64,000 nt of DNA, from assembly GCA_964613915.1 (NCBI GenBank), contig CAZTIW010000014.1, positions 30,928-94,927 of the forward strand, written 5' to 3'. Both the position numbers and the translations under genes were made by a program. Positions within the stretch are counted from its first letter, which is position 1, and the number at the start of each line of letters is the position of its first letter. Positions 1 to 64,000 of the stretch are shown here, in pieces. The DNA comes from an uncultured Thermoanaerobaculia bacterium. GTDB lineage: Bacteria; Acidobacteriota; JBCCFW01. The notes below the pieces were generated by a model. That model was not told the origin of the DNA. It saw only the letters and a list, made by a program, of their open reading frames with translations, and made no database searches.

Positions 1-247
1 CAGGGTCCTGGCGCTGATCGAGGTGACGCCTCGCGTTCTTCGCATGGACTCCTTCGAGATCGTGGGCGACCTGGACGGCGACATCATGGCCCGTCACGTG
101 ATCGGCCCGATGGGGAAGGCCGTCGTCGGGATCGAGATCAAGAGGGATGGTCTCGTGCATGCCGCCTGCGTCGTGGTCGAGCGGATGCCCGTCGACGCGG
201 CGCCCGTGCCTGCCGCGGACGCCTGCTTCCGCATCGTCGCGCCCTAG
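1..247 (+). CDS. 3-prime end of a gene that begins upstream of the window; hypothetical protein
   Basis: Open frame runs from base 1 to a stop at 245-247; protein-like composition; no recognisable motif. Confidence 0.3.
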   Translation, partial: RVLALIEVTPRVLRMDSFEIVGDLDGDIMARHVIGPMGKAVVGIEIKRDGLVHAACVVVERMPVDAAPVPAADACFRIVAP

Positions 248-379
248 TCCGGAGAGCGTCCGCGGCGCCGGTTCGTCGGCTGGCCTTTCTGGCGGCCATG
301 ACCGCGCCCGGGCGAGGCGGAACCGCGGCGGGCGCCGCGAGGGCTCTGGCATGATGCGCGCTCCACGCCAGGAGTCCCC

Positions 380-2965
380 ATGCGTCACCTCGCCGCTCCG
401 CGCCTCCGCGTCGCCGCCCCCGCGCTGTTCGCGCTGCTCGCGCTCGCTCTCGACGTCGCGATCGCGACGGCGTCCGGCCAGGCTCCCAAGAACTTCGGTC
501 GCGACCGCTCGGTGGACATCGTTCACGCGCGCATCCAGCTCGCGCTGGACATCCCGTCGGAGACCATTCGTGGCGCGACCGAGCTGACGGTGCGCGGCAT
601 CGCCGGCTCGACCGCCGAGGCGGTCTTCGACGCCGTGCGCTTCGATGTCACGAGCGTCACCGCGGGTGACGCGCCGGCCGCGCATGACAACGACGGGCAG
701 ACGCTGCGCGTGACGCTCGCGCCGCCGCTCGCCGAGGGGGAGGATCGCGTCATCCGCATCTCCTACTCGGCCCGCCCGCGCAACGGGCTGTACTTCGTTC
801 ACGGACCGGGCGCGCGGCGCGACCTCGACCAGTGCTGGTCGCAGGGCGAGACCATGGAGAACCGTCACTGGTTCCCGGTTCACGACGATCCGTCCGAGCG
901 CATGACGTCGGAGACGGTCATCACCGTGCCCGAGCCGCTGGCCGTCGTCTCCAACGGCCCGCTGCTCTCGGTGACGCCAGCCGGACCGGGCCTGCGCACG
1001 TTCCACCACCGCATGGACTTCCCGCACGTTCCGTATCTGGTGTCGATCGCCGTGGGCGACTGGGCGACGCGGTCGGAGACCTGGGAGGGCAAGGAACTCA
1101 CGTACCACGTGCCGCGCGATCGCGAGGCCGACATGGACCGGTCGTTCGCGAACACCGCCAGAATCCTGAGCTTCCTGTCGAAGGAGACGGGCGTCCCCTA
1201 CCCGTACCCCGTGTACCGGCAGACCTGCGTCTCCGACTACACGTTCGGCGGCATGGAGAACATCGCCGCGACCACGCTGACGGACAGGACGCTGCACGAC
1301 GAGCGCGCGCATTCGGACTGGACCTCGGACAGTCTCGTTGCTCACGAGGCGGCGCATCAGTGGTTCGGCGACTACGTGACCTGCCGCGACTGGAGCGACA
1401 TCTGGCTGAACGAGGGCTTCGCCACGTACTACGCCGCGCTCTCGATGGGGGAGCTGCTCGGTCCCGACCAGCTCGTCGTCGAGCTCGATGGCATGCGGCA
1501 GAACGCGATCGACGCCGACCGGGGGGACAAGCGCCGGCCCGTCGTCACGAACCGCTGGCATGACGAGATGGAGCTCTTCGACGGCCATGCCTACGCGAAG
1601 GGCGGGATGATCCTGCACGCGCTGCGGCGCGAGCTCGGCGATGACGGGTACCGTCGCAGCGTGACCGCCTGGCTGAAGCGGTTCGCCGGGTCGTCCGCGA
1701 ACACGCACGACTTCATCTCGGTGATCGAGGAGCAGACGGGCCGCGACGTGTCGCGCTTCTTCGACCAGTGGATCTTCGGCAGCGGTCAGCCCGACCTTGC
1801 CGTCTCGTGGACGTGGAAGGACGGTTCGTGCGCCGTCACGATCGTGCAGGGCCAGGCGGCGGACGACCCCGACCGTCTCTTCAACGTCCCGCTCGACCTG
1901 CAAGTGCTCGGCGAAGGGCTCGCGACGGATCGCTCGGTCCGGCTCAGCCGGCGCGAGGAGACGTTCCACGTTCCCTGCGAGACGCGCCCCGAGGCGGTCG
2001 TGGTGGATCCGCAGGGCTGGCTCCTGCGCACGATCAAGATGGACCGGCCCGATCGCGAGGCCGCGTGGGTCCTGCGCCACGCCCCGCACCTGCTGGCGCG
2101 CCTGGAGGCCGCGCGCGAGCTGAAGGAGTCTGCCGGGCTCGCCGGGGCGCACGAGGCGCTGGTGGACGCGGCGCGGTCGGCGCCGGCATGGGCGTTGCGT
2201 CGCGCGGCCTGCGAGTCGCTCGAGCGCTCGGGCCCGGGCGGCGCGGCCGTGCTCATCGGCGTGCTCGAGAGCGACGCGGACACGCGCGTGCGCACGGCGG
2301 CGGCGGCGGCGCTGGCCTCGCATCGAACGCCCGCGGCGCAAGCGGCGCTGACGCGCGCCCTGGCCGGCGCGCCGTCCTACGCGGTTCGCGGGGCGGCGGC
2401 GCGCTCGCTCGGACGCTTCGACGATCCCGCTCTCGATCGCGTTCTCGAGGCAGCGGCCTCGCAGCGCTCGCATCGCGAAGAGGTCCTCGGTGGCTGTCTC
2501 GACGCCCTCGCCCAGCGGCACTCGCCGAGGCTCCTCGCGCTCGCGCAGCGCCTCGCCTCGGCCCGCCAGCCGTACGAAGTGCGGGCACGAGCGATCGGCG
2601 CGCTCGGCCGCCTCGCGAAGAACGCGGTGGACGCCGGCGAGCGGCGCCGCGTGGTCGCGGATCTGATCGAGTGGCTGGACGAGCCTCATTATCGCGTGCG
2701 GCTCGCGGCCTCGGAGGCGCTCGTGACGGCGGCGGACGAGGCGGGACTGCCGGCGCTCCGCCGCATCGCGGCCTCGCATCCCCACGAGCTCACGCGCGCG
2801 CGCGTGGCCCAGCACGCCAAGCAGCTCGAGGCGGCCGTCGTCGCGAGCGCGAGCGTCGCCGAGGTCCGCCGGTCGCTCGAGGAAGAGCGACGGAAGCGCG
2901 AGGCGCTCGAGGAGCGCGTGCGCAAGCTCGAGGCGCGCCTCCCGCCGGCGGACGAGTCGAAGTGA
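380..2965 (+). CDS. M1-family zinc aminopeptidase (aminopeptidase N-like) with N-terminal signal peptide and C-terminal HEAT-like repeats plus coiled coil
   Basis: ATG at 380 preceded by AGGAG; GGMEN exopeptidase motif; HEAAH-X18-E zinc site; Ala/Leu-rich repeat C-terminus ending in a charged coiled coil. Confidence 0.9.
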   Translation: MRHLAAPRLRVAAPALFALLALALDVAIATASGQAPKNFGRDRSVDIVHARIQLALDIPSETIRGATELTVRGIAGSTAEAVFDAVRFDVTSVTAGDAPAAHDNDGQTLRVTLAPPLAEGEDRVIRISYSARPRNGLYFVHGPGARRDLDQCWSQGETMENRHWFPVHDDPSERMTSETVITVPEPLAVVSNGPLLSVTPAGPGLRTFHHRMDFPHVPYLVSIAVGDWATRSETWEGKELTYHVPRDREADMDRSFANTARILSFLSKETGVPYPYPVYRQTCVSDYTFGGMENIAATTLTDRTLHDERAHSDWTSDSLVAHEAAHQWFGDYVTCRDWSDIWLNEGFATYYAALSMGELLGPDQLVVELDGMRQNAIDADRGDKRRPVVTNRWHDEMELFDGHAYAKGGMILHALRRELGDDGYRRSVTAWLKRFAGSSANTHDFISVIEEQTGRDVSRFFDQWIFGSGQPDLAVSWTWKDGSCAVTIVQGQAADDPDRLFNVPLDLQVLGEGLATDRSVRLSRREETFHVPCETRPEAVVVDPQGWLLRTIKMDRPDREAAWVLRHAPHLLARLEAARELKESAGLAGAHEALVDAARSAPAWALRRAACESLERSGPGGAAVLIGVLESDADTRVRTAAAAALASHRTPAAQAALTRALAGAPSYAVRGAAARSLGRFDDPALDRVLEAAASQRSHREEVLGGCLDALAQRHSPRLLALAQRLASARQPYEVRARAIGALGRLAKNAVDAGERRRVVADLIEWLDEPHYRVRLAASEALVTAADEAGLPALRRIAASHPHELTRARVAQHAKQLEAAVVASASVAEVRRSLEEERRKREALEERVRKLEARLPPADESK

Positions 2966-3522
2966 GTCGTCGCGAGCGCTGGCGCATCATCGAGACGCGC
3001 TGGGTCGAGCGAGTCGCCTCGCGGGAACGGCACGCCCCGCTCCGCCTGTTGATGCTCATCGCGACCCGCCTCGCGGACGGCTGGGGACTCGCGATCCTGA
3101 TTCCCGCGGCCTTGCTGATCGGCGGCCGGAGCGAGGGCGTGGCGGCGGTCGGACTCGGGACGATCTCCGCCATCGCGATTGCGCTCATCGTGCATGGGAC
3201 GAAGGCGATCGTGCGCCGTCGCCGGCCCATCGGCGTCCGTGTCGGGCGGCCCATCGGCGCCCCGGATCTGCACGCGTTTCCTTCCGGGCACACGGCGCAT
3301 GCGTTCGGCATGGTCATCGTCACCGCCTGGCTCTCGCCGACGTTCGCGGCGATCACGCTCGGCGTGGCCTGCCTCGTGGGCATGTCGCGCGTGTTCTTCT
3401 GCCTGCACTACCCGACCGACGTTCTCGCCGGCGCGGCGTTCGGCCTCGCCATCGCCTGGCTGAGCCTCCTGGTCACGCGCGCGTCGGGCCTGCTCGACTG
3501 GATGGCGCGCCTGGCGGGGTGA
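2962..3522 (+). CDS. PAP2-family (type 2 phosphatidic acid phosphatase-like) membrane phosphatase
   Basis: GTG start overlapping the aminopeptidase stop (GTGA); PAP2 motifs KAIVRRRRP, PSGH, SRVFFCLHYPTD; several TM helices. Confidence 0.75.
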   Translation: MSRRERWRIIETRWVERVASRERHAPLRLLMLIATRLADGWGLAILIPAALLIGGRSEGVAAVGLGTISAIAIALIVHGTKAIVRRRRPIGVRVGRPIGAPDLHAFPSGHTAHAFGMVIVTAWLSPTFAAITLGVACLVGMSRVFFCLHYPTDVLAGAAFGLAIAWLSLLVTRASGLLDWMARLAG

Positions 3523-3572
3523 GGCGGGAGGCGGCGCGCCACGCGCTGCCTCACCGCTCGCGGAGCACGGCC

Positions 3573-4175
3573 TCAGCCCTTCCTCGCCCTGACCGCCTCC
3601 CGCAGCCCCGGAACGTCGCGCGACCAGGCCTCCGCGTCGCCGTAGGCGACGAACTCCGCGTAGCGCGAGTGAGGGCCGAGCACGCGACGGGCGTGCTTGA
3701 TGGGGCACCAGTACTGCTCCGTGCGGGCGGCGACCTCGCGGGCGAAGGCGAGCACGCCGTTGGCGTAGCTGCAGTAGTCGCAGTTCAGCTTCTCGATCCA
3801 GTTGAGATAGTCGAGCCGGTGCCGGTCGATCGCCACGTAGCGCGATCGGTCCACGCGGGCGATGCCGTAGATGCGAAAGCACGTCGCCTGGAACATGATC
3901 GTCGTGAGATCGAGCAGCACGAGCGGGACGAGCATGAAGTAGATGATCGGAGCCGACAGGACGGTGCGCAGGCTGCTGTTGAGCAGGAACCGCGCGACGC
4001 TCTGACGCGCCTTGAGATGAAGCGCGCTGGTCTCCGCCTCGAAGCGCACGCGACCGCGCTCGATCCGGTACCGGAACACGTCGGCCGCCTGCTGCAGATC
4101 CTGCTTGAGTTCCTCCTCGAGCTCGGATTCCAGCGCCCGGATCCTCGCGACGAGATCAGCGACCTTGGTGCTCAC
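3573..4175 (-). CDS. Hypothetical protein: N-terminal coiled coil, hydrophobic segment, Cys/His-rich domain
   Basis: 200-aa ORF with balanced composition; motifs CDYCSY and YWCPIKH; the opposite-strand ORF is Arg/Ala junk. Confidence 0.5.
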   Translation of the reverse strand: MSTKVADLVARIRALESELEEELKQDLQQAADVFRYRIERGRVRFEAETSALHLKARQSVARFLLNSSLRTVLSAPIIYFMLVPLVLLDLTTIMFQATCFRIYGIARVDRSRYVAIDRHRLDYLNWIEKLNCDYCSYANGVLAFAREVAARTEQYWCPIKHARRVLGPHSRYAEFVAYGDAEAWSRDVPGLREAVRARKG

Positions 4176-4396
4176 GGGACAAGCCAGACGCCGCCATCGC
4201 CTCCGGGAGGGGGAACCGTGGCGGAAGCGACTCCCGCCGAGACCGTGTCACGACCGCGAGCGCCGCGCCAGTCACCGACAGGGGCGCGACGCGACGCGCC
4301 GGGAGGCGGCGCGACTGCATGCGTCGGAAACAGCGGCAGCCGCGCTTGACAGGCTTCGGGACGTGGCGCAGGCTCTCTGCATTGGTCCGGTCCGAT

Positions 4397-4419
4397 AGTG
4401 GAACTGGACTAGTCCACTT
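4397..4419. promoter_or_regulatory. Palindromic operator candidate immediately upstream of the MocR-type regulator start
   Basis: AGTGGAACTGGACTAGTCCACTT contains a perfect 12-bp palindrome TGGACTAGTCCA ending about 9 bp before the ATG at 4425. Confidence 0.35.
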
Positions 4420-4424
4420 GAGCC

Positions 4425-5969
4425 ATGCCAGCACCCGCATCCCTCAGCATCCAGCTCGACCGCGACTCCGCGATCCCGCTCGTGGAGCAGCTCGCGACCA
4501 GCATTCGCCACGGCATCGAGTCGGGCGTGCTCGTGCCGGGCACGCGGCTGCCGTCCACGCGGACGCTCGCCGCGCGCCTCGGCCTGCACCGGCAGACGAT
4601 CGTGGACGCGTACCGGCGGATCGAGAGCGACGGCATGCTCGAGCAGCGCCGCGGCTCGGGCGCCTTCATCACGGCGCCATCGCCCGGCGGCGCCTGCGTT
4701 CCGGGCGATGCCGCGCGCGCGGGCGAGCGGGTCTCGCAAGCGCTGCTGTCCTACGAGCGGCGCGCGGGCCGGCCGCCCCTTCCGGCGTCGAGCCGGGACG
4801 CGCTGGACCTGGCCGGCCTCGTCCCTCACGAGCGTGACTACCCGTCGGAGGCCTTTCAGGAGAGCATGCGGAGCGCCCTGGCGCGCCGCGGCGGCAAGGT
4901 CCTCGGCTATGGTCCCGCCGCGGGCGATCCCGAACTGCGCGAGGTTCTCGCGAAGCGCCTGAGAGCGCGCGGCATGAAGGTGGACGCCGCGGGCTTGCTG
5001 ATCGTGGGCGGCGCGCAGCAAGGGCTCGACCTGCTGTTTCGCGCGATGCTCGATCCCGGCGATGCGGTGCTGACCGAGGCGCCGACGTACCACATGTGCC
5101 TGGATCTCCTGGCGTTTCACCGCTGCCGCGTCGCGCCCGTGCCCGTGCTGCCGCGAGAGGAATCCGGCCTGTCCTCGCTCGACGCGGCGGCGCTCGCGGA
5201 GGCGCTCGACCGCCATCGGCCCGTGCTCGCCTACGTCATGCCGACGTTCCAGAACCCGACCGGCCTCACGCTCGATCTCGCCGCCCGTCGCACGCTGGCG
5301 CGCACCCTCGCGGACGCGAAGGTCGTGCTCGTGGAGGACGACTACGAGGCGGACATGAGGCATGGCGGCGAGGCCCTGCCCGCCGTCTCGTCGCTGTCCG
5401 AGAGCGGCGACTCGGCGTACATCGGCACGCTCAGCAAGGCGCTGTTCCCGGGCCTGCGCGTCGGCTGGATCGCGGGGAGCCCGGACGTGCTGGCGCGCGT
5501 CGCGAAGGTCAAGCGCGTCTCGGATCTCTCGGGGCCCGTCGTGCTGCAGGCCGTGGCCGCGGACCTGCTCGAGAGCGGCGCCTACGACCGTCACGTGACG
5601 AACACCGTCGCGGAGGCAGCCGATCGCATGCGCGCGCTGCGCGCGGCTCTCGAGGCGCAGATGCCGGAGGGCTGCCGCATCACGCGGCCGCTGGGCGGGC
5701 ACGTGGCCTGGCTCGAGGCGCCCGCGCTCTCCGGGCGGGCCATCGCCGAGAAGGCGGCGGCGCGCGGCGTGCTCGTGACGCCGGGCGAGGACTTCTTCGC
5801 CGGGCCGGCGGCCAGCCCCGCCGTGCGCGTGTCCATCGCGCGCATCGCCCCCGGGGACGTGGAGCGGGCGGCCGAGCGGCTGGCGCGAGGCGTGGCGGAT
5901 GCGGTGCAGGAGGCGCGGGGGCGCGCGGCGCGGCGCGGTCGCGACGTGGATTCCCCCGTGGCGGTGTGA
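4425..5969 (+). CDS. MocR/GabR-type transcriptional regulator (GntR HTH + class-I aminotransferase-like domain), PdxR-like by context
   Basis: N-terminal GntR winged HTH (TRLPSTRTLAARLGLHRQTIVDAYRRIESDG); aminotransferase-like domain with LSKALFPGLRVGWIAG; directly upstream of pdxS/pdxT. Confidence 0.85.
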   Translation: MPAPASLSIQLDRDSAIPLVEQLATSIRHGIESGVLVPGTRLPSTRTLAARLGLHRQTIVDAYRRIESDGMLEQRRGSGAFITAPSPGGACVPGDAARAGERVSQALLSYERRAGRPPLPASSRDALDLAGLVPHERDYPSEAFQESMRSALARRGGKVLGYGPAAGDPELREVLAKRLRARGMKVDAAGLLIVGGAQQGLDLLFRAMLDPGDAVLTEAPTYHMCLDLLAFHRCRVAPVPVLPREESGLSSLDAAALAEALDRHRPVLAYVMPTFQNPTGLTLDLAARRTLARTLADAKVVLVEDDYEADMRHGGEALPAVSSLSESGDSAYIGTLSKALFPGLRVGWIAGSPDVLARVAKVKRVSDLSGPVVLQAVAADLLESGAYDRHVTNTVAEAADRMRALRAALEAQMPEGCRITRPLGGHVAWLEAPALSGRAIAEKAAARGVLVTPGEDFFAGPAASPAVRVSIARIAPGDVERAAERLARGVADAVQEARGRAARRGRDVDSPVAV

Positions 5970-6026
5970 GGCGAAGCGCCGGAGTCCCGGCGCGTCGGGA
6001 TCGGAACATGAGATGAGGTACACGAC

Positions 6027-6917
6027 ATGAGTTCTGCTGCGAACGAACTGCCGAGGCTCAAGACGGGACTGGCCGAGATGCTCAAGGGTGGCGTCATCAT
6101 GGACGTCACGGACGCCACGCAGGCGCGCATCGCCGAGGACGCGGGCGCGTGCGCCGTCATGGCGCTCGAGCGCGTGCCGTCCGACATCCGCAAGGAAGGC
6201 GGCGTCGCGCGCATGTCGCCCGTCGAGAAGGTCGAGGAGATCATGAAGACGGTCTCCATCCCCGTCATGGCCAAGTGCCGCATCGGCCACTTCGTCGAGG
6301 CGCTCATGCTCCAGGAGATGGGCGTGGACTTCATTGACGAGTCCGAGGTCCTGACGCCCGCGGACGAGCAGCATCACGTGGACAAGCACGCGTTCAAGAC
6401 GCCGTTCGTGTGCGGCGCGCGGAACCTGGGCGAGGCGCTGCGCCGCATTTCCGAGGGCGCCGCGATGATGCGCACGAAGGGCGAGGCAGGCACGGGCAAC
6501 ATCGTCGAGGCCGTGCGTCACATGCGCGCGGTCACGGGCGAGATCCGGCGGCTCGGCGCCCTGCGCGACGACGAGCTCATGGACGCCGCGAAGGAGCTGC
6601 GCGCGCCGTACGAGCTCGTGCGCCGCGTGGCCCGCGAGGGGTGCCTGCCCGTGCCGAACTTCGCGGCGGGCGGCGTCGCGACCCCTGCGGACGCGGCCCT
6701 CATGATGCACCTGGGCGCCGAGTCGGTCTTCGTGGGATCGGGCATCTTCAAGTCGTCGGATCCCTCGCAGCGCGCCAAGGCCATCGTCCAGGCCGTCACG
6801 CACTGGAAGGACGCCAGCGTCCTGGTGGATGTCAGCCGCGGCCTCAAGGAGGCGATGCTCGGCATCGAGATCAGCACGATCCCGCCGGGCGAGCGGCTGG
6901 CCGAGCGCGGATGGTGA
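6027..6917 (+). CDS. pdxS: Pyridoxal 5-prime-phosphate synthase, synthase subunit PdxS
   Basis: Near full-length match to the highly conserved PdxS/SNZ sequence ([41 protein letters not shown]). Confidence 0.95.
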
Positions 6918-7561
6918 GCGAGGCGCCACTCCGGGTCGGCGTCCTCGCGCTCCAGGGAGACTTCGCGGCGCATGCCGGCGCGCTCGAGCGCGCGGCGACC
7001 GCCGCCGGGCTCGCGTGCGATGTCCGCGAGGTGCGGCGTCTGCCGGATCTCGCCGGGATCGAGGCGCTGGTCCTGCCGGGCGGCGAGAGCACGACGCTGC
7101 TGAAGCTCCTGTCCATCGAGGATCTGGGTCTGGCGATCCGGCGCTTCGTGACGGAGCAGGGGGGCGCGGTCTTCGGCACGTGCGCCGGGGCCATCCTCGT
7201 GAGCCGCCACGTCCGCAGTCCCGACCAGGCGTCGCTCGAACTGCTGGACGCGACGATCGAGCGGAACGCGTATGGCCGGCAGGTGGATTCCTTCATCACG
7301 ACGATCGAGCCGCAGCCGGGCAGCGGACTCGGCTCGCGGCCGATCGAGGCCGTCTTCATCCGTGCGCCGCGGTTTCTGGCGACCGGACCCGGCGTGGACG
7401 TGCTCGCGCGCCACGGCGGCGAGCCCGTGCTGGTGAGAGAAGGGCGCGTCCTGGCGGCGACGTTCCACCCGGAGATGACCCCCGATGACCGCATCCACGC
7501 GACGTTCCTGCGCGGGGTTCGGGCGGCGGCCGTCACTCCTGTCGCGAGCCCTCGTCGCTGA
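6911..7561 (+). CDS. pdxT: Pyridoxal 5-prime-phosphate synthase, glutaminase subunit PdxT
   Basis: ATG overlapping the pdxS stop (ATGGTGA); class-I glutamine amidotransferase with LPGGESTT and GTCAG nucleophile motif. Confidence 0.9.
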
Positions 7562-8588
7562 CCCTCGCGAACTCCAGGAGAAGCGCCGAGATCGCCGTGC
7601 CCACGTCCTCCGGGCCCGAGACCGGACCGGGCAGGAACGCGAAGGATCCGTGACGCCACGTCAGCAGCGTGCTGAGAGCCTGCATCGAGTCGGGCGCCCC
7701 CTCGAGCTCGGCGCGCATGACGCGACCCCCGCTGACGAAGATCTTCCCGACGACGGACTCGCGCGCGAGCACCAGCGAACCGGGCTTCTTCTCGTACTCC
7801 AGTAGCGAGAGCACCGTCGGCACGCCGATGTCGTCGAGGACGCCGCGCAGCGACACGTGGCGGCCCGCGCGGCCCTCGCGCGGCCCGACGCGGCGCAGGC
7901 GGATCATGAGCTCCTCGTCCGTGAACGGCTTCGGAATGAAGTCGCGCACGCCGCGGCGGAAGGCCTGCGCGCGCAGCGTCGCGTCGGCGTCCTCGCCCAT
8001 CAGCACGACCGCCACGTCGGAGAGCGATGGCTCGCTGGAGAGGAGCTTCAGGACGAGCAGGGGATTCGAGCCCTGGGCTTGCGTGTCCGCCAGGAGAATG
8101 TCGGGCACGCGATCGCGGCAGGCCTTGACGGCGGCGGCGAGGCTCTCCTCGGCGCGGGCGTCGAAGCCGGCCGTGTTGAGATTGTTGACGAGCCGCTCGC
8201 GCAGGGGCTCGCTGCGATCCAGGATCACGATGGCCAGCGGTTCGTCCTCGATGGGGCCGGACATGCCCTGCTCGAGCGAAGCGACGAAGTCCAGCCACCC
8301 CGCCGGCGGCGCGCCGTCCATCTCGAGGCCGATGCCGGGCGAGCGGCCGACCATGCGGGCCGTCGGCTCGTCGAGGACATGGGCGACGTGCGCCGAGAAC
8401 GACACCTGGGATCGGTTCGGGAGCGTGACGGTGACGGCGGCCTTCGTGCCCGCGCCGACGGCCTCGGCAGTCGGCACGTACAGGCCGTGGCGCGTGACAT
8501 CGGTCGTGGTCGCCGAGAGCACGCCGCTTGCATGACGCACCTCGACGGGGCAGGTGGCGGCCAGCCTCTTGTCGCGGTCGTTCTTCAT
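7533..8588 (-). CDS. Response regulator with N-terminal PilZ-like domain, receiver domain and C-terminal DUF4388-like domain
   Basis: ATG at 8588 overlaps the upstream GNAT stop; PilZ-like RDKRL...DVTRHG...GIGLEMD; receiver domain ending KPF; C-terminal segment resembling DUF4388. The Arg-rich 5-prime part of the long ORF was excluded. Confidence 0.7.
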   Translation of the reverse strand: MKNDRDKRLAATCPVEVRHASGVLSATTTDVTRHGLYVPTAEAVGAGTKAAVTVTLPNRSQVSFSAHVAHVLDEPTARMVGRSPGIGLEMDGAPPAGWLDFVASLEQGMSGPIEDEPLAIVILDRSEPLRERLVNNLNTAGFDARAEESLAAAVKACRDRVPDILLADTQAQGSNPLLVLKLLSSEPSLSDVAVVLMGEDADATLRAQAFRRGVRDFIPKPFTDEELMIRLRRVGPREGRAGRHVSLRGVLDDIGVPTVLSLLEYEKKPGSLVLARESVVGKIFVSGGRVMRAELEGAPDSMQALSTLLTWRHGSFAFLPGPVSGPEDVGTAISALLLEFARVSDEGSRQE

Positions 8589-9106
8589 CGTCGGTCCGGG
8601 CTCCGCGAGGTCTCCGGGGGCGCGGCGGGCGGCCGGGCCGGCCGGAGGTCGAGCCCGAAGAATACAGGGCCGGGCAGCGGATTGGGCGTGTAGGGAGGGA
8701 TCTGGCGGAAGCCGAGGGACTCGTAGAGGGCGATCGCGCCCGACATGTGCGCCAGCGTGTCGAGGACCATCTCGTCGTGGCCCGCGACTCGCGCGGCATC
8801 CAGCACGGCGACCGCCAGCGCGCGTCCGAGGCCGCGGCGCCGGAACGCGGGCCGCACGTACATGCGCTTCATCTCGCAGCGTCCGGCCGTGGTATCGAGG
8901 GGGCGAAGCGCGACGCATCCCGCGAGGCCGTCGGGCTCGCGCGCCAGCAGGATGACGCCGAGCGGGGGCGCGTAGCGGCCCGGCAGCGAGGCCAGTTCGG
9001 CGTCGAACCCCTGAAAGCAGAGGTCGAAGCCGAGGTCGGTTGCGTATTCGAGAAAGAGTTCGCGCGTCGAGGCGAGATCGGCGGCACTCCTGGCCGGCGC
9101 GATCAT
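8585..9106 (-). CDS. GNAT-family N-acetyltransferase
   Basis: 173 aa; acetyl-CoA binding core RPAFRRRGLGRAL; overlaps neighbours by 4 bp on both sides. Confidence 0.8.
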   Translation of the reverse strand: MIAPARSAADLASTRELFLEYATDLGFDLCFQGFDAELASLPGRYAPPLGVILLAREPDGLAGCVALRPLDTTAGRCEMKRMYVRPAFRRRGLGRALAVAVLDAARVAGHDEMVLDTLAHMSGAIALYESLGFRQIPPYTPNPLPGPVFFGLDLRPARPPAAPPETSRSPDRR

Positions 9107-9801
9107 CGCGTGCCCCAGCCACGACTCGACGGCGGCAGCGGCTGCTTCCCGTTGCTGCCGACGCGGGCGATCGGATCGGCGCCGGACGGATCAGCCGTCG
9201 CGGGCCCTGCCCCGCCGGCGCCGCTGCGGGCCATCGTGTTCAGGAGCCAGCCTCCGAAGGCCAGGGCGCCCAGCCACGTGGCGAAGGCCAGCACGCGCAG
9301 GAATCCCGCCAGCGCGTCGTCGGCGGCGAGCAGGCCCAGCGAGTCGAGGAGGTAGTTCCAGTCGTGAATGGGCTCATCGGTCATGCCGATGAGCGCGAGC
9401 GCCTGGTCGTCGGCGTCATCCACGTACGTCGCGAGGTTCCACATCGAGAACGACAGCCACGCGAGCGCGACCGAGGCGCCGAACCAGTCGCGCTGCGGCT
9501 CGCCGTCCTTGCGGTAGAGCAACAGCACGGCGCCTGCGGCGATGGGCGCGAGGATTTGCGACAGGCTCCCCCCCGCGATCGACATCCACTGACCGAGGGG
9601 CGCGAAGAGCACGTGGCCGAGTTCGTGGATGCCGAACGTCACGCCCCCGAACAGGAGGCTCGCGTGCTCGGGATCCCGCAGGTGGCGCACGCCGACGACG
9701 GCGAGGTACAGCAGGAGCGGGGCGCGCACGATCCACCAGCGGCCGCGAGCCCAGGCGCGGGCGTCATCCGCGATCGCGGCCGCGATCTCGCGCGCGGTCA
9801 C
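9103..9801 (-). CDS. Polytopic membrane protein with HELGH (HExxH) motif, putative membrane-embedded metalloprotease
   Basis: GTG at 9801 overlapping the cstA stop; hydrophobic throughout; HELGH inside a predicted TM region; start is inferred. Confidence 0.5.
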   Translation of the reverse strand: MTAREIAAAIADDARAWARGRWWIVRAPLLLYLAVVGVRHLRDPEHASLLFGGVTFGIHELGHVLFAPLGQWMSIAGGSLSQILAPIAAGAVLLLYRKDGEPQRDWFGASVALAWLSFSMWNLATYVDDADDQALALIGMTDEPIHDWNYLLDSLGLLAADDALAGFLRVLAFATWLGALAFGGWLLNTMARSGAGGAGPATADPSGADPIARVGSNGKQPLPPSSRGWGTR

Positions 9802-11498
9802 GCGAGCGCCGGCGCGGGCCCGGGCGTCGCGTCGCCGGGAGGCGCGCCGCCGCCGAACGCGGCACGCGCGGACTCGAACGCGAGGAGCGCGGCGAGCGCG
9901 AGGAGGGCGATGGCCGTCACGCGCACGAGCATGTCGGACGCGACGCGCGCCTGGATGACGAGCGACCAGATGGTCACGGCGAGCACGAAGAGCATGGGCA
10001 GCGCCACGAACCAGGACGGGCGGCGCCGGCGGCGCAGCCACGTCGCGATCGCCATGAGCGTGAGCGCCGCGAGCAACTGGTTGGCCGTGCCGAACAGCGA
10101 CCAGAAGCGCATGTACGGCGGGGGAGAGCCCGGCACGGCCGGCAGGATCACCAGCACGGCGAGCGGGGGCAGGAGCGTCAGCACGGTGGCGCCGAGAGCC
10201 GCCGCGCGACCCGTCCACCCGACGAGTTCCTGCACGATGTACCGGCCCAGGCGCGTCGCGACGTCAATCGTGTCGAACACGAAGGTCGAGAACGCCATCG
10301 CGCCGAACGTGGCGGCGAACAGCAGGTGCTGCTCGCCGACGAGCGCGGCGATGTACTGGCCCAGGCCGTCACCGTAGATGCGGCCCGGCGATCGCCCCGC
10401 GATGTCTCCGGGCGCCAGGATCATGATGGTCGAGAGCGCGATGATCGCGACGAAGCTCTCGAGCAGCATGCCGCCATAGCCGACGGATCGGCAGTCGCTC
10501 TCGCGCGACACCTGCTTGCTGGTCGTGCCCGAGCAGACCAGGCCGTGGAAGCCCGAGCACGCCCCGCACGCGATCGTCACGAAGAGGAAGGGAAACAGCG
10601 CGCCCATCGGGTTCGGCGCGCCCGAGGCTGTCGTCGCGGTGAACCCCGTGAAGGCCGGTTGCGCGATGCCGAGGCCCGAGAACAGGATGCCGACGACACC
10701 CGCGCCGAGCGCGAGGTAGAGCACGAAGCCGCCAAGATACCCGCGCGGCTGCAGCAGCAGCCACATCGGCAGCAGGGCCGCGACGGCGCAGTAGACCAGG
10801 ATGATGAGATCCCAGTGCCGCGCGCTCATGAGCAAGAGCGTCGAGCCGCGCGTGCCGAGCCACACCGCGGCGAGCGTCGCGGGAACGAAGATCACCGTCA
10901 TGAGCCAGAGCGGCGGAGACAGGAGCTTCTGGATGACGCCCATCACGAGCGCGAGCGACAGGTACAGCGCGCTCGCGAGGGCCACGGCCCCGCCGGCGTT
11001 GAAGCTGACGCCCGGCGCGATGTCGGACGTGACGCCGACGAAGGTCTTGGCGGTGATGTCGGTGAACGCGACGAGCACGTAGACCAGCGCGAGCCAGATG
11101 AAGAGGAGCATCGCCAGCCGCGCGCGCGAGCCCGAGTTGGCCTTCACGACCTCCGCGATGGACTGGCCGCCATGGCGGACCGAGGCGATGAGCGACGAGA
11201 AGTCGTGGACCGCGCCGATCAGGATGCCACCCAGGACGATCCAGAGGATGCAGGGCACCCAGCCGAACATCTGGCACGCGAGGATCGGCCCGGCGATGGG
11301 GCCGGCGGCGGCGATCGCGGAGAAGTGCTGGCCCAGCAGGTAGAAGCGGCGGGTCGGCACGAAGTCCTTGCCGTCCTGCTTCGTGACCGCGGGCGTCGGC
11401 CGGCTGTCATCCAGCCGCCAGGAGCGGGCGATGAAGCGTCCCCAGGTCAGGTACCCGGCGACGAGCGCGGCCAGCGACAGGAGCGTGATGCCGATCAT
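9798..11498 (-). CDS. cstA: Carbon starvation protein A family transporter (CstA)
   Basis: 566 aa, polytopic; N-terminal region closely resembles CstA (HFSAIAAAGPIAGPILACQMFGWVP, LGGILIGAVHDF). Confidence 0.85.
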   Translation of the reverse strand: MIGITLLSLAALVAGYLTWGRFIARSWRLDDSRPTPAVTKQDGKDFVPTRRFYLLGQHFSAIAAAGPIAGPILACQMFGWVPCILWIVLGGILIGAVHDFSSLIASVRHGGQSIAEVVKANSGSRARLAMLLFIWLALVYVLVAFTDITAKTFVGVTSDIAPGVSFNAGGAVALASALYLSLALVMGVIQKLLSPPLWLMTVIFVPATLAAVWLGTRGSTLLLMSARHWDLIILVYCAVAALLPMWLLLQPRGYLGGFVLYLALGAGVVGILFSGLGIAQPAFTGFTATTASGAPNPMGALFPFLFVTIACGACSGFHGLVCSGTTSKQVSRESDCRSVGYGGMLLESFVAIIALSTIMILAPGDIAGRSPGRIYGDGLGQYIAALVGEQHLLFAATFGAMAFSTFVFDTIDVATRLGRYIVQELVGWTGRAAALGATVLTLLPPLAVLVILPAVPGSPPPYMRFWSLFGTANQLLAALTLMAIATWLRRRRRPSWFVALPMLFVLAVTIWSLVIQARVASDMLVRVTAIALLALAALLAFESARAAFGGGAPPGDATPGPAPALA

Positions 11499-11639
11499 CC
11501 CGCCGATGATCGCATCCCTCGCGGCGTGGCGAAATCACGACTTTCGAGGCCATGCGGGCCCGGCGGGGAGCGGCCCGGCGGGGCTTGCAGCCGTCCGTCC
11601 GACCGTGGGGAAACCGCCGCACCCTGGCATGATCGGGGG

Positions 11640-11981
11640 ATGAGCGGGACCCAGTCCATCCGTGCGTGCCGGGAGAGCGACGTTGCCGAGCGGGCCCTCG
11701 TGTACGTCGAGGAGGGCGGGAAGAACTTCCTCGTCACGCGTTTCGGCGGGGAACTGCGCGCGTACCGGAACCTCTGCAAGCACCAGTACCTCGTGATGGA
11801 GGGCTGTGACGTGGACGAGGACTCGTTCATGTGCCCGTACCACACGGTGCGCTACTTTCTCGCGACCGGCGAGGTCAAGGACGACTCCGGGTTCATGGGC
11901 ATCGAGGCGCTCACGCGGTATCCCGTCCGCGTCGTGGACGGCTGGGTGCACCTCGAGGTCCCGACGAACGAGCGCTGGTGA
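11640..11981 (+). CDS. Small Rieske [2Fe-2S] domain protein
   Basis: CKH-X16-CPYH Rieske ligand pattern; 113 aa. Confidence 0.75.
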   Translation: MSGTQSIRACRESDVAERALVYVEEGGKNFLVTRFGGELRAYRNLCKHQYLVMEGCDVDEDSFMCPYHTVRYFLATGEVKDDSGFMGIEALTRYPVRVVDGWVHLEVPTNERW

Positions 11982-13030
11982 CGGACGACGCGCCCGGTCC
12001 CGTCGAGCACCACCCGCGCGCGCTCTCGCGCGAGCGGCGCTCGCCGACGGCGGACGCGTTCGACCCGGCGGTGCTCAAGGCCGAATGGACGCTCCCGGCG
12101 GCCACGCCCCTGCCGGCGCTGCTCGCCGAGCTGCGCGAGCGCGTGGGCGACGACGCGGCGTTCGAGCGCCTGATGCGCCATGGCGGCATCCATCTGGACC
12201 GCCGGCGTCTCTCGGACTTCGCCGAGCCCCCGGCGACGCTGCCGGCGGGCACGGCCGTCATCGCGTACTGGTTCACGCGCGAGCCCGAGCCGCTGGTCTT
12301 GCCCGACGAGCTGGTGCTGTTGGACGAGGGGGGGCTCGTGGCGGTCAGCAAGCCTCCCTGGTGGACGACCCAGGGCACGCGCGCGAGCCGGTTCGCGTCG
12401 CTCGAGCGCGCCCTGCGCGAGCGTCTCGCATGTCCCGCGCTCACGCCGATTCACCGGCTCGATCGCGAGACGACGGGCGTGCTGCTCTTCGCGCGCGACT
12501 CGCGCGCGGCCTCCGAGGCCGGCAAGCAGTTCATCGCGAGGAGCATTCGCAAGGAGTACCTGTGCGTGACGCCCGACTTGCCCGGCGGACCGAGCGCCTG
12601 GGAGGTCAAGGGCCGCATGGCGCGCATCGAACATCCGAGCCACTCGCTCTTCGCGCTCGATCCCGGCGTGTCGGGGCAGGGCGACGCCGGCGGGCCCGGC
12701 GTCTGGAGCGCCACGCGGTTCGAGATCGCCTGGCGTGATGGTGCGCGCGGCCTCGCGGTCGTTCGCGCCCAGCCGCTGACGGGACGCACGCATCAGCTCC
12801 GCGTTCATCTGGCCGCCAGCGATCGGCCGATCATCGGCGACTCGCTCTACGGCGAGGGGCACGTGCCGGACGCGCCGTTCGTCACGGAGCGCATGCTCCT
12901 GCACGCCCGCGCGCTGACGCTGCGCGCGGGCGGCGTCGAGAGGACCATCGAGGCTCCGGTCCCCGGCGATTTTCCGCCACCTCCGAGCGATGCGGTCGCG
13001 GTTCCCTCGGCGGCGGCCCTTCCGGCATGA
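11978..13030 (+). CDS. RluA-family pseudouridine synthase
   Basis: Catalytic motif HRLDRETTGVLLFA; GTG start overlapping the Rieske stop (start position uncertain). Confidence 0.8.
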   Translation: MTDDAPGPVEHHPRALSRERRSPTADAFDPAVLKAEWTLPAATPLPALLAELRERVGDDAAFERLMRHGGIHLDRRRLSDFAEPPATLPAGTAVIAYWFTREPEPLVLPDELVLLDEGGLVAVSKPPWWTTQGTRASRFASLERALRERLACPALTPIHRLDRETTGVLLFARDSRAASEAGKQFIARSIRKEYLCVTPDLPGGPSAWEVKGRMARIEHPSHSLFALDPGVSGQGDAGGPGVWSATRFEIAWRDGARGLAVVRAQPLTGRTHQLRVHLAASDRPIIGDSLYGEGHVPDAPFVTERMLLHARALTLRAGGVERTIEAPVPGDFPPPPSDAVAVPSAAALPA

Positions 13031-13470
13031 TGCGGCGCATGCTCGAACCCGCCCACCGCCAGATGCTCATGACCGCCCGGATCATCACGATGGCCTTCTG
13101 CATGGCATGCGTGCTTTACGCCGTCGTGGCCATGTTCACGCTGGGGCAGCGCGAGCCGCGTGCCGGCTCGAGCGGCGTGCTCGTTCCCGCGCTGCTCGCC
13201 GTCGCCGGCATGGGGATCCTCGCGGCGCAGGCCGTCTACCCCGTCATGGTTTCGCGCGGCGCCGCCGCCGGTCCGTCTGGCTGGTTCGTGACGATGGTGA
13301 TCGCCCAGGCCGTGCGCGAGGGCGCGGCCGTCATCGGCCTGGTGCTGACGGTGCTCACGGGCCAGATGGCGTACGTCATCGGCTGCGGGATCCTCGCCAT
13401 CGGCGCGATGCTCGCGGCCTTCCCGCGCGAGACGCATCTCGAGGAGCACCTCAAGTCCACGCGCACGTGA
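13027..13470 (+). CDS. Small hydrophobic membrane protein, hypothetical
   Basis: ATGA overlap with the RluA stop; about 4 predicted TM helices. Confidence 0.45.
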   Translation: MMRRMLEPAHRQMLMTARIITMAFCMACVLYAVVAMFTLGQREPRAGSSGVLVPALLAVAGMGILAAQAVYPVMVSRGAAAGPSGWFVTMVIAQAVREGAAVIGLVLTVLTGQMAYVIGCGILAIGAMLAAFPRETHLEEHLKSTRT

Positions 13471-13498
13471 GTCGCGGGCGCCCGCGCCGTCGCGCCGC

Positions 13499-14131
13499 AT
13501 GAGCGACGCGCCCGCTTCCGACCGGACGCGCTCCGTCGCGCGCGCGCTCCGTCTCGAGGTCCTCACGGTCGGATGGAACGTCATCGAGGCGGTCGTGGCC
13601 ATCACGGCCGCGCGCGCCTCGGGCTCGGTGGCGCTGCTGGGCTTCGGCCTCGATAGCTGCGTGGAGACGGCGTCGGCCGTCATCTTGATCTGGCGGCTGC
13701 GGGCTGACGCGCGCCTGGGCTGCGGCGCGGCGCGCGATCGCGCGGATCGCCTGGCCAGCCGCCTCGTCGCCGCGAGCCTCGTCCTGCTCGCGCTGTGGGT
13801 GGCCGGCGACGCGACGGCGTCGTTGATCGCCGCCCGGGGGCCGGAGGCCAGCCCCGTCGGCATCGGGCTGACGGCCGTCTCGCTCGTGGTCATGACCTGG
13901 CTCGCGCGCGCCAAGCGGGCCGAGGCGCGCGTGCTCGGGAGCGGCGCGCTCGAGGCCGACGCGTTCCAGACGACGGCCTGCGCCTGGCTGTCCGCCGTCA
14001 CGCTGGGCGGGCTCGTCGTGCACGCGGCCACCGGGTGGTGGTGGGTGGATCCCGTCGCGGCCCTGGGCATCGCGGGCCTGATCGCCGTGGAGGCCCGAGA
14101 TCACTGGCGGGGCAAGGCGTGCTGCGCGTGA
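13499..14131 (+). CDS. Cation-efflux-like membrane protein (CDF-type transmembrane domain only), C-terminal CC motif
   Basis: Resembles the CDF TM domain (VALLGFGLDSCVETASAVILIW); no cytoplasmic C-terminal domain; ends GKACCA. Confidence 0.5.
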   Translation: MSDAPASDRTRSVARALRLEVLTVGWNVIEAVVAITAARASGSVALLGFGLDSCVETASAVILIWRLRADARLGCGAARDRADRLASRLVAASLVLLALWVAGDATASLIAARGPEASPVGIGLTAVSLVVMTWLARAKRAEARVLGSGALEADAFQTTACAWLSAVTLGGLVVHAATGWWWVDPVAALGIAGLIAVEARDHWRGKACCA

Positions 14132-14212
14132 GCACGGCGCTCGTGACGGCCCCCGCTTGCGATCGCCCGCCCGCTTGGTAGGCTGCCCGGCACCCTTCCA
14201 GGAGAGCCCCGC

Positions 14213-15697
14213 GTGTCCTCACTCAAGCTCGCATCCAACGTGTCCCAGGCGGCGTCGCGCAAGGACCTCGTTCTCATCGCGGGTTCCGCTGCCGCGCTTC
14301 GCAAGCACGCGCCATGGACGAAGCTCTGGAAGGGCCGCTGGACCGGGGCGCTGGCCGACATGGCGCGGGCCACGTCGCCGGGCGACTTCGGCAAGAACGC
14401 CGTGACGTGGCCCGGCGTCGAGGGGGCGCCCGAGCGCGTCGTGCTCGCGGTGCTGCCCGATTCCGTCTCGCGTCACGTGTCCCCGAGCCGCGCCCACGCC
14501 GTCCAGGACTGCTGCTCGAAGAGCGATCTGGGGGGGGCCGGTCGCGCGGGCGTCGTGCTCGTGCTCGAGGATCCCGCCCACTGGATTCCGGCGGCGGTGG
14601 CGGTGGCGCGAGCCCTGCCGACTTACTCGCGCAAGACGGGCAAGCGGCGGCTGGCCGAAGTCGTCGTCGCGGCCGTGGACGTCAAGGGCAAGTCCATTCC
14701 GCCTCCGCCTCACGCGCTCGAGATTGCCGAAGCCGCGCGCTGGGCCGCAGCGATGGTGGACCGGCCGACCTGCGAGATCGACACCGCCAGCTTCGTGGAG
14801 GAGGCCAAGTCCCTGCTCAAGGGACTCAAGCACGTCTCCATCTCCGTGATCGTGGGCGATGACCTCATCAAGCACGGGCTGGGCGGCATCCACGCCGTGG
14901 GTCGCGCGGCGGCCGTCGCGCCGCGCCTGCTCGTGCTCGATCACGCGCCGAAGATCCCGCGGCGCACGGTGGCTCTCGTCGGCAAGGGCGTGGTCTACGA
15001 CACCGGCGGGCTCGCGCTCAAGCCGCGGGACGGCATGACGGGGATGAAGGGCGACATGGGCGGCGGAGCCGCGGTCGTCGGAGCGTTTCGCGCGCTCGTG
15101 GCGTCGGGCGGCCAGGACCGCGTCATCGCGCTCGTGCCGCTGGCCGAGAACGCGATCGGTCCGAACAGCTATCGCAACGACGACATCATCGGCATGCACT
15201 CGGGCAAGACGGTCGAGGTCAACAACACCGACGCCGAGGGCCGCATCTTGCTGGCCGACGCGGCCTCCTACGCGGTCACGAACTTCAAGCCCGATGTTCT
15301 CGTGGACGCGGCAACCCTGACGGGCGCGCAGGTCGTCGCGACGGGGCGCCGCCATGCCGCCATCGTCTCGAATCGCGAGGGGCTCGAGCGCCGGGCGGTG
15401 CTGGCCGGGCGCACGTCGGGCGACCTCGTGCATCCGCTGCCCTTCGCTCCCGAGTTCTACCAGCGCGAGTTCCGGAGCGACGTCGCCGACATGAAGAACT
15501 CGGTCAAGGACCGCGCGAATGCCCAGAGCAGTTGCGCCGCCCAGTTCGTGTGGGGGCACATCGCGAGTTCGGGCGTGCCCTGGCTCCACGTGGACCTCGC
15601 CGGACCCGCGCACGTGGACGGCAAGGGCACGGGGTTCGGCGTCGCGCTCCTGACCGAGATCGTGACCTCGGTCGAGGACGCCGACCTGCGCGACTGA
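14213..15697 (+). CDS. pepA: M17 leucyl aminopeptidase
   Basis: NTDAEGRILLADA signature, catalytic-domain LTGAQ; GTG start preceded by AGGAGA. Confidence 0.85.
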   Translation: MSSLKLASNVSQAASRKDLVLIAGSAAALRKHAPWTKLWKGRWTGALADMARATSPGDFGKNAVTWPGVEGAPERVVLAVLPDSVSRHVSPSRAHAVQDCCSKSDLGGAGRAGVVLVLEDPAHWIPAAVAVARALPTYSRKTGKRRLAEVVVAAVDVKGKSIPPPPHALEIAEAARWAAAMVDRPTCEIDTASFVEEAKSLLKGLKHVSISVIVGDDLIKHGLGGIHAVGRAAAVAPRLLVLDHAPKIPRRTVALVGKGVVYDTGGLALKPRDGMTGMKGDMGGGAAVVGAFRALVASGGQDRVIALVPLAENAIGPNSYRNDDIIGMHSGKTVEVNNTDAEGRILLADAASYAVTNFKPDVLVDAATLTGAQVVATGRRHAAIVSNREGLERRAVLAGRTSGDLVHPLPFAPEFYQREFRSDVADMKNSVKDRANAQSSCAAQFVWGHIASSGVPWLHVDLAGPAHVDGKGTGFGVALLTEIVTSVEDADLRD

Positions 15698-16010
15698 GCG
15701 CGCCGCGCCCCGGCCCCACGCGGCCGGGGCGAACCGAAGCGGCGCCCGCGTGTGCCTGGCTTGACGGCGCCGCACGAGGTGATCGACCGGAATTGATGCC
15801 TTCCGGCGCTTGCTGGACGCGGCGGGGTGGCCGCCTTACCTTGCCTCCTACAGCGACAGTCTCGAGCGTGCGGGGAGTGGACGGGGGCGGGCCGGGGTCG
15901 GCCGGCCCACGGCCGGGCCCGTGCTGGCGCGCGCGAGGAGGGCCGGACGCGGCCTGCGGTGAGTTCTCGGATCCCCGGCGTGACGCGCCGCCGCCGACAG
16001 CGAGGCCTTC

Positions 16011-18077
16011 ATGACACTTCTTCGCTCGATGACGCTCGTCCTGCTCGCCGTCGCGCCGGCGCTCGGCGCCGCCGCGGCGCGCCTCGAGATCGCTCCCGCC
16101 GGCCGGCGCGCCACGCCTGCCGGCGCGTGGGCGCTCCCGTCCGCGGGCGAGGCGACCGCGCCGGGGCACGAACTCGCCGCGCGCGTCACGCTCGGCCCTG
16201 GCGCGGTGCTCGAGGTCATGCTCGCGGACGGCTCGACGGCGCGCTTCGTGCCCCTGTCGATCGCCGCGCGCGGAGTTCCGTCCGCGGTTCCGGCCGCGCT
16301 CCCCGCCGCGAAGGCGCGCCTGCACGTCGGCGAGGCCGGTGGCATCCATCTTCGCGACGAGATCCTGTTCGTCGCGGAGACGTTCGCGGGCGTGGACGAG
16401 GTCTTCACGCTCGGCAGCGGCGAGGTCAAGCACGACCTGCTCGTGCACGGGGCGGCGCTGCGCGCGCTCGGCGGCGGCGACATCGTCGCGAGCTGGGCGC
16501 TCGAGCTGGCGCCGGGCGTGGTCGCGGTGGAGGGCGTGGCGGGGGAGTTCGAGTTCCGTGACGGGGCGTCCGGGTTCCTGGGGAAACTCCCCGCGCCGCT
16601 CGTGGCCGACGCGGACGACACGCACTGGTCCGCGGGCGTGGCGCGCCTCGAGATCACGGGAGCGCCCGGCCAGCAAGTCCTGGCGCTGGTCGTGCCGCAG
16701 GCGTGGGCGTTCGACCCCGCGCGCGCGCTGCCGCTGCGGCTCGATCCGACGGTGTCGATCCAGCCAGCGAGCAGCGCCGAGACGGGCTGGGTGGACGAGA
16801 CGGGCACGCGGCTCACGGGCGCCATCAACTCGGGTTCCCTGAGCCTCGTGGGCTTCGGCTCCGACGTTCGTGGTTACTCCGAGTTCGACACGTCGGGCAT
16901 CCCCGACGCCGCCACGATCACCGACGTGCGCCTGCAGGTCTGGCTCTCGAACCACGACAACCCCGGCGACATCGCGGTGCCGCTGCGCACCGAGGTCAAG
17001 CACGTCGCCGCGCGCGCGAGCGCCACGCCGGCCGCGCTCCACGCGGCCATCGGTCCGCTGTTCGGCGGGCGGCTCTACCTCTTCGAGAACGTCCCGAACA
17101 CGGGGCCGGACTTCTGCCCGGCGTCCTACGTGTTCCGGGACTACGATCTCGGTCCGCTCGCGGACGCCGATCTCGCGGCGCAGCTCCCGCAGGACTTCTT
17201 CACGGTGGGCTTCACGAGCCAGATCGTCACGGATCCGCTCTTCGACCACATTGACTACATCGGCTTCCCCGAGGTCGTGAACAACCCGTTCGGGTGTCCG
17301 ACGACCGACTTCCCCGGCACGCGGATCACGCTGGTCGTGTCGTACGTGACGAACACCCCGCCCGTCTGCGATGCCGGCGGCCCGTACGCGCCCGAGTGTC
17401 CGCGGGGTCCGGTCACGATCGATGGCAGCGGGTCGTCGGATGCGGATGGCGACGTGCTGACGTTCGCCTGGTCCACGGATTGTCCTGGGTCCCTCGCGGA
17501 CGCCACGGCCGCGATCACGACGCTGGATCTCGACGGTGGTTGCGCCGTGGACTGCACCGTCACGCTCGCGGTCAGCGACGGCGTGTCCACGGTCTCGTGC
17601 AGCCGGCCCGTGTCGGCGCGCGACGTCACGCCCCCGGTCATCGTGAGCTCGAACCTGGCGGCCCTCTGCCTCTGGCCCCCGCGCCACGACATGTTCTGCC
17701 TGGGGCTTCCGTCCGATCACGTCGTCGCGCGCGATGCCTGCCAGCCGGACGTCATCATGCGCTGGACGGGCTGCGTCTCGGACCAGCCCGACGAGGCGCG
17801 CGAGCCTGGCCGCCCCGAGAACGGTGACGGCCACTTCGCGCGCGACTGCCAGCTCAACCCGGACGGCACGCTCTGCGTTCGCGTGGAGCGCGCGGGCTCC
17901 GACCCGGTCGCCGGCCGCAACACGTTCGACGGCCGTCGCTACGGCGTGAGCATCGAGGTGGACGACGGCTGCGGCAACATCGTGACCACGAGCGGCACGC
18001 TGCACGTCCCCCATGATCGGCGCGGCGGTTCCGGTGGCCAGGACGATCCCTGCCAGCGCGGGAACAAGCAGAAGTAG
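16011..18077 (+). CDS. Large secreted hypothetical protein
   Basis: Signal peptide MTLLRSMTLVLLAVAPALGAAAA; Asp/Gly/Thr-rich beta-like composition; Cys-containing C-terminal region. Confidence 0.55.
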   Translation: MTLLRSMTLVLLAVAPALGAAAARLEIAPAGRRATPAGAWALPSAGEATAPGHELAARVTLGPGAVLEVMLADGSTARFVPLSIAARGVPSAVPAALPAAKARLHVGEAGGIHLRDEILFVAETFAGVDEVFTLGSGEVKHDLLVHGAALRALGGGDIVASWALELAPGVVAVEGVAGEFEFRDGASGFLGKLPAPLVADADDTHWSAGVARLEITGAPGQQVLALVVPQAWAFDPARALPLRLDPTVSIQPASSAETGWVDETGTRLTGAINSGSLSLVGFGSDVRGYSEFDTSGIPDAATITDVRLQVWLSNHDNPGDIAVPLRTEVKHVAARASATPAALHAAIGPLFGGRLYLFENVPNTGPDFCPASYVFRDYDLGPLADADLAAQLPQDFFTVGFTSQIVTDPLFDHIDYIGFPEVVNNPFGCPTTDFPGTRITLVVSYVTNTPPVCDAGGPYAPECPRGPVTIDGSGSSDADGDVLTFAWSTDCPGSLADATAAITTLDLDGGCAVDCTVTLAVSDGVSTVSCSRPVSARDVTPPVIVSSNLAALCLWPPRHDMFCLGLPSDHVVARDACQPDVIMRWTGCVSDQPDEAREPGRPENGDGHFARDCQLNPDGTLCVRVERAGSDPVAGRNTFDGRRYGVSIEVDDGCGNIVTTSGTLHVPHDRRGGSGGQDDPCQRGNKQK

Positions 18078-18108
18078 CGCCGCGGCTTCGCCGGCTCGCG
18101 GCCGCGCT

Positions 18109-20100
18109 TCACTCCGGGAGCGAGAGCGTCTCGCAGGCGTTCGCGACGCGCAGGTCGAAGAACTGCAGCCAGGCGGAGGTGTCCACTTCGGTGAACGTCG
18201 TGGTCGCCTGGCCCTCCGGGTTGATCGGGCGGAAGTAGTCCGTCGGATCGAGCCATGCCTTGTTCAGGTGGAAGTGCTCGTCCGCGCCGAGGGCGCGAAC
18301 GCCGCTCCAGTTCAGCGTCACGGCATCGCCGACATGGCTGGCGAAGAGGACGGCGCCCACGCCCGCGGGCGGGCCGGTCTCGGTGATGTCCGTGACCGCA
18401 GTCGCGCACAGGATGGTCGCGGCGCCGCCGCCGACGGGCCCGCGCGGGCGGCATGTCGTGGCCGCGTTCATGTCCTCCGCTTCCACGACGTAGAAGTACG
18501 TCCGGCCGGGCTCGGCCTTGTCGTCGTGGAAGCCCAGCCCGGTCAGTCCTCTCGCGATGGGCGCGCCGAGCACGGCGTCCGCACAGGACACCTCGCTGCG
18601 GTACACGTTGTAGAAGCCGGTGCCGCTCGCGTCGTGGAAGGTGGCCGGGTTCCAGGAGATCCAGATGCCGCCGTTGCACCTGTCGGGATCGGCCGCCACC
18701 GGAGGCTGGAAGTCCGGCGGGGCGTCCACGGTCACCGTGAGGCTCAGGTCCACCCGGCACGCCGGGTCGGTCGAGCAGGTCACCGCGAGATCGTAGGTCG
18801 TGTCCTGCGCGGGCGAGACCGTAGCGACCGGCCCGGGCCACGTCGTCGTGCCATCGGTCCACGAGGCGTCCACGGCGCCCGTGCAGTCGGTCAGCGCGAC
18901 CCCGCTGCCGTCGAGCGTGGTGGAGTCGCCCACGCAGATGGCGCGATCGGCCGGGGGAGCCGTGATGGAGGACGCGCAGCCGGGCGTGAAGCTGCCGCAG
19001 TCCACGTTGTCCACCGACGAGAAGATCACGACGGTGTGACGGGCGGTCCCGCCTGGCGGGATGATGTCCGCATCCACCGGGAGGTAGCCCGCGAACCAGA
19101 GCACCGCGGAGTCCGAGTCCGGGCAGCAAGCGCCCTCGATGGGAGCGTAGTTCCACGGCGACGCGCGGAGCGGACTCCAGCGGCCGTAGATGAGCCGATC
19201 GGGCCGGCCGGTGTCGGGGATGCCCGCGATGGTCGTCGTGCTCGTGAGGTTGCTGAAGATGGGCGTGCCGGCGTTGTTCTGGATGCGGTAGAAGTCGAGG
19301 ATCTCGGCCGGGAGCATCTCGTGCTCGAGGTCCCAGGTTCTCTGCACGGTGGGGGGGTTGCACGTGACGTTCGCGTAAAGCGGGCCGTCATCCGTCGCGT
19401 TCTGGTAGTCGATCTGCCAGCGCACCCCGACCGAGACATCCTGCGACGAGGACGCCATGTTCGTCGTGGACAGCGTCAGGCGCACGCCGGCGTTGGACTC
19501 GACCGTGCCGAACGCGACGATCTCCTGGCGGAGCGTGCACGTGATGCCCGGCGCGGGCGAGACGGTCCACTCCTGTTCGAGGCCGATGCTGTTCGGCTCC
19601 ATGGCCGTGTCGGGCGGATCGAAGACGCAGGCCTGCCCGCCTGTCGGGCTGTTGTACGTGATCGCCTGATCGTGGAAGCGCCATGAGATGTCCGACGTGC
19701 CCGGGGAAGCGCCGGCGCCGCCGAAGATGACGTTCTGCGGTGCGCCCGTGAGCGCGGTGACCGAGTGGCTCGCGCCGGTTCGCGCGGTGAACGCGCCGTT
19801 CGCGCAGGACAGGTACACGTCGTAGAAGGGATGCGTCTGCCCCAGCGTGCCGGTCGCGCACGGCGCGGCGCAGCCCAGAGCGTTCGGGTGATCCGGCAGC
19901 ACGAGACCCGGCACGTCCCGCTCGTCGAACGAGGAGGGGGCCTCGACGGCGTGGAGCTTGCCGGGCGGGAGCGGCAACGAAGATGGCGCCGCGACGACGG
20001 CGCGCTCGCGGGCATCCTGGGCGAGGGCGCCGGACGCGACGGCGAGGCAGGCGAATCCCATCAGGAGGCGCCTCCTGATCGGACGTGATGGCGTATTCAT
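18109..20100 (-). CDS. Large secreted hypothetical protein with fibronectin-III-like segment
   Basis: Start set at MNTPSRPIRRRLLMGFACLAVASGALA (signal peptide); Arg-rich upstream extension excluded; FN3-like GTGFYNVYRSEV...TYFYVVEAED. Confidence 0.55.
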   Translation of the reverse strand: MNTPSRPIRRRLLMGFACLAVASGALAQDARERAVVAAPSSLPLPPGKLHAVEAPSSFDERDVPGLVLPDHPNALGCAAPCATGTLGQTHPFYDVYLSCANGAFTARTGASHSVTALTGAPQNVIFGGAGASPGTSDISWRFHDQAITYNSPTGGQACVFDPPDTAMEPNSIGLEQEWTVSPAPGITCTLRQEIVAFGTVESNAGVRLTLSTTNMASSSQDVSVGVRWQIDYQNATDDGPLYANVTCNPPTVQRTWDLEHEMLPAEILDFYRIQNNAGTPIFSNLTSTTTIAGIPDTGRPDRLIYGRWSPLRASPWNYAPIEGACCPDSDSAVLWFAGYLPVDADIIPPGGTARHTVVIFSSVDNVDCGSFTPGCASSITAPPADRAICVGDSTTLDGSGVALTDCTGAVDASWTDGTTTWPGPVATVSPAQDTTYDLAVTCSTDPACRVDLSLTVTVDAPPDFQPPVAADPDRCNGGIWISWNPATFHDASGTGFYNVYRSEVSCADAVLGAPIARGLTGLGFHDDKAEPGRTYFYVVEAEDMNAATTCRPRGPVGGGAATILCATAVTDITETGPPAGVGAVLFASHVGDAVTLNWSGVRALGADEHFHLNKAWLDPTDYFRPINPEGQATTTFTEVDTSAWLQFFDLRVANACETLSLPE

Positions 20101-20302
20101 GGCACCCCTTCCCCGAGGGCCGACCCTGCATCTCGTGGAGCGAGCGCAGGCTGACTCGGCCGAATGTACTCCCATGACCGCGGGGCGGCCAACGCGGCGC
20201 GACGACCGAAGCGTCGCATGCGCGTGGCTCCGCCCGCGACTTGCGCTGGCGGCGCGCATCCGGTAGCTTCGTGACAACGATTTCGACGCACGGAGGCACG
20301 CG

Positions 20303-21067
20303 ATGCGCGCTTGGATTCCTGTTGCCCTCACCGCCCTGAGCCTCACCCTTGCCGCGCCGGCTGACGCCGAGACGGCGGCTCAGCCCGCGACGCCAGCGGC
20401 TCCCTCATCGTCCGCGAGCCCGGCGCCCCCCGTCGCGGTGACGATCGTCGCGCCGGCGCAGGCCCCGCAAGCTGAGGGCAGCGCCATGGCGGAGGCCATG
20501 GCGCGACGGATCAACGAGGCCATCGCGTCGGCGCCCATCGCCATCGGGCCGCTCGCCGAAGCCGCGGTGCGCGAGGGTGTCGGACGCATGGTCGCGCGCG
20601 AAATGTTGGACGGACGCCTCTCGCAGGTGCCCGTCGTGGCGGATGAAGCGGCGACCTCGACCGAGTTCCTGGCCTGGCGCGACTACCTGCGCGAGAAGTT
20701 CGATCGCCGCATGCCGCGCAACGAGGAGATCGGCGGGCGCGCCGCCCTCGGCGTCCGGCTCGGAAGCCCCGGTCAGCTCGACGAAGAGGTCGTTCCGGCC
20801 GCCGTCCTGCAGTCGCTCTCGACGTGGAATCAGGAGGGCGCGCTCGTGACCTCGATCGTGCCCGGTTCGCCGGCGGAACAGGCGGGCATGCTCGCTGGCG
20901 ACGTCGTCGTGCAGTTCGCCGGCATCTGGGTGGATTCGTCCGCGCTCCTCGTGCGCCTCGCGTCCCGCGCTCAGGTCGATCGCGAGGTCGAGGTCTGGGT
21001 GCTGCGCGGCGGCGAGATCGAGCGCCTGTTCGTGACGCCCGCCGATCGCTCCGTCCTCGGCAACTGA
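20303..21067 (+). CDS. Secreted PDZ-domain protein
   Basis: Signal peptide MRAWIPVALTALSLTLAAPADA; C-terminal PDZ-like block (GALVTSIVPGSPAEQAGMLAGDVVVQFAG). Confidence 0.6.
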   Translation: MRAWIPVALTALSLTLAAPADAETAAQPATPAAPSSSASPAPPVAVTIVAPAQAPQAEGSAMAEAMARRINEAIASAPIAIGPLAEAAVREGVGRMVAREMLDGRLSQVPVVADEAATSTEFLAWRDYLREKFDRRMPRNEEIGGRAALGVRLGSPGQLDEEVVPAAVLQSLSTWNQEGALVTSIVPGSPAEQAGMLAGDVVVQFAGIWVDSSALLVRLASRAQVDREVEVWVLRGGEIERLFVTPADRSVLGN

Positions 21068-22122
21068 AGCGCTGCCGTCGCCGGCGCGGGGCTCCGCGTC
21101 CGGGCGGCTCCTGGCGTCAGCACCGTGAACACGTACTCCGTGTTGCGCACGTGGCTCACCGTTCCCACCTTGCGTCCGCTCGGGTCGTGGATGCCGATCT
21201 GCGCGCCCACGTAGCGGCGGAAGCCGTGCTCCTGCACGCTCACCTCGCCCCGCTCGGTCAGCATCGCCATGATCTCGTCGCGCGTGAGAAACCCCTCGTC
21301 GCTGAATGAGACGACGAGCGCGCGCACGCGCAGGCTCGCGATGACCTCGCGCAGCGCCGCCGCGCACGCCCGCTTCGAGTTGAAGTCGCTGCGCCGCTCG
21401 CGGCAGTCCACGCGCTTGCAGGCCGTCCCGTACGCCTCGGGTTCGTCGCCGCGCACCAGCGTTTCCCAGACGTGGTAGTTGCCCAGGTACGAGTGCTGGT
21501 TGTACGGCGGATCGAGGTACGCCACGTCGGCTTCGAGCGCGCGCGCCGCCTCGCGCGCGTCGAGGCCGTGCGCCGCGCCCTTGCCGGCCCTGGCGCGCGG
21601 CAGCACGTCGGGCACGCGCAGCTCGAGCGGGCGCCCGGCGCGCGTCGCCCACTTCTTGAGGTACGCCATCTGCACGCCCGTCGTGGAGTCCACGCGGTCG
21701 GCGGCCTCCATGAGCGAGACCAGCATGACGGCCTCGAGCTCGGGCGGCAGCGCCTTGCGCGCGAGGGCGCGCCGGATCGCGTCCATGCGCTCGCCGTTCT
21801 TCGGGTGGAAGAACCGCGAGCGGACGCAGAACATCTCGGTCAGGTACCCCGGCGCGCCCGGAAGCGCGTTCATCTCGGTCACGAGCGCCGCGGCGTCGCG
21901 CGCGACGTCCTCGCGATCCGCCTGCACGTAGCAGCGGGCAAGCGTCTCGGCGTAGGCGTTGTGATCGTTGGCGAGCACGCGCAGGCCGCGCGCCTTCAGT
22001 GCATGACCGACGCGCGACGTGCCCGAGAAGAGATCGATGACGCTGCTGACCTCCGGCACCGACTCGATCGCCTGCACCAGGCTGGGCAGCAGGCGGCGCT
22101 TGGAGCCGAGGTACTTGATCAT
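20971..22122 (-). CDS. DNA adenine methyltransferase, Dam/D12-class-like, apparently orphan
   Basis: N-terminal MIKYLGSKRRLLP and catalytic DPPY; no restriction-enzyme-like neighbour in the window; 3-prime end overlaps the convergent PDZ gene by about 97 bp. Confidence 0.7.
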   Translation of the reverse strand: MIKYLGSKRRLLPSLVQAIESVPEVSSVIDLFSGTSRVGHALKARGLRVLANDHNAYAETLARCYVQADREDVARDAAALVTEMNALPGAPGYLTEMFCVRSRFFHPKNGERMDAIRRALARKALPPELEAVMLVSLMEAADRVDSTTGVQMAYLKKWATRAGRPLELRVPDVLPRARAGKGAAHGLDAREAARALEADVAYLDPPYNQHSYLGNYHVWETLVRGDEPEAYGTACKRVDCRERRSDFNSKRACAAALREVIASLRVRALVVSFSDEGFLTRDEIMAMLTERGEVSVQEHGFRRYVGAQIGIHDPSGRKVGTVSHVRNTEYVFTVLTPGAARTRSPAPATAALQLPRTERSAGVTNRRSISPPRSTQTSTSRST

Positions 22123-22159
22123 CCCGGCGGGCGGCGCCGGACGGACGCGCGCGCGACGC

Positions 22160-23002
22160 TCACCCGTAGCTCTCGACCTTGAGATCGAAGCTCCCGTCCT
22201 CGCGACGGTTGCGACGCGACACGAAGCCGCGCGGCTCCAGGACGGTCTGGGCGGCCTTCACGGTGCCCTCGTAGCCACACGCGTGGCAGAAGTACGCGGA
22301 GGCCACGATGTCGTCATCGAGGAGCGTCTCGATCCGGCTGCGGCCACCGCCCTCCGGCGGCGTGAGCAACTGCTCGGCGCGGCCCGTCAGTCCCGTCCAG
22401 CCCGCGTTCTGCGGATCCGCGGGGCGGCTGATGGTGGGGAAGTAGCGCAGCGAGAACGCGTTCGGTCCGGCGTCGCGCGTCGAGGCCTCGATCTCGCGAA
22501 GGAGCGCGTCGTAGCCGAGCTCATGAACGTGGCTCGCGCCGTGAACCACGATCATGCGGCGCGGCACCGCGCGGTGGCGCAACTCGAGCGCGTAGGCGAT
22601 GAATGGCGCGACGCCCGTGCCGCCGCCGATGCACAGGAGCGCGCGCAGGTCCGGGGAGCCGTCGGGGCGCTTCTCCTCGATCGTGAAGGGCCCCGTGATG
22701 CCCCGGTGCGGGATGACGCCGCCGACGGGCGTCGTCCAGAGGTGCGACGTGAACGCGCCGGGCACCGGTGACATGGGACGGCGAATGTAGAGCTCGAGCC
22801 AGCGCTTCTCGGACGGCGGCGAGGCGATCGAGTACGCGCGCCAGACCATCTTCTCGTTCTCGCCGACGGGCGCGCCGAGCGTGACGAAGTGCCCGGGCTG
22901 GTAGTCGGGGATGCCACTCTCGAGCTCGAAGCGGAAGAGCGCGAGCGTGTCGTTCAGATCCTGACGCCAGATGAGCGTCGCGCTCTCGATGGCCTTGCCC
23001 AT
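22160..23002 (-). CDS. Ferredoxin-NADP reductase-type flavoprotein oxidoreductase
   Basis: FAD-binding RAYSIAS motif; NAD(P)-binding GGTGVAPF. Confidence 0.75.
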   Translation of the reverse strand: MGKAIESATLIWRQDLNDTLALFRFELESGIPDYQPGHFVTLGAPVGENEKMVWRAYSIASPPSEKRWLELYIRRPMSPVPGAFTSHLWTTPVGGVIPHRGITGPFTIEEKRPDGSPDLRALLCIGGGTGVAPFIAYALELRHRAVPRRMIVVHGASHVHELGYDALLREIEASTRDAGPNAFSLRYFPTISRPADPQNAGWTGLTGRAEQLLTPPEGGGRSRIETLLDDDIVASAYFCHACGYEGTVKAAQTVLEPRGFVSRRNRREDGSFDLKVESYG

Positions 23003-23113
23003 GGGGATGCGGTCTCCGGGCGCATGGCGCGGAGATCTCCCGCGGATGCCCGGCGCATCATCCGTGATGCGGAGCGGTCAGGGCAAGCGCCGCGCGGGAG
23101 AGCGGGGGTTCCC

Positions 23114-24952
23114 TCAGTGATCGCCGAGCGCCTCGCGCACGGCCTTGCGCACGCGGCGCGGCGCGCTCTTCGCCTCGCCACGGGCGCGCGCGGGCGCGAC
23201 GATCCGCCGCTCGACATCCGCGCGGGACGCCGGTTCGAGGGCGGCCAGGGCGACCGCGAGGCGCGCGAGGTCGGAGTCGTCGCCTGCGCGGGCGTAGAGC
23301 TTCGGCTCGTCCATGGCGCGATCCAGCTCGGCCATGAGGCGGGCGCCGAGCGCGCCGAGGGCGGCGTGGCGGGCGGGCGACGCCGCCGGCAGGCGGCAGG
23401 CGAGCGCGATCGCCGCGTCGTAGGCGGTCTCCGCCGTCCATGCCTTGCGCATCCACGTCTCGGTGCCGCTGCGCAGCTCCACGTCGCCGGTCGCGCGCGA
23501 CGCGAGGCTCGCCGGATCGACCGGCACGATCAGCTCGGGCTCGGCGATCGCGGACGGCCGGACCACGCCGAGTTCGACCCGCGCGTCGCCCGCGATCACG
23601 GCGAGTGCGCGATCCGCCGGCTGCGTCGCCTGGCTGATGGCGCGGGGCCGCACGCTGGCGACGAGGGCGCCGTCGCGCACGGCGAAGTCCGCGGCCACGG
23701 TGTCGATCACGACCGGGCGGCTCACCGGCGCGATCACCGGGCGCACGTCCCCGTTGAGGCCCCGCACCGTGACCTCGACGGTCGCGCCGAAGGGCGCGCC
23801 CGGCTGCACGGGACCGAGTTCGATGCGCTCCGTGCGGCGCGCGCGCGACGCGACGGGGCGGCCGATGCTGCCGCGCCCGGCGACGGCGCGCACGCCCTCC
23901 CACGTGGCGGCGTCCACCGCCGCGTCCTCCTCGCCGGCGTTCGCGACGACGATCTCGAGCGTGATCGATTCGCCGGGCTCGACGACGCCGTCCCCGGTCG
24001 CGTCGAGGAGCACGGCGTGCTCGACGCGGACGACGGGGTTGCGCAGGTGCACGGCCTCGGACTCCGCCCAGCCCTCGGCGAAGCCGCGCGAGAAGCCCTG
24101 CTCGAAGCCCTGCCGGAAGCCGTGCGCGAACCCGGCGGCGAAGTCCTCGCACGCGCGGCGCCGCGCGCCCTCGATCCGGCCGGCCGCGAGGCCATCGGTC
24201 TCCCATGTTCGCACGAGGCTCGCCGAGACCGTGTCGCGCTGATGCAGGAAGGCCTGGTGCCACTCTTCCCGGAAACCGTCCTTGTAGCCGCGGATCCAGG
24301 CGTTCATCGCGTCGCCTTCATGCCCGTCGAGGCTCGCGCGGTTGCGAAGCGTGGTCTTGTCCGGATAGTCCGGCGCGGGCACGTCCCAGCCCAGGGGCGA
24401 CTCCCGGCGCTCCGCGTCCGCAGGTCGCACGCTGACGCGCCGGCCGGCGGGGAGCCGCAGGGCGATCTCGTCCGGCTCGTTGCAGGCGGCGTGGGTCGGT
24501 GGGGGCGGTGGCGCCGGGGCGGATGGCGGCTCGGGCGCGACGTAGACGGGGCGGCCGAGAAGCCGCGCGAACCCGGCGTCGCACGCCGCCTTCCCGCGAT
24601 CGCGTCCGGCGTCGTGTCCGCTCGCGCGGCCCGGCCGCTCGCCCGCGACGATGCCGTCATCCCAGGCGCCTTGCTGCTGCCAGCTGCGCTCGCGGTCGAG
24701 GCCGCGCCTGAAGCCGACGAGCCACGCGTCGAGCGTGGCCTGGGCGCGGCCGATGTCCGCGCCCGCGCTGATGCCTGCGCGTCGCCCGTCCACGCGGCCT
24801 TCGATCTGACCCTGGGCCTCGGGGCCGGGCTCGGTGGTGCCGATGCCGTCGGCTTGCGCCCGCGTGTCCATCGCGGGAGCGGCCGCGACGAGACTCAGGA
24901 CGGCCGTGAGCCACCATCGTCCGCGATGAGAGCCTGGCGTGCGCGCTGTCAT
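23114..24952 (-). CDS. Secreted hypothetical protein
   Basis: Start set at MTARTPGSHRGRWWLTAVLSLVAAAPA (signal peptide); internal GF-rich repeats (GFAHGFRQGFEQGFSRGFAEGW). Confidence 0.5.
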   Translation of the reverse strand: MTARTPGSHRGRWWLTAVLSLVAAAPAMDTRAQADGIGTTEPGPEAQGQIEGRVDGRRAGISAGADIGRAQATLDAWLVGFRRGLDRERSWQQQGAWDDGIVAGERPGRASGHDAGRDRGKAACDAGFARLLGRPVYVAPEPPSAPAPPPPPTHAACNEPDEIALRLPAGRRVSVRPADAERRESPLGWDVPAPDYPDKTTLRNRASLDGHEGDAMNAWIRGYKDGFREEWHQAFLHQRDTVSASLVRTWETDGLAAGRIEGARRRACEDFAAGFAHGFRQGFEQGFSRGFAEGWAESEAVHLRNPVVRVEHAVLLDATGDGVVEPGESITLEIVVANAGEEDAAVDAATWEGVRAVAGRGSIGRPVASRARRTERIELGPVQPGAPFGATVEVTVRGLNGDVRPVIAPVSRPVVIDTVAADFAVRDGALVASVRPRAISQATQPADRALAVIAGDARVELGVVRPSAIAEPELIVPVDPASLASRATGDVELRSGTETWMRKAWTAETAYDAAIALACRLPAASPARHAALGALGARLMAELDRAMDEPKLYARAGDDSDLARLAVALAALEPASRADVERRIVAPARARGEAKSAPRRVRKAVREALGDH

Positions 24953-25555
24953 GAGAGCCCTCCGCCTGCATGGCGTCCAGCACACCGGACGCGCGCCGCC
25001 AGCCGAGCATTCAGGCCGGGTGGCCGCTCGGGTTCGCGATCAGGCGGCGGCCGCGGGTCCGGCGCCGAGGTGCTGGCGGAGCGTGCGCAGCAGGGAATGC
25101 GCGCGGTAGTAGAGCACGCGGACGGGCTCGTGCGCACCGTTGCGGCGTTGGACGATGGCGCTCAGGGCCGCCTTGATCGCGAGAACCGCGGCGGCGTTCG
25201 TGCCGAGCGGCCTGGGCATCGAGAGGTTACGGCGTGCTGACATGGGGGCTACCTCGTCGCGTGGCGCCTTGCAGCGCATCATCTGCTGCCCCACGACGAG
25301 CAAGCGGCATGCCATGTTAGCGCCGCCCGGGTGGTTCCGGCGCTCCCGAGGGCGGAGAGCCCGATTCTGGCCGCTCACGGCCGGGGGCGGATGCGATACG
25401 CCCCCTCACTGGGAAGCGGGCTTCCCACCGGTGCGCAGCCAAGTGGGCAGCATCTGCCCTGCCAATCAGGCGCGTGCATGACAGGCGGGGCACGGGGCGT
25501 CGCGGCGCGTCAGGCGGGTGCCGCGGCGAGGCAGCCGGTCCGGCGCCGCCGCTAG

Positions 25556-26875
25556 CTACTTCCCGAACCGCCAGGAGGCCGTGGCCGTCAGCGCGAGGGC
25601 GAAGGAGTCGTAGCTGGACTCGAACTCGTTGCCCGTGCCCTTCGTGTCCAGGGGCTCGAAGCGCACCGCCTGCAGGCCCACGTCGATCATGAGCCGGCGC
25701 GTCTGCCGCGTCACGCCCGCCGACAGCAACACGCGGTCCGAGTCGGGGAGGAGCGGATCGGCCGTGCGCTTCGGGACGGGCGACGCGTCGAAGCCGAGGC
25801 CCGCCGCGAGCCACCACCGATCGTTCATCTTGCGGCGCGCGCCCGCGCGCAGGGCCCAGGCGTCGTGCCAGGTCGGCGTGAGGAACTCGTTGATGACGAG
25901 CTCGTAGCCGCCCGCTTCGATGGTCTCGAGATCCACGATGACCTCGTCCATCACGGACCAGTTCGTCCAGGTGGCGGCGACCTCGAAGCTCCACCGCGCG
26001 CCGACGTGGCCCACGCCGGCCCAGGCGGTCGCGGGCAGGGTGAGCGCCGTGCTGGCCGGCCCGTCCTGGAAGAGCGTCTCGATGGCCTGGTCGAGCGAGA
26101 AGGCGCCGAGCGGCACGATGGTGTAGTCCACGTCCCCCGCGAACGTCAGCTCGGTCTGGCCGTGAAACGCGAGGCCGAACCGCCAGCCGGACGCGCCCTG
26201 CCATCGCGCGCCGAGGCGGTAGCCCCACGCCGAGCCATCGCCCCTCAGGTCGGCCTCGGCCGAGTGACCGCGGCGGAAGATCGACAGGTCCACGTCCCGC
26301 ACGAGGTTCACCTTGCCCGTCGTCCACGTCGGGCCGAAGCCCAGCGACCAGCCGCGCGGCAGGCGGACGGCCGCGAGCGCGGCCGCCTGCACGGTCTGCA
26401 GGTCGGCGACGCGCGAGATGAACCGGCCCTCGTAGTCCGCGGGCCACTCGGTGGCGAGCCCGAACGGCGCGTTGATGGACAGGCCGAAGGCCCACCGGCC
26501 GGGGCTGCCGTCGGCGCGCGTCGCGAGACCGCGCGACACGTACAGGTGCGGCACGTCGAACGCGTCGCGCGCGCTCTCGACCTCGAGGCCCGTGGCGAGC
26601 GGCGTCGAGGCAACATCGAGCGACAGGTGCGTGACGCCCGCGCTGAGCGACCAACCGCTCAGCGTGGTCATGCCGGCGGGGTTGTAGAAGAGCGTTTCGG
26701 GGCTGTCGAGGGTCGCGACGGCCGCGAGGCCCTGCGCGAGCGCGCGCGCGCCGTGGTCGTTGATGGCGTAGCCAGAGGCGCGCACGGTGGCGGGCGCGCC
26801 GACGCACACCAGCGCGAGCGCGAGCGCCAGCGCCGCGGCCCGCGTCGTGAGGCTGGCGACTCGTCGCGTGCTCAC
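25556..26875 (-). CDS. FadL/OMPP1/TodX-family outer-membrane hydrophobic-compound transporter
   Basis: Signal peptide then YNPAGM motif typical of FadL; alternating beta-strand pattern; C-terminal aromatic residue; GTG start overlapping the upstream lipase stop. Confidence 0.7.
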   Translation of the reverse strand: MSTRRVASLTTRAAALALALALVCVGAPATVRASGYAINDHGARALAQGLAAVATLDSPETLFYNPAGMTTLSGWSLSAGVTHLSLDVASTPLATGLEVESARDAFDVPHLYVSRGLATRADGSPGRWAFGLSINAPFGLATEWPADYEGRFISRVADLQTVQAAALAAVRLPRGWSLGFGPTWTTGKVNLVRDVDLSIFRRGHSAEADLRGDGSAWGYRLGARWQGASGWRFGLAFHGQTELTFAGDVDYTIVPLGAFSLDQAIETLFQDGPASTALTLPATAWAGVGHVGARWSFEVAATWTNWSVMDEVIVDLETIEAGGYELVINEFLTPTWHDAWALRAGARRKMNDRWWLAAGLGFDASPVPKRTADPLLPDSDRVLLSAGVTRQTRRLMIDVGLQAVRFEPLDTKGTGNEFESSYDSFALALTATASWRFGK

Positions 26876-28938
26876 GGGCAGGCCGCGGGCAGGGTGGTCT
26901 CGGGCACGCCGAACGAGTCCGCTCCGACGGGCCCGGCGCCGTCGGCGTTGACCGCCGAGACGAGGAAGAACCACGACGAGGAGTCATCGGGCGGCATGGT
27001 CTCGATCCACTCGAGCGCGGGCGCGGCGATGCAGCCTCCAGCGACCCCGGGCTCGCACCGGGCGCCGTCCCAGTCGCCGATGAAGCCGCGCCACACGCGA
27101 TAGGTCTCGGCGAGCGGCTCCTCCGACCAGCTGACCGCGATCCCGGCGGCCTTGCGAACCAGGAGCGGGCCAGCGCTTCCGGGGCCGGACACCTCGTCGG
27201 GGGGCGTGCCGCTCGACGACGACTGGCCGTAGACCCAGAGCCACGCGCCGTCCCACTCGACCTGCGCGGCGTCGGGCGTGCCGACGGCGGTGACGGCGAG
27301 ACGGACCTTGGCGGCCGCGATGTCCGCCGCGGTGGGCGTGGGCCACGCATGGCGTCCGGTGATGCGGCCGTCATCCGTCGCGTTGAGCGTCATCATCGCG
27401 GTGACGGAACGATAGGCCGGGACGCCGGGGAGCGCGTTGACGACCGAGGGCGTCCCGATGTTGCCGGCCGTGCCCGAGCCGCCCACGATGGGCGTGACGG
27501 TGTCCCATCCCGTGAAGGTCCACTGGGGAGGCGCGAAGTCCACGAAGGAGGCGTCGAACCGGTGCGTGTCGTCGGCGAAGGCCGCGCTGGTCTTGTAGCG
27601 CACGCCGACGATGACGCGGGCGGGCGTGATGCCGGCGGGGAGCGTGAAGCCAGACAGCTCGAGCACGCCGCCGGGCCCCACGCTCGCGGGGGCGCCGTCG
27701 AGGAGGACCGCGGCGCCGGGCGTCGTGATGGCGCTCGCGCCCGCCACGACGCGCGCGGTCGTCGGGCTCAGGACGGCGACGAGCGGGAGGACGCCGATGT
27801 CGAGGCCGGACACGCCGGACGCGGCCACGTTGACGCGTCCGAGGGACTCCATCACGGCGTGCTGGATGATGTCGGCGCCCAGGTCGGTGGGGTGAATGTT
27901 GTCGAATGCGCAGATGCGGCCCGTGGCTCCGCAGCACGAGCCGCGGAGGACATCCTGGTGCGCGAACTCGGGCTCGACCTCCCCGACCAGCGCGGGACGG
28001 ACCTGGCCCCAGGCGAGGTGCCTGAGCATCTGGTTCCACATGGGCGGCGCCGCGGCGTGAAAGTCGGTCGTCGCGCACGCGGGAGCGAGGTTGTCGTACA
28101 CCGAGTTGATTTCGATGTCAGCGCCTGGAAGCTGCGTCGTCAGCACGGAGAGGATCTCCTGCGTCGTGCGACGCGTGTGGATCAGCTCCTGGAGCGAGCG
28201 CTGGAGGTCGGCCGCGACGAACGGGTAGCGCTGGCCCGCGGCGTTGGGCTCCGTGTTGAGGAAGTCATTGCCGCCGATCGAGAGGGTCACGAGGTCGGGA
28301 TCGGCGGCGACGACGCGCGGGATGTACTGGTTGTTGACCGAGGCTCCGTCCATGGGCGTCAGGAGATCCTCGGAGTGCCAGCCGCCGACGGCGCGGTTGC
28401 TGCGCGTGACCGTGCCGGGGCCGAGGCAGTCGAGCTCGGCGGCCACCTCGGGCGAGTAGTCGGTGTCGAGGAAGATGCAGACCGACACGCCGGCCGCGAT
28501 GGAGTCGCCGAGCTGGATGTAGAGGTAGCTGGGATCCTGCATGCGCGCGCGCAGGTTGCGCGCGAGCCCCATGCGCAAGCGCCCGACCGGATCGCTGCCC
28601 GCCGCGGGGCACGTGATCGAGTCGGCCTCGACGCGACGGAGGGCGCCCGACGTCAGGCCGGTGGCCGGATCGGGTTCGACGGGGAGGCCGAGGTCGAGCG
28701 CGCGGCAGCCGGTCGTGGTGGTGAGGGCGAACGCGCCGTCCAGGGCCGTCACGCCGCTGACCTCGCCGGTGGGCCCGAAGAGCCTGGCCGGGATGCCGGC
28801 GACGGCGCTCTCGGTGGCCCCCCGGATGCCGTTGGCGTCGAGGTCCACGAAGACCTGCCCGGAGACGACCTGGGAACGGGCGCACGGGGAGGCAGCCAGG
28901 GCGACGAGGCCAACGGCGAGCACGGCGAGTGGGCGCAT
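26872..28938 (-). CDS. Secreted SGNH/GDSL hydrolase (lipase/esterase-like) with about 300-aa C-terminal extension
   Basis: Signal peptide MRPLAVLAVGLVALAASPCA; GDSL blocks LGDSIAAG, SIGGNDF, DNIHPTDLG. Confidence 0.75.
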   Translation of the reverse strand: MRPLAVLAVGLVALAASPCARSQVVSGQVFVDLDANGIRGATESAVAGIPARLFGPTGEVSGVTALDGAFALTTTTGCRALDLGLPVEPDPATGLTSGALRRVEADSITCPAAGSDPVGRLRMGLARNLRARMQDPSYLYIQLGDSIAAGVSVCIFLDTDYSPEVAAELDCLGPGTVTRSNRAVGGWHSEDLLTPMDGASVNNQYIPRVVAADPDLVTLSIGGNDFLNTEPNAAGQRYPFVAADLQRSLQELIHTRRTTQEILSVLTTQLPGADIEINSVYDNLAPACATTDFHAAAPPMWNQMLRHLAWGQVRPALVGEVEPEFAHQDVLRGSCCGATGRICAFDNIHPTDLGADIIQHAVMESLGRVNVAASGVSGLDIGVLPLVAVLSPTTARVVAGASAITTPGAAVLLDGAPASVGPGGVLELSGFTLPAGITPARVIVGVRYKTSAAFADDTHRFDASFVDFAPPQWTFTGWDTVTPIVGGSGTAGNIGTPSVVNALPGVPAYRSVTAMMTLNATDDGRITGRHAWPTPTAADIAAAKVRLAVTAVGTPDAAQVEWDGAWLWVYGQSSSSGTPPDEVSGPGSAGPLLVRKAAGIAVSWSEEPLAETYRVWRGFIGDWDGARCEPGVAGGCIAAPALEWIETMPPDDSSSWFFLVSAVNADGAGPVGADSFGVPETTLPAACP

Positions 28939-29041
28939 GGCCCATCATCCTGCCGATCGCCTCCCGTGCGCCACGGTCAACCCTCCCCCTGGCCGGCCGG
29001 TGCGCGTGACGCCCCCCGCCGGCTCATCTAGGCTTGGAGGC

Positions 29042-29473
29042 ATGCCGACGTTGCACGTGTCCGAGGAACTCGTGGCCGAGATGCGGGCGCTCGCGGAGCG
29101 GGCGTATCCGGCGGAGGCCTGCGGCCTGCTGCTGGGACAGAGCCTGCCGCGCGAGGGGAAGGGGCCGAAGATCGTCGCCAGCCGCCTGCACGGCGCGCGC
29201 AACGTGGCCAGGCCCGACGGCCAGCGCTTCCAGATTGACCCGGACGCGTTCCTGTCGGCGCACGAGGCCGCCGACGCCGCCGGCCTCGCGGTCCTCGGCG
29301 CGTGGCACTCGCATCCGGACAGGCCAGCCGAACCGTCGCCCGATGACATCGCGTCCGCCCAGCCCGGCTGGTGGACCGTGATCGTGGCGGTCGAGGACGG
29401 CCGCTCCGGCGGATGGGCCGCATTCCTTGCCGAGGGCGCCGAGCTCAAGGAGCAACGCACATGCATCTGCTGA
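29042..29473 (+). CDS. JAMM/MPN-family metallopeptidase (Mec+/CysO-peptidase-like)
   Basis: Complete JAMM motif E...HSHPDRPAEPSPDD (H-x-H-x7-S-x2-D); 143 aa. Confidence 0.8.
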   Translation: MPTLHVSEELVAEMRALAERAYPAEACGLLLGQSLPREGKGPKIVASRLHGARNVARPDGQRFQIDPDAFLSAHEAADAAGLAVLGAWHSHPDRPAEPSPDDIASAQPGWWTVIVAVEDGRSGGWAAFLAEGAELKEQRTCIC

Positions 29474-29504
29474 GGCGACACGCGATGGCATCCAGGACGG
29501 CGTC

Positions 29505-30686
29505 ATGGCCACGGTGAACGACCTGCTCGAGCGAGCGCGCTCCCGCGTCCCCGAGATCACCCCCGCGCAGGCGCACGCCGAGGCGCAGGCGGCGGCACCG
29601 GCCGGACGCCCGCCACTCGTTCTCGACGTTCGCGAGCCCGACGAGCGCGCGCAGGCCCGGATCGCTGGCTCCGCGCACGTGCCGCGCGGCCTGCTCGAGA
29701 TGCGGATGGACGCCCTCGAGCCCGACCGGTCGCGCCGCATCCTCGTCACTTGCGCCGGTGGCAACCGATCGCTGCTCGCCGCCGAGTCGCTGCTCGATCT
29801 CGGCTACGCCGATGTCGCGTCCATCGCGGGGGGCATGCGCGGCTGGAAGGAGGCCGGCCTTCCCGTGGACGCGTCGGCCGGCATGAGCGACGCCGATCAG
29901 CGTCGCTACGCGCGCCATCTCGTCATCCCCGAGGTGGGGGAGGAGGGCCAGGCCAAGCTCCTGGCCTCGAAGGTCGCGCTCATCGGCGCCGGCGGCCTCG
30001 GCTCGCCCGCGGCGTTCTACCTGGCCGCTGCCGGCGTCGGCACGCTCACGATCATCGATGACGACGTCGTGGACGAGACGAACCTGCAGCGGCAGATCCT
30101 GCACGACACGCGCCGCCTCGGCCGCCCGAAGGCCGACAGCGCGCGCGAGACGTTGCTCGCGCTCAACCCCGGCATCACGGTGAACGCGGTGCGCGAGCGG
30201 CTGGTCGCGGCGAGCGCGGAACGGCTCCTCGCTGGGCACGACGTCGTTCTCGACGGCTGCGACAACTTCTCGACGCGCTATCTCGTGAACGACGCGACGC
30301 TGAGGCTCGGCATCCCGAACGTCCACGGCAGCGTCTTCCGGTTCGAGGGGCAGGCGACGGTCTTCTGGTCGGCGCGCGGCGGCCCCTGCTACCGCTGCCT
30401 CTACCCGCAGCCCCCGCCTCCGGGCCTGTCCCCGTCATGCGCCGAGGCCGGCGTGCTCGGCGTGCTGCCGGGCGTCGTGGGGCTGCTCGAGGCCGTGGAG
30501 ACGATCAAGATCCTGCTCGATCGCGGGAGCCTCCTGATCGGCCGGCTTCTCGTCTATGACGCGCTCGAGGCCACCTTCACCGAGTTGCAGCTGCGACGCG
30601 ACCCCGCCTGCGCGTGGTGTTCGGGCCCGACGCCGCCCGAGCTGACTGATCTCGAGGTGACGTGCGCCGCGCCTCCCGCGTCGTGA
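29505..30686 (+). CDS. E1-like adenylyltransferase (ThiF/MoeB family) with N-terminal rhodanese domain
   Basis: Rhodanese active-site loop CAGGNRS; ThiF Gly-rich loop LIGAGGLGS; paired CxxC zinc motifs (CYRC, CAWC). Confidence 0.85.
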   Translation: MATVNDLLERARSRVPEITPAQAHAEAQAAAPAGRPPLVLDVREPDERAQARIAGSAHVPRGLLEMRMDALEPDRSRRILVTCAGGNRSLLAAESLLDLGYADVASIAGGMRGWKEAGLPVDASAGMSDADQRRYARHLVIPEVGEEGQAKLLASKVALIGAGGLGSPAAFYLAAAGVGTLTIIDDDVVDETNLQRQILHDTRRLGRPKADSARETLLALNPGITVNAVRERLVAASAERLLAGHDVVLDGCDNFSTRYLVNDATLRLGIPNVHGSVFRFEGQATVFWSARGGPCYRCLYPQPPPPGLSPSCAEAGVLGVLPGVVGLLEAVETIKILLDRGSLLIGRLLVYDALEATFTELQLRRDPACAWCSGPTPPELTDLEVTCAAPPAS

Positions 30687-30840
30687 GCCCGCTCAAGCGC
30701 GATCCCGGGCGCGCCGATGGATCTCCCGGACCTGTCCCGGGCGCGCTCGCGCGTTCTCCCTTGCGCTTGCGGCCGCCCGCCACGGATCATCACGGGGCCC
30801 GGCCGAATCGTCGGCGGCCCAACCCCGAGACCCTGCTGCG

Positions 30841-31209
30841 ATGAATCCCCAGACATCCTCCGCGAAAGCACTGCCGCTCGCGATCGTCGCGACGCTCTCC
30901 GCCGCGTGCATCGCGGTCGCCCTGTTCGCCACGCGCGTGGGCTTCTTCCGCGAGAGCGACCCGGACGGGACGTGGCACGTGAGGCTCTGGGACGCGTCGG
31001 CCGTGGCCGTGCCGCTGACGTTCCTGCTGTTCGCGCTGGGGGTTCAGTGGGCCATGCGCCAGCGCGCCGCGCTGGCCGTGCTGGCGATGCTTCCGCTGGT
31101 CGCGTGGATCGCCTGCGTGCGCTTCTTCGAGAACGTTCTCGCCAACGACGTCTGGGTCGCGCTCATCACGCTGCAGCTTCAGGGCCTGAACCCGTTCGGG
31201 GTCTCGTGA
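30841..31209 (+). CDS. Small membrane protein, hypothetical
   Basis: 122 aa, 3-4 predicted TM helices; stop overlaps the next start (ATGA). Confidence 0.45.
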   Translation: MNPQTSSAKALPLAIVATLSAACIAVALFATRVGFFRESDPDGTWHVRLWDASAVAVPLTFLLFALGVQWAMRQRAALAVLAMLPLVAWIACVRFFENVLANDVWVALITLQLQGLNPFGVS

Positions 31210-32435
31210 TGCGGGGCCGGTCCCTGCGGCGCCTCGCGGTGATCGCGGCGGCGGTCGCGTGCGTCGGCTGCAAGCCGCGCCCGGCGACCGATCCGCAGCC
31301 GACCGGCGCCACCGCGGCGTCCTCGGGCGCCGACGCGCCGGTGTCAGGATGGACGCAGGCCGGCGGCGGACCGGCGCGCACCGGCATGACGACCGAACCG
31401 GGACCGCGCGCGATGCCGGGCATCCGCTGGACGAATCCGCTCGAGCGCGACGTCGTGACCGAGCCCGTGCTCGGACGGGTCGGCGGAAAGCCCGTCGTGC
31501 TCATGGGTTCCGGCAACGAGGTCCTGGCCTTCGATCTGGAGACCGGCAAGACCGCGTGGTCGCATCGCACCGAGTCCATCATCAACGCATGCCCGGCACA
31601 GGTCGGGGACTCCGTGTGGACCGTGTTCATGGACGGCTTCGTGCTGCGCCTGTCCGCGGCCGACGGCCAGCTCGCGCAGGAACTGGAGTTCGACTTCACG
31701 CTCGAGGCGTCACCCCTGCTGCTACCCGGTCTCATGGTCTTCGAGGAGACGTCGTATTCGGCCAATGTCCAGGAGAACCGCCTGCACGCGATTGACCCGG
31801 CGACGGGGACCGGCAAGTGGGCGACGGACTTCGCGTCGGCCACGGGCCGCTCCGCTTCCAGCGACGGCCAGCGGATCTTCGTCGGCGCCAGCGACGCCAT
31901 CCTCGCCTTCGACGCCGCGACCGGAAAGCCCGCGTGGACGCACGCGTTCCCCGTCGTGACGCGGGTGTACACGCCCATGGTCAGCGGCGGACGCGTGCTG
32001 GTGGCCAGGGGCAGCTACGGCCCGGGGACGATCGAGGCCCTCGACGCGGCGACGGGCAAGCCCGCGTGGACCCGGCAGCTCGCCGGCCGCATCGCGACGC
32101 AGCCCGTGGCGACCGATACCGAGATCTTGCTGCCCATGATGGACGGCAAGATCGAGCGCGTGCTGATCGCCGACGGCACGACCGCGGGGCTGCTCGATCC
32201 GGGCGGCCGCTGCGATGCGCGACCGGTGCTCTCGCCCGAGCGCCTCTACGTTCCCGTCGAGCACGCGATCGTCGCCTTCGACCGCGCGACGTGGCAGCGC
32301 GCATGGACCGTGGAGCTCGAGAGCCAGGCGCCGCCCGGCACCGGCATCCTGCACCTGGCCGTGATGGGCACGCGTCTCGTCGCCGTGCGGCTCGACGGCT
32401 TCATGCACGTCCTCGAGGCGCCGGACGGCACGTGA
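31209..32435 (+). CDS. PQQ-like beta-propeller repeat lipoprotein (BamB-like fold)
   Basis: Lipoprotein-like signal MRGRSLRRLAVIAAAVACVGC; repeated ATGKxAW blades (TGKTAWS, TGKWAT, TGKPAWT twice). Confidence 0.65.
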   Translation: MRGRSLRRLAVIAAAVACVGCKPRPATDPQPTGATAASSGADAPVSGWTQAGGGPARTGMTTEPGPRAMPGIRWTNPLERDVVTEPVLGRVGGKPVVLMGSGNEVLAFDLETGKTAWSHRTESIINACPAQVGDSVWTVFMDGFVLRLSAADGQLAQELEFDFTLEASPLLLPGLMVFEETSYSANVQENRLHAIDPATGTGKWATDFASATGRSASSDGQRIFVGASDAILAFDAATGKPAWTHAFPVVTRVYTPMVSGGRVLVARGSYGPGTIEALDAATGKPAWTRQLAGRIATQPVATDTEILLPMMDGKIERVLIADGTTAGLLDPGGRCDARPVLSPERLYVPVEHAIVAFDRATWQRAWTVELESQAPPGTGILHLAVMGTRLVAVRLDGFMHVLEAPDGT

Positions 32436-34498
32436 GAGGCTCGCGGGCGATTCGTCGCGCGCCCCGCCGCGCGCCCGGCGTTCTCGCGGCGCTGCTCGCG
32501 GTGGCGGCGGTCGCCGGGCTCTGTTCCTGCGGCCCTCGCGCCGAGCCGCGCGCGCCGGACGTCATCCTCATCACGTTCGAGCGCCTGCGCTGGGAGGACC
32601 TGTCGCCGTGGGGCGGCGCCGTGCAGGCTCCCGGGTTCGGGCGCCTGGCCGAGCGCTCGGCGCGCTTCACCCGCGCCGTTACGTGCGCGCCCGGTGGCGC
32701 GCCCGCGGCGCTGACCGTGCTGACCGGCGCCATGCCCCTCGTGCATGGCGTCCGCGGCCGCGACGACGGCAGGCTCAGCGCGCAGGCCCGGAGCCTCGCG
32801 AGTCGCATGCGCGCGCGCAATTACGCGACCGGGGCCTTCCTTCAGAGCGACGACGTGACGGCCTTCATGCGCGCGGATCGCGACTTCCAGGCGTGGGACG
32901 GGCCCGTGGCCGGCTTTCCCACGGGTCACCCCGGCGCGAGCGCGCGACGGGGCGTGGACGAGACGGTCGCGGCGGGGCTCGCGTGGCTCATGGACCAGCC
33001 CGCCGATCGCGCCGGCTTTCTCTGGCTCAGCCTCGCGGAGCCCGCGACCCCCGAGCTGACGGCGGTCGAGCGTGCGTCGCGGCTGGGCGACGTCGATCGC
33101 GTCGTCGCCGCGGTGCTCGATCGCGCGCGCGCGCGTGGCGCGTCGCGCGGCGTGGCCCCCGTGCTCGTCGCGTGCAACCTGTCATCGCACGGGCCCGACC
33201 CGAGTCGCGCCGCGGACGAGGCCTTCCGCCTGGAAGCCGCCGCGCTGCGCGTGCGCGTGCTGGTCGAAGCCGAGGGCATGCCCGCCGGCGATGTCGCGGG
33301 CCTCGCGGGCCTCGATGAAGTCGCGGACCTCGTCGAGAGCCTGGTGGGCGGCCTGCCCTCGCGCTTGCGCGACTTGGCGTCGGGCAGCGGCCGCCCGCGC
33401 GAGGCGGTTCTCGCCGGGTCGATCCAGCCGGCGATCTGCTGTGGCGCCGAGCCGATTCGCGTGGCGATGGGGCCCGAGGGCGAGCCCGTGGCCGATCATC
33501 CGCTCGTCGCGCAATCCATCGCGTCCGACGCGGGCTGGCCCGGGGGCCATGGCGGGCCGACCGCCGCGGACGTCACGTCCGGCTACCTGGCGGCCGATGC
33601 CGCCTACAGCCTCGCGCGACAGGGGCGCGTCGAGGACGCGATCGCGGCGTTTCGCGCGATGGATGCGTCAGCGGCCGCGTTCCCCGTGTCGCGCGTGGGC
33701 CTCGGGCTCGCGCTCATGGCCGCGGGCGATCCGGCCGCCGCGGGCGAGACGTTCGCGGCGATGGCGGGGCAGACGCGTCCCGGCACGTTCGCGTGGGGGC
33801 AGGCGCGTCTGGGCCTCGCGCGCGCGGCGCGGCGCGCGGGCGAGCTCGCGAAGGCGGTCGCCGTGATCGACGAGATCGTGGCGGCGAGCCCGGACGACCT
33901 GCGTGCCCTGAGCTGGCGCGCCGAGATGTCCGAGGCCGCGGGCGACCGGCAGGGCGCCGTGGCGAGCGTCCTCGCCCTCGTCGAGCACGATCCCGAGAAC
34001 CCGCAGGCGCAAGCCGAACTCGGGAGGCTCCTGCTCATGATCGGGCGGCCGCGCGAGGCTGCCCGCGCCCTGGACGCCGCTTCCCGGCGGCGCCCCACGG
34101 ATCCCGTGCTGCTGCTGGCATCGGCGGACGCGTTCGCGGCATCGGGGGACTGGTGGTCCGCGCTCGACAAGATCGATCGCCGCATCCGGCTCTACGGGAG
34201 CGGGCCCGACACGGACTTCGCGACGGCGCGCTGCTGGCGCGACACGCATCGGTGGACGCTCGCCGCCGAGTACTTCGCTCGTTACGTCGAGGCGCGTCCC
34301 GACGAGGCGCGCGGGCGGCTCGGCCTCGCGGAGGCGCTGCTCTACGCGGGCGACGAGCGCGGCCTCGCGGAGTGGCGCCGCGCCCGCGATCTCGCGCCCG
34401 CGGATCCCACGCCGTGCGGCGTGCTGCGTCGCTGGGTCGCGCAGGGTGGCGGCCTCGCGCCGGCGGATCTCGCCGCGGAGTGTCCGGGCAGCGGATGA
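32432..34498 (+). CDS. Lipoprotein with alkaline-phosphatase-superfamily-like N-terminal domain and C-terminal TPR repeats
   Basis: GTG start overlapping upstream stop; signal with Cys (AGLCSCG); PDVILITFERLRWEDL resembles the AP-superfamily metal-site motif with substitutions; TPR-like helical repeats at C-terminus. Confidence 0.5.
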   Translation: MRGSRAIRRAPRRAPGVLAALLAVAAVAGLCSCGPRAEPRAPDVILITFERLRWEDLSPWGGAVQAPGFGRLAERSARFTRAVTCAPGGAPAALTVLTGAMPLVHGVRGRDDGRLSAQARSLASRMRARNYATGAFLQSDDVTAFMRADRDFQAWDGPVAGFPTGHPGASARRGVDETVAAGLAWLMDQPADRAGFLWLSLAEPATPELTAVERASRLGDVDRVVAAVLDRARARGASRGVAPVLVACNLSSHGPDPSRAADEAFRLEAAALRVRVLVEAEGMPAGDVAGLAGLDEVADLVESLVGGLPSRLRDLASGSGRPREAVLAGSIQPAICCGAEPIRVAMGPEGEPVADHPLVAQSIASDAGWPGGHGGPTAADVTSGYLAADAAYSLARQGRVEDAIAAFRAMDASAAAFPVSRVGLGLALMAAGDPAAAGETFAAMAGQTRPGTFAWGQARLGLARAARRAGELAKAVAVIDEIVAASPDDLRALSWRAEMSEAAGDRQGAVASVLALVEHDPENPQAQAELGRLLLMIGRPREAARALDAASRRRPTDPVLLLASADAFAASGDWWSALDKIDRRIRLYGSGPDTDFATARCWRDTHRWTLAAEYFARYVEARPDEARGRLGLAEALLYAGDERGLAEWRRARDLAPADPTPCGVLRRWVAQGGGLAPADLAAECPGSG

Positions 34499-35967
34499 TC
34501 CGGCTCGCGGCCCTCACGCTCGCCATGGCGCTCGGCATCGCGCTGATGCCCGCGGCGTGCCGGCGGCAGGTCGTGCAGTCCGCCGGCGGCGCGGAGACCG
34601 GCGCGGGCACGCGCGCGCCCGCAGACCTGCGCTTGCCCGTCATGGAGCTCGCGGCGCCGCTGGATCCCGACGCCAAGATCGACGGCCAGTTTCGACGCGA
34701 GCTCCTGCCGCAGGTGCGTCGCGACACGCCGCTGCGCCTGGTGGTGGACCTGACGGCGCAGCCCGATCTCGTCGCGCTCGGCCGTCGCCTCGACGCGCGC
34801 GATCGGACGCGGCGCGAGCGCGTGCTGGCCGCGGGCGCCGCGCTCGCGCAACGCGTGCCCGCGGCCACCGCGCTGGCCGACGAGCTGCGCGCGATGCCCG
34901 CCGTGACCGACGTGGTCGAGGCGACGTGCATGGCGCGCGTGAGCTTCACGGGGCCCGCGCGTCTCGCGACCGAGCTGGCGGCGCGTCCCGGCGTGCTGGC
35001 GGTGTGGGGGAGAGCCACGACAGGGCCGCCGCCGCCCGCAACCACGCGGCCCGGGGGAGCCGTGCCGCCCCTCGCGCGCCCGGCGGCCTCGTGGGCGATC
35101 GAGGCGATGCGCGTCGCGCCCGCGTGGGAGCGCGGGCTCCGGGGCGCGGGCGCGCACGCGTGCATCATGGACTCGCTGCCGGCGGCCGAGCATCCGGCGC
35201 TCGCGGGCCGCTTCGCTCGCACGGACGTCGCGCCGCCAGGAGCGGCGCTGCCGGACGACGGCGCGGGCCACGGTCTGGCCGTGCTCGGCGCGGCGGTGGC
35301 CGCGGATGGCCTGGGCGTGGCGCCCGAGGCCACGTGGTCGGGCGTGAACGCGATCGGCCAGTCAGGGCTCGATCCCGAGGCCATCGCGGCCGCGGTGGAT
35401 TGGATCCTGCTGCACGCGCGGCCCGACGTCGTGCTGGTGCCCTGGGACGTGCCGGACCAGATCCCCGCGCACGCGCTCGCGCTTCCGTTCGGCGCGCTGC
35501 GCACGGCGGGCATGGGCGTCGTGTTTCCCGCTGGCAACACGGGGCCCTCGCGCGGCGCGAACCGGCCGCCCGCGAACCTGCTGGCCCTCGCGCCGGATGG
35601 CGCCGCGGCGTTCTCCATCGGGGGCGTGGACCGCGCGATGGGGGCGTACGACCTGTCGAATCGCGGGCCCAACGCGCGCGACGGTTCGCAGTTCCCCCTG
35701 GCCGCTGCGCCCGGCGCGGATGTCGTCCTGCCCGATCCGGCCGGTGGCGTGCGGATCGCGCACGGCACGTCGCAGGCCTGCGGGTTCGCCGCGGGCGCCA
35801 TGGCGATCGTGCTCGCCGCGCATCCGCGCATGACGGGTCCGCAGGCCGAGGCGCTCTTGCAGGCGACCGCGCGCGATCTCGGCGAGCCCGGCCCCGACAC
35901 GACATTCGGTCACGGCATTCTCGATGTCGCCGCGGCGGTCGAGGCCGCGGCGACCCCGTCACGCTGA
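34495..35967 (+). CDS. Subtilisin-like (S8) serine peptidase lipoprotein
   Basis: ATGA overlap with upstream gene; signal MIRLAALTLAMALGIALMPAAC; S8-like His (GAGHGLAV) and Ser (HGTSQACGFAAGAMAI) regions. Confidence 0.65.
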   Translation: MIRLAALTLAMALGIALMPAACRRQVVQSAGGAETGAGTRAPADLRLPVMELAAPLDPDAKIDGQFRRELLPQVRRDTPLRLVVDLTAQPDLVALGRRLDARDRTRRERVLAAGAALAQRVPAATALADELRAMPAVTDVVEATCMARVSFTGPARLATELAARPGVLAVWGRATTGPPPPATTRPGGAVPPLARPAASWAIEAMRVAPAWERGLRGAGAHACIMDSLPAAEHPALAGRFARTDVAPPGAALPDDGAGHGLAVLGAAVAADGLGVAPEATWSGVNAIGQSGLDPEAIAAAVDWILLHARPDVVLVPWDVPDQIPAHALALPFGALRTAGMGVVFPAGNTGPSRGANRPPANLLALAPDGAAAFSIGGVDRAMGAYDLSNRGPNARDGSQFPLAAAPGADVVLPDPAGGVRIAHGTSQACGFAAGAMAIVLAAHPRMTGPQAEALLQATARDLGEPGPDTTFGHGILDVAAAVEAAATPSR

Positions 35968-35969
35968 CG

Positions 35970-36902
35970 TCACGGAAGCTCCGGGAGCGGTCGCGCGATC
36001 GCGCCCGCCAGCCGCATGGCCGCGTACACCGCCACGATCGCGAATAGCGTCGCGGCCATCACGCGCAGGCGCCAACGCGTCTTCGCGAGCGCTTCATGCT
36101 CGAGCAGCCCCGCCGCGCGCTCGAACGCGACATCGAGCCTGCCCGTGATCTCGGCGTCAGCCACGAGCGCCATCTCCACGGGCCGCAAGACCTGCGCGCG
36201 TCGCAGCGCGTCCGCGAGCCCCGCCCCGCGCTCGAGGTTGTCCGCGGCGCGGCGCAGGGCTCCGGTGAGCCCTTGGTGCGCGGCGGCATCGGCGGCATCG
36301 CGCAGCGTCGCGGGCATCGGGATCCCGGCGCCAGATAGCAGCGCGATCGTGCGGCACGCCCGCGCCGCCGCGTGAAGGCGCATCACCTCCGCGAGACCCG
36401 GCGGCGCGAAGCCGCTCGCGGCGGATCGGCGCAGGATCGCGACGACGATCGGGGGAACGAGGGCGATGGGCAGCGCCGCGCGAAGATACGGCCCGACGCC
36501 AGACGTCACGAGCACGGCGAGGGGCAGGATGAAGGCGATGACGAGCCATGCGACGATCGGCTCGATGGCGAGATGCCACATCTCCGCGAGAACGCGCGCT
36601 CGCGCCTCGCACGCTTCCGCGAGCCGGTCGAGCACGAGGTCGAGGCGTCCCGTGGTCTCGCCGGCCCGGACAACGGCGACGTGCGCGGGAGGGAGTCCCG
36701 CGCCGCGGAGCGCCTCCGACGGCAGGGCGCTGGTGGCGAACGCGCCGGCCAGCGCGGCCGCCGCGCGACGGGCCCCGGAGCCCGCGGCATCCGCTCGCAG
36801 GGCGGCGGCCATCTGGATGGGCGGGATGCCCGCCGAGTGCAAGCGCGCCGTCACGCGATAGAGCGCCGCGAGATCGCGCGAGGGGCCCGGCAACTCCAGC
36901 AT
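35970..36902 (-). CDS. GspF/PilC/TadC-like inner-membrane protein (two T2SS-F-type domains)
   Basis: Two copies of the family motif (GETTGRLDLVLDRL and AEITGRLDVAFERAAGL) flanking TM helices; Arg/Ser-rich 5-prime part of the long ORF excluded. Confidence 0.55.
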   Translation of the reverse strand: MLELPGPSRDLAALYRVTARLHSAGIPPIQMAAALRADAAGSGARRAAAALAGAFATSALPSEALRGAGLPPAHVAVVRAGETTGRLDLVLDRLAEACEARARVLAEMWHLAIEPIVAWLVIAFILPLAVLVTSGVGPYLRAALPIALVPPIVVAILRRSAASGFAPPGLAEVMRLHAAARACRTIALLSGAGIPMPATLRDAADAAAHQGLTGALRRAADNLERGAGLADALRRAQVLRPVEMALVADAEITGRLDVAFERAAGLLEHEALAKTRWRLRVMAATLFAIVAVYAAMRLAGAIARPLPELP

Positions 36903-36972
36903 CTCAAGCGCCCGCCACGCGGCGCTGCCGCGTGCACGAGAAGTGCCGTGATCCGAGACCGTTGCGGACCAT

Positions 36973-38748
36973 CTAGCTCGACGGCGGCGCGGGATCCGGC
37001 GCGTCGGGTGCGGCCTCGGTGGCGTCCGCGACGACGAGCGTCGGCGGAGCCGCCGAGGCGGGGTCGGCCAGCGCGGCGGCGGCCGGGCGCGGGCGCGTGA
37101 CGAAGGCCGCGATCGCGAGCAGGAGCGCCGCGAGGAGGCACGCGATCGCGAGAGCATCGCCGATGCGCGCGTACACGGTGGGCGCGCGGGCGTCGAGGAT
37201 GACCTGCGGGTAGAACACGCCCGCCTCGTTGATGGGCGAGCCCGTGTAGCGTCCGCGAAGGATCTCGCGCGGCCGTCCGTTGGGATCGATGAGCGCGGAG
37301 ATGCCGTCGTTCGTCGCGCGGACGACGCTCGTGCGCCCCTCGATCGCGCGGAAGCCCGAGACCGCGATCGTCATCTCGTGGATCGAGTCGCCCAGCCGTC
37401 CCTCGCTCGTCTGGTTGACGAGGAAGTCCACGCCGAGCCGGTGCCAGCGGTTCACGATGCGCGCCGTCGCGATCTCGAAGCAGATCGGCGCGCCGAACGT
37501 CCAGGTCTTGCCCTGGCGATCCGTGAACGTGAACGGCCGCATCTCGTCCACGGGGCCCGCCACGCCCTCGGGCACGACGCCGACGAATCGCTTGATGAAG
37601 CCCTCCCACGCCCGGCGCGTTCCGTCGCCGAACCGGCCTGCCAGCGCGCGTCCGGGGACGACCTCGGTCCACGGCAGCAGGCGCACCTTGTCGTAGAACT
37701 GCACGCTGCCGTCCGGCAGGACGAGCACGGACGTGTGGACGTCGCCGCCGAGATCGGGCGCGTGGCGCCATCCATCCGCGAGAATCGGTTGCTGGAGGCC
37801 CGCCGCGATGCGCGCGAGGTCGCCGATGAAGTGGGCGTCGGTGTCCCCGCCCCGCGTGCCGAACGGGATCGAGATGGAGTTCTCGGGCCAGAGGATCGCG
37901 TCGGAGTCCTGACGGGCCGTGGAGAGCGTCTGCAAGACCTGCAGGTCGAACAGGTTTCGCGCTTCCTTTTCCACGGGGGAACGAGCCGTGTTCGACTGCA
38001 GGACGTGCAGGCGTGGCCCAGCGCTGAAGTGGGCCTCCGTATCGCGGTGCGTGCCGTAGGCGAACACGCCGGCGAGGAGCAGCGCCACGCCAGCGCCCTG
38101 AAGCATGAGCGATCGCCGCGCGCGCGCGAGGCCCCCGGGCGTCGTCGCGGCGATGGCGGTCTCGGCCAGAAAGCCGTGCAGCGCCGCCAGCCAGAACGTG
38201 ACGGCGGCGACCCCGGCGAGGTCGGCCACCTGCACCATGCGCGTGAGCACGATTTGCGAGTATCCGAGCACGCACAGCGCGAGTTCGCCCGGCGACAGGC
38301 GCAGGCGCAGCCACTCGGTGCCCGTGAAGGTGATGGCCCACAGGAGCGCCAGCGGAAAGGCCGGCCAGCGGCTCCGCACCGAGCGGACCAGAAACCACGC
38401 GGGCAGCACGAGCGGCCAGTAGAACCAAGGCGCGAGCAGCCACGTCGCCGTGCCCTGGCCCCGCAGCCACTCGATGCCGATGAGCGCCATCAGCCACAGG
38501 CCAGCGCAGAAGGCGAGCAGGTTCCATCGCCCGGCGAGGCGCGGGTGGACGGCCACGATCAACCACGGAACGGTGGACCACCAGGCGTGCAGCGCCATCG
38601 CCGTGTCCCGCACGTGAACGCCGTACACGATGCCGCCACCGAGCGAAAGGATGACGACGAGCGCGAGCCGCACGGGATTCCGGAGGGGAGCCGGGCCGGC
38701 GGATTCGGGGGGTCTGGTCGGCTCGGGAGGGGAGGGCTCGGCGTCCAT
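36973..38748 (-). CDS. lnt: Apolipoprotein N-acyltransferase
   Basis: N-terminal polytopic membrane domain followed by carbon-nitrogen hydrolase domain; C-terminal TM helix. Confidence 0.8.
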   Translation of the reverse strand: MDAEPSPPEPTRPPESAGPAPLRNPVRLALVVILSLGGGIVYGVHVRDTAMALHAWWSTVPWLIVAVHPRLAGRWNLLAFCAGLWLMALIGIEWLRGQGTATWLLAPWFYWPLVLPAWFLVRSVRSRWPAFPLALLWAITFTGTEWLRLRLSPGELALCVLGYSQIVLTRMVQVADLAGVAAVTFWLAALHGFLAETAIAATTPGGLARARRSLMLQGAGVALLLAGVFAYGTHRDTEAHFSAGPRLHVLQSNTARSPVEKEARNLFDLQVLQTLSTARQDSDAILWPENSISIPFGTRGGDTDAHFIGDLARIAAGLQQPILADGWRHAPDLGGDVHTSVLVLPDGSVQFYDKVRLLPWTEVVPGRALAGRFGDGTRRAWEGFIKRFVGVVPEGVAGPVDEMRPFTFTDRQGKTWTFGAPICFEIATARIVNRWHRLGVDFLVNQTSEGRLGDSIHEMTIAVSGFRAIEGRTSVVRATNDGISALIDPNGRPREILRGRYTGSPINEAGVFYPQVILDARAPTVYARIGDALAIACLLAALLLAIAAFVTRPRPAAAALADPASAAPPTLVVADATEAAPDAPDPAPPSS

Positions 38749-38870
38749 GCGTCTCGTGATCGGCGGCCGTGCCGCGGGGCTTGAGCACGGCGCGCTTCAC
38801 GAATGAGGCGTCGCGTGGCTATGCTGCGTGCCGAGACGGTCCGCATTCACGGCCGTCCGGGAGTTCCAGC

Positions 38871-39278
38871 GTGGACGATAGCAGCCCTGGCGAGACCCCT
38901 GGCAAGCTTCCCATCGCGCCGGCCTACCTCGTGGTGCTGGCTGTCGGGGCGCTCGCGGGCGTCTGGCTCATGGCGAGCGCGGCCGGAGCCTGGCACGCCG
39001 CGAGCGCGGCCGAGTCGTTCCCGCCCGAAACGCGCCGCCGCCTCGCGTTCGCCGTCGTGTTCAACGCGGGCCTCGCGGGCGCGATCGCGCTGGCCGCGGC
39101 CGGCGAGGTCGTCGCGACCGCCGTGCGCCTCGTGCGCCGCCGTCCGCCGGTGCACGTGGCCGGCCGCCTCGGCTTCGCCCTGCTGCCCATGCTCGTGCTG
39201 GCGGCCGGGCATCACTTCGTCAACCCCTGGCTCGGCGACCTGCTCCGCGCCGTCCGGGGCGTGGCCGCCGGCGGGTAG
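38871..39278 (+). CDS. Small membrane protein, hypothetical
   Basis: Hydrophobic ORF divergent from lnt; start (GTG about 38871) uncertain. Confidence 0.35.
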   Translation: MDDSSPGETPGKLPIAPAYLVVLAVGALAGVWLMASAAGAWHAASAAESFPPETRRRLAFAVVFNAGLAGAIALAAAGEVVATAVRLVRRRPPVHVAGRLGFALLPMLVLAAGHHFVNPWLGDLLRAVRGVAAGG

Positions 39279-39660
39279 TTTCCGCCGCGGCGGCCGGGCA
39301 GGCCGCACGGGCCGCTTCGCGTCTCGCGGGCGCCCCGGCCCCTCCGCATGCCCTGCAAGTCTTGTGGATGGGCGGATTTGCGTGCCAGAATGCCGCACCG
39401 GTCGGGGTCGGCGTGTCCTGGGGCACCTGGGCCAGCTGAGCCACGGGGCCGCTCGCAGGCACGAAGGCGTCACGGGGGCGGGCCGAAGCGCGGCCCGGCA
39501 GGCCCGAGTTCGGGCTCCAGCCCGCGCCGTCTCCGCTGCGGGCGGACCGCCGCCATGACCGGGGCGCGGGGCCGGAAGGTCCGGCGCGTTCCCCTGCAGG
39601 TCGGCGCCGGCAGCTCGCGGGCCGTCGCCCCGCCCGCCCCATCCCTCACGGGAGCCCTCG

Positions 39661-42600
39661 ATGACCCTGCAACGCCATCTGTTCGGGATTCTCCTCGCCG
39701 TCTCGGTTGCCCTCGTGCCGTCATCGGCCCTCGCCGCTGACTCCGATGGCGACGGCGTGGACGACGCCTTCGACAACTGCGTCGCGACGCCGAACCCGGG
39801 CCAGGCCGACGCCGACGGCGACGGTCGCGGTGACGCCTGCGACAACTGCCCGCTCGCGGCGAACCCCCTGCAGGTGGACGCGGACTTCGACGGATTCGGC
39901 AACGTCTGCGATGTCTGCCCGACCGTGGCCGATCCGGGCCAGGCGGACGGGGACGGCGACGGCGTGGGCGACGCGTGCGACAACTGCCCGGCGGACTTCA
40001 ACCCCGGCCAGTCGGACATGGATGGCGACCTGCTCGGCGATCCGTGCGATCCCGATGCCGACGGCGACTTCCTTCCGGACGGCTTCGACAACTGCCCGCT
40101 GGTCCCGAATCCGCTGCAGGAGAACGCCGACTTCGACCCCTTCGGCGACGCCTGCGACAACTGCCCGACGATCCCCTCGGCCTCGCAAGCGGACAATGAC
40201 GGCGACGGCGTGGGCGACGTCTGCGACAACTGCCCGGCAACCCTCAACGCCTCGCAGGCAGACGCCGACGGCGACAACGTGGGCGATGCCTGCGACAACT
40301 GCCCGTCCGCGAACAACGCCCTGCAGTCCGACAGCGACGGCGACGGCATCGGCGACGCGTGCGACATCTGCCCGGCCGTGTTCGACCCCGCGCAGCCCAA
40401 CTCCGACGGCGATGCCTTCGGCGACGGCTGCGACAACTGCCCCACCGTGACGAACGCGCTGCAGTCCGACCAGGACGCGGACGGCGTGGGCGACGCGTGC
40501 GACGACTGCCCGTTCGCGGCCGATCCCGGCCAGACGGACGCGGACGGCGACCTGGTGGGTGACGCCTGCGACAACTGCCCCTCGATCGTCAACAACACGC
40601 AGGCTGACCAGGACGGGGACGGCGTGGGCGATCCGTGCGACAACTGTCCGTCCACCGCCAACGCGGGCCAGGCCGACGCGGACGGCGACGGGCGCGGCGA
40701 TGCGTGCGACAACTGTCCCGGCAACGCCAACCCGGGCCAGGCTGACGATGACGGGGACGGCCTCGGCAACCCTTGCGACAACTGCCGCTTCATGCCGAAC
40801 CCGCTCCAGGAGAACGCCGACGGCGACTCGCGCGGCGACGCGTGCGACAACTGCGTCAACGTCCCGAACGGCGGTCAGGCCAACACCGATGGCGACGCCT
40901 TCGGCAACGCGTGCGACAACTGCCCGACGGTGGCCTCGCTCGATCAGGCGGATGGCGACGGCGACGGCATCGGCGATGTCTGCGACAACTGCCCGACCGT
41001 GAGCAACGCCTCGCAGGCCGACGCCGACACGGATGGCGTCGGCGACGCCTGCGACCAGTGTCCGGCCATCCCCGACACGGATCGCGACGGCGCGTGCGAC
41101 TTCCGGGACAACTGCCCGCTCACGTTCAACCCGGATCAGGCGGATTCGGACATTGACGGCGAGGGCGACGCGTGCGACGGCTGTCCGTGCGATCCCGCGA
41201 ACGTGAACTCGGACGGCGACGCCATCTGTGACTGCGTGGACAACTGCCCGGGCACGACCAACCCCGATCAGCTCGACACGGATCTCGACCGTCGCGGCAA
41301 CGCCTGCGACAACTGCCCGCTCGTCGCGAACCCGTCGCAGCTGGACACGGACGGCGACGGCCGTGGAGACGCCTGCGACAACTGCCCGACGCGCGTGAAC
41401 CTGTCGCAGCTCGACGCCGACGGCGATGGCTTCGGCAACTCGTGCGACAACTGCGTGTTCATCCCGAACCCCACGCAGCTCGACTCGGACGGCGACGGCT
41501 GGGGCGACGTCTGCGACAACTGCCCCGTGGCGAACCCCACGCAGGCGGACGCCGACGGCGACGGCATCGGCGATGCCTGCGACAACTGCCGGAGCGCGGC
41601 CAACGCGACGCAGATCGATGGCGACGGCGACGGCGTGGGTGACGCCTGCGACAACTGCCCGGCGGTCGCCAACGCGACGCAGGCCAACACCGATGGCGAC
41701 GGCGCCGGCAACGCCTGCGACAACTGCCCGACGGTCGCGTCCGCCACGCAGCTGGACTCGGATGGCGACCTGGTGGGCGACGCCTGCGACAACTGCCCGG
41801 GCATCGCGAACGCGACGCAGGCCAATCGCGACGGCGACGCGCTCGGCGACGCCTGCGACAACTGTCCGACGGTGGCGGGCGCCAGCACGGCCGACAGCGA
41901 CGGCGACGGTGTCGGCGACGCGTGCGACAACTGCCCGTCCTTCCCGAACACGCTCCAGAACGACGTGGACCGCGACGGGACGGGCGACTCGTGCGACAAC
42001 TGTCCCAGCGTCGCGAACCCCCTGCAGCAGGATGGCGACGGCGACGGCGTCGGCGACATCTGCGACACCTGTCCCGCGACCGGCGACAACGATCGGGATC
42101 TGGATGGCCGTTGCGGCGACGTGGACAACTGCCCGTTCGTCGGCAACCCCGGCCAGGAGGACGCCGACGGCGACGGCCTCGGCGATGTCTGCGACGCTTG
42201 CCCGCGTGACGCCGCGAACGACGCGGACGGCGACGGCATCTGCGCGAACTCGGACAACTGCCCGACGGTCTTCAACCCGAACCAGGCCGACGCCGACAGC
42301 GACCGGATCGGCGACGCCTGCGATCCGTTCCCGGGCGACACGCTGAACGACGCCGATGGCGACGGCATCCCGGGCACGATCGACAACTGTCCGAACGTCA
42401 GCAACGCGCTGCAGCTCGACGGCGACGGGGACGGGCGCGGGGATGCCTGCGACAACTGTCTCGCGTTCCAGAACGCCGGCCAGGAAGACCTGAACGTCAA
42501 TGGCCGGGGCGATGCCTGCGAGGTCCGCTACGGCGACGTCGCTCCCGCGGGCATGCCTGACGGGGTGCTCAACGTCGGCGATGTCGTGCGCGCGCTCCGC

Positions 42601-42792
42601 TTCGCGGTCGGCCTCGAGGTGCCGACGCGGTCCGAGCGCGACCGGTGCAACGTCGCGCCGGCGCTGCTGGCGGGCGCCAACCCCCAGATCGCCACCCCGA
42701 CGCAGGCGGCCCCGCGGCAGATCGATGTCTCCGATGTCGTGCTGATGCTGCGGGGCTCGGTCGGCCTGCTCGTCTTCACCGATCCGGTCTGA
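39661..42792 (+). CDS. Secreted thrombospondin-type-3 (TSP3) calcium-binding repeat protein, 1043 aa, with dockerin-like C-terminal segment
   Basis: Signal peptide [25 protein letters not shown]; about 40 tandem copies of D[14 protein letters not shown]; C-terminal paired segments [19 protein letters not shown] and [16 protein letters not shown]. Confidence 0.85.
39730..42480 (+). repeat. Intragenic tandem array of about 75-bp TSP3 repeat units
   Basis: Recurrent GACGGCGACGGCGTGGGCGACGCCTGCGACAACTGCCCG-like units throughout the CDS. Confidence 0.8.
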
Positions 42793-43494
42793 TCAAGTTT
42801 CGGACGCTGCCTCGGCGCTCGGGCAGAGGGGCGCGAGTTCGCACTGGCCGCAGCGGGGCTTGCGAGACGTGCACGTCTCGCGGCCATGCAGCACCAGCGA
42901 GTGGCTGGTGACGGTCCACTTGTCGCGCGGCAGCACGTCCATGAGATCACGCTCGATGCGGACGGGATCCTCGTGCCGCGTCCATCCGAGGCGGCGCGCC
43001 AGGCGCGAGCAGTGCGTGTCCACGATGATCGCGGGCTGGGAGAACAGCGTGCCGCGCAGGACGTTCGCGGTCTTGCGGCCGACGCCAGGCAGCGCCGTCA
43101 GGGCGTCGAGATCCGTCGGCACCTCGCCGCCATGCCGCTCGCAGAGGGCCATCGCCATGCCGATGAGGTTCTTCGCCTTGCTGCGAAAGAACCCCGTCGA
43201 GTGGACGATGCTCTCGACGTCCGCCGGGTCCGCCTGCGCGAGACGAGCGGCTGTCGGATAGCGCGCGAAGAGCGCTGGCGTGACCATGTTGACGCGGGCA
43301 TCCGTGCACTGCGCCGACAGGATCGTCGCCGCCAGGAGCTGGAACGGCGTGTCGTGGTGAAGCGCCGTCGTCGCCGAAGCATGCAGGCGCTCGAGGATGG
43401 CGATGATCGCCGCGACGCGGGCCGGGTGCGTCGCGCCGCGCGATCGCGCGAGCGTCGGCACGAAGCGCACGCGGCGCCGGGGGCGAGCCTTCAC
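42793..43494 (-). CDS. nth: Endonuclease III (DNA glycosylase/AP lyase)
   Basis: HhH-GPD motif LPGVGRKTANV, catalytic region DTHCSRLARR, [4Fe-4S] loop C-X6-C-X2-C-X5-C; GTG start overlapping the PolX stop. Confidence 0.9.
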   Translation of the reverse strand: MKARPRRRVRFVPTLARSRGATHPARVAAIIAILERLHASATTALHHDTPFQLLAATILSAQCTDARVNMVTPALFARYPTAARLAQADPADVESIVHSTGFFRSKAKNLIGMAMALCERHGGEVPTDLDALTALPGVGRKTANVLRGTLFSQPAIIVDTHCSRLARRLGWTRHEDPVRIERDLMDVLPRDKWTVTSHSLVLHGRETCTSRKPRCGQCELAPLCPSAEAASET

Positions 43495-45239
43495 GCGCGG
43501 TCCCGCGTGAGGGCGCTGGCATCGCGCGTGTTCAGGACGTGCTCCGGCCCGAGTCTCGCCTTGCGAGCGATGTCCACGCCGTGGCGCAGGAAGTCGAGCT
43601 CGCTCACGCGGTGGGCGTCGGGGTTGATGCAGGCGAGGACGCCGGCGTCGGGGAGCCGGCGCGCCTGCCGCCAGTCCATGTCCAGCCTGTTGGGCCAGGC
43701 GTTGATCTCGATGGCCACGTCGTTCTCGCGGCAGGCGCGCAGCACGGCGTCCAGATCGAATCCGAACCCCTCGCGCTTCAGGAGGAGCCGTCCCGTGAGA
43801 TGGCCGATCACGCGCGTGCGGGGATCGGAGGCGGCGCGCACGAGCCGGCGCGTCATCTCGGCTTCCGTCATGCGGAACTGCGAATGGACCGACGCGATGA
43901 CGAAGTCGAAGGCGTCGAGGACCTCGTCCGGGTAGTCCAGCGAGCCGTCGGCCAGGATGTCGGACTCGACGCCGCGGAGGATCCGGATGGTGAACCGCGA
44001 TCGCAGCGCGTCGAGTTCCTCGGCCTGCGCGGCGACGCGCTCGATGCTCATGCCGTTCGCGTAGGCCGCCGTGCGCGAGTGATCCGAGATGCCGACGTAC
44101 TCGTGGCCGCGTTCCTGGGCGCCGGCGATCATGTCGGCCAGCGTGTCGCGGCCGTCGCTCCACGTCGAGTGGACGTGCAGGATCCCGCGCAGGTCGGCGA
44201 GCTCGACCAGGCGCGCCGTCTTCGCGGGCGCGTCGTCCACGTCCGAGGGCTCCTCGCGGATCTCGGGCGGCAGGTACGGCAGGCCCAGCTCGCCGAGAAT
44301 GGCCGCCTCGTCATCGCTTCGGATCAGGCGCTCCGCCGCGCCCGACCCGTCGTCGCCGAAGAGGCCGAACTCGTTGAGCTTCATGCCGCGGCTGCGCGCG
44401 CGCGCCCGCAGGGCCTGGTTGAATTCCTTGCTGCCCGTGAAGTGCAGCAGGGCCGCGCCGCGCTGCGCCGGCGACACGACGATGAGATCCGCCTGCACGC
44501 CCGCGTCGAGCCGCACGCTGCAGCGGTCCTCCCCGGACGACACGACGGAGGTCACGCCGGGCAGCCGCGTGAACGCCGCGACCACGGCGCCGGGGTTGTC
44601 CGACGTCGCGAGCAGGTCCACGTCGCCGATCGTCTCGCGGCGGCGGCGCAGCGAGCCCGCCACGTCGGCCGTCTCCACGCCGGGAAGGCCGCGCAGGGCC
44701 GCGATCAGGTCGGCGGCGATGGACTCGGCTTGCGGGATCAGGCGGCGCGAACGGTTGCGCCTCGCGAACTCGATCCCCTCGAGGATCGTGGCTTCGGATC
44801 TGGCGCCGAAGCCGGTCAGCTCGCGCACGCGGCCCTGCCGGCACGCGTCTTCGAGCTCATCGAGGCTCGCCACGCCCAGGTCCCTGCAGAGCGCCATCGC
44901 CTTGCGCGGACCCAGGCCGGGGATCGTCTCGATCTCGGAGAGACCCGGCGGGAGCCGCGCGCGCAGCTCGTCGAGGTATCGCAGGCCGCCGGTGCGCCAG
45001 AGCTCGGTGGCCTTCTCGACCAGCGCCTTGCCGAAGCCCTTCTGGGCCGCGAGCTCGCCCGAGGCGATCATCTCGCCGAGATCGCCCTCCATCGTTTCGA
45101 GGGCGCGCGCGCCGTTGACGTAGGCGCGCGCCTTGAACGGGTTCTCGCCGAGGGCCTCGAGCATCTCGGCGATCGTCCGGAACGCGTCGGCGACATCCTG
45201 TCGATCCAGCGGGGGAGGCGCGCCGGTGGAGGCCTCCAT
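43491..45239 (-). CDS. DNA polymerase X family protein with C-terminal PHP phosphoesterase domain
   Basis: Pol-beta-like N-terminus with HhH (IPGLGPRKA); PHP domain start HVHSTWSDG; start set at MEASTGAPP, Arg/Ser-rich leader excluded. Confidence 0.85.
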   Translation of the reverse strand: MEASTGAPPPLDRQDVADAFRTIAEMLEALGENPFKARAYVNGARALETMEGDLGEMIASGELAAQKGFGKALVEKATELWRTGGLRYLDELRARLPPGLSEIETIPGLGPRKAMALCRDLGVASLDELEDACRQGRVRELTGFGARSEATILEGIEFARRNRSRRLIPQAESIAADLIAALRGLPGVETADVAGSLRRRRETIGDVDLLATSDNPGAVVAAFTRLPGVTSVVSSGEDRCSVRLDAGVQADLIVVSPAQRGAALLHFTGSKEFNQALRARARSRGMKLNEFGLFGDDGSGAAERLIRSDDEAAILGELGLPYLPPEIREEPSDVDDAPAKTARLVELADLRGILHVHSTWSDGRDTLADMIAGAQERGHEYVGISDHSRTAAYANGMSIERVAAQAEELDALRSRFTIRILRGVESDILADGSLDYPDEVLDAFDFVIASVHSQFRMTEAEMTRRLVRAASDPRTRVIGHLTGRLLLKREGFGFDLDAVLRACRENDVAIEINAWPNRLDMDWRQARRLPDAGVLACINPDAHRVSELDFLRHGVDIARKARLGPEHVLNTRDASALTRDRA

Positions 45240-45243
45240 GGGC

Positions 45244-46443
45244 TCAGGGCGACGGGGCGGCCGCGCGGAGCGGCCGCGTGGCGACGGTCTCGGCGACCTC
45301 GAGCCGGAGCAGGTCGGGATCGCTCGCGTCGAAGCGCAGCCAGGCGAGGCCCTCCGGCACCGGCGTGAAGTAGCGCTCGGGGAACGTCCACGCGCCACCC
45401 TCGCGCACGGCGAGCAGCCCCCACGTCGAGTCGAGACCGGAGGGGCGGGACTCGTCCACCACGACGAGGGCCTCGGTGACGCCGCCCCGGTCGCGCGCGT
45501 CCGTGACCCGGATCCACGTGCCGGCTTCCGGCGGCGCCGGGCGCCCCAGCGAGGTGACGGCGCCCGTGCGCGGATCGGCGGCGATCAGGTCGGTCATCGC
45601 CGCCGTGCCGATCGTGCGCGGGGCGATGAGGAGCCGATCGGCCCCGCCGAAGATCTGCCGCGTGGAGAGAGTCCAGCGGAGATCCGGGCGATCGCCGGCG
45701 AGTTCGACGCGCGCCCACGCCTTGCCATCGGCGGTCGCGACCAGGGCATCCTCGAGCAATCCGCTCTCGAGGGGCGTCACGCGCACTTCGGGCTTGCGCG
45801 GCGCCTCGAGAGGCTCGGGCACGCGGTTGAAGCGGCTGCCGCGGCCGACCCGGGCATGGTCCATCGTGGCCCGGGGCATGATCGCGAGCATGCCCGCCTC
45901 GCTGCCGATCCCGCGCGCCTTCTCGCGGGCGGCGAGGTTCCTCCAGAGGTTCTCGTCGAACGGCTCGACATCCACGTGCATGGCCGCGGCGGTGCCGCGC
46001 GCATCGCCCCACGCGCGAACGCGCCACTCGGCGCCGGGCTCGGCGGCCTCCACGCGGCGCAGGAGCGACGCATCGGCTGCGAGAGGAATGTGGACCTCGC
46101 CCGTGGCCGTCTTCAGTCGCGGCAGGGGGAGGTCCTGGGGCCGGTAGAGCGACATCCAGACCGCCGTGCGCGCGTCGAGGTGCGGCTGCAGCACGCGTCC
46201 GGCCGGGATGGGCGAGCGCTCGTCCGTGTCAGCCCAGCCGAGAGCGCGTCGTTCCTCTCGGGAGTCGCGCGGGGCCGGGTCCGGCGTGGCCGTGCCGCCG
46301 GGAGGAACGAAGACCGGGGTCGCGGGGCGGGCCGGCGCTTCGGCGGCTCGCGCCGGAAGCGGAGCCGTCGCGGCGGCGATCAGCAGGGCGCAGGGAAGAA
46401 GACGAAGCAGCATGAGCCAAAGCCTAGCGCGGCACGGCCGCAA
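45244..46443 (-). CDS. Secreted hypothetical protein
   Basis: Signal peptide LLRLLPCALLIAAATAPLPARA; start is either the non-ATG codon at 46443 or the ATG at 46413. Confidence 0.5.
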   Translation of the reverse strand: MRPCRARLWLMLLRLLPCALLIAAATAPLPARAAEAPARPATPVFVPPGGTATPDPAPRDSREERRALGWADTDERSPIPAGRVLQPHLDARTAVWMSLYRPQDLPLPRLKTATGEVHIPLAADASLLRRVEAAEPGAEWRVRAWGDARGTAAAMHVDVEPFDENLWRNLAAREKARGIGSEAGMLAIMPRATMDHARVGRGSRFNRVPEPLEAPRKPEVRVTPLESGLLEDALVATADGKAWARVELAGDRPDLRWTLSTRQIFGGADRLLIAPRTIGTAAMTDLIAADPRTGAVTSLGRPAPPEAGTWIRVTDARDRGGVTEALVVVDESRPSGLDSTWGLLAVREGGAWTFPERYFTPVPEGLAWLRFDASDPDLLRLEVAETVATRPLRAAAPSP

Positions 46444-46485
46444 ACAGATATGGATGCGCCGTCGGCGCCGCCGCGCATCAACGCA

Positions 46486-46507
46486 GGGGGGACCAGCCGG
46501 TCCCCCC
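46486..46507 (-). terminator. GC-rich hairpin downstream of lipA, possible intrinsic terminator
   Basis: Perfect 9-bp stem GGGGGGACC / GGTCCCCCC with 4-nt loop; no clear U-tract. Confidence 0.3.
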
Positions 46508-46655
46508 TCGGCTGTCGGGGCGGCCCTCCAGCCTCACCCCCTCCCGCCACGCGCTGCGCGCGTGCATGAGGAGTTCGTCCTCCCAAATCATCGCAAGCTG
46601 GCGGGAAGTGGGGGACGAAGAGCCTATCACGCGCCGTCGAGAGGGAGCCGGCGCC

Positions 46656-47609
46656 TCAGCCCGCGGCCTGCTGGAGGGCGCGGACCTGCGAGCCGGCGTG
46701 GTAGCTCGAACGCACGAGCGGGCCGGCTTCGACGTGGCGGAGGCCGAGGGCGCGGCCCTGCTCCGCGAGCGCGGCGAATCCTTCCGGTGGCACGAAGCGC
46801 TCGACGGCCAGGTGGCGGCGGCTCGGGCGCAGGTACTGGCCGAGCGTCAGGATGTCGGTCCCGGCGGCCGCGAGGTCGCGCATGACGGCGACGACTTCGT
46901 CATCCGTCTCGCCGAGGCCGAGCATGAGGCCCGTCTTCGTGATGGCGCCGCTGGCCTTCGCGTGCGCGAGCAGCGCGACGGACCAGTCGTACCGCGCCTG
47001 CGGACGCACGGTGCGGTAGAGGCGCGGAACGGTCTCGGTGTTGTGCGCGAAGACATCGGGCTTGGCCGCGAGGACGATGTCGGCTTGCGCGGTGCTGCCG
47101 CGGAAGTCGGGCACGAGGACCTCGAGCGTCATGTCCGGGCAAGCCTGCTTGACCCGCCGGATGGTCTCCGCCCAGATCGACGCGCCGCCGTCGGCGAGCT
47201 CGTCGCGGTCCACGCTCGTGATGACGGCATGAGCGAGGTCGAGCCGGGAGAGAGCCTCGGCCACGCGGCGCGGCTCATCGAGGTCGGGCGGGGCGGGCCG
47301 GCCGGTCGCGACGTCGCAGAAGCCGCACGATCGCGTGCACGTGTCGCCGAGGATCATCAGCGTGAGCTCGCGCGCGTTCCAGCACTCGCCGATGTTGGGG
47401 CACGAGGCTTCCTCGCACACCGTGTGCAGGTCGAGTTCCTTCACGAGCGACTTGAGGCCGTTGTAGCCCTCGCCGCCCGGCATGCGGACCTTCAGCCACG
47501 GCGGCAGGCGCGGGCGCGGGCCTGACGGGGACGCGGCCGCGTCCTCGACCGGGCGCGCCGGGCCCGAGGGGCGCCGGTGGGGAAGGTCAATCTGCACGAG
47601 GTCGGACAT
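46656..47609 (-). CDS. lipA: Lipoyl synthase
   Basis: N-terminal cluster CEEASCPNIGEC and radical-SAM CTRSCGFC; ATG at 47609. Confidence 0.92.
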   Translation of the reverse strand: MSDLVQIDLPHRRPSGPARPVEDAAASPSGPRPRLPPWLKVRMPGGEGYNGLKSLVKELDLHTVCEEASCPNIGECWNARELTLMILGDTCTRSCGFCDVATGRPAPPDLDEPRRVAEALSRLDLAHAVITSVDRDELADGGASIWAETIRRVKQACPDMTLEVLVPDFRGSTAQADIVLAAKPDVFAHNTETVPRLYRTVRPQARYDWSVALLAHAKASGAITKTGLMLGLGETDDEVVAVMRDLAAAGTDILTLGQYLRPSRRHLAVERFVPPEGFAALAEQGRALGLRHVEAGPLVRSSYHAGSQVRALQQAAG

Positions 47610-47650
47610 CGGCGTGGAGTGTATCGGAGGCGGGGCGTTCAGGCGCCGGG

Positions 47651-47690
47651 GCGGCCCGGATCCGCCCGGATCCGCCCGGATCCGCCCGGG
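47651..47690. repeat. Intergenic 10-bp direct repeat, about 4 copies
   Basis: GCGGCCCGGA TCCGCCCGGA TCCGCCCGGA TCCGCCCGGG immediately 3-prime of the E2 stop and 5-prime of lipA. Confidence 0.6.
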
Positions 47691-48971
47691 TCAGTCCAGG
47701 CTCTGGTCGGGCGTGATGGCCTCGATCGCGCGAGCGAGCCGCTGCAGGAAGCGGGCGGCCGTGGCGCCGTCCATCACCCGGTGATCCCAGGCGATGACGA
47801 CGAAGCACATGGGGCGGATGGCGACGGCATCGTTGCCGTGCGCGTCGGTGACGACGACCACGCGCTTCTTGATCGCGCCGAAGTCAATGATGGCGGCCTG
47901 GGGCTGGTGGATGATCGGCGTGCCGAAGCTGTTGCCGAACACGCCCGGGTTCGTGACGGTGCACGTGCCGCCCTGCATGTCCTCGGCCGCGAGCTGCCGC
48001 GTGCGGGCCCGCTGCGCCACGCGCTGGGCGGCCTCGGCGACCTGCCGGATCGTCATCGCCTGCACGTCGCGCAGGACGGGCACGACCAGGCCGGAGGGCT
48101 CGAGCGCGACGGCCATGCCCAGATGGACGCGGTGGTGCTGCACGATGCCGCGCTCGTCGAGGATCGCGTTGACCTGCGGGTACTCCGCCAGCGCGGTCGC
48201 GCAGGCCTTGAGGAAGAACGCGTTGAAGGAGAGCCCGAAGCCATGGCGCTTCTCGAACGCGGGGCCGAGCGCGCGGCGCGCGGCGACGACGCCGGAGACG
48301 TCCACCTCGGCGACCGTGTTGACGTGCGGCGCGCTGCGCTTGCTCGCGAGCATGTGCTCGGCGATCTTCGCGCGCATGCCGACCATCGGGATGATCGTGA
48401 TGTCGTCGTCCGTGGCGCCGGGAGGCGCCGGGCTCGCCGGGTCCGCCGGGCTCGCCGGGCTCGCCGGGCCCGCGGCGCTTGCCGGGCCCGCCGCGAGCGC
48501 GGCGGTGAGGTCACGCAGCGTGACGCGCCCGCCGCGGCCGCTGCCGGCGATGGCCCGCACGCTCGCCGCGTCGAGCCCGCGCTCGCGCGCGAGCTTTCGC
48601 ACCGCCGGCGACAGGAAGGTCCCGCCGTCCGCGGCGGGAGCCTTCTCCGGGCGGCGCATGACGCCGATCTCGGAAACATGGGGAGGGGACGGCGGAGGGG
48701 GAGTGAGGGTCGGCGCGGTGGCCTCGCCGACGGGCGTCAGGCGCGCCAGGAGCGTCCCGACTTCGACCGTGGCCCCCGCGGGCACCAGGATCTCCGCGAG
48801 CGTGCCCGCGATCGGGGAGGGGACCTCGGCCTCCGCCTTGTCCGTCGAGATCACCGCGACGGCCTCGTCGCGCGCCACCGACTGGCCGGGCTTCTTCAGC
48901 CACTGCACGACCGTGCCCTCGGCGACGGACTGGCCGAGAGCGGGCATGACGATGTCGTTGTCGTGGCTCAT
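47691..48971 (-). CDS. 2-oxoacid dehydrogenase E2 component (dihydrolipoamide acyltransferase)
   Basis: N-terminal lipoyl domain with lipoyl-lysine context (ISTDKAEAEV); Ala/Pro linker; catalytic DHRVMDG. Confidence 0.9.
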   Translation of the reverse strand: MSHDNDIVMPALGQSVAEGTVVQWLKKPGQSVARDEAVAVISTDKAEAEVPSPIAGTLAEILVPAGATVEVGTLLARLTPVGEATAPTLTPPPPSPPHVSEIGVMRRPEKAPAADGGTFLSPAVRKLARERGLDAASVRAIAGSGRGGRVTLRDLTAALAAGPASAAGPASPASPADPASPAPPGATDDDITIIPMVGMRAKIAEHMLASKRSAPHVNTVAEVDVSGVVAARRALGPAFEKRHGFGLSFNAFFLKACATALAEYPQVNAILDERGIVQHHRVHLGMAVALEPSGLVVPVLRDVQAMTIRQVAEAAQRVAQRARTRQLAAEDMQGGTCTVTNPGVFGNSFGTPIIHQPQAAIIDFGAIKKRVVVVTDAHGNDAVAIRPMCFVVIAWDHRVMDGATAARFLQRLARAIEAITPDQSLD

Positions 48972-48978
48972 GCGCGCC

Positions 48979-51192
48979 TCACCATGCCAGCAGCTGGCGC
49001 AGCGCGGGCTCGATCTTCTCGCGCGTGGGCAGGAAGGCCTTCTCGAGCGGCTGCGCGAACGGCACGGGCGTGTCGAGGCCGCCCAGCCGCATGACGGGCG
49101 CGTCCAGCGCCTCGAACGCGTGCTCGCCGATGAACGCGGCGATCTCGCCGCCGAAGCCGCCCGTCAGCGTGTCCTCGTGCAGCACGAGCGCGCGATGCCG
49201 CTCGCGCACGCTCGCGAGCACCGCGTCGCCGTCGAACGGCATCAGCGTGCGCAGGTCGAGCACGCCGACCTCGCCGCCGCCCGCCGCCGCCAGCACGTCG
49301 GCGGCCGCGATGGCCTCGTGCACCATCCACCCGTACGTGATGATGACCGCGTCGCCGCCCGGCCGGCGCAGAGCCGCGCGCCCGAGCTCCGTCACGACGT
49401 CGCCGGCGGGCAGCACGGCCTTCTGCCGGCGGTAGAGGTACTTGTGCTCGAGGTACAGCACGGGGTTGTCGTCACGGATCGCGGCGACCAGCAGCGCGAG
49501 CGCGTCCTCGGCCGTCGCTGGCGCGACGACCTTCAGGCCCGGCTGGTGGATGAACCAGGCCTCGGGGTTGCGCGAGTGGAACGGCGCGCCGCCGATGTTG
49601 CCGCCCGCGGGCAGCCGCACGACGAACGGCAGCGGCGTGCCGGTGCGATAGTGCCAGGTGGCGGCATTGTTGACGATCTGGTTGAAGCCGCACGTCACGA
49701 AGTCCGCGAACTGCATCTCCGCGACGGGCCGCAGCCCCATGAGCGCCGCGCCGATGCAGGCGCCGATGATGCCCGACTCGGCGATCGGCGTGTCCACGAT
49801 GCGATCGGCCCCGAACTCGTCCAGGAACCCGTGCGTGATCTTGAACGCGCCGCCCATGACCGCGATGTCCTCGCCGATCAGGAACACGCGCTCGTCGCGC
49901 CGCATCTCGTCGCGCAGGCCTCGCGAGATGGCCTGCAGGTACGTGGACTCGCCCGCCTGCGCCGCCGCCGTCGCCGTGAACCCGTCGCCCATCGGCGCGT
50001 TGAAGCGGGCCGCATCGCCGGCCGCCTTGCCGGCCGTCTTGCCGTCCGCCGCGCGCGCGCGATCGCGTGCGGGCCGCTTCGCGGCGGCGGATCCCGCCGG
50101 TCCGCCCGGCGCCTTTCGGTGCGCACGAACGGGCTGGCCGGCGAGCCCCGGCACGCCCGGCACGTCGCGCCCGCGCGAGGGATGCCCCTCTTCCGACCAG
50201 CGCCCCCACGAGGCCGTGTCGGCGGCCGGGGGTTCGAGCGCCGTCGCGCGCGCGAGCGCCGCGTCGAGCGCGGCCTCGGCGCGCGTCGCGATCGCCGCGT
50301 CGCGCGTCTCGTCGAGAATCCCGCGCGCCAGGAGGGTGGCTCGCATGCGCGCCAGCGGCTCGCGGCGGCGGCCGTCCTCGAGGACGCTCTTCGGGACGTA
50401 CTCGTGCGCGTCGGCCTCCGAGTGTCCGCGCAGGCGCAGGGCACGCCCCTCGATGAGCGACGGCCCGTTGCCCGCGCGCGCGTGCGCGACCGCGCGCCGC
50501 ACCGCGAGGTACATCGCGATCACGTCCGTGCCGTCCACCGTCTCAGCGGGGATGCCATAGCCCGGGCCGCGCGCGGCGAGCTCGCCGCAGGCGAACTCGC
50601 CCTCGTTCGGCGTCGAGTACGCGTAGAGGTTGTTCTCGACGACCAGGATGACGGGGAGCTTCAGCACGGCGGCCATGTTGAGCCCCTCGTGGAAGTCTCC
50701 CAGGGCGGTCGCGCCGTCACCCGTGAAGCTCAGGCAGACGCCGGTCTCGCCGCGCGAGCGCATCGCGAGGGCCGTCCCGTTCGCGACGCAGAGCTGCGTG
50801 CCCAGGTGCGAGATCATGGCGAAGATGCGCCGGTCGAGCACGTCGTGGTGGAGCCCCGAGTCGCGCCCGGCCGTGGGCCCCGCCACGCGCGCGAGGAGCT
50901 GCGCGAGGATCGTGTCCAGCGCGTCGCCGTGGACCAGGCGCGCGCCGAGGCCGCGGTGCATCGGGAAGAGCGCGTCGCCGTCGGCGAGCGCGTAGGCCGA
51001 GCCGCACGAGATGCCCTCGTTGCCTTCCTGCGAGTAGACGCCGCCGTAGACGCGTCCCTGCCGGTAGAGCGCCTGCATCCGGCGATCCACGAGGCGCGTC
51101 AGGACCATGGTCTCGTACAGGTCGACGAGCTGCGCGTCGCTCAGGCCGTGGTCATGCCGCGGCAGGAGCGGCGTCGCGTCGTCAGCGCTCAC
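48979..51192 (-). CDS. 2-oxoacid dehydrogenase E1 component, fused alpha-beta subunits in one 737-aa polypeptide
   Basis: N-terminal TPP-binding alpha-like half, low-complexity linker, then transketolase-like beta half (RVFLIGEDIAVMGGAFKITHG). Confidence 0.85.
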   Translation of the reverse strand: MSADDATPLLPRHDHGLSDAQLVDLYETMVLTRLVDRRMQALYRQGRVYGGVYSQEGNEGISCGSAYALADGDALFPMHRGLGARLVHGDALDTILAQLLARVAGPTAGRDSGLHHDVLDRRIFAMISHLGTQLCVANGTALAMRSRGETGVCLSFTGDGATALGDFHEGLNMAAVLKLPVILVVENNLYAYSTPNEGEFACGELAARGPGYGIPAETVDGTDVIAMYLAVRRAVAHARAGNGPSLIEGRALRLRGHSEADAHEYVPKSVLEDGRRREPLARMRATLLARGILDETRDAAIATRAEAALDAALARATALEPPAADTASWGRWSEEGHPSRGRDVPGVPGLAGQPVRAHRKAPGGPAGSAAAKRPARDRARAADGKTAGKAAGDAARFNAPMGDGFTATAAAQAGESTYLQAISRGLRDEMRRDERVFLIGEDIAVMGGAFKITHGFLDEFGADRIVDTPIAESGIIGACIGAALMGLRPVAEMQFADFVTCGFNQIVNNAATWHYRTGTPLPFVVRLPAGGNIGGAPFHSRNPEAWFIHQPGLKVVAPATAEDALALLVAAIRDDNPVLYLEHKYLYRRQKAVLPAGDVVTELGRAALRRPGGDAVIITYGWMVHEAIAAADVLAAAGGGEVGVLDLRTLMPFDGDAVLASVRERHRALVLHEDTLTGGFGGEIAAFIGEHAFEALDAPVMRLGGLDTPVPFAQPLEKAFLPTREKIEPALRQLLAW

Positions 51193-51919
51193 GGGGAAGC
51201 TCCGAGTCGTCCGACAGGCGGGAGTCCAGCGCGGTGGCGAACGCCTCGGCGTGAACGCGCGCCGCGCGTTCCGTCGAGGGGGACGTGCCCGTGACGCGCG
51301 CGACCGAGGTCGTGGCCGCGTCCTCGAGCCCGCACGGCACGATCGCGGCGAAGCGGTCGAGATCTGGCGCGATGTTGAACGCGGTCCCGTGAAGGCTCAC
51401 CCAGCGTTCCACGCGGATGCCGATGGATCCGATCTTGCCGTCCGCGCACCAGCAGCCGGTCCGGCCAGGGATCGTGAAGGCCTCGATGCCGAAGCCGGCG
51501 GCCACGGCGATCAGCGCGCGCTCGAGCTCCCGCAGGTAACGGTGGATGTCGCGGCCGCGTTCGCGCAGGTCCACGATCGGGTAGCACGTGATCTGCCCCG
51601 GGCCGTGCCAGGTCAGCTCTCCGCCGCGCGAGACCGCGCGCACGGCATGCCCCGCGGCTTCGAGTTCGGCGGGGGGGACGAGGTAGTGCGCCGGATCCGT
51701 CGCGCGGCCCGCCGTGTAGACGCTCTCGTGCTCGAGGATCAGCAGGGTGTCCGCCACGCGTCCCGCCACGCGATCGGCATGCACGGCCGCCTGCACCGCC
51801 ATCGCGTCGTCGTGCGTCACGCGGCCGAGCCAGAGCGCGCGAAGCGCGGAGCGCCCGGCGACGGTCGCGCGATCCGGAGTTGAGGCGACCGGAGTGATCA
51901 CTGGGCCCGGACCATTCAT
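51182..51919 (-). CDS. lipB: Lipoyl(octanoyl) transferase
   Basis: LipB motifs LILEHESVYTAG, RGGELTWHGPGQ, KIGSIGIR; start placed at internal ATG (51919); overlaps E1 start by 11 bp. Confidence 0.8.
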   Translation of the reverse strand: MNGPGPVITPVASTPDRATVAGRSALRALWLGRVTHDDAMAVQAAVHADRVAGRVADTLLILEHESVYTAGRATDPAHYLVPPAELEAAGHAVRAVSRGGELTWHGPGQITCYPIVDLRERGRDIHRYLRELERALIAVAAGFGIEAFTIPGRTGCWCADGKIGSIGIRVERWVSLHGTAFNIAPDLDRFAAIVPCGLEDAATTSVARVTGTSPSTERAARVHAEAFATALDSRLSDDSELPRER

Positions 51920-52181
51920 GAAGGTGGCGCAGTCATGGGGCGGAACGCTCGCACGGCGTTGCTGGAACCAGCCTGCCTTGGCAGGGGTCATCGGCAGACG
52001 GGATCCGACGAGGTGATCGTGGCCGAGGGCAAGGCGGACGACGGAGGGAACCGGAGGCGTAGCCGTGCCCTACGTCGAGGATTCCCGACGGAGTCCAACG
52101 CAGCCATCGGCCGCGAGCGCCCGTCGGATGCGTCAGCTTCATGAATGGTCCGGGCAGGGGATTCCGCCCCGGGCGAGTAGC

Positions 52182-52424
52182 TCAGCCCGCGAAGTACTGG
52201 GCGTTGATCTCGAGAAAGCTCTTCCACTTCTCCGGGACTTCTTCCTGCGGGAAGATCGCCTGCACCGGGCACGCTGGCTCGCAGGCGCCGCAGTCAATGC
52301 ACTCCTCGGGATTGATGAAGAGCTGCCGGTCATCGTCCTTGCCGTGGATGCAGTCCACGGGGCAGACCTCGACGCAGGACTTGTCCTTGACGTCGATGCA
52401 GGGCTCGGCGATGACGTAGGTCAT
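52182..52424 (-). CDS. fdxA: 7Fe ferredoxin (one [3Fe-4S] and one [4Fe-4S] cluster), FdxA-type
   Basis: 80 aa; C-x7-C-x3-CP (CIDVKDKSCVEVCPVDC) and C-x2-C-x2-C-x3-CP (CIDCGACEPACP). Confidence 0.9.
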   Translation of the reverse strand: MTYVIAEPCIDVKDKSCVEVCPVDCIHGKDDDRQLFINPEECIDCGACEPACPVQAIFPQEEVPEKWKSFLEINAQYFAG

Positions 52425-52805
52425 GAGGCTCCTCGTGGCCGCCGGAGCGGCCAGGCTTCCACGCGCGGATGGGACGGGACCGGGAATGGCCCCGGCGCGC
52501 TCCGGACCGGCTCTCGGACGGATTCGAGCGTGGGAGGCGAAGATTAGGTGACGGGCCGAGACCCGTCAAGAAGGCGCCCGGGGCGAGGCGGGGCGGGGTG
52601 GCGTCAGCAGAACCTGGCCCGTCGCAGGAGCGCGACTCGCGGCAAGCGCAGGTGGCGTCCGATCCGCTCGTGCTACCGGCGATCGCCGCGGTCGTGGCTG
52701 GGGCGGCGCCAGGAAGCCTCGCCGAGGTGGAGATTCCAGACAGCTCACCGCGAGGGGCGGGCAAGAACCACCGAGCCGCAACCCGCCAACTCCAGCGGCC
52801 CACCG

Positions 52806-54008
52806 CTACCACACCGCGTAAAACCGCAGGTCCGTTCCGCTCCCCACATCGGGATCACCCAGCGTCGTCGCCGCCGCCGCACCGTCGAGCACGCTCCACG
52901 GGCCGTTCGCGACGTCCGAGCGCTCGACGAGCCACGGCGCGCGCGCCCCTGTCCACGAGAGCACGACATCGCTTCCCGAGCGTCGCGCGCGCAGGTCCAC
53001 CGGCGTGAGAAACCACGGCCGTGCCGTCGGATCCGTCCGGTAGAATGCCGACAGGAGCGAGGACACCCTCATGCGGCCCGCGGGAGAGGGATGCGTGCCG
53101 TCGGGCCCGAGATCCGCGCACTCCCACACGAGCCCATCCGATCGCGGTGTCATGCCATCCGCCCACAGGTAGGGCCCCCACAGGAGCCATGGCGACTCGA
53201 CCGGTCCGAGCGCGGCATCGGGATTGAGCGCGGGATCGCCGTCGAGCTGATCCTCGATCAGCCAGCGAAACGAGAAGCCCTCCTCGAACGCGTACGGCTC
53301 GGGATTGAGCGTGGTCGTGGCGTAGCCCGCGTAGATGCGGCTGCTCACGTGCGCGAGCCGCAGGTTCGGGAAGTGATCGCGCAGAAGCGCGACGATCTCG
53401 CGCAGCCGGTCGAGCATCTCGAGCGCATGAGCGGGAAACGCGCCGAAGCTGGCAGGCTGCCGCCGCGCGAGCTTGATCCACGCAACCTGCACTTGCCGAG
53501 GCGTCAGCCCCGCCACCGCGAGCCGTCGATCGCACTCGGCCCACACGTCCGAGGCGGGATCCGCCCAGTTGCCCGCCTCGCGCCCGCCTTGCGCGAGATC
53601 CACGATGCGCAGCCGCGGATGAAGCTCGGGATCGCCAGCCTGCTGCGTGATGAACGTGGAAAACTCCTGCGTCGTGTTCGACATCCCGATGGACGCGAGA
53701 ACGATGACGCCCGAAGGCGACGGCTGTCCGCTCGCGTCGAGCGGCACGATGCCGCGACGCGCAAGGAGCAGAGTGGCCTCGACGTGCGATGCCGGCGCGA
53801 AGTTCACGCCGCCGGGGTACAACCCCCCGGGCTCGCCGAGATGCCCCGCGCCGGGATCGCTGAGGGGGATGAAGCCGACGGAGGTCTGCGCGCAGTCCTG
53901 GGCGCGGGCGGGGGTTGCTAGGCCGAGCGAGGCGACGGTGATGGCGAGCGTGGCGGGGGTCAGCCGCGCGAGGATGCCGGGACGAACGGCTGGGCGGGAC
54001 GAGAGCAT
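52806..54008 (-). CDS. Secreted hypothetical protein
   Basis: Start set at MLSSRPAVRPGILARLTPATLAITVASLGLATPARA (signal peptide); protein-like composition. Confidence 0.5.
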   Translation of the reverse strand: MLSSRPAVRPGILARLTPATLAITVASLGLATPARAQDCAQTSVGFIPLSDPGAGHLGEPGGLYPGGVNFAPASHVEATLLLARRGIVPLDASGQPSPSGVIVLASIGMSNTTQEFSTFITQQAGDPELHPRLRIVDLAQGGREAGNWADPASDVWAECDRRLAVAGLTPRQVQVAWIKLARRQPASFGAFPAHALEMLDRLREIVALLRDHFPNLRLAHVSSRIYAGYATTTLNPEPYAFEEGFSFRWLIEDQLDGDPALNPDAALGPVESPWLLWGPYLWADGMTPRSDGLVWECADLGPDGTHPSPAGRMRVSSLLSAFYRTDPTARPWFLTPVDLRARRSGSDVVLSWTGARAPWLVERSDVANGPWSVLDGAAAATTLGDPDVGSGTDLRFYAVW

Positions 54009-54059
54009 GACGGCGGACTCCACGCGGAACGTAGCGCCGGGGGGCGGCGGGAGGCAAGG

Positions 54060-54125
54060 GCAGGGCGCTTGACGGGCATGCAAGGGAGGCGTAGCGTCGG
54101 TTCTTGCTTGTTACACGACGTAACT
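54060..54125 (+). promoter_or_regulatory. Candidate promoter/operator upstream of the rhs gene
   Basis: TTGACG-N17-TAGCGT sigma70-like spacing, then a locally AT-richer stretch with GTTAC-N5-GTAAC inverted repeat and duplicated TTGCT. Confidence 0.25.
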
Positions 54126-54182
54126 TGCTATGCGGTCGCGCGCCAGGCTGTGGGAGGCACGCGAGGGACTGGAGGTGAGGTG

Positions 54183-57100
54183 ATGCCCGTGGCGATGCGT
54201 TGGCGCGGCATGCTCGTTCTGCCGATCGTTGGCATGGTTCTTGCCCCCCCCTCCGCGCTCGCAGGATGGCCCGAGGGACACGTGCAGGTTCAGGTGGAGA
54301 AACCCTGTCCCGTGGGTCCCAGTCGCTCAGGTGTTGGCCTCGGTGACGGGTCGCTGACGCTCGACTTTCCGTTCGTCCTCGTCCCGCAGGCGCCTGGACC
54401 GGTTGTCTTCTCCTTGCAGTACGCCAGCGGAGCGGACAACCCCGGGACGTACGGCACGCGGCTGAACCTGCGCGTCCGGACGGAGAAGCGAACGGACGCG
54501 TGCCCGGGGTTCTCGCCGGCGTCGGACTTCGTTCCGCGAGCGGTGGATGCCGCGGAGGTCAACTTCAACACATCGCCGGGCGATCAGCGCGCCGTGGGCT
54601 TCGGCGTCCGAAAGTCAAACAACGGCGGCTCCTCGGAGGCCTGCAACGTCTCTCGATCGAGTGAGATGCCATTCCCTTCCAGCAACTTGGTTCGAGGGGG
54701 AGGACTGCCGTCGGACTGGTGCCCGGGCGGCCCCGTCGGTGGCCACGGCTGCGTGTCCGACATGGAAGCCGTGGTCACGCTGCCGCTGCGACTCTCGGAT
54801 CCCGGCGATCCAGGAGCGCAGATGGCCTATCAGCGGAAGGCGCCTGGCCAGCCTGACTGTCCACCGCCGGTGCCGAATGAGTTTCCGGCGGATCGCGGGG
54901 TCTACAGCATCAATGCGGGGGCGACGCTTCGATTCGACTCGCCCGCGTACTCAAGGAACGACTACAGCCACGACGACAGGCAGTCCGACGACCCGTGCGA
55001 GCAGTTCCTCTACCTCGAGAAGCGGCCTGACGAGACCATCGCGCGCCTCGGCGTGAACTGGACTCACTCGTTCGCATGGAGCCTGACGGAATATAGCGTT
55101 GGCACGAGGCAGTTCGTTGCAGTGAGGTCGCCGCGCGGGAGCGTGAGCCTGTACGAGCGGCCGGCGGGACTGGCTCTCAACCAGGAACTCCCGCTTCGTC
55201 CCTCGGCAGGCTGTTCGTGCCAATCGGCGCGGCTCTTCTGGACTAGGCGCTCGTTCGCTCCTCCCGGGATCGGCGTGAGCTTCTTCGCCTACGAGCTCGT
55301 GGCCGAAGACGCTTCACGCATGGTCTTCACGGAGTTCAGCGTCTTCGAGGGGGGACAGCTTCGCGCCCCGGCAGGTCGCCTCGTTCGTCTCGAGGACAAC
55401 GATGGCCAGAGTCCCATCGCCCTCACGTACGACACGAACGGCGACCTGGCCCGCGTCTACGATGCAGCGGGCTTCCACGTGGAGCTGCAGTACGCGGAGA
55501 CCCCAAGCGGGCGACGGCTCGAGCGGCTCGTCCTGCCGGGCGGGCGGCAGGTCTCGCTGGGCTGGCTGGCGGGCAAGCTCGCTTCGCTGCGCGACCCCGT
55601 TCATGTCGCTCAGAACCTTCCCGGCTACACGTTCGCCTACGGCACGGGCTTGAGTTCCGAGGACATCACGTGCCGCACGTCGCCTGACGGCGAGATTCAT
55701 CGGTACACGTACATCACCGATCCTGCGGATCCCAACGCCGGCCGGCTCAAGACGGCCGAGATCGTGGACAGCTGCGAGGCTACCGAATCGAAGAACACGC
55801 TGACCTACACGTACTCGCGCCCCGACTCCGTGGACGGCGAGCGCTGGGTGAAGATCACGCCTCACTTGGTGACCACGGCACCCATCATCAAGAACGTTCT
55901 GAACGCCGACGGCCATCTCATCCGCACGGAAGAGATCTGTGCCGAGACGAGCGCCGAGGCTGTTGCGCGATCCTGTCCGGTGGTGCCCGAGATCAGTCCG
56001 CACCCGGTCGTTGCGATGGTGAGCTCCACCAGCTACGACGAGTTCGGACAAGCGCGCGCCGTGCGCACGTACCCCGTGGTGCTCCCTCCCTACGACCCGT
56101 CGGATCCGCCGAGCCCAACGAGCCTCGATGCCACGCACTTCTCGGTATCGTGCGTGACGCGCGATGCGTCGCAAGGCAAGCCCATCACGTTGTTCGGGTC
56201 AACATGCATTGATACCTCGACCGTGCCGCCGACGGCGGTGGATGGCTGGACGGATGAAGCCTGCGACTGCGATCTGGCGCAGCTCAATGCCGCCCCCGTT
56301 CCGACGGTCGCGCCCATCGGCACGCAGGTGAGCTGGGAGTTCGATGTCCAGGGTGCGGGTCCGACGCCGATCCTCGTCACGTACGATCGGCCCCGCCGCG
56401 TGATAGCGCCGAGCCAGCGGACAGACCCCGGGCAGGGCGCGCCTGGAGCCAGCGCCAAGGGCGTGCGGATCTTCTACTACGAGACGGTGGGGTATCCCAT
56501 CCGTTCCCACATCTCGGACATCTGCCCGCCCGAAGTGGACTCACCCGAGCCCGGGTTGGGCTGCGAGCACTTCGAGTACAACTTCTACACGATCCACGGC
56601 GGCGACGTGGTTCAGCTTGCGAGCCGGACGGACGGCTCGGGGAACACGTGGACCTACGAGTACGATCCGCTGACGCATCTCCTGTCGCGGATCACCGCTC
56701 CGTCGTCGGACGGACAGCAGTTCGTGACGAACTTCCAGTACGGCACCGACGGACTCTTGAACTACGTCGAGGCGCCGGGCGGTCTCGTGACCGCGTTCCT
56801 GCGCAACGAGCGCGGACAGATCGCGATCGAGTCCCGCCCGGGCGCGGCGCCGCCGGAGCGCATGCAAGTCCGCTACACGTACACGCCCGGGGGCAAGCTG
56901 CGGCGCATCGCGGATGAGAGCCGGGAGTCGCAATCCTCCCCGGGGAAGTACGTCGCGTGGTGGATCAGTTATGGCGGACCGGCGGTGTTCAGCGACTGGG
57001 GTGCCGAGCCCGCACAGTTCGAACGACTCCCCCGTGCGCTGCGGCGCGGCCCGGCCACTCTGGGCGGGCCGTTCGCCACGATTGACGCGGACGAGCTTCA

Positions 57101-59282
57101 ACCTGATGAGCTGGCCGGAACGGTTTACGAGAGCTGGGACTACGACAGCAACCTCCAGCCCGTGGCGACCTACTACGGCCCTCCGTTCACCTTCAGGCGC
57201 GCACTCGTGACGAAGCGCGATGGCTTCGGTGCCGCACTCGACCTGGTCATCATGGGCCAAGGAGATTCGCCCGCCTTTTTAGAGCGAACCTGCATCGAGT
57301 CCGACCCGCGGACCGGCCTGCCACGCTCGGTCTCGTTCAGCCTGGCCCCGCCCGACGAGGATGACCTCAACTGCCCCCTGACGAACGGCGCCATGCGGCA
57401 CTCCTTCACCTACGATCGCGCAGGCCGCGCCTCCTCCACGAGCATGCAGTGGGACTTCGGAGCCGAAGGCGCGGGACTGCACCAGACCTGCCGCCAGCAT
57501 GATCCCTGGGGTCGGCTGACTCAGGTCGTGGACGAGGTGACGCTCGCGCCCACTCCCGGCTGCGATCCGATCTCGGCCTTCCGGACGACCGACGTCGCTC
57601 ACGATGACGCGGATCGTCCCTGGCTCGTGACGCTGTCCAACGCGGGGCTCCCCTACGCCGACTACCAGGTCGAGTACGACAACAACCAGCGCGCCTTCAA
57701 GTGGACCGAGGCACAATCCCGCGAGTACCTGGCGATGTCGTATCGTCCTGACGGTCTGCTGACGAACATCACGCGCGGTCGCCCGCACTCGGGTGGCTCG
57801 TCCTGGCTCGACACGAAGTTCACGCAGGACCTGCGGTACGATGCCCGGGGGTTTGTCATGCGCCTCGAGCAGCATCGCCTGCCGTACCTGTGGCCGTCGG
57901 GGGACACGACGTGGTTCTACACGCATGACGACGCGGGCCGGCTCACGGGGGCAGCGCTCGATCCCGTGGACTGGCCGTCGCTTCCGAACATCGTGGACGA
58001 GTCGTACGCCTACCTGCCCTCCAATCCCTGGAACCTCGCGTCCATCACGGACAACCTGACCAGCACGACGACAGCGTTCCCGACCGATGACGAGGATCGC
58101 ATCCAGACCCCGGATCGCGAGTATCACGCGTTCATCGGAGCGCTGAAGAGGGAGAACGGCGCGGGAGGCCAGACGCGGCGATACCGCTGGGATGTCGCGG
58201 GCCGCCTCATGGCCGTGCTGGAGGGCACCGACGCGACGGGGTACGCCGGGACGGCCTACTCGTACGATCCCTGGAACCGCCTCGTCGCCGAGCGACCGAT
58301 CACCACGGCGACGGCCACGGGCCAGCCCGTCTCGGCCGGCTCGCCGACGATTCACCTGTGGAGCGGATGGCAGCAGGTGGGGGAGGTGGAGTCGTTCGCG
58401 TCGGCGCCGGCGTTCGCGTGGAGCGACGGGCCGATGGGCCTCGCGGGCATCAAGCGCGAGGGCTCGTCACACGAGAGGCTGTTCTCGGACGCGCAGGGGT
58501 CGGTGAAGTACGGCTTCGCAGACGATCCCGTGTACACGCCGTTCGGCAAGGTGGTGAGCGGCACGCTGAGCACGGCCAAGGGCTTCCAGGGCCAGGAATG
58601 GCGCGACGAGGCGCGGCTCTACTACATGCGCCACCGCTGGTACGACCCCGCCAGCGCGCGCTTCCTGTCGCGCGACCCCGTGCGCACGGGCGCGATCCAT
58701 AACTTCGCGTTCGCGATGGATAGCCCGGTGATGATGGGGGATCCGATGGGGTTGGATACCTTCGTTCTCATTGCTCATGCAGGCGGGGGCGGCGACAAGA
58801 AGGGCTCGTTTGGCCATGCTGCGCTTGTGACGTGGGATGAAACCGGGGCCGGAGGGTTCGTCGACCACATGGGCCAGAACTCCATGTGGGATCCCAGTCC
58901 GAGCATTTCCATTCCGCACGCTGATCGCGTCTCTCGGTTCGTCAGCAACTATGTTCGAGGCAACCACCGAGACGTGAGCATCTTCGAACTCGATCTGAGT
59001 GCTGAGGTCGAGGCTGCATTGCGCAATGCTATCTCCGCTCGCGCCGGTGCCCCGGAACCGAAAAGGCTCTTCACCAACAACTGTACAGATGTCGTGACAG
59101 ACGTGCTCCATCAGGCAGGCGTGAGCGAGCGAGTGCGGATATTAGGTCCGTTTCCACTGTTTCTATTCACGATGAGAGTACCGCTCGGTGGAGGGCACGG
59201 AATCAGCTGGCCGGATAGGCTCCACTCCTCTCTTCTGAAGGCTCCGTTCACACGTAGCTACACGCGAATTGAGGCCCAGTGA
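54183..59282 (+). CDS. RHS/YD-repeat polymorphic toxin, about 1700 aa, with signal peptide and variable C-terminal toxin tip (CT1)
   Basis: ATG at 54183 preceded by GGAGG; signal MPVAMRWRGMLVLPIVGMVLAPPSALA; many YD-type repeats; core end LYYMRHRWYDPASARFLSRDPV followed by the DPMGL boundary; divergent 175-aa tip. Confidence 0.9.
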   Translation: MPVAMRWRGMLVLPIVGMVLAPPSALAGWPEGHVQVQVEKPCPVGPSRSGVGLGDGSLTLDFPFVLVPQAPGPVVFSLQYASGADNPGTYGTRLNLRVRTEKRTDACPGFSPASDFVPRAVDAAEVNFNTSPGDQRAVGFGVRKSNNGGSSEACNVSRSSEMPFPSSNLVRGGGLPSDWCPGGPVGGHGCVSDMEAVVTLPLRLSDPGDPGAQMAYQRKAPGQPDCPPPVPNEFPADRGVYSINAGATLRFDSPAYSRNDYSHDDRQSDDPCEQFLYLEKRPDETIARLGVNWTHSFAWSLTEYSVGTRQFVAVRSPRGSVSLYERPAGLALNQELPLRPSAGCSCQSARLFWTRRSFAPPGIGVSFFAYELVAEDASRMVFTEFSVFEGGQLRAPAGRLVRLEDNDGQSPIALTYDTNGDLARVYDAAGFHVELQYAETPSGRRLERLVLPGGRQVSLGWLAGKLASLRDPVHVAQNLPGYTFAYGTGLSSEDITCRTSPDGEIHRYTYITDPADPNAGRLKTAEIVDSCEATESKNTLTYTYSRPDSVDGERWVKITPHLVTTAPIIKNVLNADGHLIRTEEICAETSAEAVARSCPVVPEISPHPVVAMVSSTSYDEFGQARAVRTYPVVLPPYDPSDPPSPTSLDATHFSVSCVTRDASQGKPITLFGSTCIDTSTVPPTAVDGWTDEACDCDLAQLNAAPVPTVAPIGTQVSWEFDVQGAGPTPILVTYDRPRRVIAPSQRTDPGQGAPGASAKGVRIFYYETVGYPIRSHISDICPPEVDSPEPGLGCEHFEYNFYTIHGGDVVQLASRTDGSGNTWTYEYDPLTHLLSRITAPSSDGQQFVTNFQYGTDGLLNYVEAPGGLVTAFLRNERGQIAIESRPGAAPPERMQVRYTYTPGGKLRRIADESRESQSSPGKYVAWWISYGGPAVFSDWGAEPAQFERLPRALRRGPATLGGPFATIDADELQPDELAGTVYESWDYDSNLQPVATYYGPPFTFRRALVTKRDGFGAALDLVIMGQGDSPAFLERTCIESDPRTGLPRSVSFSLAPPDEDDLNCPLTNGAMRHSFTYDRAGRASSTSMQWDFGAEGAGLHQTCRQHDPWGRLTQVVDEVTLAPTPGCDPISAFRTTDVAHDDADRPWLVTLSNAGLPYADYQVEYDNNQRAFKWTEAQSREYLAMSYRPDGLLTNITRGRPHSGGSSWLDTKFTQDLRYDARGFVMRLEQHRLPYLWPSGDTTWFYTHDDAGRLTGAALDPVDWPSLPNIVDESYAYLPSNPWNLASITDNLTSTTTAFPTDDEDRIQTPDREYHAFIGALKRENGAGGQTRRYRWDVAGRLMAVLEGTDATGYAGTAYSYDPWNRLVAERPITTATATGQPVSAGSPTIHLWSGWQQVGEVESFASAPAFAWSDGPMGLAGIKREGSSHERLFSDAQGSVKYGFADDPVYTPFGKVVSGTLSTAKGFQGQEWRDEARLYYMRHRWYDPASARFLSRDPVRTGAIHNFAFAMDSPVMMGDPMGLDTFVLIAHAGGGGDKKGSFGHAALVTWDETGAGGFVDHMGQNSMWDPSPSISIPHADRVSRFVSNYVRGNHRDVSIFELDLSAEVEAALRNAISARAGAPEPKRLFTNNCTDVVTDVLHQAGVSERVRILGPFPLFLFTMRVPLGGGHGISWPDRLHSSLLKAPFTRSYTRIEAQ
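57768..58754 (+). repeat. Copy A (inside full-length rhs) of a 987-bp near-identical direct repeat
   Basis: Identical ORF translations recur with a constant offset of 2142 bp (57793-58059 vs 59935-60201; 58192-58506 vs 60334-60648); ends exactly at the DPMGL codons. Confidence 0.9.
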
Positions 59283-59872
59283 GTTCCCGGAAAGCGAGGA
59301 CCCAGGTGGCGCTGCGGCTGCGCGGCGTCGTCGCTGCTCTCATCGCCCGGCCCTGGAGTGTCATCCTCATCGTTGCCGGATGCCTCGCACTGTGGACGGC
59401 GACTCACGTCCTTTGCCACGCGAGGAGTCTGAACCGTCAACTCGCGGACTTTGGCGATCTCCTGAACACTCGGTACTGCCTTGGAGCAATCGACATTGCT
59501 GCGCTCGATCCTGCGCGCATCTCTGGTGACATGGTGGGCGCCTGCCGTCTCATTGACGTGTACGGTCATCAAGTCTCGCTACACGTGTGGTCAGACGGCA
59601 CTAAAGTGCTTTGGTTGCTCGTGTCGCCCGGACGGGATGGCATGCTGGACTGGCCGCTCGAGGTCTATCAGCAAGAGGCCACGGAGATGCAAGGGGATAT
59701 CGGTCGTGACATTCTCGGCGACTTTGATGCTGACATCGTCATCTCCGAGCGCAAGCTCATTCAGTTCCCTAACAAGGTGGATGCCACGATCGCTGATGTC
59801 CTCGGAATCCCCATCGCAAGCCCAGCGCGCTCTCGAAGGACGCTCCGCCCGAGTCAGCGTGAACCGCATTAA
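59279..59872 (+). CDS. Putative cognate immunity protein for CT1
   Basis: GTG start overlapping the rhs stop (GTGA); N-terminal TM helix; local GC is lower than the flanks. Confidence 0.5.
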   Translation: MSSRKARTQVALRLRGVVAALIARPWSVILIVAGCLALWTATHVLCHARSLNRQLADFGDLLNTRYCLGAIDIAALDPARISGDMVGACRLIDVYGHQVSLHVWSDGTKVLWLLVSPGRDGMLDWPLEVYQQEATEMQGDIGRDILGDFDADIVISERKLIQFPNKVDATIADVLGIPIASPARSRRTLRPSQREPH

Positions 59873-59909
59873 TAAGTGGCGCCACTCAGGCCCCCGCTAT
59901 CTGAATACC

Positions 59910-60896
59910 ATCACGCGCGGTCGCCCGCACTCGGGTGGCTCGTCCTGGCTCGACACGAAGTTCACGCAGGACCTGCGGTACGATGCCCGGGGGTTTGTCA
60001 TGCGCCTCGAGCAGCATCGCCTGCCGTACCTGTGGCCGTCGGGGGACACGACGTGGTTCTACACGCATGACGACGCGGGCCGGCTCACGGGGGCAGCGCT
60101 CGATCCCGTGGACTGGCCGTCGCTTCCGAACATCGTGGACGAGTCGTACGCCTACCTGCCCTCCAATCCCTGGAACCTCGCGTCCATCACGGACAACCTG
60201 ACCAGCACGACGACAGCGTTCCCGACCGATGACGAGGATCGCATCCAGACCCCGGATCGCGAGTATCACGCGTTCATCGGAGCGCTGAAGAGGGAGAACG
60301 GCGCGGGAGGCCAGACGCGGCGATACCGCTGGGATGTCGCGGGCCGCCTCATGGCCGTGCTGGAGGGCACCGACGCGACGGGGTACGCCGGGACGGCCTA
60401 CTCGTACGATCCCTGGAACCGCCTCGTCGCCGAGCGACCGATCACCACGGCGACGGCCACGGGCCAGCCCGTCTCGGCCGGCTCGCCGACGATTCACCTG
60501 TGGAGCGGATGGCAGCAGGTGGGGGAGGTGGAGTCGTTCGCGTCGGCGCCGGCGTTCGCGTGGAGCGACGGGCCGATGGGCCTCGCGGGCATCAAGCGCG
60601 AGGGCTCGTCACACGAGAGGCTGTTCTCGGACGCGCAGGGGTCGGTGAAGTACGGCTTCGCAGACGATCCCGTGTACACGCCGTTCGGCAAGGTGGTGAG
60701 CGGCACGCTGAGCACGGCCAAGGGCTTCCAGGGCCAGGAATGGCGCGACGAGGCGCGGCTCTACTACATGCGCCACCGCTGGTACGACCCCGCCAGCGCG
60801 CGCTTCCTGTCGCGCGACCCCGTGCGCACTGGCGCGATCCATAACTTCGCGTTCGCGATGGATAGCCCCGTGATGATGGGGGATCCGATGGGGTTG
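59910..60896 (+). repeat. Copy B (orphan rhs fragment) of the same 987-bp direct repeat
   Basis: As copy A; two single-base differences seen, both synonymous in the rhs frame (ACG/ACT Thr near 58688/60830; CCG/CCC Pro near 58737/60879). Confidence 0.9.
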
Positions 60897-61439
60897 CTGC
60901 CGGCATGGATGGAGGCCGAACTCGCGCAGGCGTATGGCAATGGTTCGTTCGCTGAAAAGGAGGCGACGTTGAGGCGCGCTGTCGCGTTGCTTCGACAGTG
61001 CGCTGCGCCAGACTATCGGAAGACCGTGGGGAACGCGCTGGGTGCGGTCAACGTTCGGGCAATGCTAGCTCGGCCACCTCAGTCGGGCGGCAGTGGGCGC
61101 GCAGGATTCACCAATCCGCACACGGGTGACGTGACGATTACTGCGTTGGCCTTCCGTTCACTTCCGCCGCAGGCAGACGGGAGGGTTAGTTCTCGAGTTC
61201 CGGTAAAGAATGGCACTTGGTCTCCAGCCGGCTACACGCCTCCGATTGGTTCCGCCACGAAGTGGGATGGTCTTCTGATAGCGATCGCCCACGAAGGCCA
61301 GCACGTTGCGGATGTGCTGAGCCGGCAGGGACCTCCCGGTCCGCCGCTGCAAACCTTCGATCCGCGTCACGTTGAGATCCACGAGACCGCTCACGCCATC
61401 GTCGAATCGATGTACTACGCGGGCTGCAACTGTGACTAG
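59910..61439 (+). other. Orphan rhs C-terminal cassette: about 330 codons of rhs core fused to an alternative toxin tip (CT2) with HExxH motifs; no own start
   Basis: In-frame continuation of the RHS core from ITRGRPHSGG to DPMGL, then unrelated 180-aa tip containing AHEGQH and IHETAH; the 5-prime part of the long ORF (59481-59909) overlaps the immunity gene out of frame. Confidence 0.7.
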
Positions 61440-61449
61440 GAGTTCCTTC

Positions 61450-62151
61450 ATGAGGGTACTCGTGCTGGGAATGAGCTTCGCCCTGGTCACGGCGCAACAC
61501 GTGGAGTGCGACGCGAGGGCAGGCTCGGCATCGCTTCGAGAGTCTCGTGCGGTGTTCGTGTCGGATCCGAGGTCACCTAGCAACAGGACAAGACTTGCGG
61601 GCATTCAGTGGCCCGAGGATCCGGACGCGGCCTGTGTCGCCAAGCGCTTTGCCGATGCACTTCTCGCGCGAGAGGGAGCGCGCCCGGTGCGGCGCGGCAA
61701 ACGCCAAGCGGCGCGCATCGAGTTGACCGTGCTCTGGCTGCCCGGGGGGCATCACGGGTACGACGAGTACTGGGATCCCGAGCGCGAGGAGACGCGGGTT
61801 GACTTCGCGCAAGTCTTGGTCGCGACGGGCGCTGCGGTAGTGGACCCCAAGCCGCTCCAGACGTCGAGGAGGCAAGTGTGTGGCCTCCGGATCGGCGAGG
61901 AAATTGCCGAGCGCGGGTATCGCGGAGCATGGGCTCCTGCACTGCAAATGGGTTCGTGCGGAGACCTTTCTGTCCAGTGGTCAATCTTCTTGGGAGAAGA
62001 GAATGCGCAAGCCCTTGTCGTCTGGATTCGGGACGAACTCGCATGCCTCCCGGTGGCATGCGGAGGCGGGACGCCAGAATTCTGCGACGGCGAAATCGCT
62101 GATCTCGTTCGCCAACTGCACGAGCACGAGGAGGAAGGCCGCCGGCCATGA
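61450..62151 (+). CDS. Putative cognate immunity protein for CT2
   Basis: ATG at 61450 with AGGAG 8 nt upstream, 11 bp after the CT2 stop; Cys-containing 233-aa protein. Confidence 0.45.
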   Translation: MRVLVLGMSFALVTAQHVECDARAGSASLRESRAVFVSDPRSPSNRTRLAGIQWPEDPDAACVAKRFADALLAREGARPVRRGKRQAARIELTVLWLPGGHHGYDEYWDPEREETRVDFAQVLVATGAAVVDPKPLQTSRRQVCGLRIGEEIAERGYRGAWAPALQMGSCGDLSVQWSIFLGEENAQALVVWIRDELACLPVACGGGTPEFCDGEIADLVRQLHEHEEEGRRP

Positions 62152-62194
62152 GAGGCCATCGCGCTTCCATGTGGGAGTTTCTCGGAGGCGCGCC

Positions 62195-63757
62195 ATGGTC
62201 TCCTTCGTCAGCCTGTTGTTCCTGTTTGGGATGTTCGCTTCATGCGCAGGCGCATGCTCGTGTCGCGTCTCCGCCAAGCGCGCTCAACCCAGTACGAGCG
62301 AGAGCCCCATGCCGCTGGCCGTGGCCTTGAAGCGTGCCGACCTCGTGACCCTCGGCACGCTTGACATGTCGCCCGAGAGTGACTGCGAGTCGGGCGTCGG
62401 ATTCCGAGTCGAGCGCATCCTGAAGGGCGATGGCCGCGACAGGGAGTCCGTGTGTCTGGGCGATGCTGTCTCGCGCGAGCGGCTTCCGATTCCATTCCTC
62501 GTCAGCGAGGGGAGCGTGCTCGCGCTTCTGCGCCGTGAGCGTCAGGCGACAGCGGTGGGACCGGCGACGTACACGCCAGTTCCGAATCTGGCGGGACTCA
62601 TGCCGCTGGACATCGTCGCGTTCTGCCCGGTCGTGTCGATCAGGCCCGATCAGATCGGAATCCCGGCCGGGTTCAACGGCATGTGGCTGCGGTACCCGGA
62701 TTTCTCTCCCGCTTTCGTGTTCATGACGACGCTCGTTGACATGGAGGAGGCCGTCAGGGGTGAGCGGCCCCGGATGCCGCCGAGCGCCGTGGAAGGGGAT
62801 CGGCCGGGCTTGCGGCGTCCTGCGGCTCCGGGCGGCGGGCCATTACAGGCGCGTCCGCCGCGGCGCGGCAACGTCGCGGGAGCGCGACAGCGAGCGAGCC
62901 CCCTCCTGAGTCACGCTCCGAGGCACGCTGGACTGTTCGCCGCCATCCTCCCCGAGGGAGTCGCGGCGCTCGGTGACGGGGCGTTCGCCATCGCGCATCG
63001 AGGGGGCGCGGCGGTGTCGGTGGGCGAGACGTTCGTGGACACGGCGGGCGATCCGGCGCCGCGCGAGGTCGGGCGGTTCGGGGGCTTCGGCGAGGACGAG
63101 TGCCGGTTCGTGCAGCCGGTGGACGTGGCTGGCGAGAGGTCGCGCGTGCGCGTGCTCGATCGCGTCCGCCGCGTGGTCGTCGAGGTGGACTTCAGTCAGG
63201 AGACGCCAACATGCCTTCGCGAGATCGTGCTGGCGGAGGTTCGCGATCCCGAGGCGGTCGAGGTGTCGCCCGACGGCGCGGTGCTCGTGCTGGACGCTGG
63301 CGAGAACGTCATCCGCGTGGTGCGGGATGGCGCGCTCACCGACAGGCGCATCGGAGCGTTCGGGCGGGGACGCGAGGGCATGAGCTGTCCGCATGATCTG
63401 GCGCTCGGCGCGGACGGGACGATCTACGTGGCCGATTCGGGCAACCGACGCATCCAGCGGTACCGGCTGTCGGATGGCGCATGCCTCGGGCCGTGGGGAA
63501 GCCACGGGAACGCGGCCGATCAGTTCATTGACCCCACCGGGGTTGCCATGAACGAGAACGGCGAGCTTCTCGTGGCCGATCGCTACGCGCATCGCATCCA
63601 GGTCTTCGATGTCGGCGCCGGGCGCGAGGAAGTGGCGCGACGCCTGGAGCTGCCCCCGCAGGTTCGGTATCCGACGCGGCTCGCGGTGCTGGCTGGAAAC
63701 CTCTGCGTCGTGACCTGCGCGCAGCCCTCCGAGGTGTGGGTGATGGCATGTCCGTGA
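62195..63757 (+). CDS. NHL-repeat beta-propeller lipoprotein
   Basis: Signal MVSFVSLLFLFGMFASCAGAC; C-terminal NHL-type repeats (DGTIYVADSGNRRIQRY, NGELLVADRYAHRIQVF). Confidence 0.7.
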   Translation: MVSFVSLLFLFGMFASCAGACSCRVSAKRAQPSTSESPMPLAVALKRADLVTLGTLDMSPESDCESGVGFRVERILKGDGRDRESVCLGDAVSRERLPIPFLVSEGSVLALLRRERQATAVGPATYTPVPNLAGLMPLDIVAFCPVVSIRPDQIGIPAGFNGMWLRYPDFSPAFVFMTTLVDMEEAVRGERPRMPPSAVEGDRPGLRRPAAPGGGPLQARPPRRGNVAGARQRASPLLSHAPRHAGLFAAILPEGVAALGDGAFAIAHRGGAAVSVGETFVDTAGDPAPREVGRFGGFGEDECRFVQPVDVAGERSRVRVLDRVRRVVVEVDFSQETPTCLREIVLAEVRDPEAVEVSPDGAVLVLDAGENVIRVVRDGALTDRRIGAFGRGREGMSCPHDLALGADGTIYVADSGNRRIQRYRLSDGACLGPWGSHGNAADQFIDPTGVAMNENGELLVADRYAHRIQVFDVGAGREEVARRLELPPQVRYPTRLAVLAGNLCVVTCAQPSEVWVMACP

Positions 63758-64000
63758 GGGCCGCGCTGACAGCAGGACTCCTGGCCGTGGCGGCGTCGGG
63801 GGCCGTGCCCACCGCAGTCGCGCCCGCCGAGGTCACGCCCGCCTCTCCCGGCGCGCAGGCGCCTGCGGCGGCGTCCGCGGGCCTGCCGGGAGCATCGAGC
63901 ACGCCGCGCCTCGTCACGCGCATCGAGCTGCTGCCGGGCGGCGGCGCGCTCGCGACGCTCGAGCTCGACGCGACCGCCGCCGCGCCGGGACTCACCGTCC
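63748..64000 (+). CDS. 5-prime part of a gene for a secreted hypothetical protein (continues beyond window)
   Basis: ATG overlapping the upstream stop; signal-peptide-like MSVRAALTAGLLAVAASGAVPTAVA; open to window end. Confidence 0.4.
   Translation, partial: MSVRAALTAGLLAVAASGAVPTAVAPAEVTPASPGAQAPAAASAGLPGASSTPRLVTRIELLPGGGALATLELDATAAAPGLTV

Follow-up and report, generated by a model that had tools for sequence, protein, structure and literature searches.

A main rhs gene followed by an orphan core, tip and immunity cassette: a probable case of C-terminal displacement in an unfamiliar diderm bacterium

Sec-dependent Rhs/YD-repeat toxins have a YD-repeat shell that ends in a polymorphic C-terminal toxin, and an immunity gene comes next. 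Bacillus subtilis WapA and the teneurin-like YD-shell proteins carry a signal peptide in place of PAAR, VgrG or another T6SS adaptor. A spare toxin-plus-immunity cassette behind a main rhs gene is already well described in enterobacteria. In Salmonella Typhimurium LT2, the pair STM0291 (rhs-main) and STM0292 (rhs-CT-orphan), each accompanied by an rhsI gene, can recombine through their homology, which joins the main gene to the orphan's tip (Koskiniemi et al. 2014, PMC3967940). Among the enterobacterial dissociated tips, a downstream tip carries a fragment of the hyperconserved core identical to the upstream gene, and a single-crossover model with a circular intermediate has been described (Jackson et al. 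2009, PMC2935791). Orphan rhs-CT/rhsI modules that keep core sequence upstream of DPxGL have also been described (Poole et al. 2011, PMC3150448). The locus reported here, found in a 64-kb stretch of DNA (the window), is an ordinary case of this kind in an unfamiliar bacterium. We estimate at about 0.82 the probability that it is a main rhs plus orphan rhs-CT/rhsI arrangement that arose by C-terminal displacement.

The full-length main rhs gene (54183–59282, + strand) encodes 1699 aa: a Sec-type signal peptide at the N-terminus, then a YD/RHS-repeat region, an Rhs-associated core and a tip, which is referred to as CT1 hereafter. Its product is 100% identical to the database protein P0001, the only member of its NCBI cluster, and shares at most about 30% identity, in partial alignments, with any other Rhs protein found. 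The signal peptide, MPVAMRWRGMLVLPIVGMVLAPPSALA/G (54183–54263, +), was predicted by inspection of the translation and by hydropathy (Kyte-Doolittle 15-residue maximum of 1.90, at residue 9). The repeat region matched PF05593 RHS_repeat (E = 4e-16) and also TIGR01643, and the GC3 of the gene, 0.82–0.91, is of the coding type. The Rhs-associated core domain (residues 1451–1524; 58533–58754, +) matched TIGR03696 Rhs_assc_core over positions 1–76 of 76 (E = 6e-18); thus, the match ends at residue 1524, nucleotide 58754, with the sequence PVMMGDPMGL. This sequence aligns with the PxxxxDPxGL of 18 distant Rhs proteins, 17 of which continue beyond this boundary with tips of 113–209 aa.

The layout of signal peptide, YD-repeat shell and C-terminal tip is shared with the WapA-like proteins. 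The host of WapA is a monoderm, whereas the present organism is a diderm, since the window encodes Lnt, FadL and BamB-like proteins. Unlike the Salmonella pair, the Rhs protein here carries a Sec signal peptide and lacks a T6SS neighbourhood: no T6SS, PAAR or VgrG gene was found in the 54 kb upstream. The delivery route therefore differs from that of the experimentally studied enterobacterial cases.

An ungapped comparison revealed a direct repeat of 987 bp (329 codons) on the + strand. One copy (57768–58754) covers the 3′-terminal 329 codons of the main rhs core, and the other (59910–60896) is an orphan rhs core fragment; they start 2142 bp (714 codons) apart and are separated by 1155 bp. As the initial annotation had claimed, the copies are nearly identical (99.8%), with only two mismatches and no indels; blastn gave 996 bp at 99.5% identity (E = 0.0) and detected no third core copy in the window. 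The mismatches, 58688 G/T (ACG to ACT, Thr) and 58727 G/C (CCG to CCC, Pro), both fall on third codon positions of the rhs frame and are silent, and the orphan copy contains no frameshift, so that the annotated restriction of the differences to synonymous third positions proved accurate. The divergence of 0.2% supports a recent duplication, as had been proposed, or a recent homogenisation of the copies; their identity could also be inflated through consensus polishing.

The two edges of the repeat have different characters. At the 5′ edge, the identity stays at the random level until 57758, and a ragged stretch (57759–57767) with 6 of 9 bases matching precedes the repeat; upstream of 57768 there is no significant similarity (local alignment score of 19 versus a shuffle mean of 18.8). 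At the 3′ edge, the last matching base, 58754, completes the Leu codon of DPMGL; the first four bases beyond it are all mismatched, and only random-level similarity follows. The identity thus stops right after DPMGL, where the initial annotation had placed its end, and this point is also the last position of the TIGR03696 profile. The orphan holds an identical Rhs-associated core domain at 60675–60896. The GC3 falls at both core/tip junctions, from 0.87–0.95 to about 0.65, as the C-terminal displacement model predicts. A GC-rich core with a lower-GC tip likewise characterizes the dissociated tips of Jackson et al., who delimit them by such a drop (PMC2935791).

CT1 (175 aa; 58755–59282, +) is recognized by its composition (GC down to 0.58, GC3 to 0.64), by a frame that is stop-free more than expected from shuffles (P = 0.002) and by a weak match to Pfam Lnb_N/DUF4105 over a Cys-containing segment (E = 2.5e-4). 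The score of this match, 21.1 bits, is below the gathering threshold of 22.2 bits, and membership is no more than a lead. DUF4105 and the Tox-Act1 toxins form sister clades (PMC12994826). The residue order of CT1, His21 ... Asn-Asn-Cys110, resembles the His ... Cys order of the permuted NlpC/P60 enzymes Tox-Act1, TseH and DUF4105 (Lnb) (PMC12994826), and CT1 is, chiefly on the sub-threshold Pfam match, a candidate permuted NlpC/P60-type toxin directed at lipids or the envelope. The gene that follows, imm1 (188 aa; 59306–59872, +), is the putative CT1 immunity gene. Its GTG start at 59306 lies 5 nt after a Shine-Dalgarno-like GAGGA (59296–59300); an alternative start, GTG 59279, overlaps the rhs stop codon. 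The frame is stop-free with P = 0.004 versus shuffles, and the codon-position GC of 0.69/0.45/0.69 suits the imm1 frame, not the orphan frame. An N-terminal transmembrane helix is predicted over WSVILIVAGCLALW (maximum Kyte-Doolittle hydropathy of 2.27), and a membrane-anchored immunity protein would fit a lipid or envelope target of CT1, as for the Tox-Act1 group.

A spacer of 37 bp (59873–59909) with the palindrome GTGGCGCCAC at 59876–59885 connects the imm1 stop codon to the orphan core fragment. It is a unique junction that sets the 5′ edge of the orphan, and it bears on whether the locus is an assembly artefact, in which two variants of a single rhs locus from different strains, core-CT1-imm1 and core-CT2-imm2 (CT2 and imm2 being the orphan tip and its neighbour, described below), were joined in tandem, or in which polishing inflated the identity of the repeat. 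The source is probably an assembly of an uncultured organism, P0001 is a singleton, the nearest related genome shows only 47% amino-acid identity for the housekeeping E1 dehydrogenase, and a near-perfect 987-bp repeat is difficult for short-read assemblers. However, such assemblers usually break or collapse repeats rather than build an in-frame tandem, and collapsing two alleles that share the whole gene could not produce the unique succession of imm1 stop codon, spacer and mid-core junction at 57768. The architecture also agrees with a well-documented natural arrangement, and we regard an artefact as very improbable.

The orphan core fragment lacks both a signal peptide and a shell N-terminus, and it offers no convincing start of its own. 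Its in-frame extension back to TTG 59481 overlaps imm1 and is not of coding-type composition, and no start codon with a Shine-Dalgarno sequence was found near its 5′ edge. The second cassette would be a silent spare of toxin plus immunity gene; it lacks a delivery part and a convincing start site. Fused in frame to the orphan core is a tip of 180 aa unrelated to CT1 (CT2; 60897–61439, +), whose frame is stop-free with P = 0.005 versus shuffles. CT2 contains two HExxH motifs, HEGQH at residue 132 and HETAH at residue 162; in 1e5 shuffles of its amino acids, one or more such motifs arose with P = 0.007 and two or more never. CT2 is a candidate metal-dependent hydrolase. The putative CT2 immunity gene, imm2 (233 aa; 61450–62151, +), starts at ATG 61450, 7 nt after a Shine-Dalgarno-like AGGAG (61438–61442), and has a signal-peptide-like N-terminus (MRVLVLGMSFALVTAQ), a codon-position GC of 0.72/0.51/0.71 and a stop-free frame (P = 0.0009 versus shuffles).

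Unlike in Salmonella, both tips and both immunity proteins lack recognisable relatives. Neither tip significantly matched known toxin families, family searches with imm1 and imm2 returned no match, and CT2 had no homologue among 1.84 billion representatives or in Pfam, NCBIfam and the PDB. Single-sequence AlphaFold models reached a pLDDT of 38 and were unusable. No close relative of the core or of either tip was present in any collection searched, genomes and metagenome contigs included; no related genome or metagenome contig was found, and neither tip was seen elsewhere, attached or unattached. The Dickeya and Yersinia orphan tips, in contrast, have homologues fused to full-length genes in other bacteria (PMC3150448).

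An alternative is internal expression, in which the orphan, along with the corresponding part of the main gene, would be expressed independently from a promoter and start site within the duplicated core as an intracellular, toxin-antitoxin-like module. In Salmonella rhs, transcription starts in the conserved region common to main gene and orphan, 89 nt before the stretch that encodes PxxxxDPxGL, and toxic protein is made from a non-ATG start (PMC7043789). Here, GGAG precedes the in-frame ATG 60576, from which 107 codons lead to the end of DPMGL; the main copy has an identical site. However, with 32 in-frame start codons, a single weak Shine-Dalgarno match is nothing unusual. No sigma-70-like promoter was found in 53500–62400 by a scan that may not suit this organism. 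Moreover, both putative immunity proteins look exported or membrane-anchored, which fits envelope-acting toxins and not a cytoplasmic toxin-antitoxin pair. Thus, internal expression is improbable.

Another explanation is that tip replacement very recently left the orphan behind as a functionally neutral by-product, a silent remnant bound to decay and not selected as a substrate, of which only imm2 may persist as protection against CT2-deploying neighbours. The missing start site, signal peptide and shell agree with it, and stop-bearing orphan core fragments are known, for example, in Yersinia pseudotuberculosis IP32953 (PMC3150448). Two changes in 987 bp leave no time for decay, so that the intact frame says nothing on selection and fits a young remnant as well as a functional substrate; with CT2 lacking homologues, its conservation cannot be demonstrated. 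Of the initial proposal that the orphan is a functional recombination substrate rather than decaying DNA, the part that stands is the suitability of a 99.8% repeat for recombination. Against the remnant are the HExxH motifs, which are far above chance, the intact frames of CT2 and imm2, and the ribosome-binding site of imm2. Dissociated tips are evolutionarily conserved according to Jackson et al. (PMC2935791), and Salmonella uses its orphan (PMC3967940). We consider the neutral remnant rather unlikely.

C-terminal displacement is the most likely origin of the locus. A unit of 2142 bp, probably circular and consisting of a core fragment, CT1, imm1 and the spacer, would have entered the resident rhs gene via a single homologous crossover in the core; the insertion would have attached CT1 to rhs and shifted CT2, until then the tip, and imm2 downstream along with a second copy of the core fragment. 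This structure is predicted when a circle with a core fragment, a tip and the intervening genes inserts by a single crossover (PMC2935791). As with STM0291/STM0292, an orphan lies on the same strand behind a full-length rhs gene that has a tip and an immunity gene; the orphan combines a 3′ core fragment with an unrelated tip and an immunity gene of its own, and the common core homology ends at PxxxxDPxGL; the homology is 987 bp at 99.8% here versus 522 bp at 95% in Salmonella. As in the rhs-CT/rhsI and cdiA-CT/cdiI modules of Poole et al. (PMC3150448), the cassette lies downstream of a delivery gene, and the coding sequence upstream of the demarcating motif is kept, with abrupt divergence after DPxGL. 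Unlike in the enterobacterial dissociated tips, there is one orphan and no array, and the organism is an uncultured-type diderm with 72% GC in its DNA. The 987-bp repeat is well supported as a very suitable substrate for homologous recombination; any crossover inside it would join the main rhs gene in frame to CT2, a fusion of the same kind as in Salmonella. The repeat may still serve RecA-type recombination: deletion between the copies would release CT1 and imm1 as a 2142-bp circle and leave the main rhs gene fused in frame to CT2, and unequal exchange after duplication of the locus would yield the same CT2 fusion with imm1 retained.

The distribution of the differences between the copies may carry a further clue to their history. 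No difference occurs in the first 920 bp, and both fall in the last 67 bp, beside the heterologous tip (P of about 0.005 for clustering at one end, about 0.009 if either end counts). This clustering suggests a mosaic or gene-conversion history, and it bears on an alternative in which ongoing intragenomic gene conversion keeps the copies identical and purifying selection acts on the orphan frame; the orphan would then be a substrate actively preserved for recombination, which would amount to programmed tip switching. Such clustering is expected if conversion tracts seldom reach the edge of homology; both changes are silent, CT2 and imm2 are intact, and switching has been demonstrated experimentally in Salmonella (PMC3967940). 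Nevertheless, the 5′ edge, abrupt at 57768 and frayed over only 9 bp, has no comparable divergent zone. The clustering is equally compatible with tip-proximal bases that stayed linked to their tip during displacement, and the two silent changes could predate the duplication, having arisen while both cores sat in full-length genes. One very recent insertion accounts for everything without conversion. Gene conversion, which had been put forward initially, is therefore compatible with the pattern but not singled out by it. The accompanying claim of selection on the reading frame is not supported: of the single-base changes that the repeat could undergo, 24% are synonymous (20% for transversions), so two silent changes out of two give P = 0.06 and 0.04, respectively, and the suggested dN/dS check is uninformative with only two substitutions. 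Taken together, maintenance by conversion and selection is possible but doubtful. Finally, the repeat has a higher GC3 (0.91) than the remainder of rhs (0.82), as GC-biased conversion could produce; the rise is, however, gradual, and a GC-rich composition would be expected of the hyperconserved core anyway (PMC2935791).

The repeat was defined by aligning the window to itself, without gaps, at an offset of 2142 bp. The identity at this offset is at the random level up to position 57758, passes through a ragged edge at 57759-57767, in which 6 of the 9 bases match, and then forms one unbroken block: 57768-58754 (copy 1) and 59910-60896 (copy 2) share 985 of 987 bases over 329 codons, in the same frame and on the same strand, with no indels. 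The two mismatches are located at 58688 (G/T; ACG to ACT, Thr) and 58727 (G/C; CCG to CCC, Pro), and both are third-position changes in the reading frame set by the large ORF. The identity ends at 58754, the final base of the Leu codon in PVMMGDPMGL; none of the four bases that follow is shared, and the comparison then returns to the random level. The initial annotation had described two 987-bp copies that lie 2142 bp apart, differ only by silent third-position changes and diverge right after DPMGL. This description was borne out, and the pairwise alignment contained no frameshift, no non-synonymous change and no identity beyond DPMGL. A blastn search gave a match of 996 bp (99.5% identity, E = 0.0) and no further copy within the 64-kb window. 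Older, diverged core homology on the 5′ side of 57768 was also considered (a tblastn extension to 59823, with LLTN against YLNT) and was rejected, its scores being those of shuffled sequences.

Copy 1 lies in the main rhs gene (54183-59282, + strand), which is full-length and encodes 1699 aa. The product matches, at 100% identity, the NCBI protein P0001, a singleton from a contig of 101,984 bp, whose precomputed domains are PF05593 and PF25023, and is identified as a Rhs/YD-repeat protein by its domain matches (PF05593 RHS_repeat, E = 4.1e-16; TIGR01643 YD_repeat_2x, E = 2.8e-9). The TIGR03696 Rhs_assc_core profile is matched from end to end (1-76 of 76, E = 6e-18), and this match finishes at residue 1524, the L of PVMMGDPMGL, which corresponds to nucleotide 58754; therefore, the end of the repeat coincides with the canonical junction of Rhs core and toxin tip. 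The motif PxxxxDPxGL could be aligned in 18 distant Rhs proteins and is followed in 17 of them by a tip of 113-209 residues; the putative toxin tip of the main gene, CT1 (58755-59282), has 175 residues. The criterion for autocleavage of the aspartyl-protease type at this boundary is a pair of DPxG-type motifs about 22 residues apart: in RWYDPASARFLSRDPVRTGAIHNFAFAMDSPVMMGDPMGL, two Asp-Pro pairs are found 22 residues apart near the boundary, the first of which is DPVR and not DPxG. On its upstream side, rhs is adjoined by a divergent ORF of 425 aa (52806-54083, - strand), which has a coding-type GC3 of 0.83 and no Pfam or NCBIfam match.

Five elements follow CT1 on the same strand. The first is a putative immunity gene, imm1 (59306-59872, GTG start), with a GAGGA ribosome-binding site and a predicted N-terminal transmembrane helix. 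It is followed by a 37-bp spacer of unique sequence (59873-59909) and by copy 2 of the repeat, which constitutes the orphan core fragment (59910-60896). A second putative tip, CT2 (60897-61439, 180 aa), is unrelated to CT1, the identity between the two being at the random level; the last element is a second putative immunity gene, imm2 (61450-62151, ATG start), with an AGGAG ribosome-binding site and a signal-peptide-like N-terminus. The orphan keeps a 3′ core fragment that ends at DPxGL and lacks the N-terminal delivery part, the homology to the main gene beginning abruptly at 57768. It is without a signal peptide, a shell or an evident start site, and no in-frame start codon with a Shine-Dalgarno sequence was found near its 5′ edge. 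CT1, imm1, CT2 and imm2 are each stop-free to an extent not expected from shuffles of their own sequences (P < 0.005), and both pairs show, in gene structure only, a variable tip with a small putative immunity gene adjacent to it. An ORF of 652 aa (59481-61439) was rejected as a real gene: over its first 390 nt, which cross imm1, the GC content by codon position is that of the imm1 frame. For annotation, the appropriate label of the downstream copy is an orphan rhs-CT module plus immunity gene, and neither this ORF nor a pseudogene. A third core fragment in front of the next gene, which encodes an NHL-repeat protein, was looked for and not found. The spacer extends from the stop codon of imm1 to the point where the orphan core begins and contains a perfect 10-bp palindrome, GTGGCGCCAC (59876-59885), which does not resemble a terminator because it lacks a following T-run. 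The surroundings of the locus were scanned for promoters, terminators, tRNAs and Rfam families, with no informative result.

The base composition breaks sharply at both core-tip junctions: in this window of 72% GC, GC3 is 0.87-0.95 in the repeat, whereas each tip and each immunity gene has about 0.65. Over the whole repeat it is 0.91, rising to 0.95, while the rest of rhs (54183-57767) has 0.82 and the housekeeping genes of the window have about 0.90-0.93. The higher GC3 of the repeat is compatible with GC-biased gene conversion and equally with the known GC-rich, hyperconserved Rhs core.

The structure of the locus is what C-terminal displacement predicts, and this process is its most likely origin. 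In C-terminal displacement, a circle bearing a tip, part of the core and the genes in between enters the resident core by one homologous crossover; the new tip becomes attached, and the old tip is pushed downstream behind a duplicated core fragment (PMC2935791). The inserted unit would here be the 2142 bp made up of 987 bp of core, CT1, imm1 and the spacer. As to the direction of the event, we infer that CT1 would have arrived later and become attached, displacing CT2. The same organisation of orphan rhs-CT and rhsI, with abrupt divergence past DPxGL, has been described in Yersinia and Dickeya (PMC3150448). An assembly artefact would be an unlikely source of the duplication: polishing could have inflated the identity of the copies, but the junction that leads from imm1 through the 37-bp spacer into the middle of the core is unique sequence, which the collapse of two alleles would not create.

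If copy 1 recombined with copy 2, the 2142-bp unit would be excised and rhs would be fused in frame to CT2, giving a product of 1524 + 180 aa. A direct repeat of about 1 kb at 99.8% identity is far above the minimal homology for RecA-dependent recombination; for this reason, recombinants should be present at low frequency in any population. In Salmonella LT2, a main-orphan homology of 522 bp at 95% recombines in serial passage and deploys the orphan toxin, and this switch probably follows a duplication that preserves the main immunity gene (PMC3967940). Compared with that system, the homology here is longer and less diverged (987 bp, 99.8%).

The initial annotation had gone further and regarded the orphan as a functional recombination substrate kept under selection on its reading frame. 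The identification of an orphan tip with a good substrate (987 bp at 99.8% identity, in frame) stands, whereas the selection claim overreaches. Of the single-base changes that the 987 bp can undergo, 24.3% are synonymous, as are 20.3% of the transversions, and thus two random changes would both be silent with P = 0.06 (0.04 for transversions). As a sign of selection, the two silent changes are suggestive but not significant; two such substitutions are too few for a claim of this kind. It is also possible that they are older than the duplication: had each core once belonged to a different full-length allele, the purifying selection that they record would have acted before the orphaning. Actively maintained tip switching accompanied by gene conversion, as the initial annotation had it, is a possible history of the locus, and a young neutral remnant is equally compatible with the data. 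Such a remnant would still be intact at 0.2% divergence, and therefore the open frame does not show that the orphan has been maintained.

The positions of the two differences are more informative. Both occur in the last 67 bp of the repeat (offsets 921 and 960 of 987), for which P = 0.005 if one end is specified and about 0.009 for either end. This clustering indicates a mosaic history, in which 920 bp would have been recently homogenised or co-inherited, while the tip-proximal stretch carries about 3% divergence. The gene conversion proposed earlier is compatible with this clustering and is one of two sources that predict it alike, the one being gene conversion that rarely reaches the edge of the homology, and the other being tip-linked polymorphisms in a recombining population.

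As for the tips, both were compared with Pfam (E up to 10), NCBIfam and PDB sequences, with plasmids by tblastn and with metagenome and viral sequences, and the only match was a sub-threshold one of CT1 to Pfam Lnb_N/DUF4105 (E = 2.5e-4; 21.1 bits, under the cutoff of 22.2); CT1 had no match among PDB sequences, and CT2 had none in Pfam, NCBIfam or PDB. The matching segment of CT1 contains NNC110 and is preceded by GSFGH21, so that His comes before Cys, as in permuted NlpC/P60 enzymes. DUF4105 is a sister clade of Tox-Act1, a family of lipid-targeting T6SS toxins, and is related to TseH (PMC12994826). CT1 may thus be viewed as a candidate permuted NlpC/P60-type enzyme, as a lead and not as a classification; the predicted membrane anchoring of imm1 fits an envelope or lipid target of this putative toxin.

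HExxH occurs twice in CT2, as HEGQH (residue 132) and, 30 residues further on, as HETAH (residue 162), and these motifs account for 4 of its 6 His residues. At least one such motif occurs in 0.7% of amino-acid shuffles, and two or more occur in 0 of 100,000. A zincin-type metallopeptidase would combine an HExxH motif with a match to a metallopeptidase family or fold; CT2 has the motif and gave no such match in Pfam, NCBIfam or PDB. Since two motifs exceed the shuffle expectation, CT2 is likely to be a real metal-dependent enzyme domain, and it may represent a new family of metal-dependent toxins. A full HMMER search of 1.84 billion representative proteins gave no homologue of CT2, which is a solid negative result; eight weak, multi-stretch matches of its residues 7-63 to long proteins were read as helical-repeat noise. 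A word-indexed protein search also returned nothing for CT1 or CT2. This negative is weak, because the same search missed P0001 for CT1 even though CT1 is identical to residues 1525-1699 of that protein: the index seems to be blind to the C-terminal tips of long proteins, and its negatives for polymorphic-toxin tips are accordingly weak. Single-sequence AlphaFold models of CT1 and CT2 were unusable (pLDDT 38).

The partner of CT2, imm2, looks secreted, and this bears on another explanation of the orphan, namely that it is expressed independently, from an internal site, as a toxin-antitoxin-like module. Internal expression of this type has been reported for Salmonella (PMC7043789). It is not favoured here, since both immunity proteins look extracytoplasmic and a scan of the locus for promoters found no promoter-like site.

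Relatives of the locus are scarce. The core (329 aa) had no relative in genome, metagenome or viral contigs, and none was found for the core, CT1 or CT2 in the genome, metagenome, viral and plasmid collections or in the protein databases. Against 5.8 billion proteins, the full Rhs matched only itself and Rhs proteins of at most about 30% identity in partial alignments. The gene neighbourhood was also compared by means of the fused E1 dehydrogenase: its best full-length match in the species-representative genome set has 47% identity, such matches coming from Terriglobia, Thermoanaerobaculia, Eisenbacteria and 'Deltaproteobacteria' MAGs, and the best local segments at other loci reach up to 63%. 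A relative of this Rhs was encoded in none of the 80 loci retrieved in this way. On the sequence evidence, a close sequenced relative of the host is absent from the species-representative genome set.

The N-terminus of the main Rhs is a predicted Sec-type signal peptide, MPVAMRWRGMLVLPIVGMVLAPPSALA followed by G. Neither the Rhs nor the approximately 38 other ORFs of the 64-kb window had a Pfam match to PAAR, VgrG, Hcp, DUF4123 or a transposase, and within the same 64 kb neither Pfam nor NCBIfam detected a PAAR/prePAAR N-terminal domain or vgrG, hcp, DUF4123 or DUF1795 neighbours. The features of a T6SS-linked Rhs effector (PAAR, VgrG, EagR) are therefore lacking within 64 kb, a more distant T6SS being possible. 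A lipoate and 2-oxoacid dehydrogenase operon (LipB, E1, E2, LipA) lies directly upstream, and the other Pfam matches include family X DNA polymerase, Lnt, FadL, a BamB-like protein, a T2SS F protein and peptidases. Because Lnt, FadL and the BamB-like protein are encoded there, the host is judged from its genes to be a diderm.

Orphan tips of this kind are already well known, and the finding matters little beyond annotation. Three points are of modest interest: a deeply divergent lineage has a Rhs with a Sec signal and no T6SS surroundings, the homology is near-perfect and unusually long, and two putative toxin/immunity pairs, CT1/imm1 and CT2/imm2, have no recognisable relatives and are candidates for new pairs. 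The main-plus-orphan rhs architecture with a sharp DPxGL boundary is also present in a deeply divergent, probably uncultured, high-GC diderm, and this occurrence supports the idea that C-terminal displacement belongs to Rhs systems at large and is not peculiar to enterobacteria. The most far-reaching reading is that the Rhs is exported by Sec, independently of a T6SS, in an undescribed diderm lineage of high GC, and switches two envelope toxins through the 987-bp repeat, both from families without detectable relatives: a lipid enzyme resembling permuted NlpC/P60, whose immunity protein is anchored in the membrane, and a double-HExxH hydrolase, whose immunity protein is secreted. We regard this reading as improbable, at roughly one chance in five. 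If true, it would extend orphan-tip switching, so far demonstrated only in a T6SS-linked Rhs of Salmonella, to another delivery class and another phylum, and would add two new families of toxins and immunity proteins.

Several further genes and repeats were observed. Directly after imm2 lies a gene for an NHL-repeat protein (62195-63757, + strand; Pfam NHL, E = 2e-20, with weak TEN_NHL and SGL matches), which has a GGAGG ribosome-binding site and a lipoprotein-like N-terminus, MVSFVSLLFLFGMFASC. In teneurins, as in a distant Rhs match (P0005), YD shells carry fused NHL beta-propellers; the adjacency of this gene to imm2 may be functional or a coincidence. The window also encodes a DUF4388 response regulator. 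A perfect 10-bp tandem repeat, GCCCGGATCC, is present in 3.6 copies at 47654-47689, where the genes for lipoyl synthase and E2 acyltransferase meet. Finally, a protein of 1077 aa (39559-42792, + strand) consists almost wholly of thrombospondin type 3 repeats (Pfam TSP_3, E = 4e-124, 15 stretches) and is coded by tandem DNA repeats of 69, 138 and 207 bp with 67-74% identity.

Follow-up and report, generated by a model that had tools for sequence, protein, structure and literature searches.

The C-terminal tip of an Rhs/YD-repeat polymorphic toxin encoded in the window (the whole 64-kb stretch of DNA analyzed) is, in the reading that we favor with moderate confidence, a sequence-orphan permuted NlpC/P60 toxin directed at lipids and, as such, a very divergent Cys-His enzyme of the papain-like type. 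To judge from its sequence, the relatives of this tip, hereafter CT1, would most likely be the DUF4105/Lnb acyltransferases, the phospholipase toxin Tox-Act1, and TseH. The features of the locus are collected in table 1.

Table 1. Features of the rhs locus and of the CT1 tip, with positions in the window
Feature	Positions	Strand	Remarks
Rhs/YD-repeat polymorphic toxin gene	54183..59282	+	1699 aa plus stop; ATG at 54183
Predicted Sec signal peptide of the Rhs protein	54183..54263	+	Read from sequence; cleavage tentatively placed between MPVAMRWRGMLVLPIVGMVLAPPSALA and GW
Rhs repeat-associated core domain	58533..58754	+	TIGR03696; ends in GDPMGL
CT1, C-terminal toxin tip	58755..59279	+	175 aa, from translation; starts directly after GDPMGL
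GSFGHAALV	58803..58829	+	CT1 residues 17–25; candidate catalytic His21 (58815–58817)
D37-H38	58863..58868	+	Candidate third triad member; H38 lies 17 residues past H21
Pfam PF13387 Lnb_N match	58929..59120	+	CT1 residues 59–122; profile positions 86–152 of 175
LFTNNCTDVV	59067..59096	+	CT1 residues 105–114; candidate nucleophile Cys110 (59082–59084)
Hydrophobic segment VRILGPFPLFLFTMRVPLG	59133..59189	+	After the Cys helix; KD19 maximum 1.22
Putative immunity gene imm1	59279..59872	+	197 aa; GTG start, 4-nt overlap with the rhs stop (GTGA)
Orphan rhs core fragment	59906..60896	+	99.5% identical copy of 57764–58754; ends exactly at DPMGL
CT2, alternative tip of the orphan cassette	60897..61439	+	180 aa; zincin-like AHEGQH
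Putative imm2	61450..62151	+	Signal peptide (MRVLVLGMSFALVTAQ); role suggested by position

Carrier Protein and Downstream Cassettes

The carrier displays the features of an Rhs/YD polymorphic toxin: repeats (Pfam RHS_repeat, E-value 4e-16; NCBIfam TIGR01643 matched as well), a core ending in the PxxxxDPxGL pattern, a variable tip, and an immunity-like gene downstream. The NCBIfam core model TIGR03696 (Rhs_assc_core, E-value 6e-18) is matched over its full length (1–76) by residues 1451–1524 of the protein, and the end of this match coincides with the start of CT1, the junction reading DSPVMMGDPMGL followed by DTF. By analogy with known Rhs/Tc proteins, GDPMGL would be the expected autoproteolytic release site of CT1. 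The hydrophobic core of the predicted signal peptide reaches a KD19 maximum of 1.85. A domain-profile scan revealed no PAAR or VgrG domain in the protein, and no T6SS genes were found among the neighboring genes scanned (about 37–54 kb and 61.9–63.8 kb). The protein is 100% identical to a database protein (P0001, from an NCBI contig 101,984 bp long), which is a singleton, the sole protein of its cluster.

The product of the next gene, Imm1, has one N-terminal transmembrane helix (residues 28–46, KD19 2.17). It gave no Pfam, NCBIfam, or PHROG match, and its single weak match in the PDB (E-value 0.77) is not credible; its position makes it probably the CT1 immunity protein. Further downstream lies the orphan cassette, made of the core fragment, the CT2 tip, for which no Pfam or NCBIfam match was found, and imm2. 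The third-position GC content (GC3) is 0.64 in CT1 and 0.69 in imm1, compared with 0.84 in the Rhs shell, and CT2 and imm2 show the same downward shift relative to the shell. Because CT2 and imm2 share this shift, low GC3 points to foreign origin rather than to decay. The host genome as a whole has a GC content of 72%.

These data bear on the idea that CT1 is an inactive or decaying relic ending the main rhs gene, the orphan CT2 cassette being the relevant one. The singleton status of the CT1 sequence and its atypical codon usage would suit such a relic, but the frame stays open without interruption for 1699 codons up to the CT1 stop, the candidate catalytic residues of CT1 are intact, imm1 is intact with its short overlap, and the GC3 shift recurs in the second cassette, so that we regard a relic as very improbable. 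The context of the locus, with a Sec signal, a membrane-anchored next product, an orphan cassette, and lower GC3 in the cassettes, fits an envelope-targeted toxin.

Candidate Catalytic Residues of CT1

Translation of 58755–59282 yields 175 codons and a stop, in frame with the Rhs protein, and bears out the first-pass annotation, which had described a 175-aa tip with GSFGHAALV upstream of LFTNNCTDVV. C110 is the sole cysteine of CT1 and stands 89 residues after H21. In a six-frame scan of the window, the patterns GH-x(80-115)-NC[TS] and NNC[TS] occurred once each, both in CT1, and on sequence grounds the GH...NNCT arrangement exceeds chance. The N-terminal end of a predicted helix holds Cys110; both AlphaFold2 models place this helix, with low confidence, at residues 109/111–120. 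The catalytic triads are N66-H49-C148 in Lnb and E81-H64-C172 in TseH, and the polar residue therefore lies 17 residues past the His in both (PMC11573676, PMC10318531), a spacing equal to that between H21 and H38 in CT1. By analogy, H38 or its neighbor D37 might be the third triad member. The hydrophobic segment that follows the Cys helix may contact the membrane, as the C-terminal hydrophobic anchor of LRAT/HRASLS proteins suggests.

Profile Matches and In Silico Mutants

The only Pfam match of CT1 was the permuted NlpC/P60 acyltransferase domain PF13387 (Lnb_N, formerly DUF4105), with a library-wide E-value of 2.5e-4 and a score of 21.1 bits, 1.1 bits short of the curated gathering cutoff of 22.2 bits; residues 1–125 scored 21.5 bits, also below the cutoff. 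At E ≤ 1, no match was found to LRAT (PF04970), NLPC_P60 (PF00877), CHAP, Peptidase_C92, C97, or DUF6695. The first-pass annotation had proposed an LRAT- or NlpC/P60-like His...Cys enzyme, with an HMM search as one check. The search thus returned a family that speaks for such an enzyme, at a borderline score, whereas the LRAT and NLPC_P60 families named in the proposal were not recovered.

The Lnb_N match was retained after truncation of CT1 to residues 1–125 and after deletion of residues 39–55. N109-C110-T111 lies inside the aligned stretch, and N-C-T is the motif named in Pfam's own description of PF13387. Replacing C110 by alanine lowered the score to 13.1 bits (a cost of 8.0) and N109A lowered it to 15.3 bits (a cost of 5.8), N109 and C110 contributing roughly one third of the score, while changing NCT to AAA abolished the match. 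The match was lost when the whole of CT1 was shuffled, and also in all 10 shuffles that kept RLFTNNCTDVV in place, which implies that it needs the flanks of the motif. The His-bearing N-terminal half of CT1 was absent from every significant alignment. H21 and G20 lie outside the aligned stretch, and their replacement by alanine brought the whole-protein score to 20.1 and 20.6 bits, respectively; these were the only positions tested beyond that stretch at which the score dropped, H8A, D37A, H38A, H55A, and H148A staying within 0.3 bit, and D37A and H38A having no effect.

Similarity to Tox-Act1

The Salmonella SPI-6 T6SS toxin Tox-Act1 (STox_15), described in 2025–26, is a phospholipase of the permuted NlpC/P60 type and has been reported to form the sister clade to DUF4105; its homologs are linked to Rhs, PAAR, and T5SS proteins, and many of them occur as Rhs tips accompanied by immunity proteins of the membrane (PMC12994826). 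CT1 likewise sits on a polymorphic-toxin scaffold with a membrane-protein gene adjacent to it. With hhalign, residues 104–124 of CT1 paired with the NNC(T/S) helix of Tox-Act1 over 21 columns (P = 2–9e-4). The probability of the match to the Tox-Act1 profile was 23–44%, compared with 96.5% (E-value 8e-10) for a Pseudanabaena Rhs tip, an accepted divergent member used as positive control, and the Tox-Act1 profile scored 5.9 bits against CT1 in hmmsearch. Relaxed extension gave a collinear path that places GSFGH opposite the GTGH of the family. A glocal alignment of the whole Tox-Act1 profile with any part of CT1 did not outscore shuffled sequences (z about 1). In a MAFFT alignment with all 34 full-length homologs (A2), G20, H21, N109, C110, P153, and L156 fell in invariant columns; the placement of H21 is unstable, being right only in A2, whereas the alignment of 30 sequences (A1) and all domain-only alignments misplaced this residue. 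With the Cys helix alone shared and the glocal z value at this level, membership of CT1 in Tox-Act1 was rejected by sequence.

The members of this superfamily are themselves distant from one another. Tox-Act1 members did not match the Lnb_N profile, and a search of the PDB with the Tox-Act1 profile did not reach TseH. Since validated members are barely linked by HMMs, weak scores are to be expected for CT1.

Homolog Searches and Structure Prediction

A phmmer search of 1.84 billion representative proteins, in whose clusters Rhs-fused tips can hide behind another tip as representative, recovered no CT1 homolog beyond the protein itself. Four phmmer matches (P0002–P0005) were rejected as spurious and repeat-driven, on the basis of BLASTP for P0002 and P0005 (E-values of at least 0.49) and of Pfam scans of all four. 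A word-index protein search revealed no homolog at E ≤ 1e-3 or at E ≤ 10, phmmer against the PDB gave no match at E ≤ 10, tblastn against plasmids gave a chance match only, and scans of GTDB species genomes and JGI metagenomes with back-translated 8-mers found no relative. AlphaFold2 reached a pLDDT of 38 for the single CT1 sequence and of 48 with the alignment of 34 Tox-Act1 homologs, and these models therefore lend no structural support to a papain-like fold.

CT1 could instead have an unrelated, undescribed toxin fold, in which case GH, NNCT, and the Lnb_N match would be coincidental and would give no clue to the activity. The sub-cutoff Lnb_N score, the lack of significant full-length similarity to Tox-Act1, the empty homolog searches, the poor model even with the Tox-Act1 alignment, and the high diversity of polymorphic toxin tips all agree with this explanation. 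We nevertheless consider it unlikely, though it is the alternative to be taken most seriously: the library-wide match is single and depends on both the motif and its flanks, the only cysteine of CT1 falls in the signature N-C-T at a predicted helix start, G20 and H21 affect the Lnb_N score specifically, and the Rhs-tip context is common to known members.

Proposed Mechanism and Significance

If CT1 is a divergent permuted NlpC/P60 enzyme, it would serve as the toxic, exchangeable end of an Rhs/YD shell protein exported through Sec. The aspartyl protease of the Rhs core would cut after GDPMGL, and CT1 would reach the cell envelope of a competitor. There, Cys110 at the helix start, activated by His21, itself oriented by His38 or Asp37, would attack a fatty-acyl ester in a membrane lipid, forming a thioester. 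Resolution of the thioester by water would amount to phospholipase A activity, generating lysophospholipids and leading to membrane lysis; alternatively, the acyl group would be transferred to an acceptor. Imm1, co-translated and anchored in the membrane with its C-terminal domain on the periplasmic side, would protect the producer.

The same permuted papain-like fold could instead act on a peptide or amide substrate, as a peptidoglycan amidase/endopeptidase resembling the Tae-type NlpC/P60 effectors or as a PPPDE-like isopeptidase, CT1 killing through damage to the cell wall instead of the membrane. The NlpC/P60 superfamily is indeed rich in peptidoglycan hydrolase toxins, and an exported, membrane-anchored Imm1 would suit any periplasmic target. 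Moreover, some Tox-Act1 homologs are labeled Peptidase_C97 (S3A table of PMC12994826), and an amidase/endopeptidase role was initially proposed for TseH. However, the permuted order, His before Cys, goes with acyl-lipid substrates in the characterized LRAT/HRASLS, YiiX-like, Lnb, and Tox-Act1 enzymes, and TseH too shows phospholipase activity (PMC12994826). The sole Pfam match of CT1 is moreover an acyltransferase domain, with NLPC_P60, CHAP, Peptidase_C92, and C97 all missing at E ≤ 1. A peptide substrate thus appears distinctly less plausible than a lipid one, and we would call it improbable.

A bolder version of the lipid-directed reading, which we hold to be improbable and put forward as speculation from sequence, is that CT1 is the first representative of a clade of permuted NlpC/P60 toxins that sampling has missed, nearer to the Lnb acyltransferases than to the Tox-Act1 phospholipases. 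Such a toxin would kill by acyl transfer rather than by simple hydrolysis, for example through aberrant acylation or de-acylation of lipids or lipoproteins in the target's envelope, and would be delivered by a Sec-exported Rhs protein independently of T6SS.

CT1 brings no conceptual surprise, because Rhs tips of such a kind have already been published. If confirmed, it would add a sequence-orphan branch to the lipid-targeting permuted NlpC/P60 toxin class (Tox-Act1, TseH), and this branch would lie nearer to the Lnb acyltransferases, on a Sec-dependent Rhs protein outside T6SS loci. It would also mean that family HMMs underestimate how widespread this class is among polymorphic toxins, and the compact 175-aa CT1 would provide a test case for acyl hydrolysis versus transfer.

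Comparison with Known Systems

The LRAT/HRASLS (H-rev107) acyltransferase-phospholipases resemble CT1 in their permuted His...Cys order, in the NC dipeptide with which the catalytic helix begins, and in the hydrophobic segment that follows. Members of this family come from eukaryotes and viruses and are characterized by an NCEHF motif and a C-terminal hydrophobic anchor; the second His of HRASLS3 has a spacing of 12, versus 17 in CT1, and we know of no LRAT/HRASLS protein serving as an Rhs tip. As PF04970 gave no match at E ≤ 1, CT1 was rejected as a member. The canonical NlpC/P60 amidase effectors of the Tae families (PF00877) have papain-like Cys-His chemistry in interbacterial killing in common with the proposed CT1 activity, but their Cys precedes the His and their substrates are peptidoglycans, whereas in CT1 the His comes before the Cys.

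TseH (Vibrio cholerae VCA0285, DUF6695, PDB 6V98), a T6SS toxin with the same His-to-polar spacing as CT1, is reported to have phospholipase activity (pH 8.9; PMC12994826). CT1 matched neither DUF6695 at E ≤ 1 nor 6V98 at E ≤ 10.

DUF4105 is a papain-like domain of the NlpC/P60 type (PMC11573676, PMC10318531), and the PF13387 domain forms the periplasmic part of Lnb, which acts in Bacteroides as lipoprotein N-acyltransferase (PMC11573676). Like CT1, Lnb has an upstream GH motif, a His before the Cys, N-C-T, and a polar residue (N66) 17 positions past the His. Its His-to-Cys spacing is 99 versus 89 in CT1, and no alignment covers the N-terminal half. Lnb, a housekeeping enzyme of 398 aa, resides in the inner membrane and has five transmembrane helices; CT1, by contrast, is an Rhs tip beside an immunity-like gene and lacks the housekeeping context of PF13387 (C-terminal transmembrane helices, lipoprotein maturation). 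Elsewhere, the same genome carries a canonical Lnt-like gene (36973–38748).

Tox-Act1 differs from CT1 in several respects. The motifs TETKGTGH, YTYGRYG, and EDFxIPSSL are absent from CT1, in which WPDRLHSSLL could be an IPSSL-like remnant, and the His-to-Cys spacing is 108 versus 89. The immunity protein Imm-Act1 has two transmembrane helices and Imm1 one, both being membrane-associated (by prediction for Imm1), and Tox-Act1 belongs to a T6SS, whereas the CT1 carrier bears a predicted Sec signal peptide and lacks a PAAR/T6SS context. The catalytic motifs H43 (GTGH) and C151 (NNC(T/S)) have their counterparts in GSFGH21 and NNC110T of CT1, which coincide with invariant columns in the unstable A2 alignment. 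Both proteins are polymorphic-toxin tips with His before Cys, they have the helix NNC(T/S)xx(V/S)xxL(K/H)xAG in common, and many Tox-Act1 homologs, as CT1, are located 3' of the DPxGL that ends an Rhs core.

The CT1 Tip and Its Rhs Carrier

On balance, we read CT1, the C-terminal tip of an Rhs/YD protein, as a permuted NlpC/P60-type Cys-His enzyme that acts on membrane acyl-lipids and is blocked by Imm1, a reading we regard as fairly probable. The main part of the protein forms an Rhs/YD shell (RHS_repeat, E = 4e-16, Pfam scan) with an Rhs-associated core (TIGR03696, E = 6e-18, NCBIfam scan), and because the latter match stops at the L of ...DSPVMMGDPMGL (protein residue 1524), CT1 starts exactly at the Rhs tip release point. 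The N-terminus (MPVAMRWRGMLVLPIVGMVLAPPSALA before GW) resembles a Sec signal peptide; domain scans found no PAAR or VgrG domain, and there were no T6SS genes among the neighboring genes scanned, whose products are 2-oxoacid dehydrogenase E1/E2, lipoyl synthase, lipoate ligase, PolX, a thrombospondin-repeat protein, and an Lnt-like protein. An identical database protein (P0001) is a singleton on an NCBI contig (101,984 bp). A 214-aa ORF lies opposite CT1 (58467-59111, minus strand), one example of the numerous long antisense or overlapping ORFs that the 72% GC content produces in the window; position-specific GC argues against their being genes.

Features of the window discussed in the text
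Feature	Position	Strand	Description
591-aa protein	36973-38748	-	weak CN_hydrolase (24.1 bits) and LNT_N (24.3 bits)
1043-aa protein	39661-42789	+	15 thrombospondin type-3 repeats, E = 2e-124
Rhs/YD protein gene	ATG at 54183	+	translation: 1699 aa, ends with CT1
CT1 coding sequence	58755-59282	+	translation: 175 residues and stop codon; 3' end of one long ORF
imm1	59279-59872	+	putative immunity gene; GTG start overlaps rhs stop within GTGA
Orphan rhs cassette	59906-62151	+	core copy, CT2, signal-peptide ORF
CT2	60897-61439	+	180 aa, directly after DPMGL; differs from CT1
imm2	61450-62151	+	signal-peptide ORF after CT2
NHL-repeat (beta-propeller) protein	62195-63757	+	lipoprotein-like signal MVSFVSLLFLFGMFASC

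Motifs and the Match to Lnb_N

The two motifs on which the first-pass annotation had based a tentative comparison with permuted papain-like (LRAT/NlpC-P60-type) enzymes are both present: GSFGHAALV spans CT1 residues 17-25 and includes H21, and LFTNNCTDVV spans residues 105-114 and includes C110, the sole cysteine. GH-x(80-115)-NC[TS] and NNC[TS] each occur once across all six frames of the whole window, in CT1, and a hydrophobic stretch (residues 127-145) lies shortly after the Cys helix. That the tip has decayed seems to us very improbable.

Lnb_N (PF13387, formerly DUF4105) was the only Pfam family to match CT1 at E <= 1 (E = 2.5e-4), residues 59-122 aligning with profile positions 86-152 of 175 at a score (21.1 bits) below the curated cut-off of 22.2. 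LRAT, NLPC_P60, Peptidase_C92, Peptidase_C97, and DUF6695 (the family of the Vibrio cholerae T6SS toxin TseH) gave no Pfam match at this threshold, NCBIfam gave none, and PHROGs returned only three weak matches (E >= 0.014), all to families of unknown function. The earlier proposal pointed in the right direction but named the wrong family: LRAT found no match, and DUF4105/Lnb is the nearest family.

Using the Pfam Lnb_N model as an oracle, we rescored CT1 constructs against the wild type. The score was 21.5 bits for residues 1-125 alone, 21.4 with residues 39-55 deleted, 20.5 for T111A, 15.3 for N109A, and 13.1 for C110A; the match disappeared when NCT was changed to AAA, in a full shuffle, and in every shuffle holding RLFTNNCTDVV in place (0/10 matched). 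The match depends on the N-C signature plus about 50 surrounding residues. Beyond the aligned stretch, the only substitutions tried that lowered the score were G20A (-0.5 bit) and H21A (-1.0 bit), those at other sites (H8A, D37A, H38A, H55A, and H148A) shifting the whole-protein score by at most 0.3 bit; this effect, small but specific, suggests that GH20-21 is paired with a conserved Lnb_N profile position in part of the alignment ensemble.

Validated proteins of Tox-Act1, a permuted NlpC/P60 phospholipase toxin, do not match Pfam Lnb_N at all, and hmmsearch of the PDB with a Tox-Act1 profile neither reached TseH nor found any NlpC/P60 structure, its sole match being a repeat-driven adiponectin artefact. 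As these misses show, HMM-to-sequence searches under-detect the superfamily, whose clades are connected only via profile-profile or structural comparison. Judged by the links between these clades, the 21-bit match of CT1 is comparatively strong.

Relatives of CT1

No relatives of CT1 were found in two word-index protein searches, in the PDB, in plasmids, or in the GTDB genomes and JGI metagenomes scanned with 8-mers, and phmmer against 1.84 billion cluster representatives recovered none beyond CT1's own protein and four repeat artefacts. CT1 is provisionally a sequence orphan, since tips on similar Rhs shells could hide inside clusters.

A Tox-Act1 seed from an Aeromonas caviae plasmid (L001 12957-13904, NZ_AP022111.1) gave 35 homologues (P0006-P0040) and 29 genomic loci. 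The seed, which lacks a PAAR or Rhs N-terminal domain, lies on a conjugative MOBF plasmid amid IS elements; its product has no Pfam match and is annotated as hypothetical in that record.

In hhalign comparisons with Tox-Act1 profiles, only the Cys helix of CT1 was aligned (residues 104-124; P 9e-4 to 2e-4, probability 23-44%); the Rhs tip of Pseudanabaena plasmid NC_019690.1, divergent but accepted as a Tox-Act1 member, reached 96.5% (E = 8e-10). With relaxed extension, a collinear path paired KGSFGH of CT1 with K-GTGH of Tox-Act1 and kept the predicted elements in the same order. MAFFT alignment with all 34 Tox-Act1 homologues placed G20, H21, N109, C110, P153, and L156 in invariant columns, and with 30 sequences or domain-only sets H21 was misplaced. 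The Tox-Act1 profile scored CT1 at 5.9 bits (hmmsearch), and a glocal profile alignment did not rise above shuffles (z about 1). An unrelated fold, in which the motifs are coincidental, is a reading that we take seriously and consider unlikely. The catalytic-helix signature is the only Tox-Act1 sequence feature common to both; because YTYGRYG and EDFxIPSSL are absent from CT1, we rejected it as a Tox-Act1 member by sequence.

Putative Immunity Genes, Cassettes, and Neighbors

The imm1 product, in which domain scans found no known domain, carries positive charge at its N-terminus and, after that, a single strong transmembrane helix (aa 28-46, hydropathy score KD19 2.17). We read it as a putative membrane-anchored immunity protein with a periplasmic C-terminal domain, which points to a CT1 target in the cell envelope. 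We consider it improbable that CT1 has the permuted NlpC/P60 fold but works as a peptidoglycan or peptide amidase. In the preferred, lipid-directed reading, the Rhs core protease would release the tip, which would then act as a phospholipase A-like hydrolase, or possibly as an acyltransferase, via a C110 thioester.

Downstream, 59906-60896 is a 99.5% identical copy of 57764-58754 (the last ~330 shell codons), ending exactly at DPMGL. CT2 contains zincin-like AHEGQH and HETAH motifs and has no Pfam or NCBIfam match; imm2 is probably its immunity gene, and together these elements make up the classic orphan rhs toxin-immunity arrangement. The Rhs shell (54183-58754) has a GC3 of 0.84, versus 0.64-0.69 in CT1, imm1, CT2, and imm2, and local GC is 58-62% across 58755-62151 versus 71.8% for the window, which suggests that the cassettes were acquired from elsewhere. 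The NHL-repeat gene likely starts at 62195, the longer ORF from 61880, which overlaps imm2, being probably not real. The 1043-aa protein is probably a secreted calcium-binding surface protein and the 591-aa protein probably Lnt, the canonical apolipoprotein N-acyltransferase; in that case, an Lnb-type enzyme is not needed for housekeeping in this organism.

Comparison with Known Systems

Tox-Act1 was defined in a 2025-26 study as a permuted NlpC/P60 T6SS toxin whose toxicity is confined to the periplasm and lost in the H43A and C151A mutants. It converts phosphatidylglycerol and phosphatidylethanolamine into lysophospholipids, its immunity protein, which neutralizes it, has two transmembrane helices, and DUF4105 is its sister clade (PMC12994826). 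By analogy, Tox-Act1 would be the functional counterpart of CT1. For each of Lnb_N, Tox-Act1, TseH, and LRAT, CT1 fails at least one tested defining feature, so we assign it to no named family and file it as a divergent new member of the kind, working like these enzymes. Among the Tox-Act1 homologues tabulated in that study are many Rhs-core fusions from several phyla, a few of which Pfam labels DUF4105, so that this kind of enzyme is already known and published on Rhs tips (PMC12994826); the copy described here is a sequence orphan missed by family models, carried by a Sec-type Rhs protein outside a T6SS locus.

Follow-up and report, generated by a model that had tools for sequence, protein, structure and literature searches.

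A probable silent orphan rhs module with a tandem-HExxH tip in an uncultured Thermoanaerobaculia bacterium

Organization of the rhs locus and its orphan module

Analysis of a 64,000-nucleotide stretch of contig CAZTIW010000014.1 (assembly GCA_964613915.1, positions 30,928 to 94,927 of the forward strand; hereafter the window, in which all coordinates are given) revealed a full-length rhs gene, a second and incomplete rhs unit behind it, and a candidate immunity gene after each, all on the plus strand. The window also includes a gene whose 1,043-aa product contains about 15 thrombospondin type 3 repeats (39661-42792, Pfam TSP_3 E 2e-124) and, downstream of the rhs units, a gene encoding a beta-propeller protein of NHL repeats, the N-terminus of which is hydrophobic and contains Cys (62207-63757, Pfam NHL E 6e-21).

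The full-length gene (about 54183-59282) encodes an Rhs protein of ~1,700 aa, the N-terminus of which (window 54183-54270), MPVAMRWRGMLVLPIVGMVLAPPSALAG, reads as a Sec signal, and the core of which ends in ...RHRWYDPASARFLSRDP...MMGDPMGL, closing at 58754. The core is followed by the tip CT1 (58755..59282, 175 aa and a stop codon), and the rhs stop is overlapped by the start of the candidate immunity gene Imm1 (59279..59872, 197 aa). Neither a PAAR nor a VgrG domain was detected in the main Rhs protein using Pfam or among the neighbouring ORFs scanned, which, together with the Sec-type signal, suggests that the protein is probably delivered by a route other than the type VI secretion system. 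Regarding the main tip, CT1 weakly matched Pfam Lnb_N, the periplasmic domain of the lipoprotein N-acyltransferase Lnb, with a score below the threshold (E 2.5e-4; 21.1 bits, cutoff 22.2 bits). Imm1 has a hydrophobic N-terminal segment with a lipobox-like IVAGC and no family match in Pfam or NCBIfam. The weak Lnb_N match of CT1 and the lipobox-like element of Imm1 hint at an envelope-directed activity.

The incomplete unit begins 28 nt 3' of the Imm1 stop with a second copy of the core end (59901..60896; its 332 codons include RHS repeats and close with RHRWYDP...DPMGL), which continues in frame into a different tip, CT2 (60897..61439, 180 aa and the stop codon TAG at 61437-61439). This copy and the 3' end of the main core (57759..58754) form a 996-bp direct repeat at an offset of 2,142 nt with 5 mismatches (~99.5% identity), three of them within the first 8 nt and the remaining two synonymous; the Pfam RHS_repeat family was matched in both copies, at E 4e-8 in the orphan one. 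Each copy ends in DPMGL (58740 in the main gene and 60882..60896 in the orphan unit), which is the self-cleavage site of Rhs proteins and which forms the boundary between core and variable tip, the two sequences parting ways at the codon immediately following it. No further core terminated by DPxGL is present in the window. The orphan core copy has no N-terminal delivery region and neither a start nor an export signal of its own, and no promoter-like site was found for the module.

Regarding the origin of the module, the rhs core has a GC3 of 0.84-0.90, and CT1 (0.64), Imm1, CT2 and Imm2 lie lower, at 0.64-0.71; such a fall is the usual mark of imported toxin/immunity cassettes. Since the core copies differ outside the first 8 nt by two synonymous changes, the module is either recent or homogenised. 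CT2 is absent from a collection of 15 billion proteins, whereas the neighbouring Imm2 is present, which indicates that the orphan frame is uncalled in public annotation; tips such as CT2 escape protein-database surveys. The locus is, with high confidence, a silent orphan rhs module. The placement of CT2 as an orphan Rhs tip following DPMGL, made in the original prediction, agrees with these findings, and the coordinates it gave for the tip (60897-61439) are exact.

The same prediction had named the next gene, Imm2 (61450-62151, 233 aa and a stop codon), as the natural immunity candidate. This assignment is supported by the gap of only 10 nt between the CT2 stop and the Imm2 ATG, by an AGGAG Shine-Dalgarno sequence (61438..61442) that overlaps the CT2 stop and lies 7 nt before the ATG, by a GC3 as low as that of CT2, and by an identical 233-aa protein called and on record at NCBI. 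Imm2 contains 7 Cys and starts with MRVLVLGMSFALVTAQH, the first residues of which (61450..61494, MR-VLVLGMSFALV-TA) consist of a basic residue, an 11-residue hydrophobic core (aa 3-13, Kyte-Doolittle 11-mer mean 2.66) and a V-T-A site with possible cleavage between VTA and QH; by inspection, these elements make the N-terminus signal-peptide-like, of the Sec type. The start of Imm2 (aa 3-31, 61456-61542) has AL[VW]TA[QT]HVxCxAR in common with aa 29-50 of Imm1 (59360-59425; BLASTP E 0.003), preceded by a hydrophobic segment, and the two proteins are otherwise unrelated. The common segment points to a signal for export or anchoring that both proteins use, or to a cassette junction that both genes share. 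Apart from the identical record, no relative of Imm2 was found among 5.8 billion clusters, and the protein has no match in Pfam, NCBIfam or PDB. By eye, aa ~100-160 of Imm2 recall the C-terminal half of staphylococcal-nuclease-like OB-fold proteins; an SNase-like assignment of this region (61750-61930, VDFAQVLVATGAAVV...EEIAERGYRGAW) has no support from Pfam or from the PDB sequence search.

Sequence, relatives and predicted structure of the orphan tip

CT2 is composite, consisting of a TPR-like unit, a Gly/Pro-rich linker and a C-terminal part of ~120 aa with a cluster of His and Glu residues. The TPR-like unit (aa 8-50, 60918..61046) is a single helical hairpin of the TPR_12/TPR_10 type, recognised by HMMER, by Pfam searches on the matches and by BLASTP; its best match, covering aa 7-45, was to TPR-CHAT proteins (E 1.8e-7, HMMER against 1.84 billion proteins), and AF2 gives helices there with pLDDT about 60. 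The unit could serve as a linker, as a plug within the Rhs shell or for binding to a target. In the C-terminal part, the first HExxH, HEGQH, lies at aa 132-136 (61290..61304; H132-E133-G-Q-H136), with D139 three residues C-terminal of H136, and the second, HETAH, 30 residues further on at aa 162-166 (61380..61394), within an i/i+4 His ladder, H158-V-E160-I-H162-E163-T-A-H166 (61368..61394), that is a candidate third-ligand helix. Five of the six His residues of CT2 fall in aa 132-166 in i/i+4 register, including the HxxxH formed by H158 and H162, and this five-His cluster is surrounded by E133, D139, E160, E163 and E170, all within ~40 residues.

Clustering of this kind is rare by chance. Among 200,000 composition-preserving shuffles of CT2, 0.7% had at least one HExxH and 0.0015% (1.5e-5) had two or more; the background in six-frame ORFs of the window is 0.022 HExxH per 180 aa, and the DNA pattern for the spaced twin motif has a single occurrence in the window and did not arise in 100 shuffles. 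The CT2 frame is open for 180 codons, the other two plus-strand frames having 7 and 5 stops.

Three descriptive claims of the original prediction can be judged against these data. Both quoted HExxH-like motifs are present, and CT2 is indeed unrelated to CT1 (BLASTP E=6); the description as a 180-aa domain is correct in length but not in the number of domains, since aa 8-50 form a TPR-like unit.

Searches for relatives of CT2 returned little beyond that unit. The profile search proposed for placing CT2 among the zincins came back empty: Pfam, which includes the Tox-MPTase models, gave no match to the whole tip or to any of three sub-segments, even with the threshold at E<=10. CT2 likewise had no NCBIfam match at E<=1 and no PHROGs match, and PADLOC returned one marginal match, PDC-S32 (E 0.022), on the TPR-like part. 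Two minimal DUF4157 zincins used as positive controls matched PF13699 at 1e-31 and 2e-28, one of them also cross-matching Peptidase_M91 and M78 at about 2e-3, so that the empty result for CT2 is no failure of the tool. A word-indexed search of 5.8 billion proteins found no match to whole CT2 or to aa 60-180, not even CT2 itself, and full filter-free HMMER against 1.84 billion representative proteins matched CT2 only at aa 7-45, to TPR-repeat proteins. Sequence searches of PDB with CT2, Imm2 and CT1 yielded noise only. Regarding DNA, no tblastn-confirmed CT2 locus was detected in 185,579 species-representative genomes or in JGI metagenomes, and tblastn against 72,556 plasmids gave matches only at E of at least 2; the one plasmid match inspected, to a hypothetical protein of Bradyrhizobium, lacks HExxH. 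Degenerate DNA scans for HExxH-x21-HxxxHExxH found, among the matches listed, only His-rich low-complexity proteins of the HEHE type. CT2 and Imm2 are singletons across all collections searched, and with CT2 known from a single sequence, neither conservation nor covariation can mark its important residues.

Because no homologue exists, AF2 was run on CT2 from the single sequence without an alignment, and mean pLDDT was 38.2 for the whole tip and 37.6 for aa 60-180, too low for a usable model. In both of these low-confidence models HEGQH forms the turn of a beta-hairpin and a helix begins at HETAH: a strand at 125-132, an EG turn and a strand at 135-143 (pLDDT about 30-46 there) are followed by a C-terminal helix, which in both runs spans about aa 163-174. 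A Foldseek search with the model gave noise only. The hydrophobic moment over aa 129-143 and 161-171 is 0.4-0.58 at 100 degrees vs 0.1-0.3 at 170 degrees, and for the HEGQH region (aa 129-143) it favours a helix, the opposite of the AF2 hairpin. Upstream of the His/Glu cluster, aa 87-99 have a strong beta-type periodicity, and this, followed by alpha periodicity, fits a layout of sheet and then helix. Gly, which HEGQH has as its first x, is an unusual residue there in the active-site helix of a zincin, and neither HExxH motif of CT2 matches the PROSITE zincin signature.

Among zincins, a comparison was made with the PVC-metallopeptidase/DUF4157 type, for which Zhang et al. (2012, PMC3482391) describe three strands, three helices and the signature HExxHxxQ...E. 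By eye, AGFTNPHTGDVTIT of CT2 resembles the strand-like xAFTxxxxxxIxx of PF13699 (eCIS_core), GYTPP...GLLIAIAHEGQHV resembles YxP...LLxAHExxHV, and DPRHVEIHETA resembles the DPxx[VLF]ExxE found about 23 residues further on. A consensus for DUF4157 was validated on plasmids (93 records, many annotated as DUF4157), and 12 diverse loci were fetched as a reference set. Against this set, an HMM run with filters off scored CT2 at 0.1 bits and aligned only IAHEGQHVA, a three-block PSSM gave p=0.05 against shuffles and p=0.10 with the motifs fixed, and hhalign returned a probability of 0.9%. Differences are also apparent, in that the invariant Gln after the DUF4157 motif is Asp in CT2 (HEGQHVAD), CT2 carries an insertion of ~25 aa, and DUF4157 is usually N-terminal whereas CT2 is a C-terminal tip. 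Membership of CT2 in DUF4157/PF13699 is thus not supported by these sequence comparisons. With these tests failed, the only surviving resemblance is the spacing from HExxH to the Glu or acidic helix, which in CT2 is 23-26 residues and lies inside the 19-27 of the twelve DUF4157 zincins.

Candidate activities of the orphan tip

The density and non-random occurrence of the clustered His and Glu residues speak for a metal site in CT2, and the exported, Cys-rich Imm2 together with the Sec signal of the Rhs protein argue for action outside the cytoplasm. On balance we slightly favour CT2 being a metal-dependent hydrolase. Within that class, zinc peptidase is the leading guess, prompted by the motifs and the apparently exported immunity candidate, and a zincin-type peptidase specifically is a tentative assignment to which we give rather less than even weight. 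The claim of a zincin-like metallopeptidase is a reasonable conjecture: CT2 has the HExxH motifs, but of the two computational checks proposed with the claim the profile search was negative for every zincin family and the structure prediction was uninformative.

The repeat architecture, the motifs and their non-random occurrence, the coupling of the genes and the lack of homologues are observed directly. For CT2 we infer metal binding, fold, peptidase activity and site of action, as well as immunity through Imm2 and activation by recombination, along the following lines. Homologous recombination between the 996-bp repeats would delete the 2,142 bp holding CT1 and Imm1 and would join CT2 to the full-length, Sec-signal-bearing Rhs protein, with Imm2 placed directly behind. 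The ~120-aa domain with the His/Glu cluster may then act as a small zinc hydrolase in the periplasm or envelope of the target cell. In a minimal gluzincin model, H132 and H136 would bind the metal, E133 would activate water, and a third ligand could come from the helix 23-26 residues downstream (E160, H162 or E163). Imm2, exported and probably disulfide-bonded, would neutralise CT2 by binding. Taken as a whole, this reading of CT2 as an extracytoplasmic metal-dependent hydrolase, likely a minimal gluzincin, held as a silent reserve that recombination activates, is possible and not far short of evenly probable.

Other uses of the same residues were weighed. A metal site could be of a non-zincin kind, either that of another cell-wall zinc hydrolase, such as a LAS/M15-like peptidoglycan peptidase, or that of a new metal-hydrolase fold, for which the absence of CT2 homologues leaves room; we regard this pair of options as unlikely. 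The LAS motif is H-x6-D plus ExxH, and both spacings are found in CT2, where the site would be built from H132-x6-D139 and E163-x2-H166; an exported immunity candidate would also fit a periplasmic cell-wall target. The M15 signature SxHxxGxAxD is nevertheless unmatched, with Ser, Gly and Ala out of register, Pfam gave no match to VanY, M15, M23 or M74, and D139 and H166 are 27 residues apart, as against about 35-60 residues between the corresponding Asp and His of known LAS enzymes. A more specific form of the new-fold option, in which the two HExxH elements 30 residues apart jointly build the site of a non-zincin metal hydrolase that acts in the periplasm and is countered by a novel exported immunity protein, is likewise improbable in our estimation. 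Further candidates were set aside on motifs alone, namely M23 (HxxxD and HxH are missing from CT2), the zinc-phospholipase C/P1-nuclease type (CT2 is too small), deaminases with HxE...PCxxC (CT2 ends at CNCD and is too short), and di-iron ExxH pairs and hemerythrin-like HxxxE, which are not toxin folds and have the wrong spacing.

The AF2 hairpin also allows CT2 to be read as a beta-beta-alpha-metal nuclease (HNH/His-Me finger), with H132 at the end of strand one of the hairpin, acting either as general base or as a ligand, and H158 and H162 binding the metal from the helix. In both low-confidence runs the order of strand 125-132, EG turn, strand 135-143 and C-terminal helix agrees with such a fold, the spacing of 26 between H132 and H158 is near the typical HNH motif spacing, and RHVEIH of CT2 is comparable to RHIDIH of colicin E9. 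The HxxxH on the putative helix is, however, the only signature element that fits: CT2 lacks an HH doublet as well as any Asn within aa 137-157, no HNH-type Pfam family matched at E<=10, and the hairpin is unreliable because of its pLDDT and is contradicted by the hydrophobic moment, which favours a helix over aa 129-143. A nuclease would, moreover, need a cytoplasmic immunity protein, and Imm2 has a signal-peptide-like start and 7 Cys. Even though nucleases of the HNH type are the commonest polymorphic-toxin tips (PMC3482391), we consider this reading very unlikely for CT2.

Finally, CT2 could be a relic that is inactive or decaying, or a tip that is no enzyme, its His/Glu cluster being non-catalytic and the downstream gene encoding an unrelated exported protein. 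This would agree with its singleton status, the searches of 1.84 billion representatives and of genome, metagenome and plasmid DNA having yielded no relative, with its being uncalled as a protein in public annotation and having no promoter-like site, and with the fact that purifying selection on it cannot be demonstrated. Decay is difficult to reconcile, however, with a frame intact over 180 codons where other frames have 5-7 stops, with a chance of about 1.5e-5 for two HExxH, with a flanking core copy that is near-identical (beyond its first 8 nt, it departs from the main copy at two synonymous sites only), and with an Imm2 that retains a strong Shine-Dalgarno sequence, its ATG and an intact 233-codon frame. 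We judge a relic or non-enzymatic tip to be improbable.

Comparison with known systems

The closest precedent for the arrangement is the orphan Rhs tip of Salmonella Typhimurium LT2, for which recombinational activation has been shown (Koskiniemi et al. 2014, PMC3967940). The Salmonella fragment has no initiation or export signals, comes into use once it has recombined with the main rhs gene, and is countered by its linked immunity protein (PMC3967940). The two loci have in common a core fragment without a start, a distinct tip, an own immunity gene (a candidate in the present case) and a long direct repeat. They differ in that the main Rhs protein described here carries a Sec-type signal and lacks a PAAR or VgrG context, and in that its orphan tip belongs to a different, unclassified family; recombination was observed in Salmonella, whereas here the 996-bp repeat only makes it possible.

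Regarding the putative activity, Rhs tips with zincin domains include Tox-MPTase1-5 and the HopH1/NleD-type Peptidase_M91 (Zhang et al. 2012, PMC3482391), and a Peptidase_M91 Rhs tip of Salmonella Dublin, SED_RS06335, is antibacterial (PMC13556075). Like these, CT2 is a small HExxH-bearing C-terminal domain following RHS repeats; unlike them, it has two HExxH motifs, an N-terminal TPR-like unit and a Gly at the first x of motif 1, and profile searches linked it to none of them. Regarding the toxin and immunity pair, an analogy can be drawn with VgrG2b and PA0261 (Wood et al. 2019, PMC6899460), in which a HExxH toxin is followed immediately downstream by an immunity protein with a signal peptide and Cys residues. 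The site of action of the VgrG2b C-terminal domain is the periplasm, and this signal-peptide-bearing, DsbA-dependent immunity protein neutralises it (PMC6899460). VgrG2b is, however, delivered on a type VI secretion spike and not in an Rhs cage, the PDB search detected no sequence similarity between the two toxins, and Imm2 (233 aa) has no relatives.

Orphan Rhs modules, HExxH-bearing tips and tips without a family are known already, and since orphan modules, HExxH tips and singleton tips are commonplace, CT2 opens no long-standing question. If CT2 is toxic, it would add one more unclassified effector/immunity pair to the catalogue of polymorphic toxins and would provide an example of a Sec-exported Rhs protein of which both tips are apparently envelope-targeting. 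What is unusual in CT2 compared with the systems above is the tandem HExxH in a sequence without relatives in anything searched, and the combination of twin motifs and no relatives makes the tip a cheap candidate for a new small metallohydrolase.
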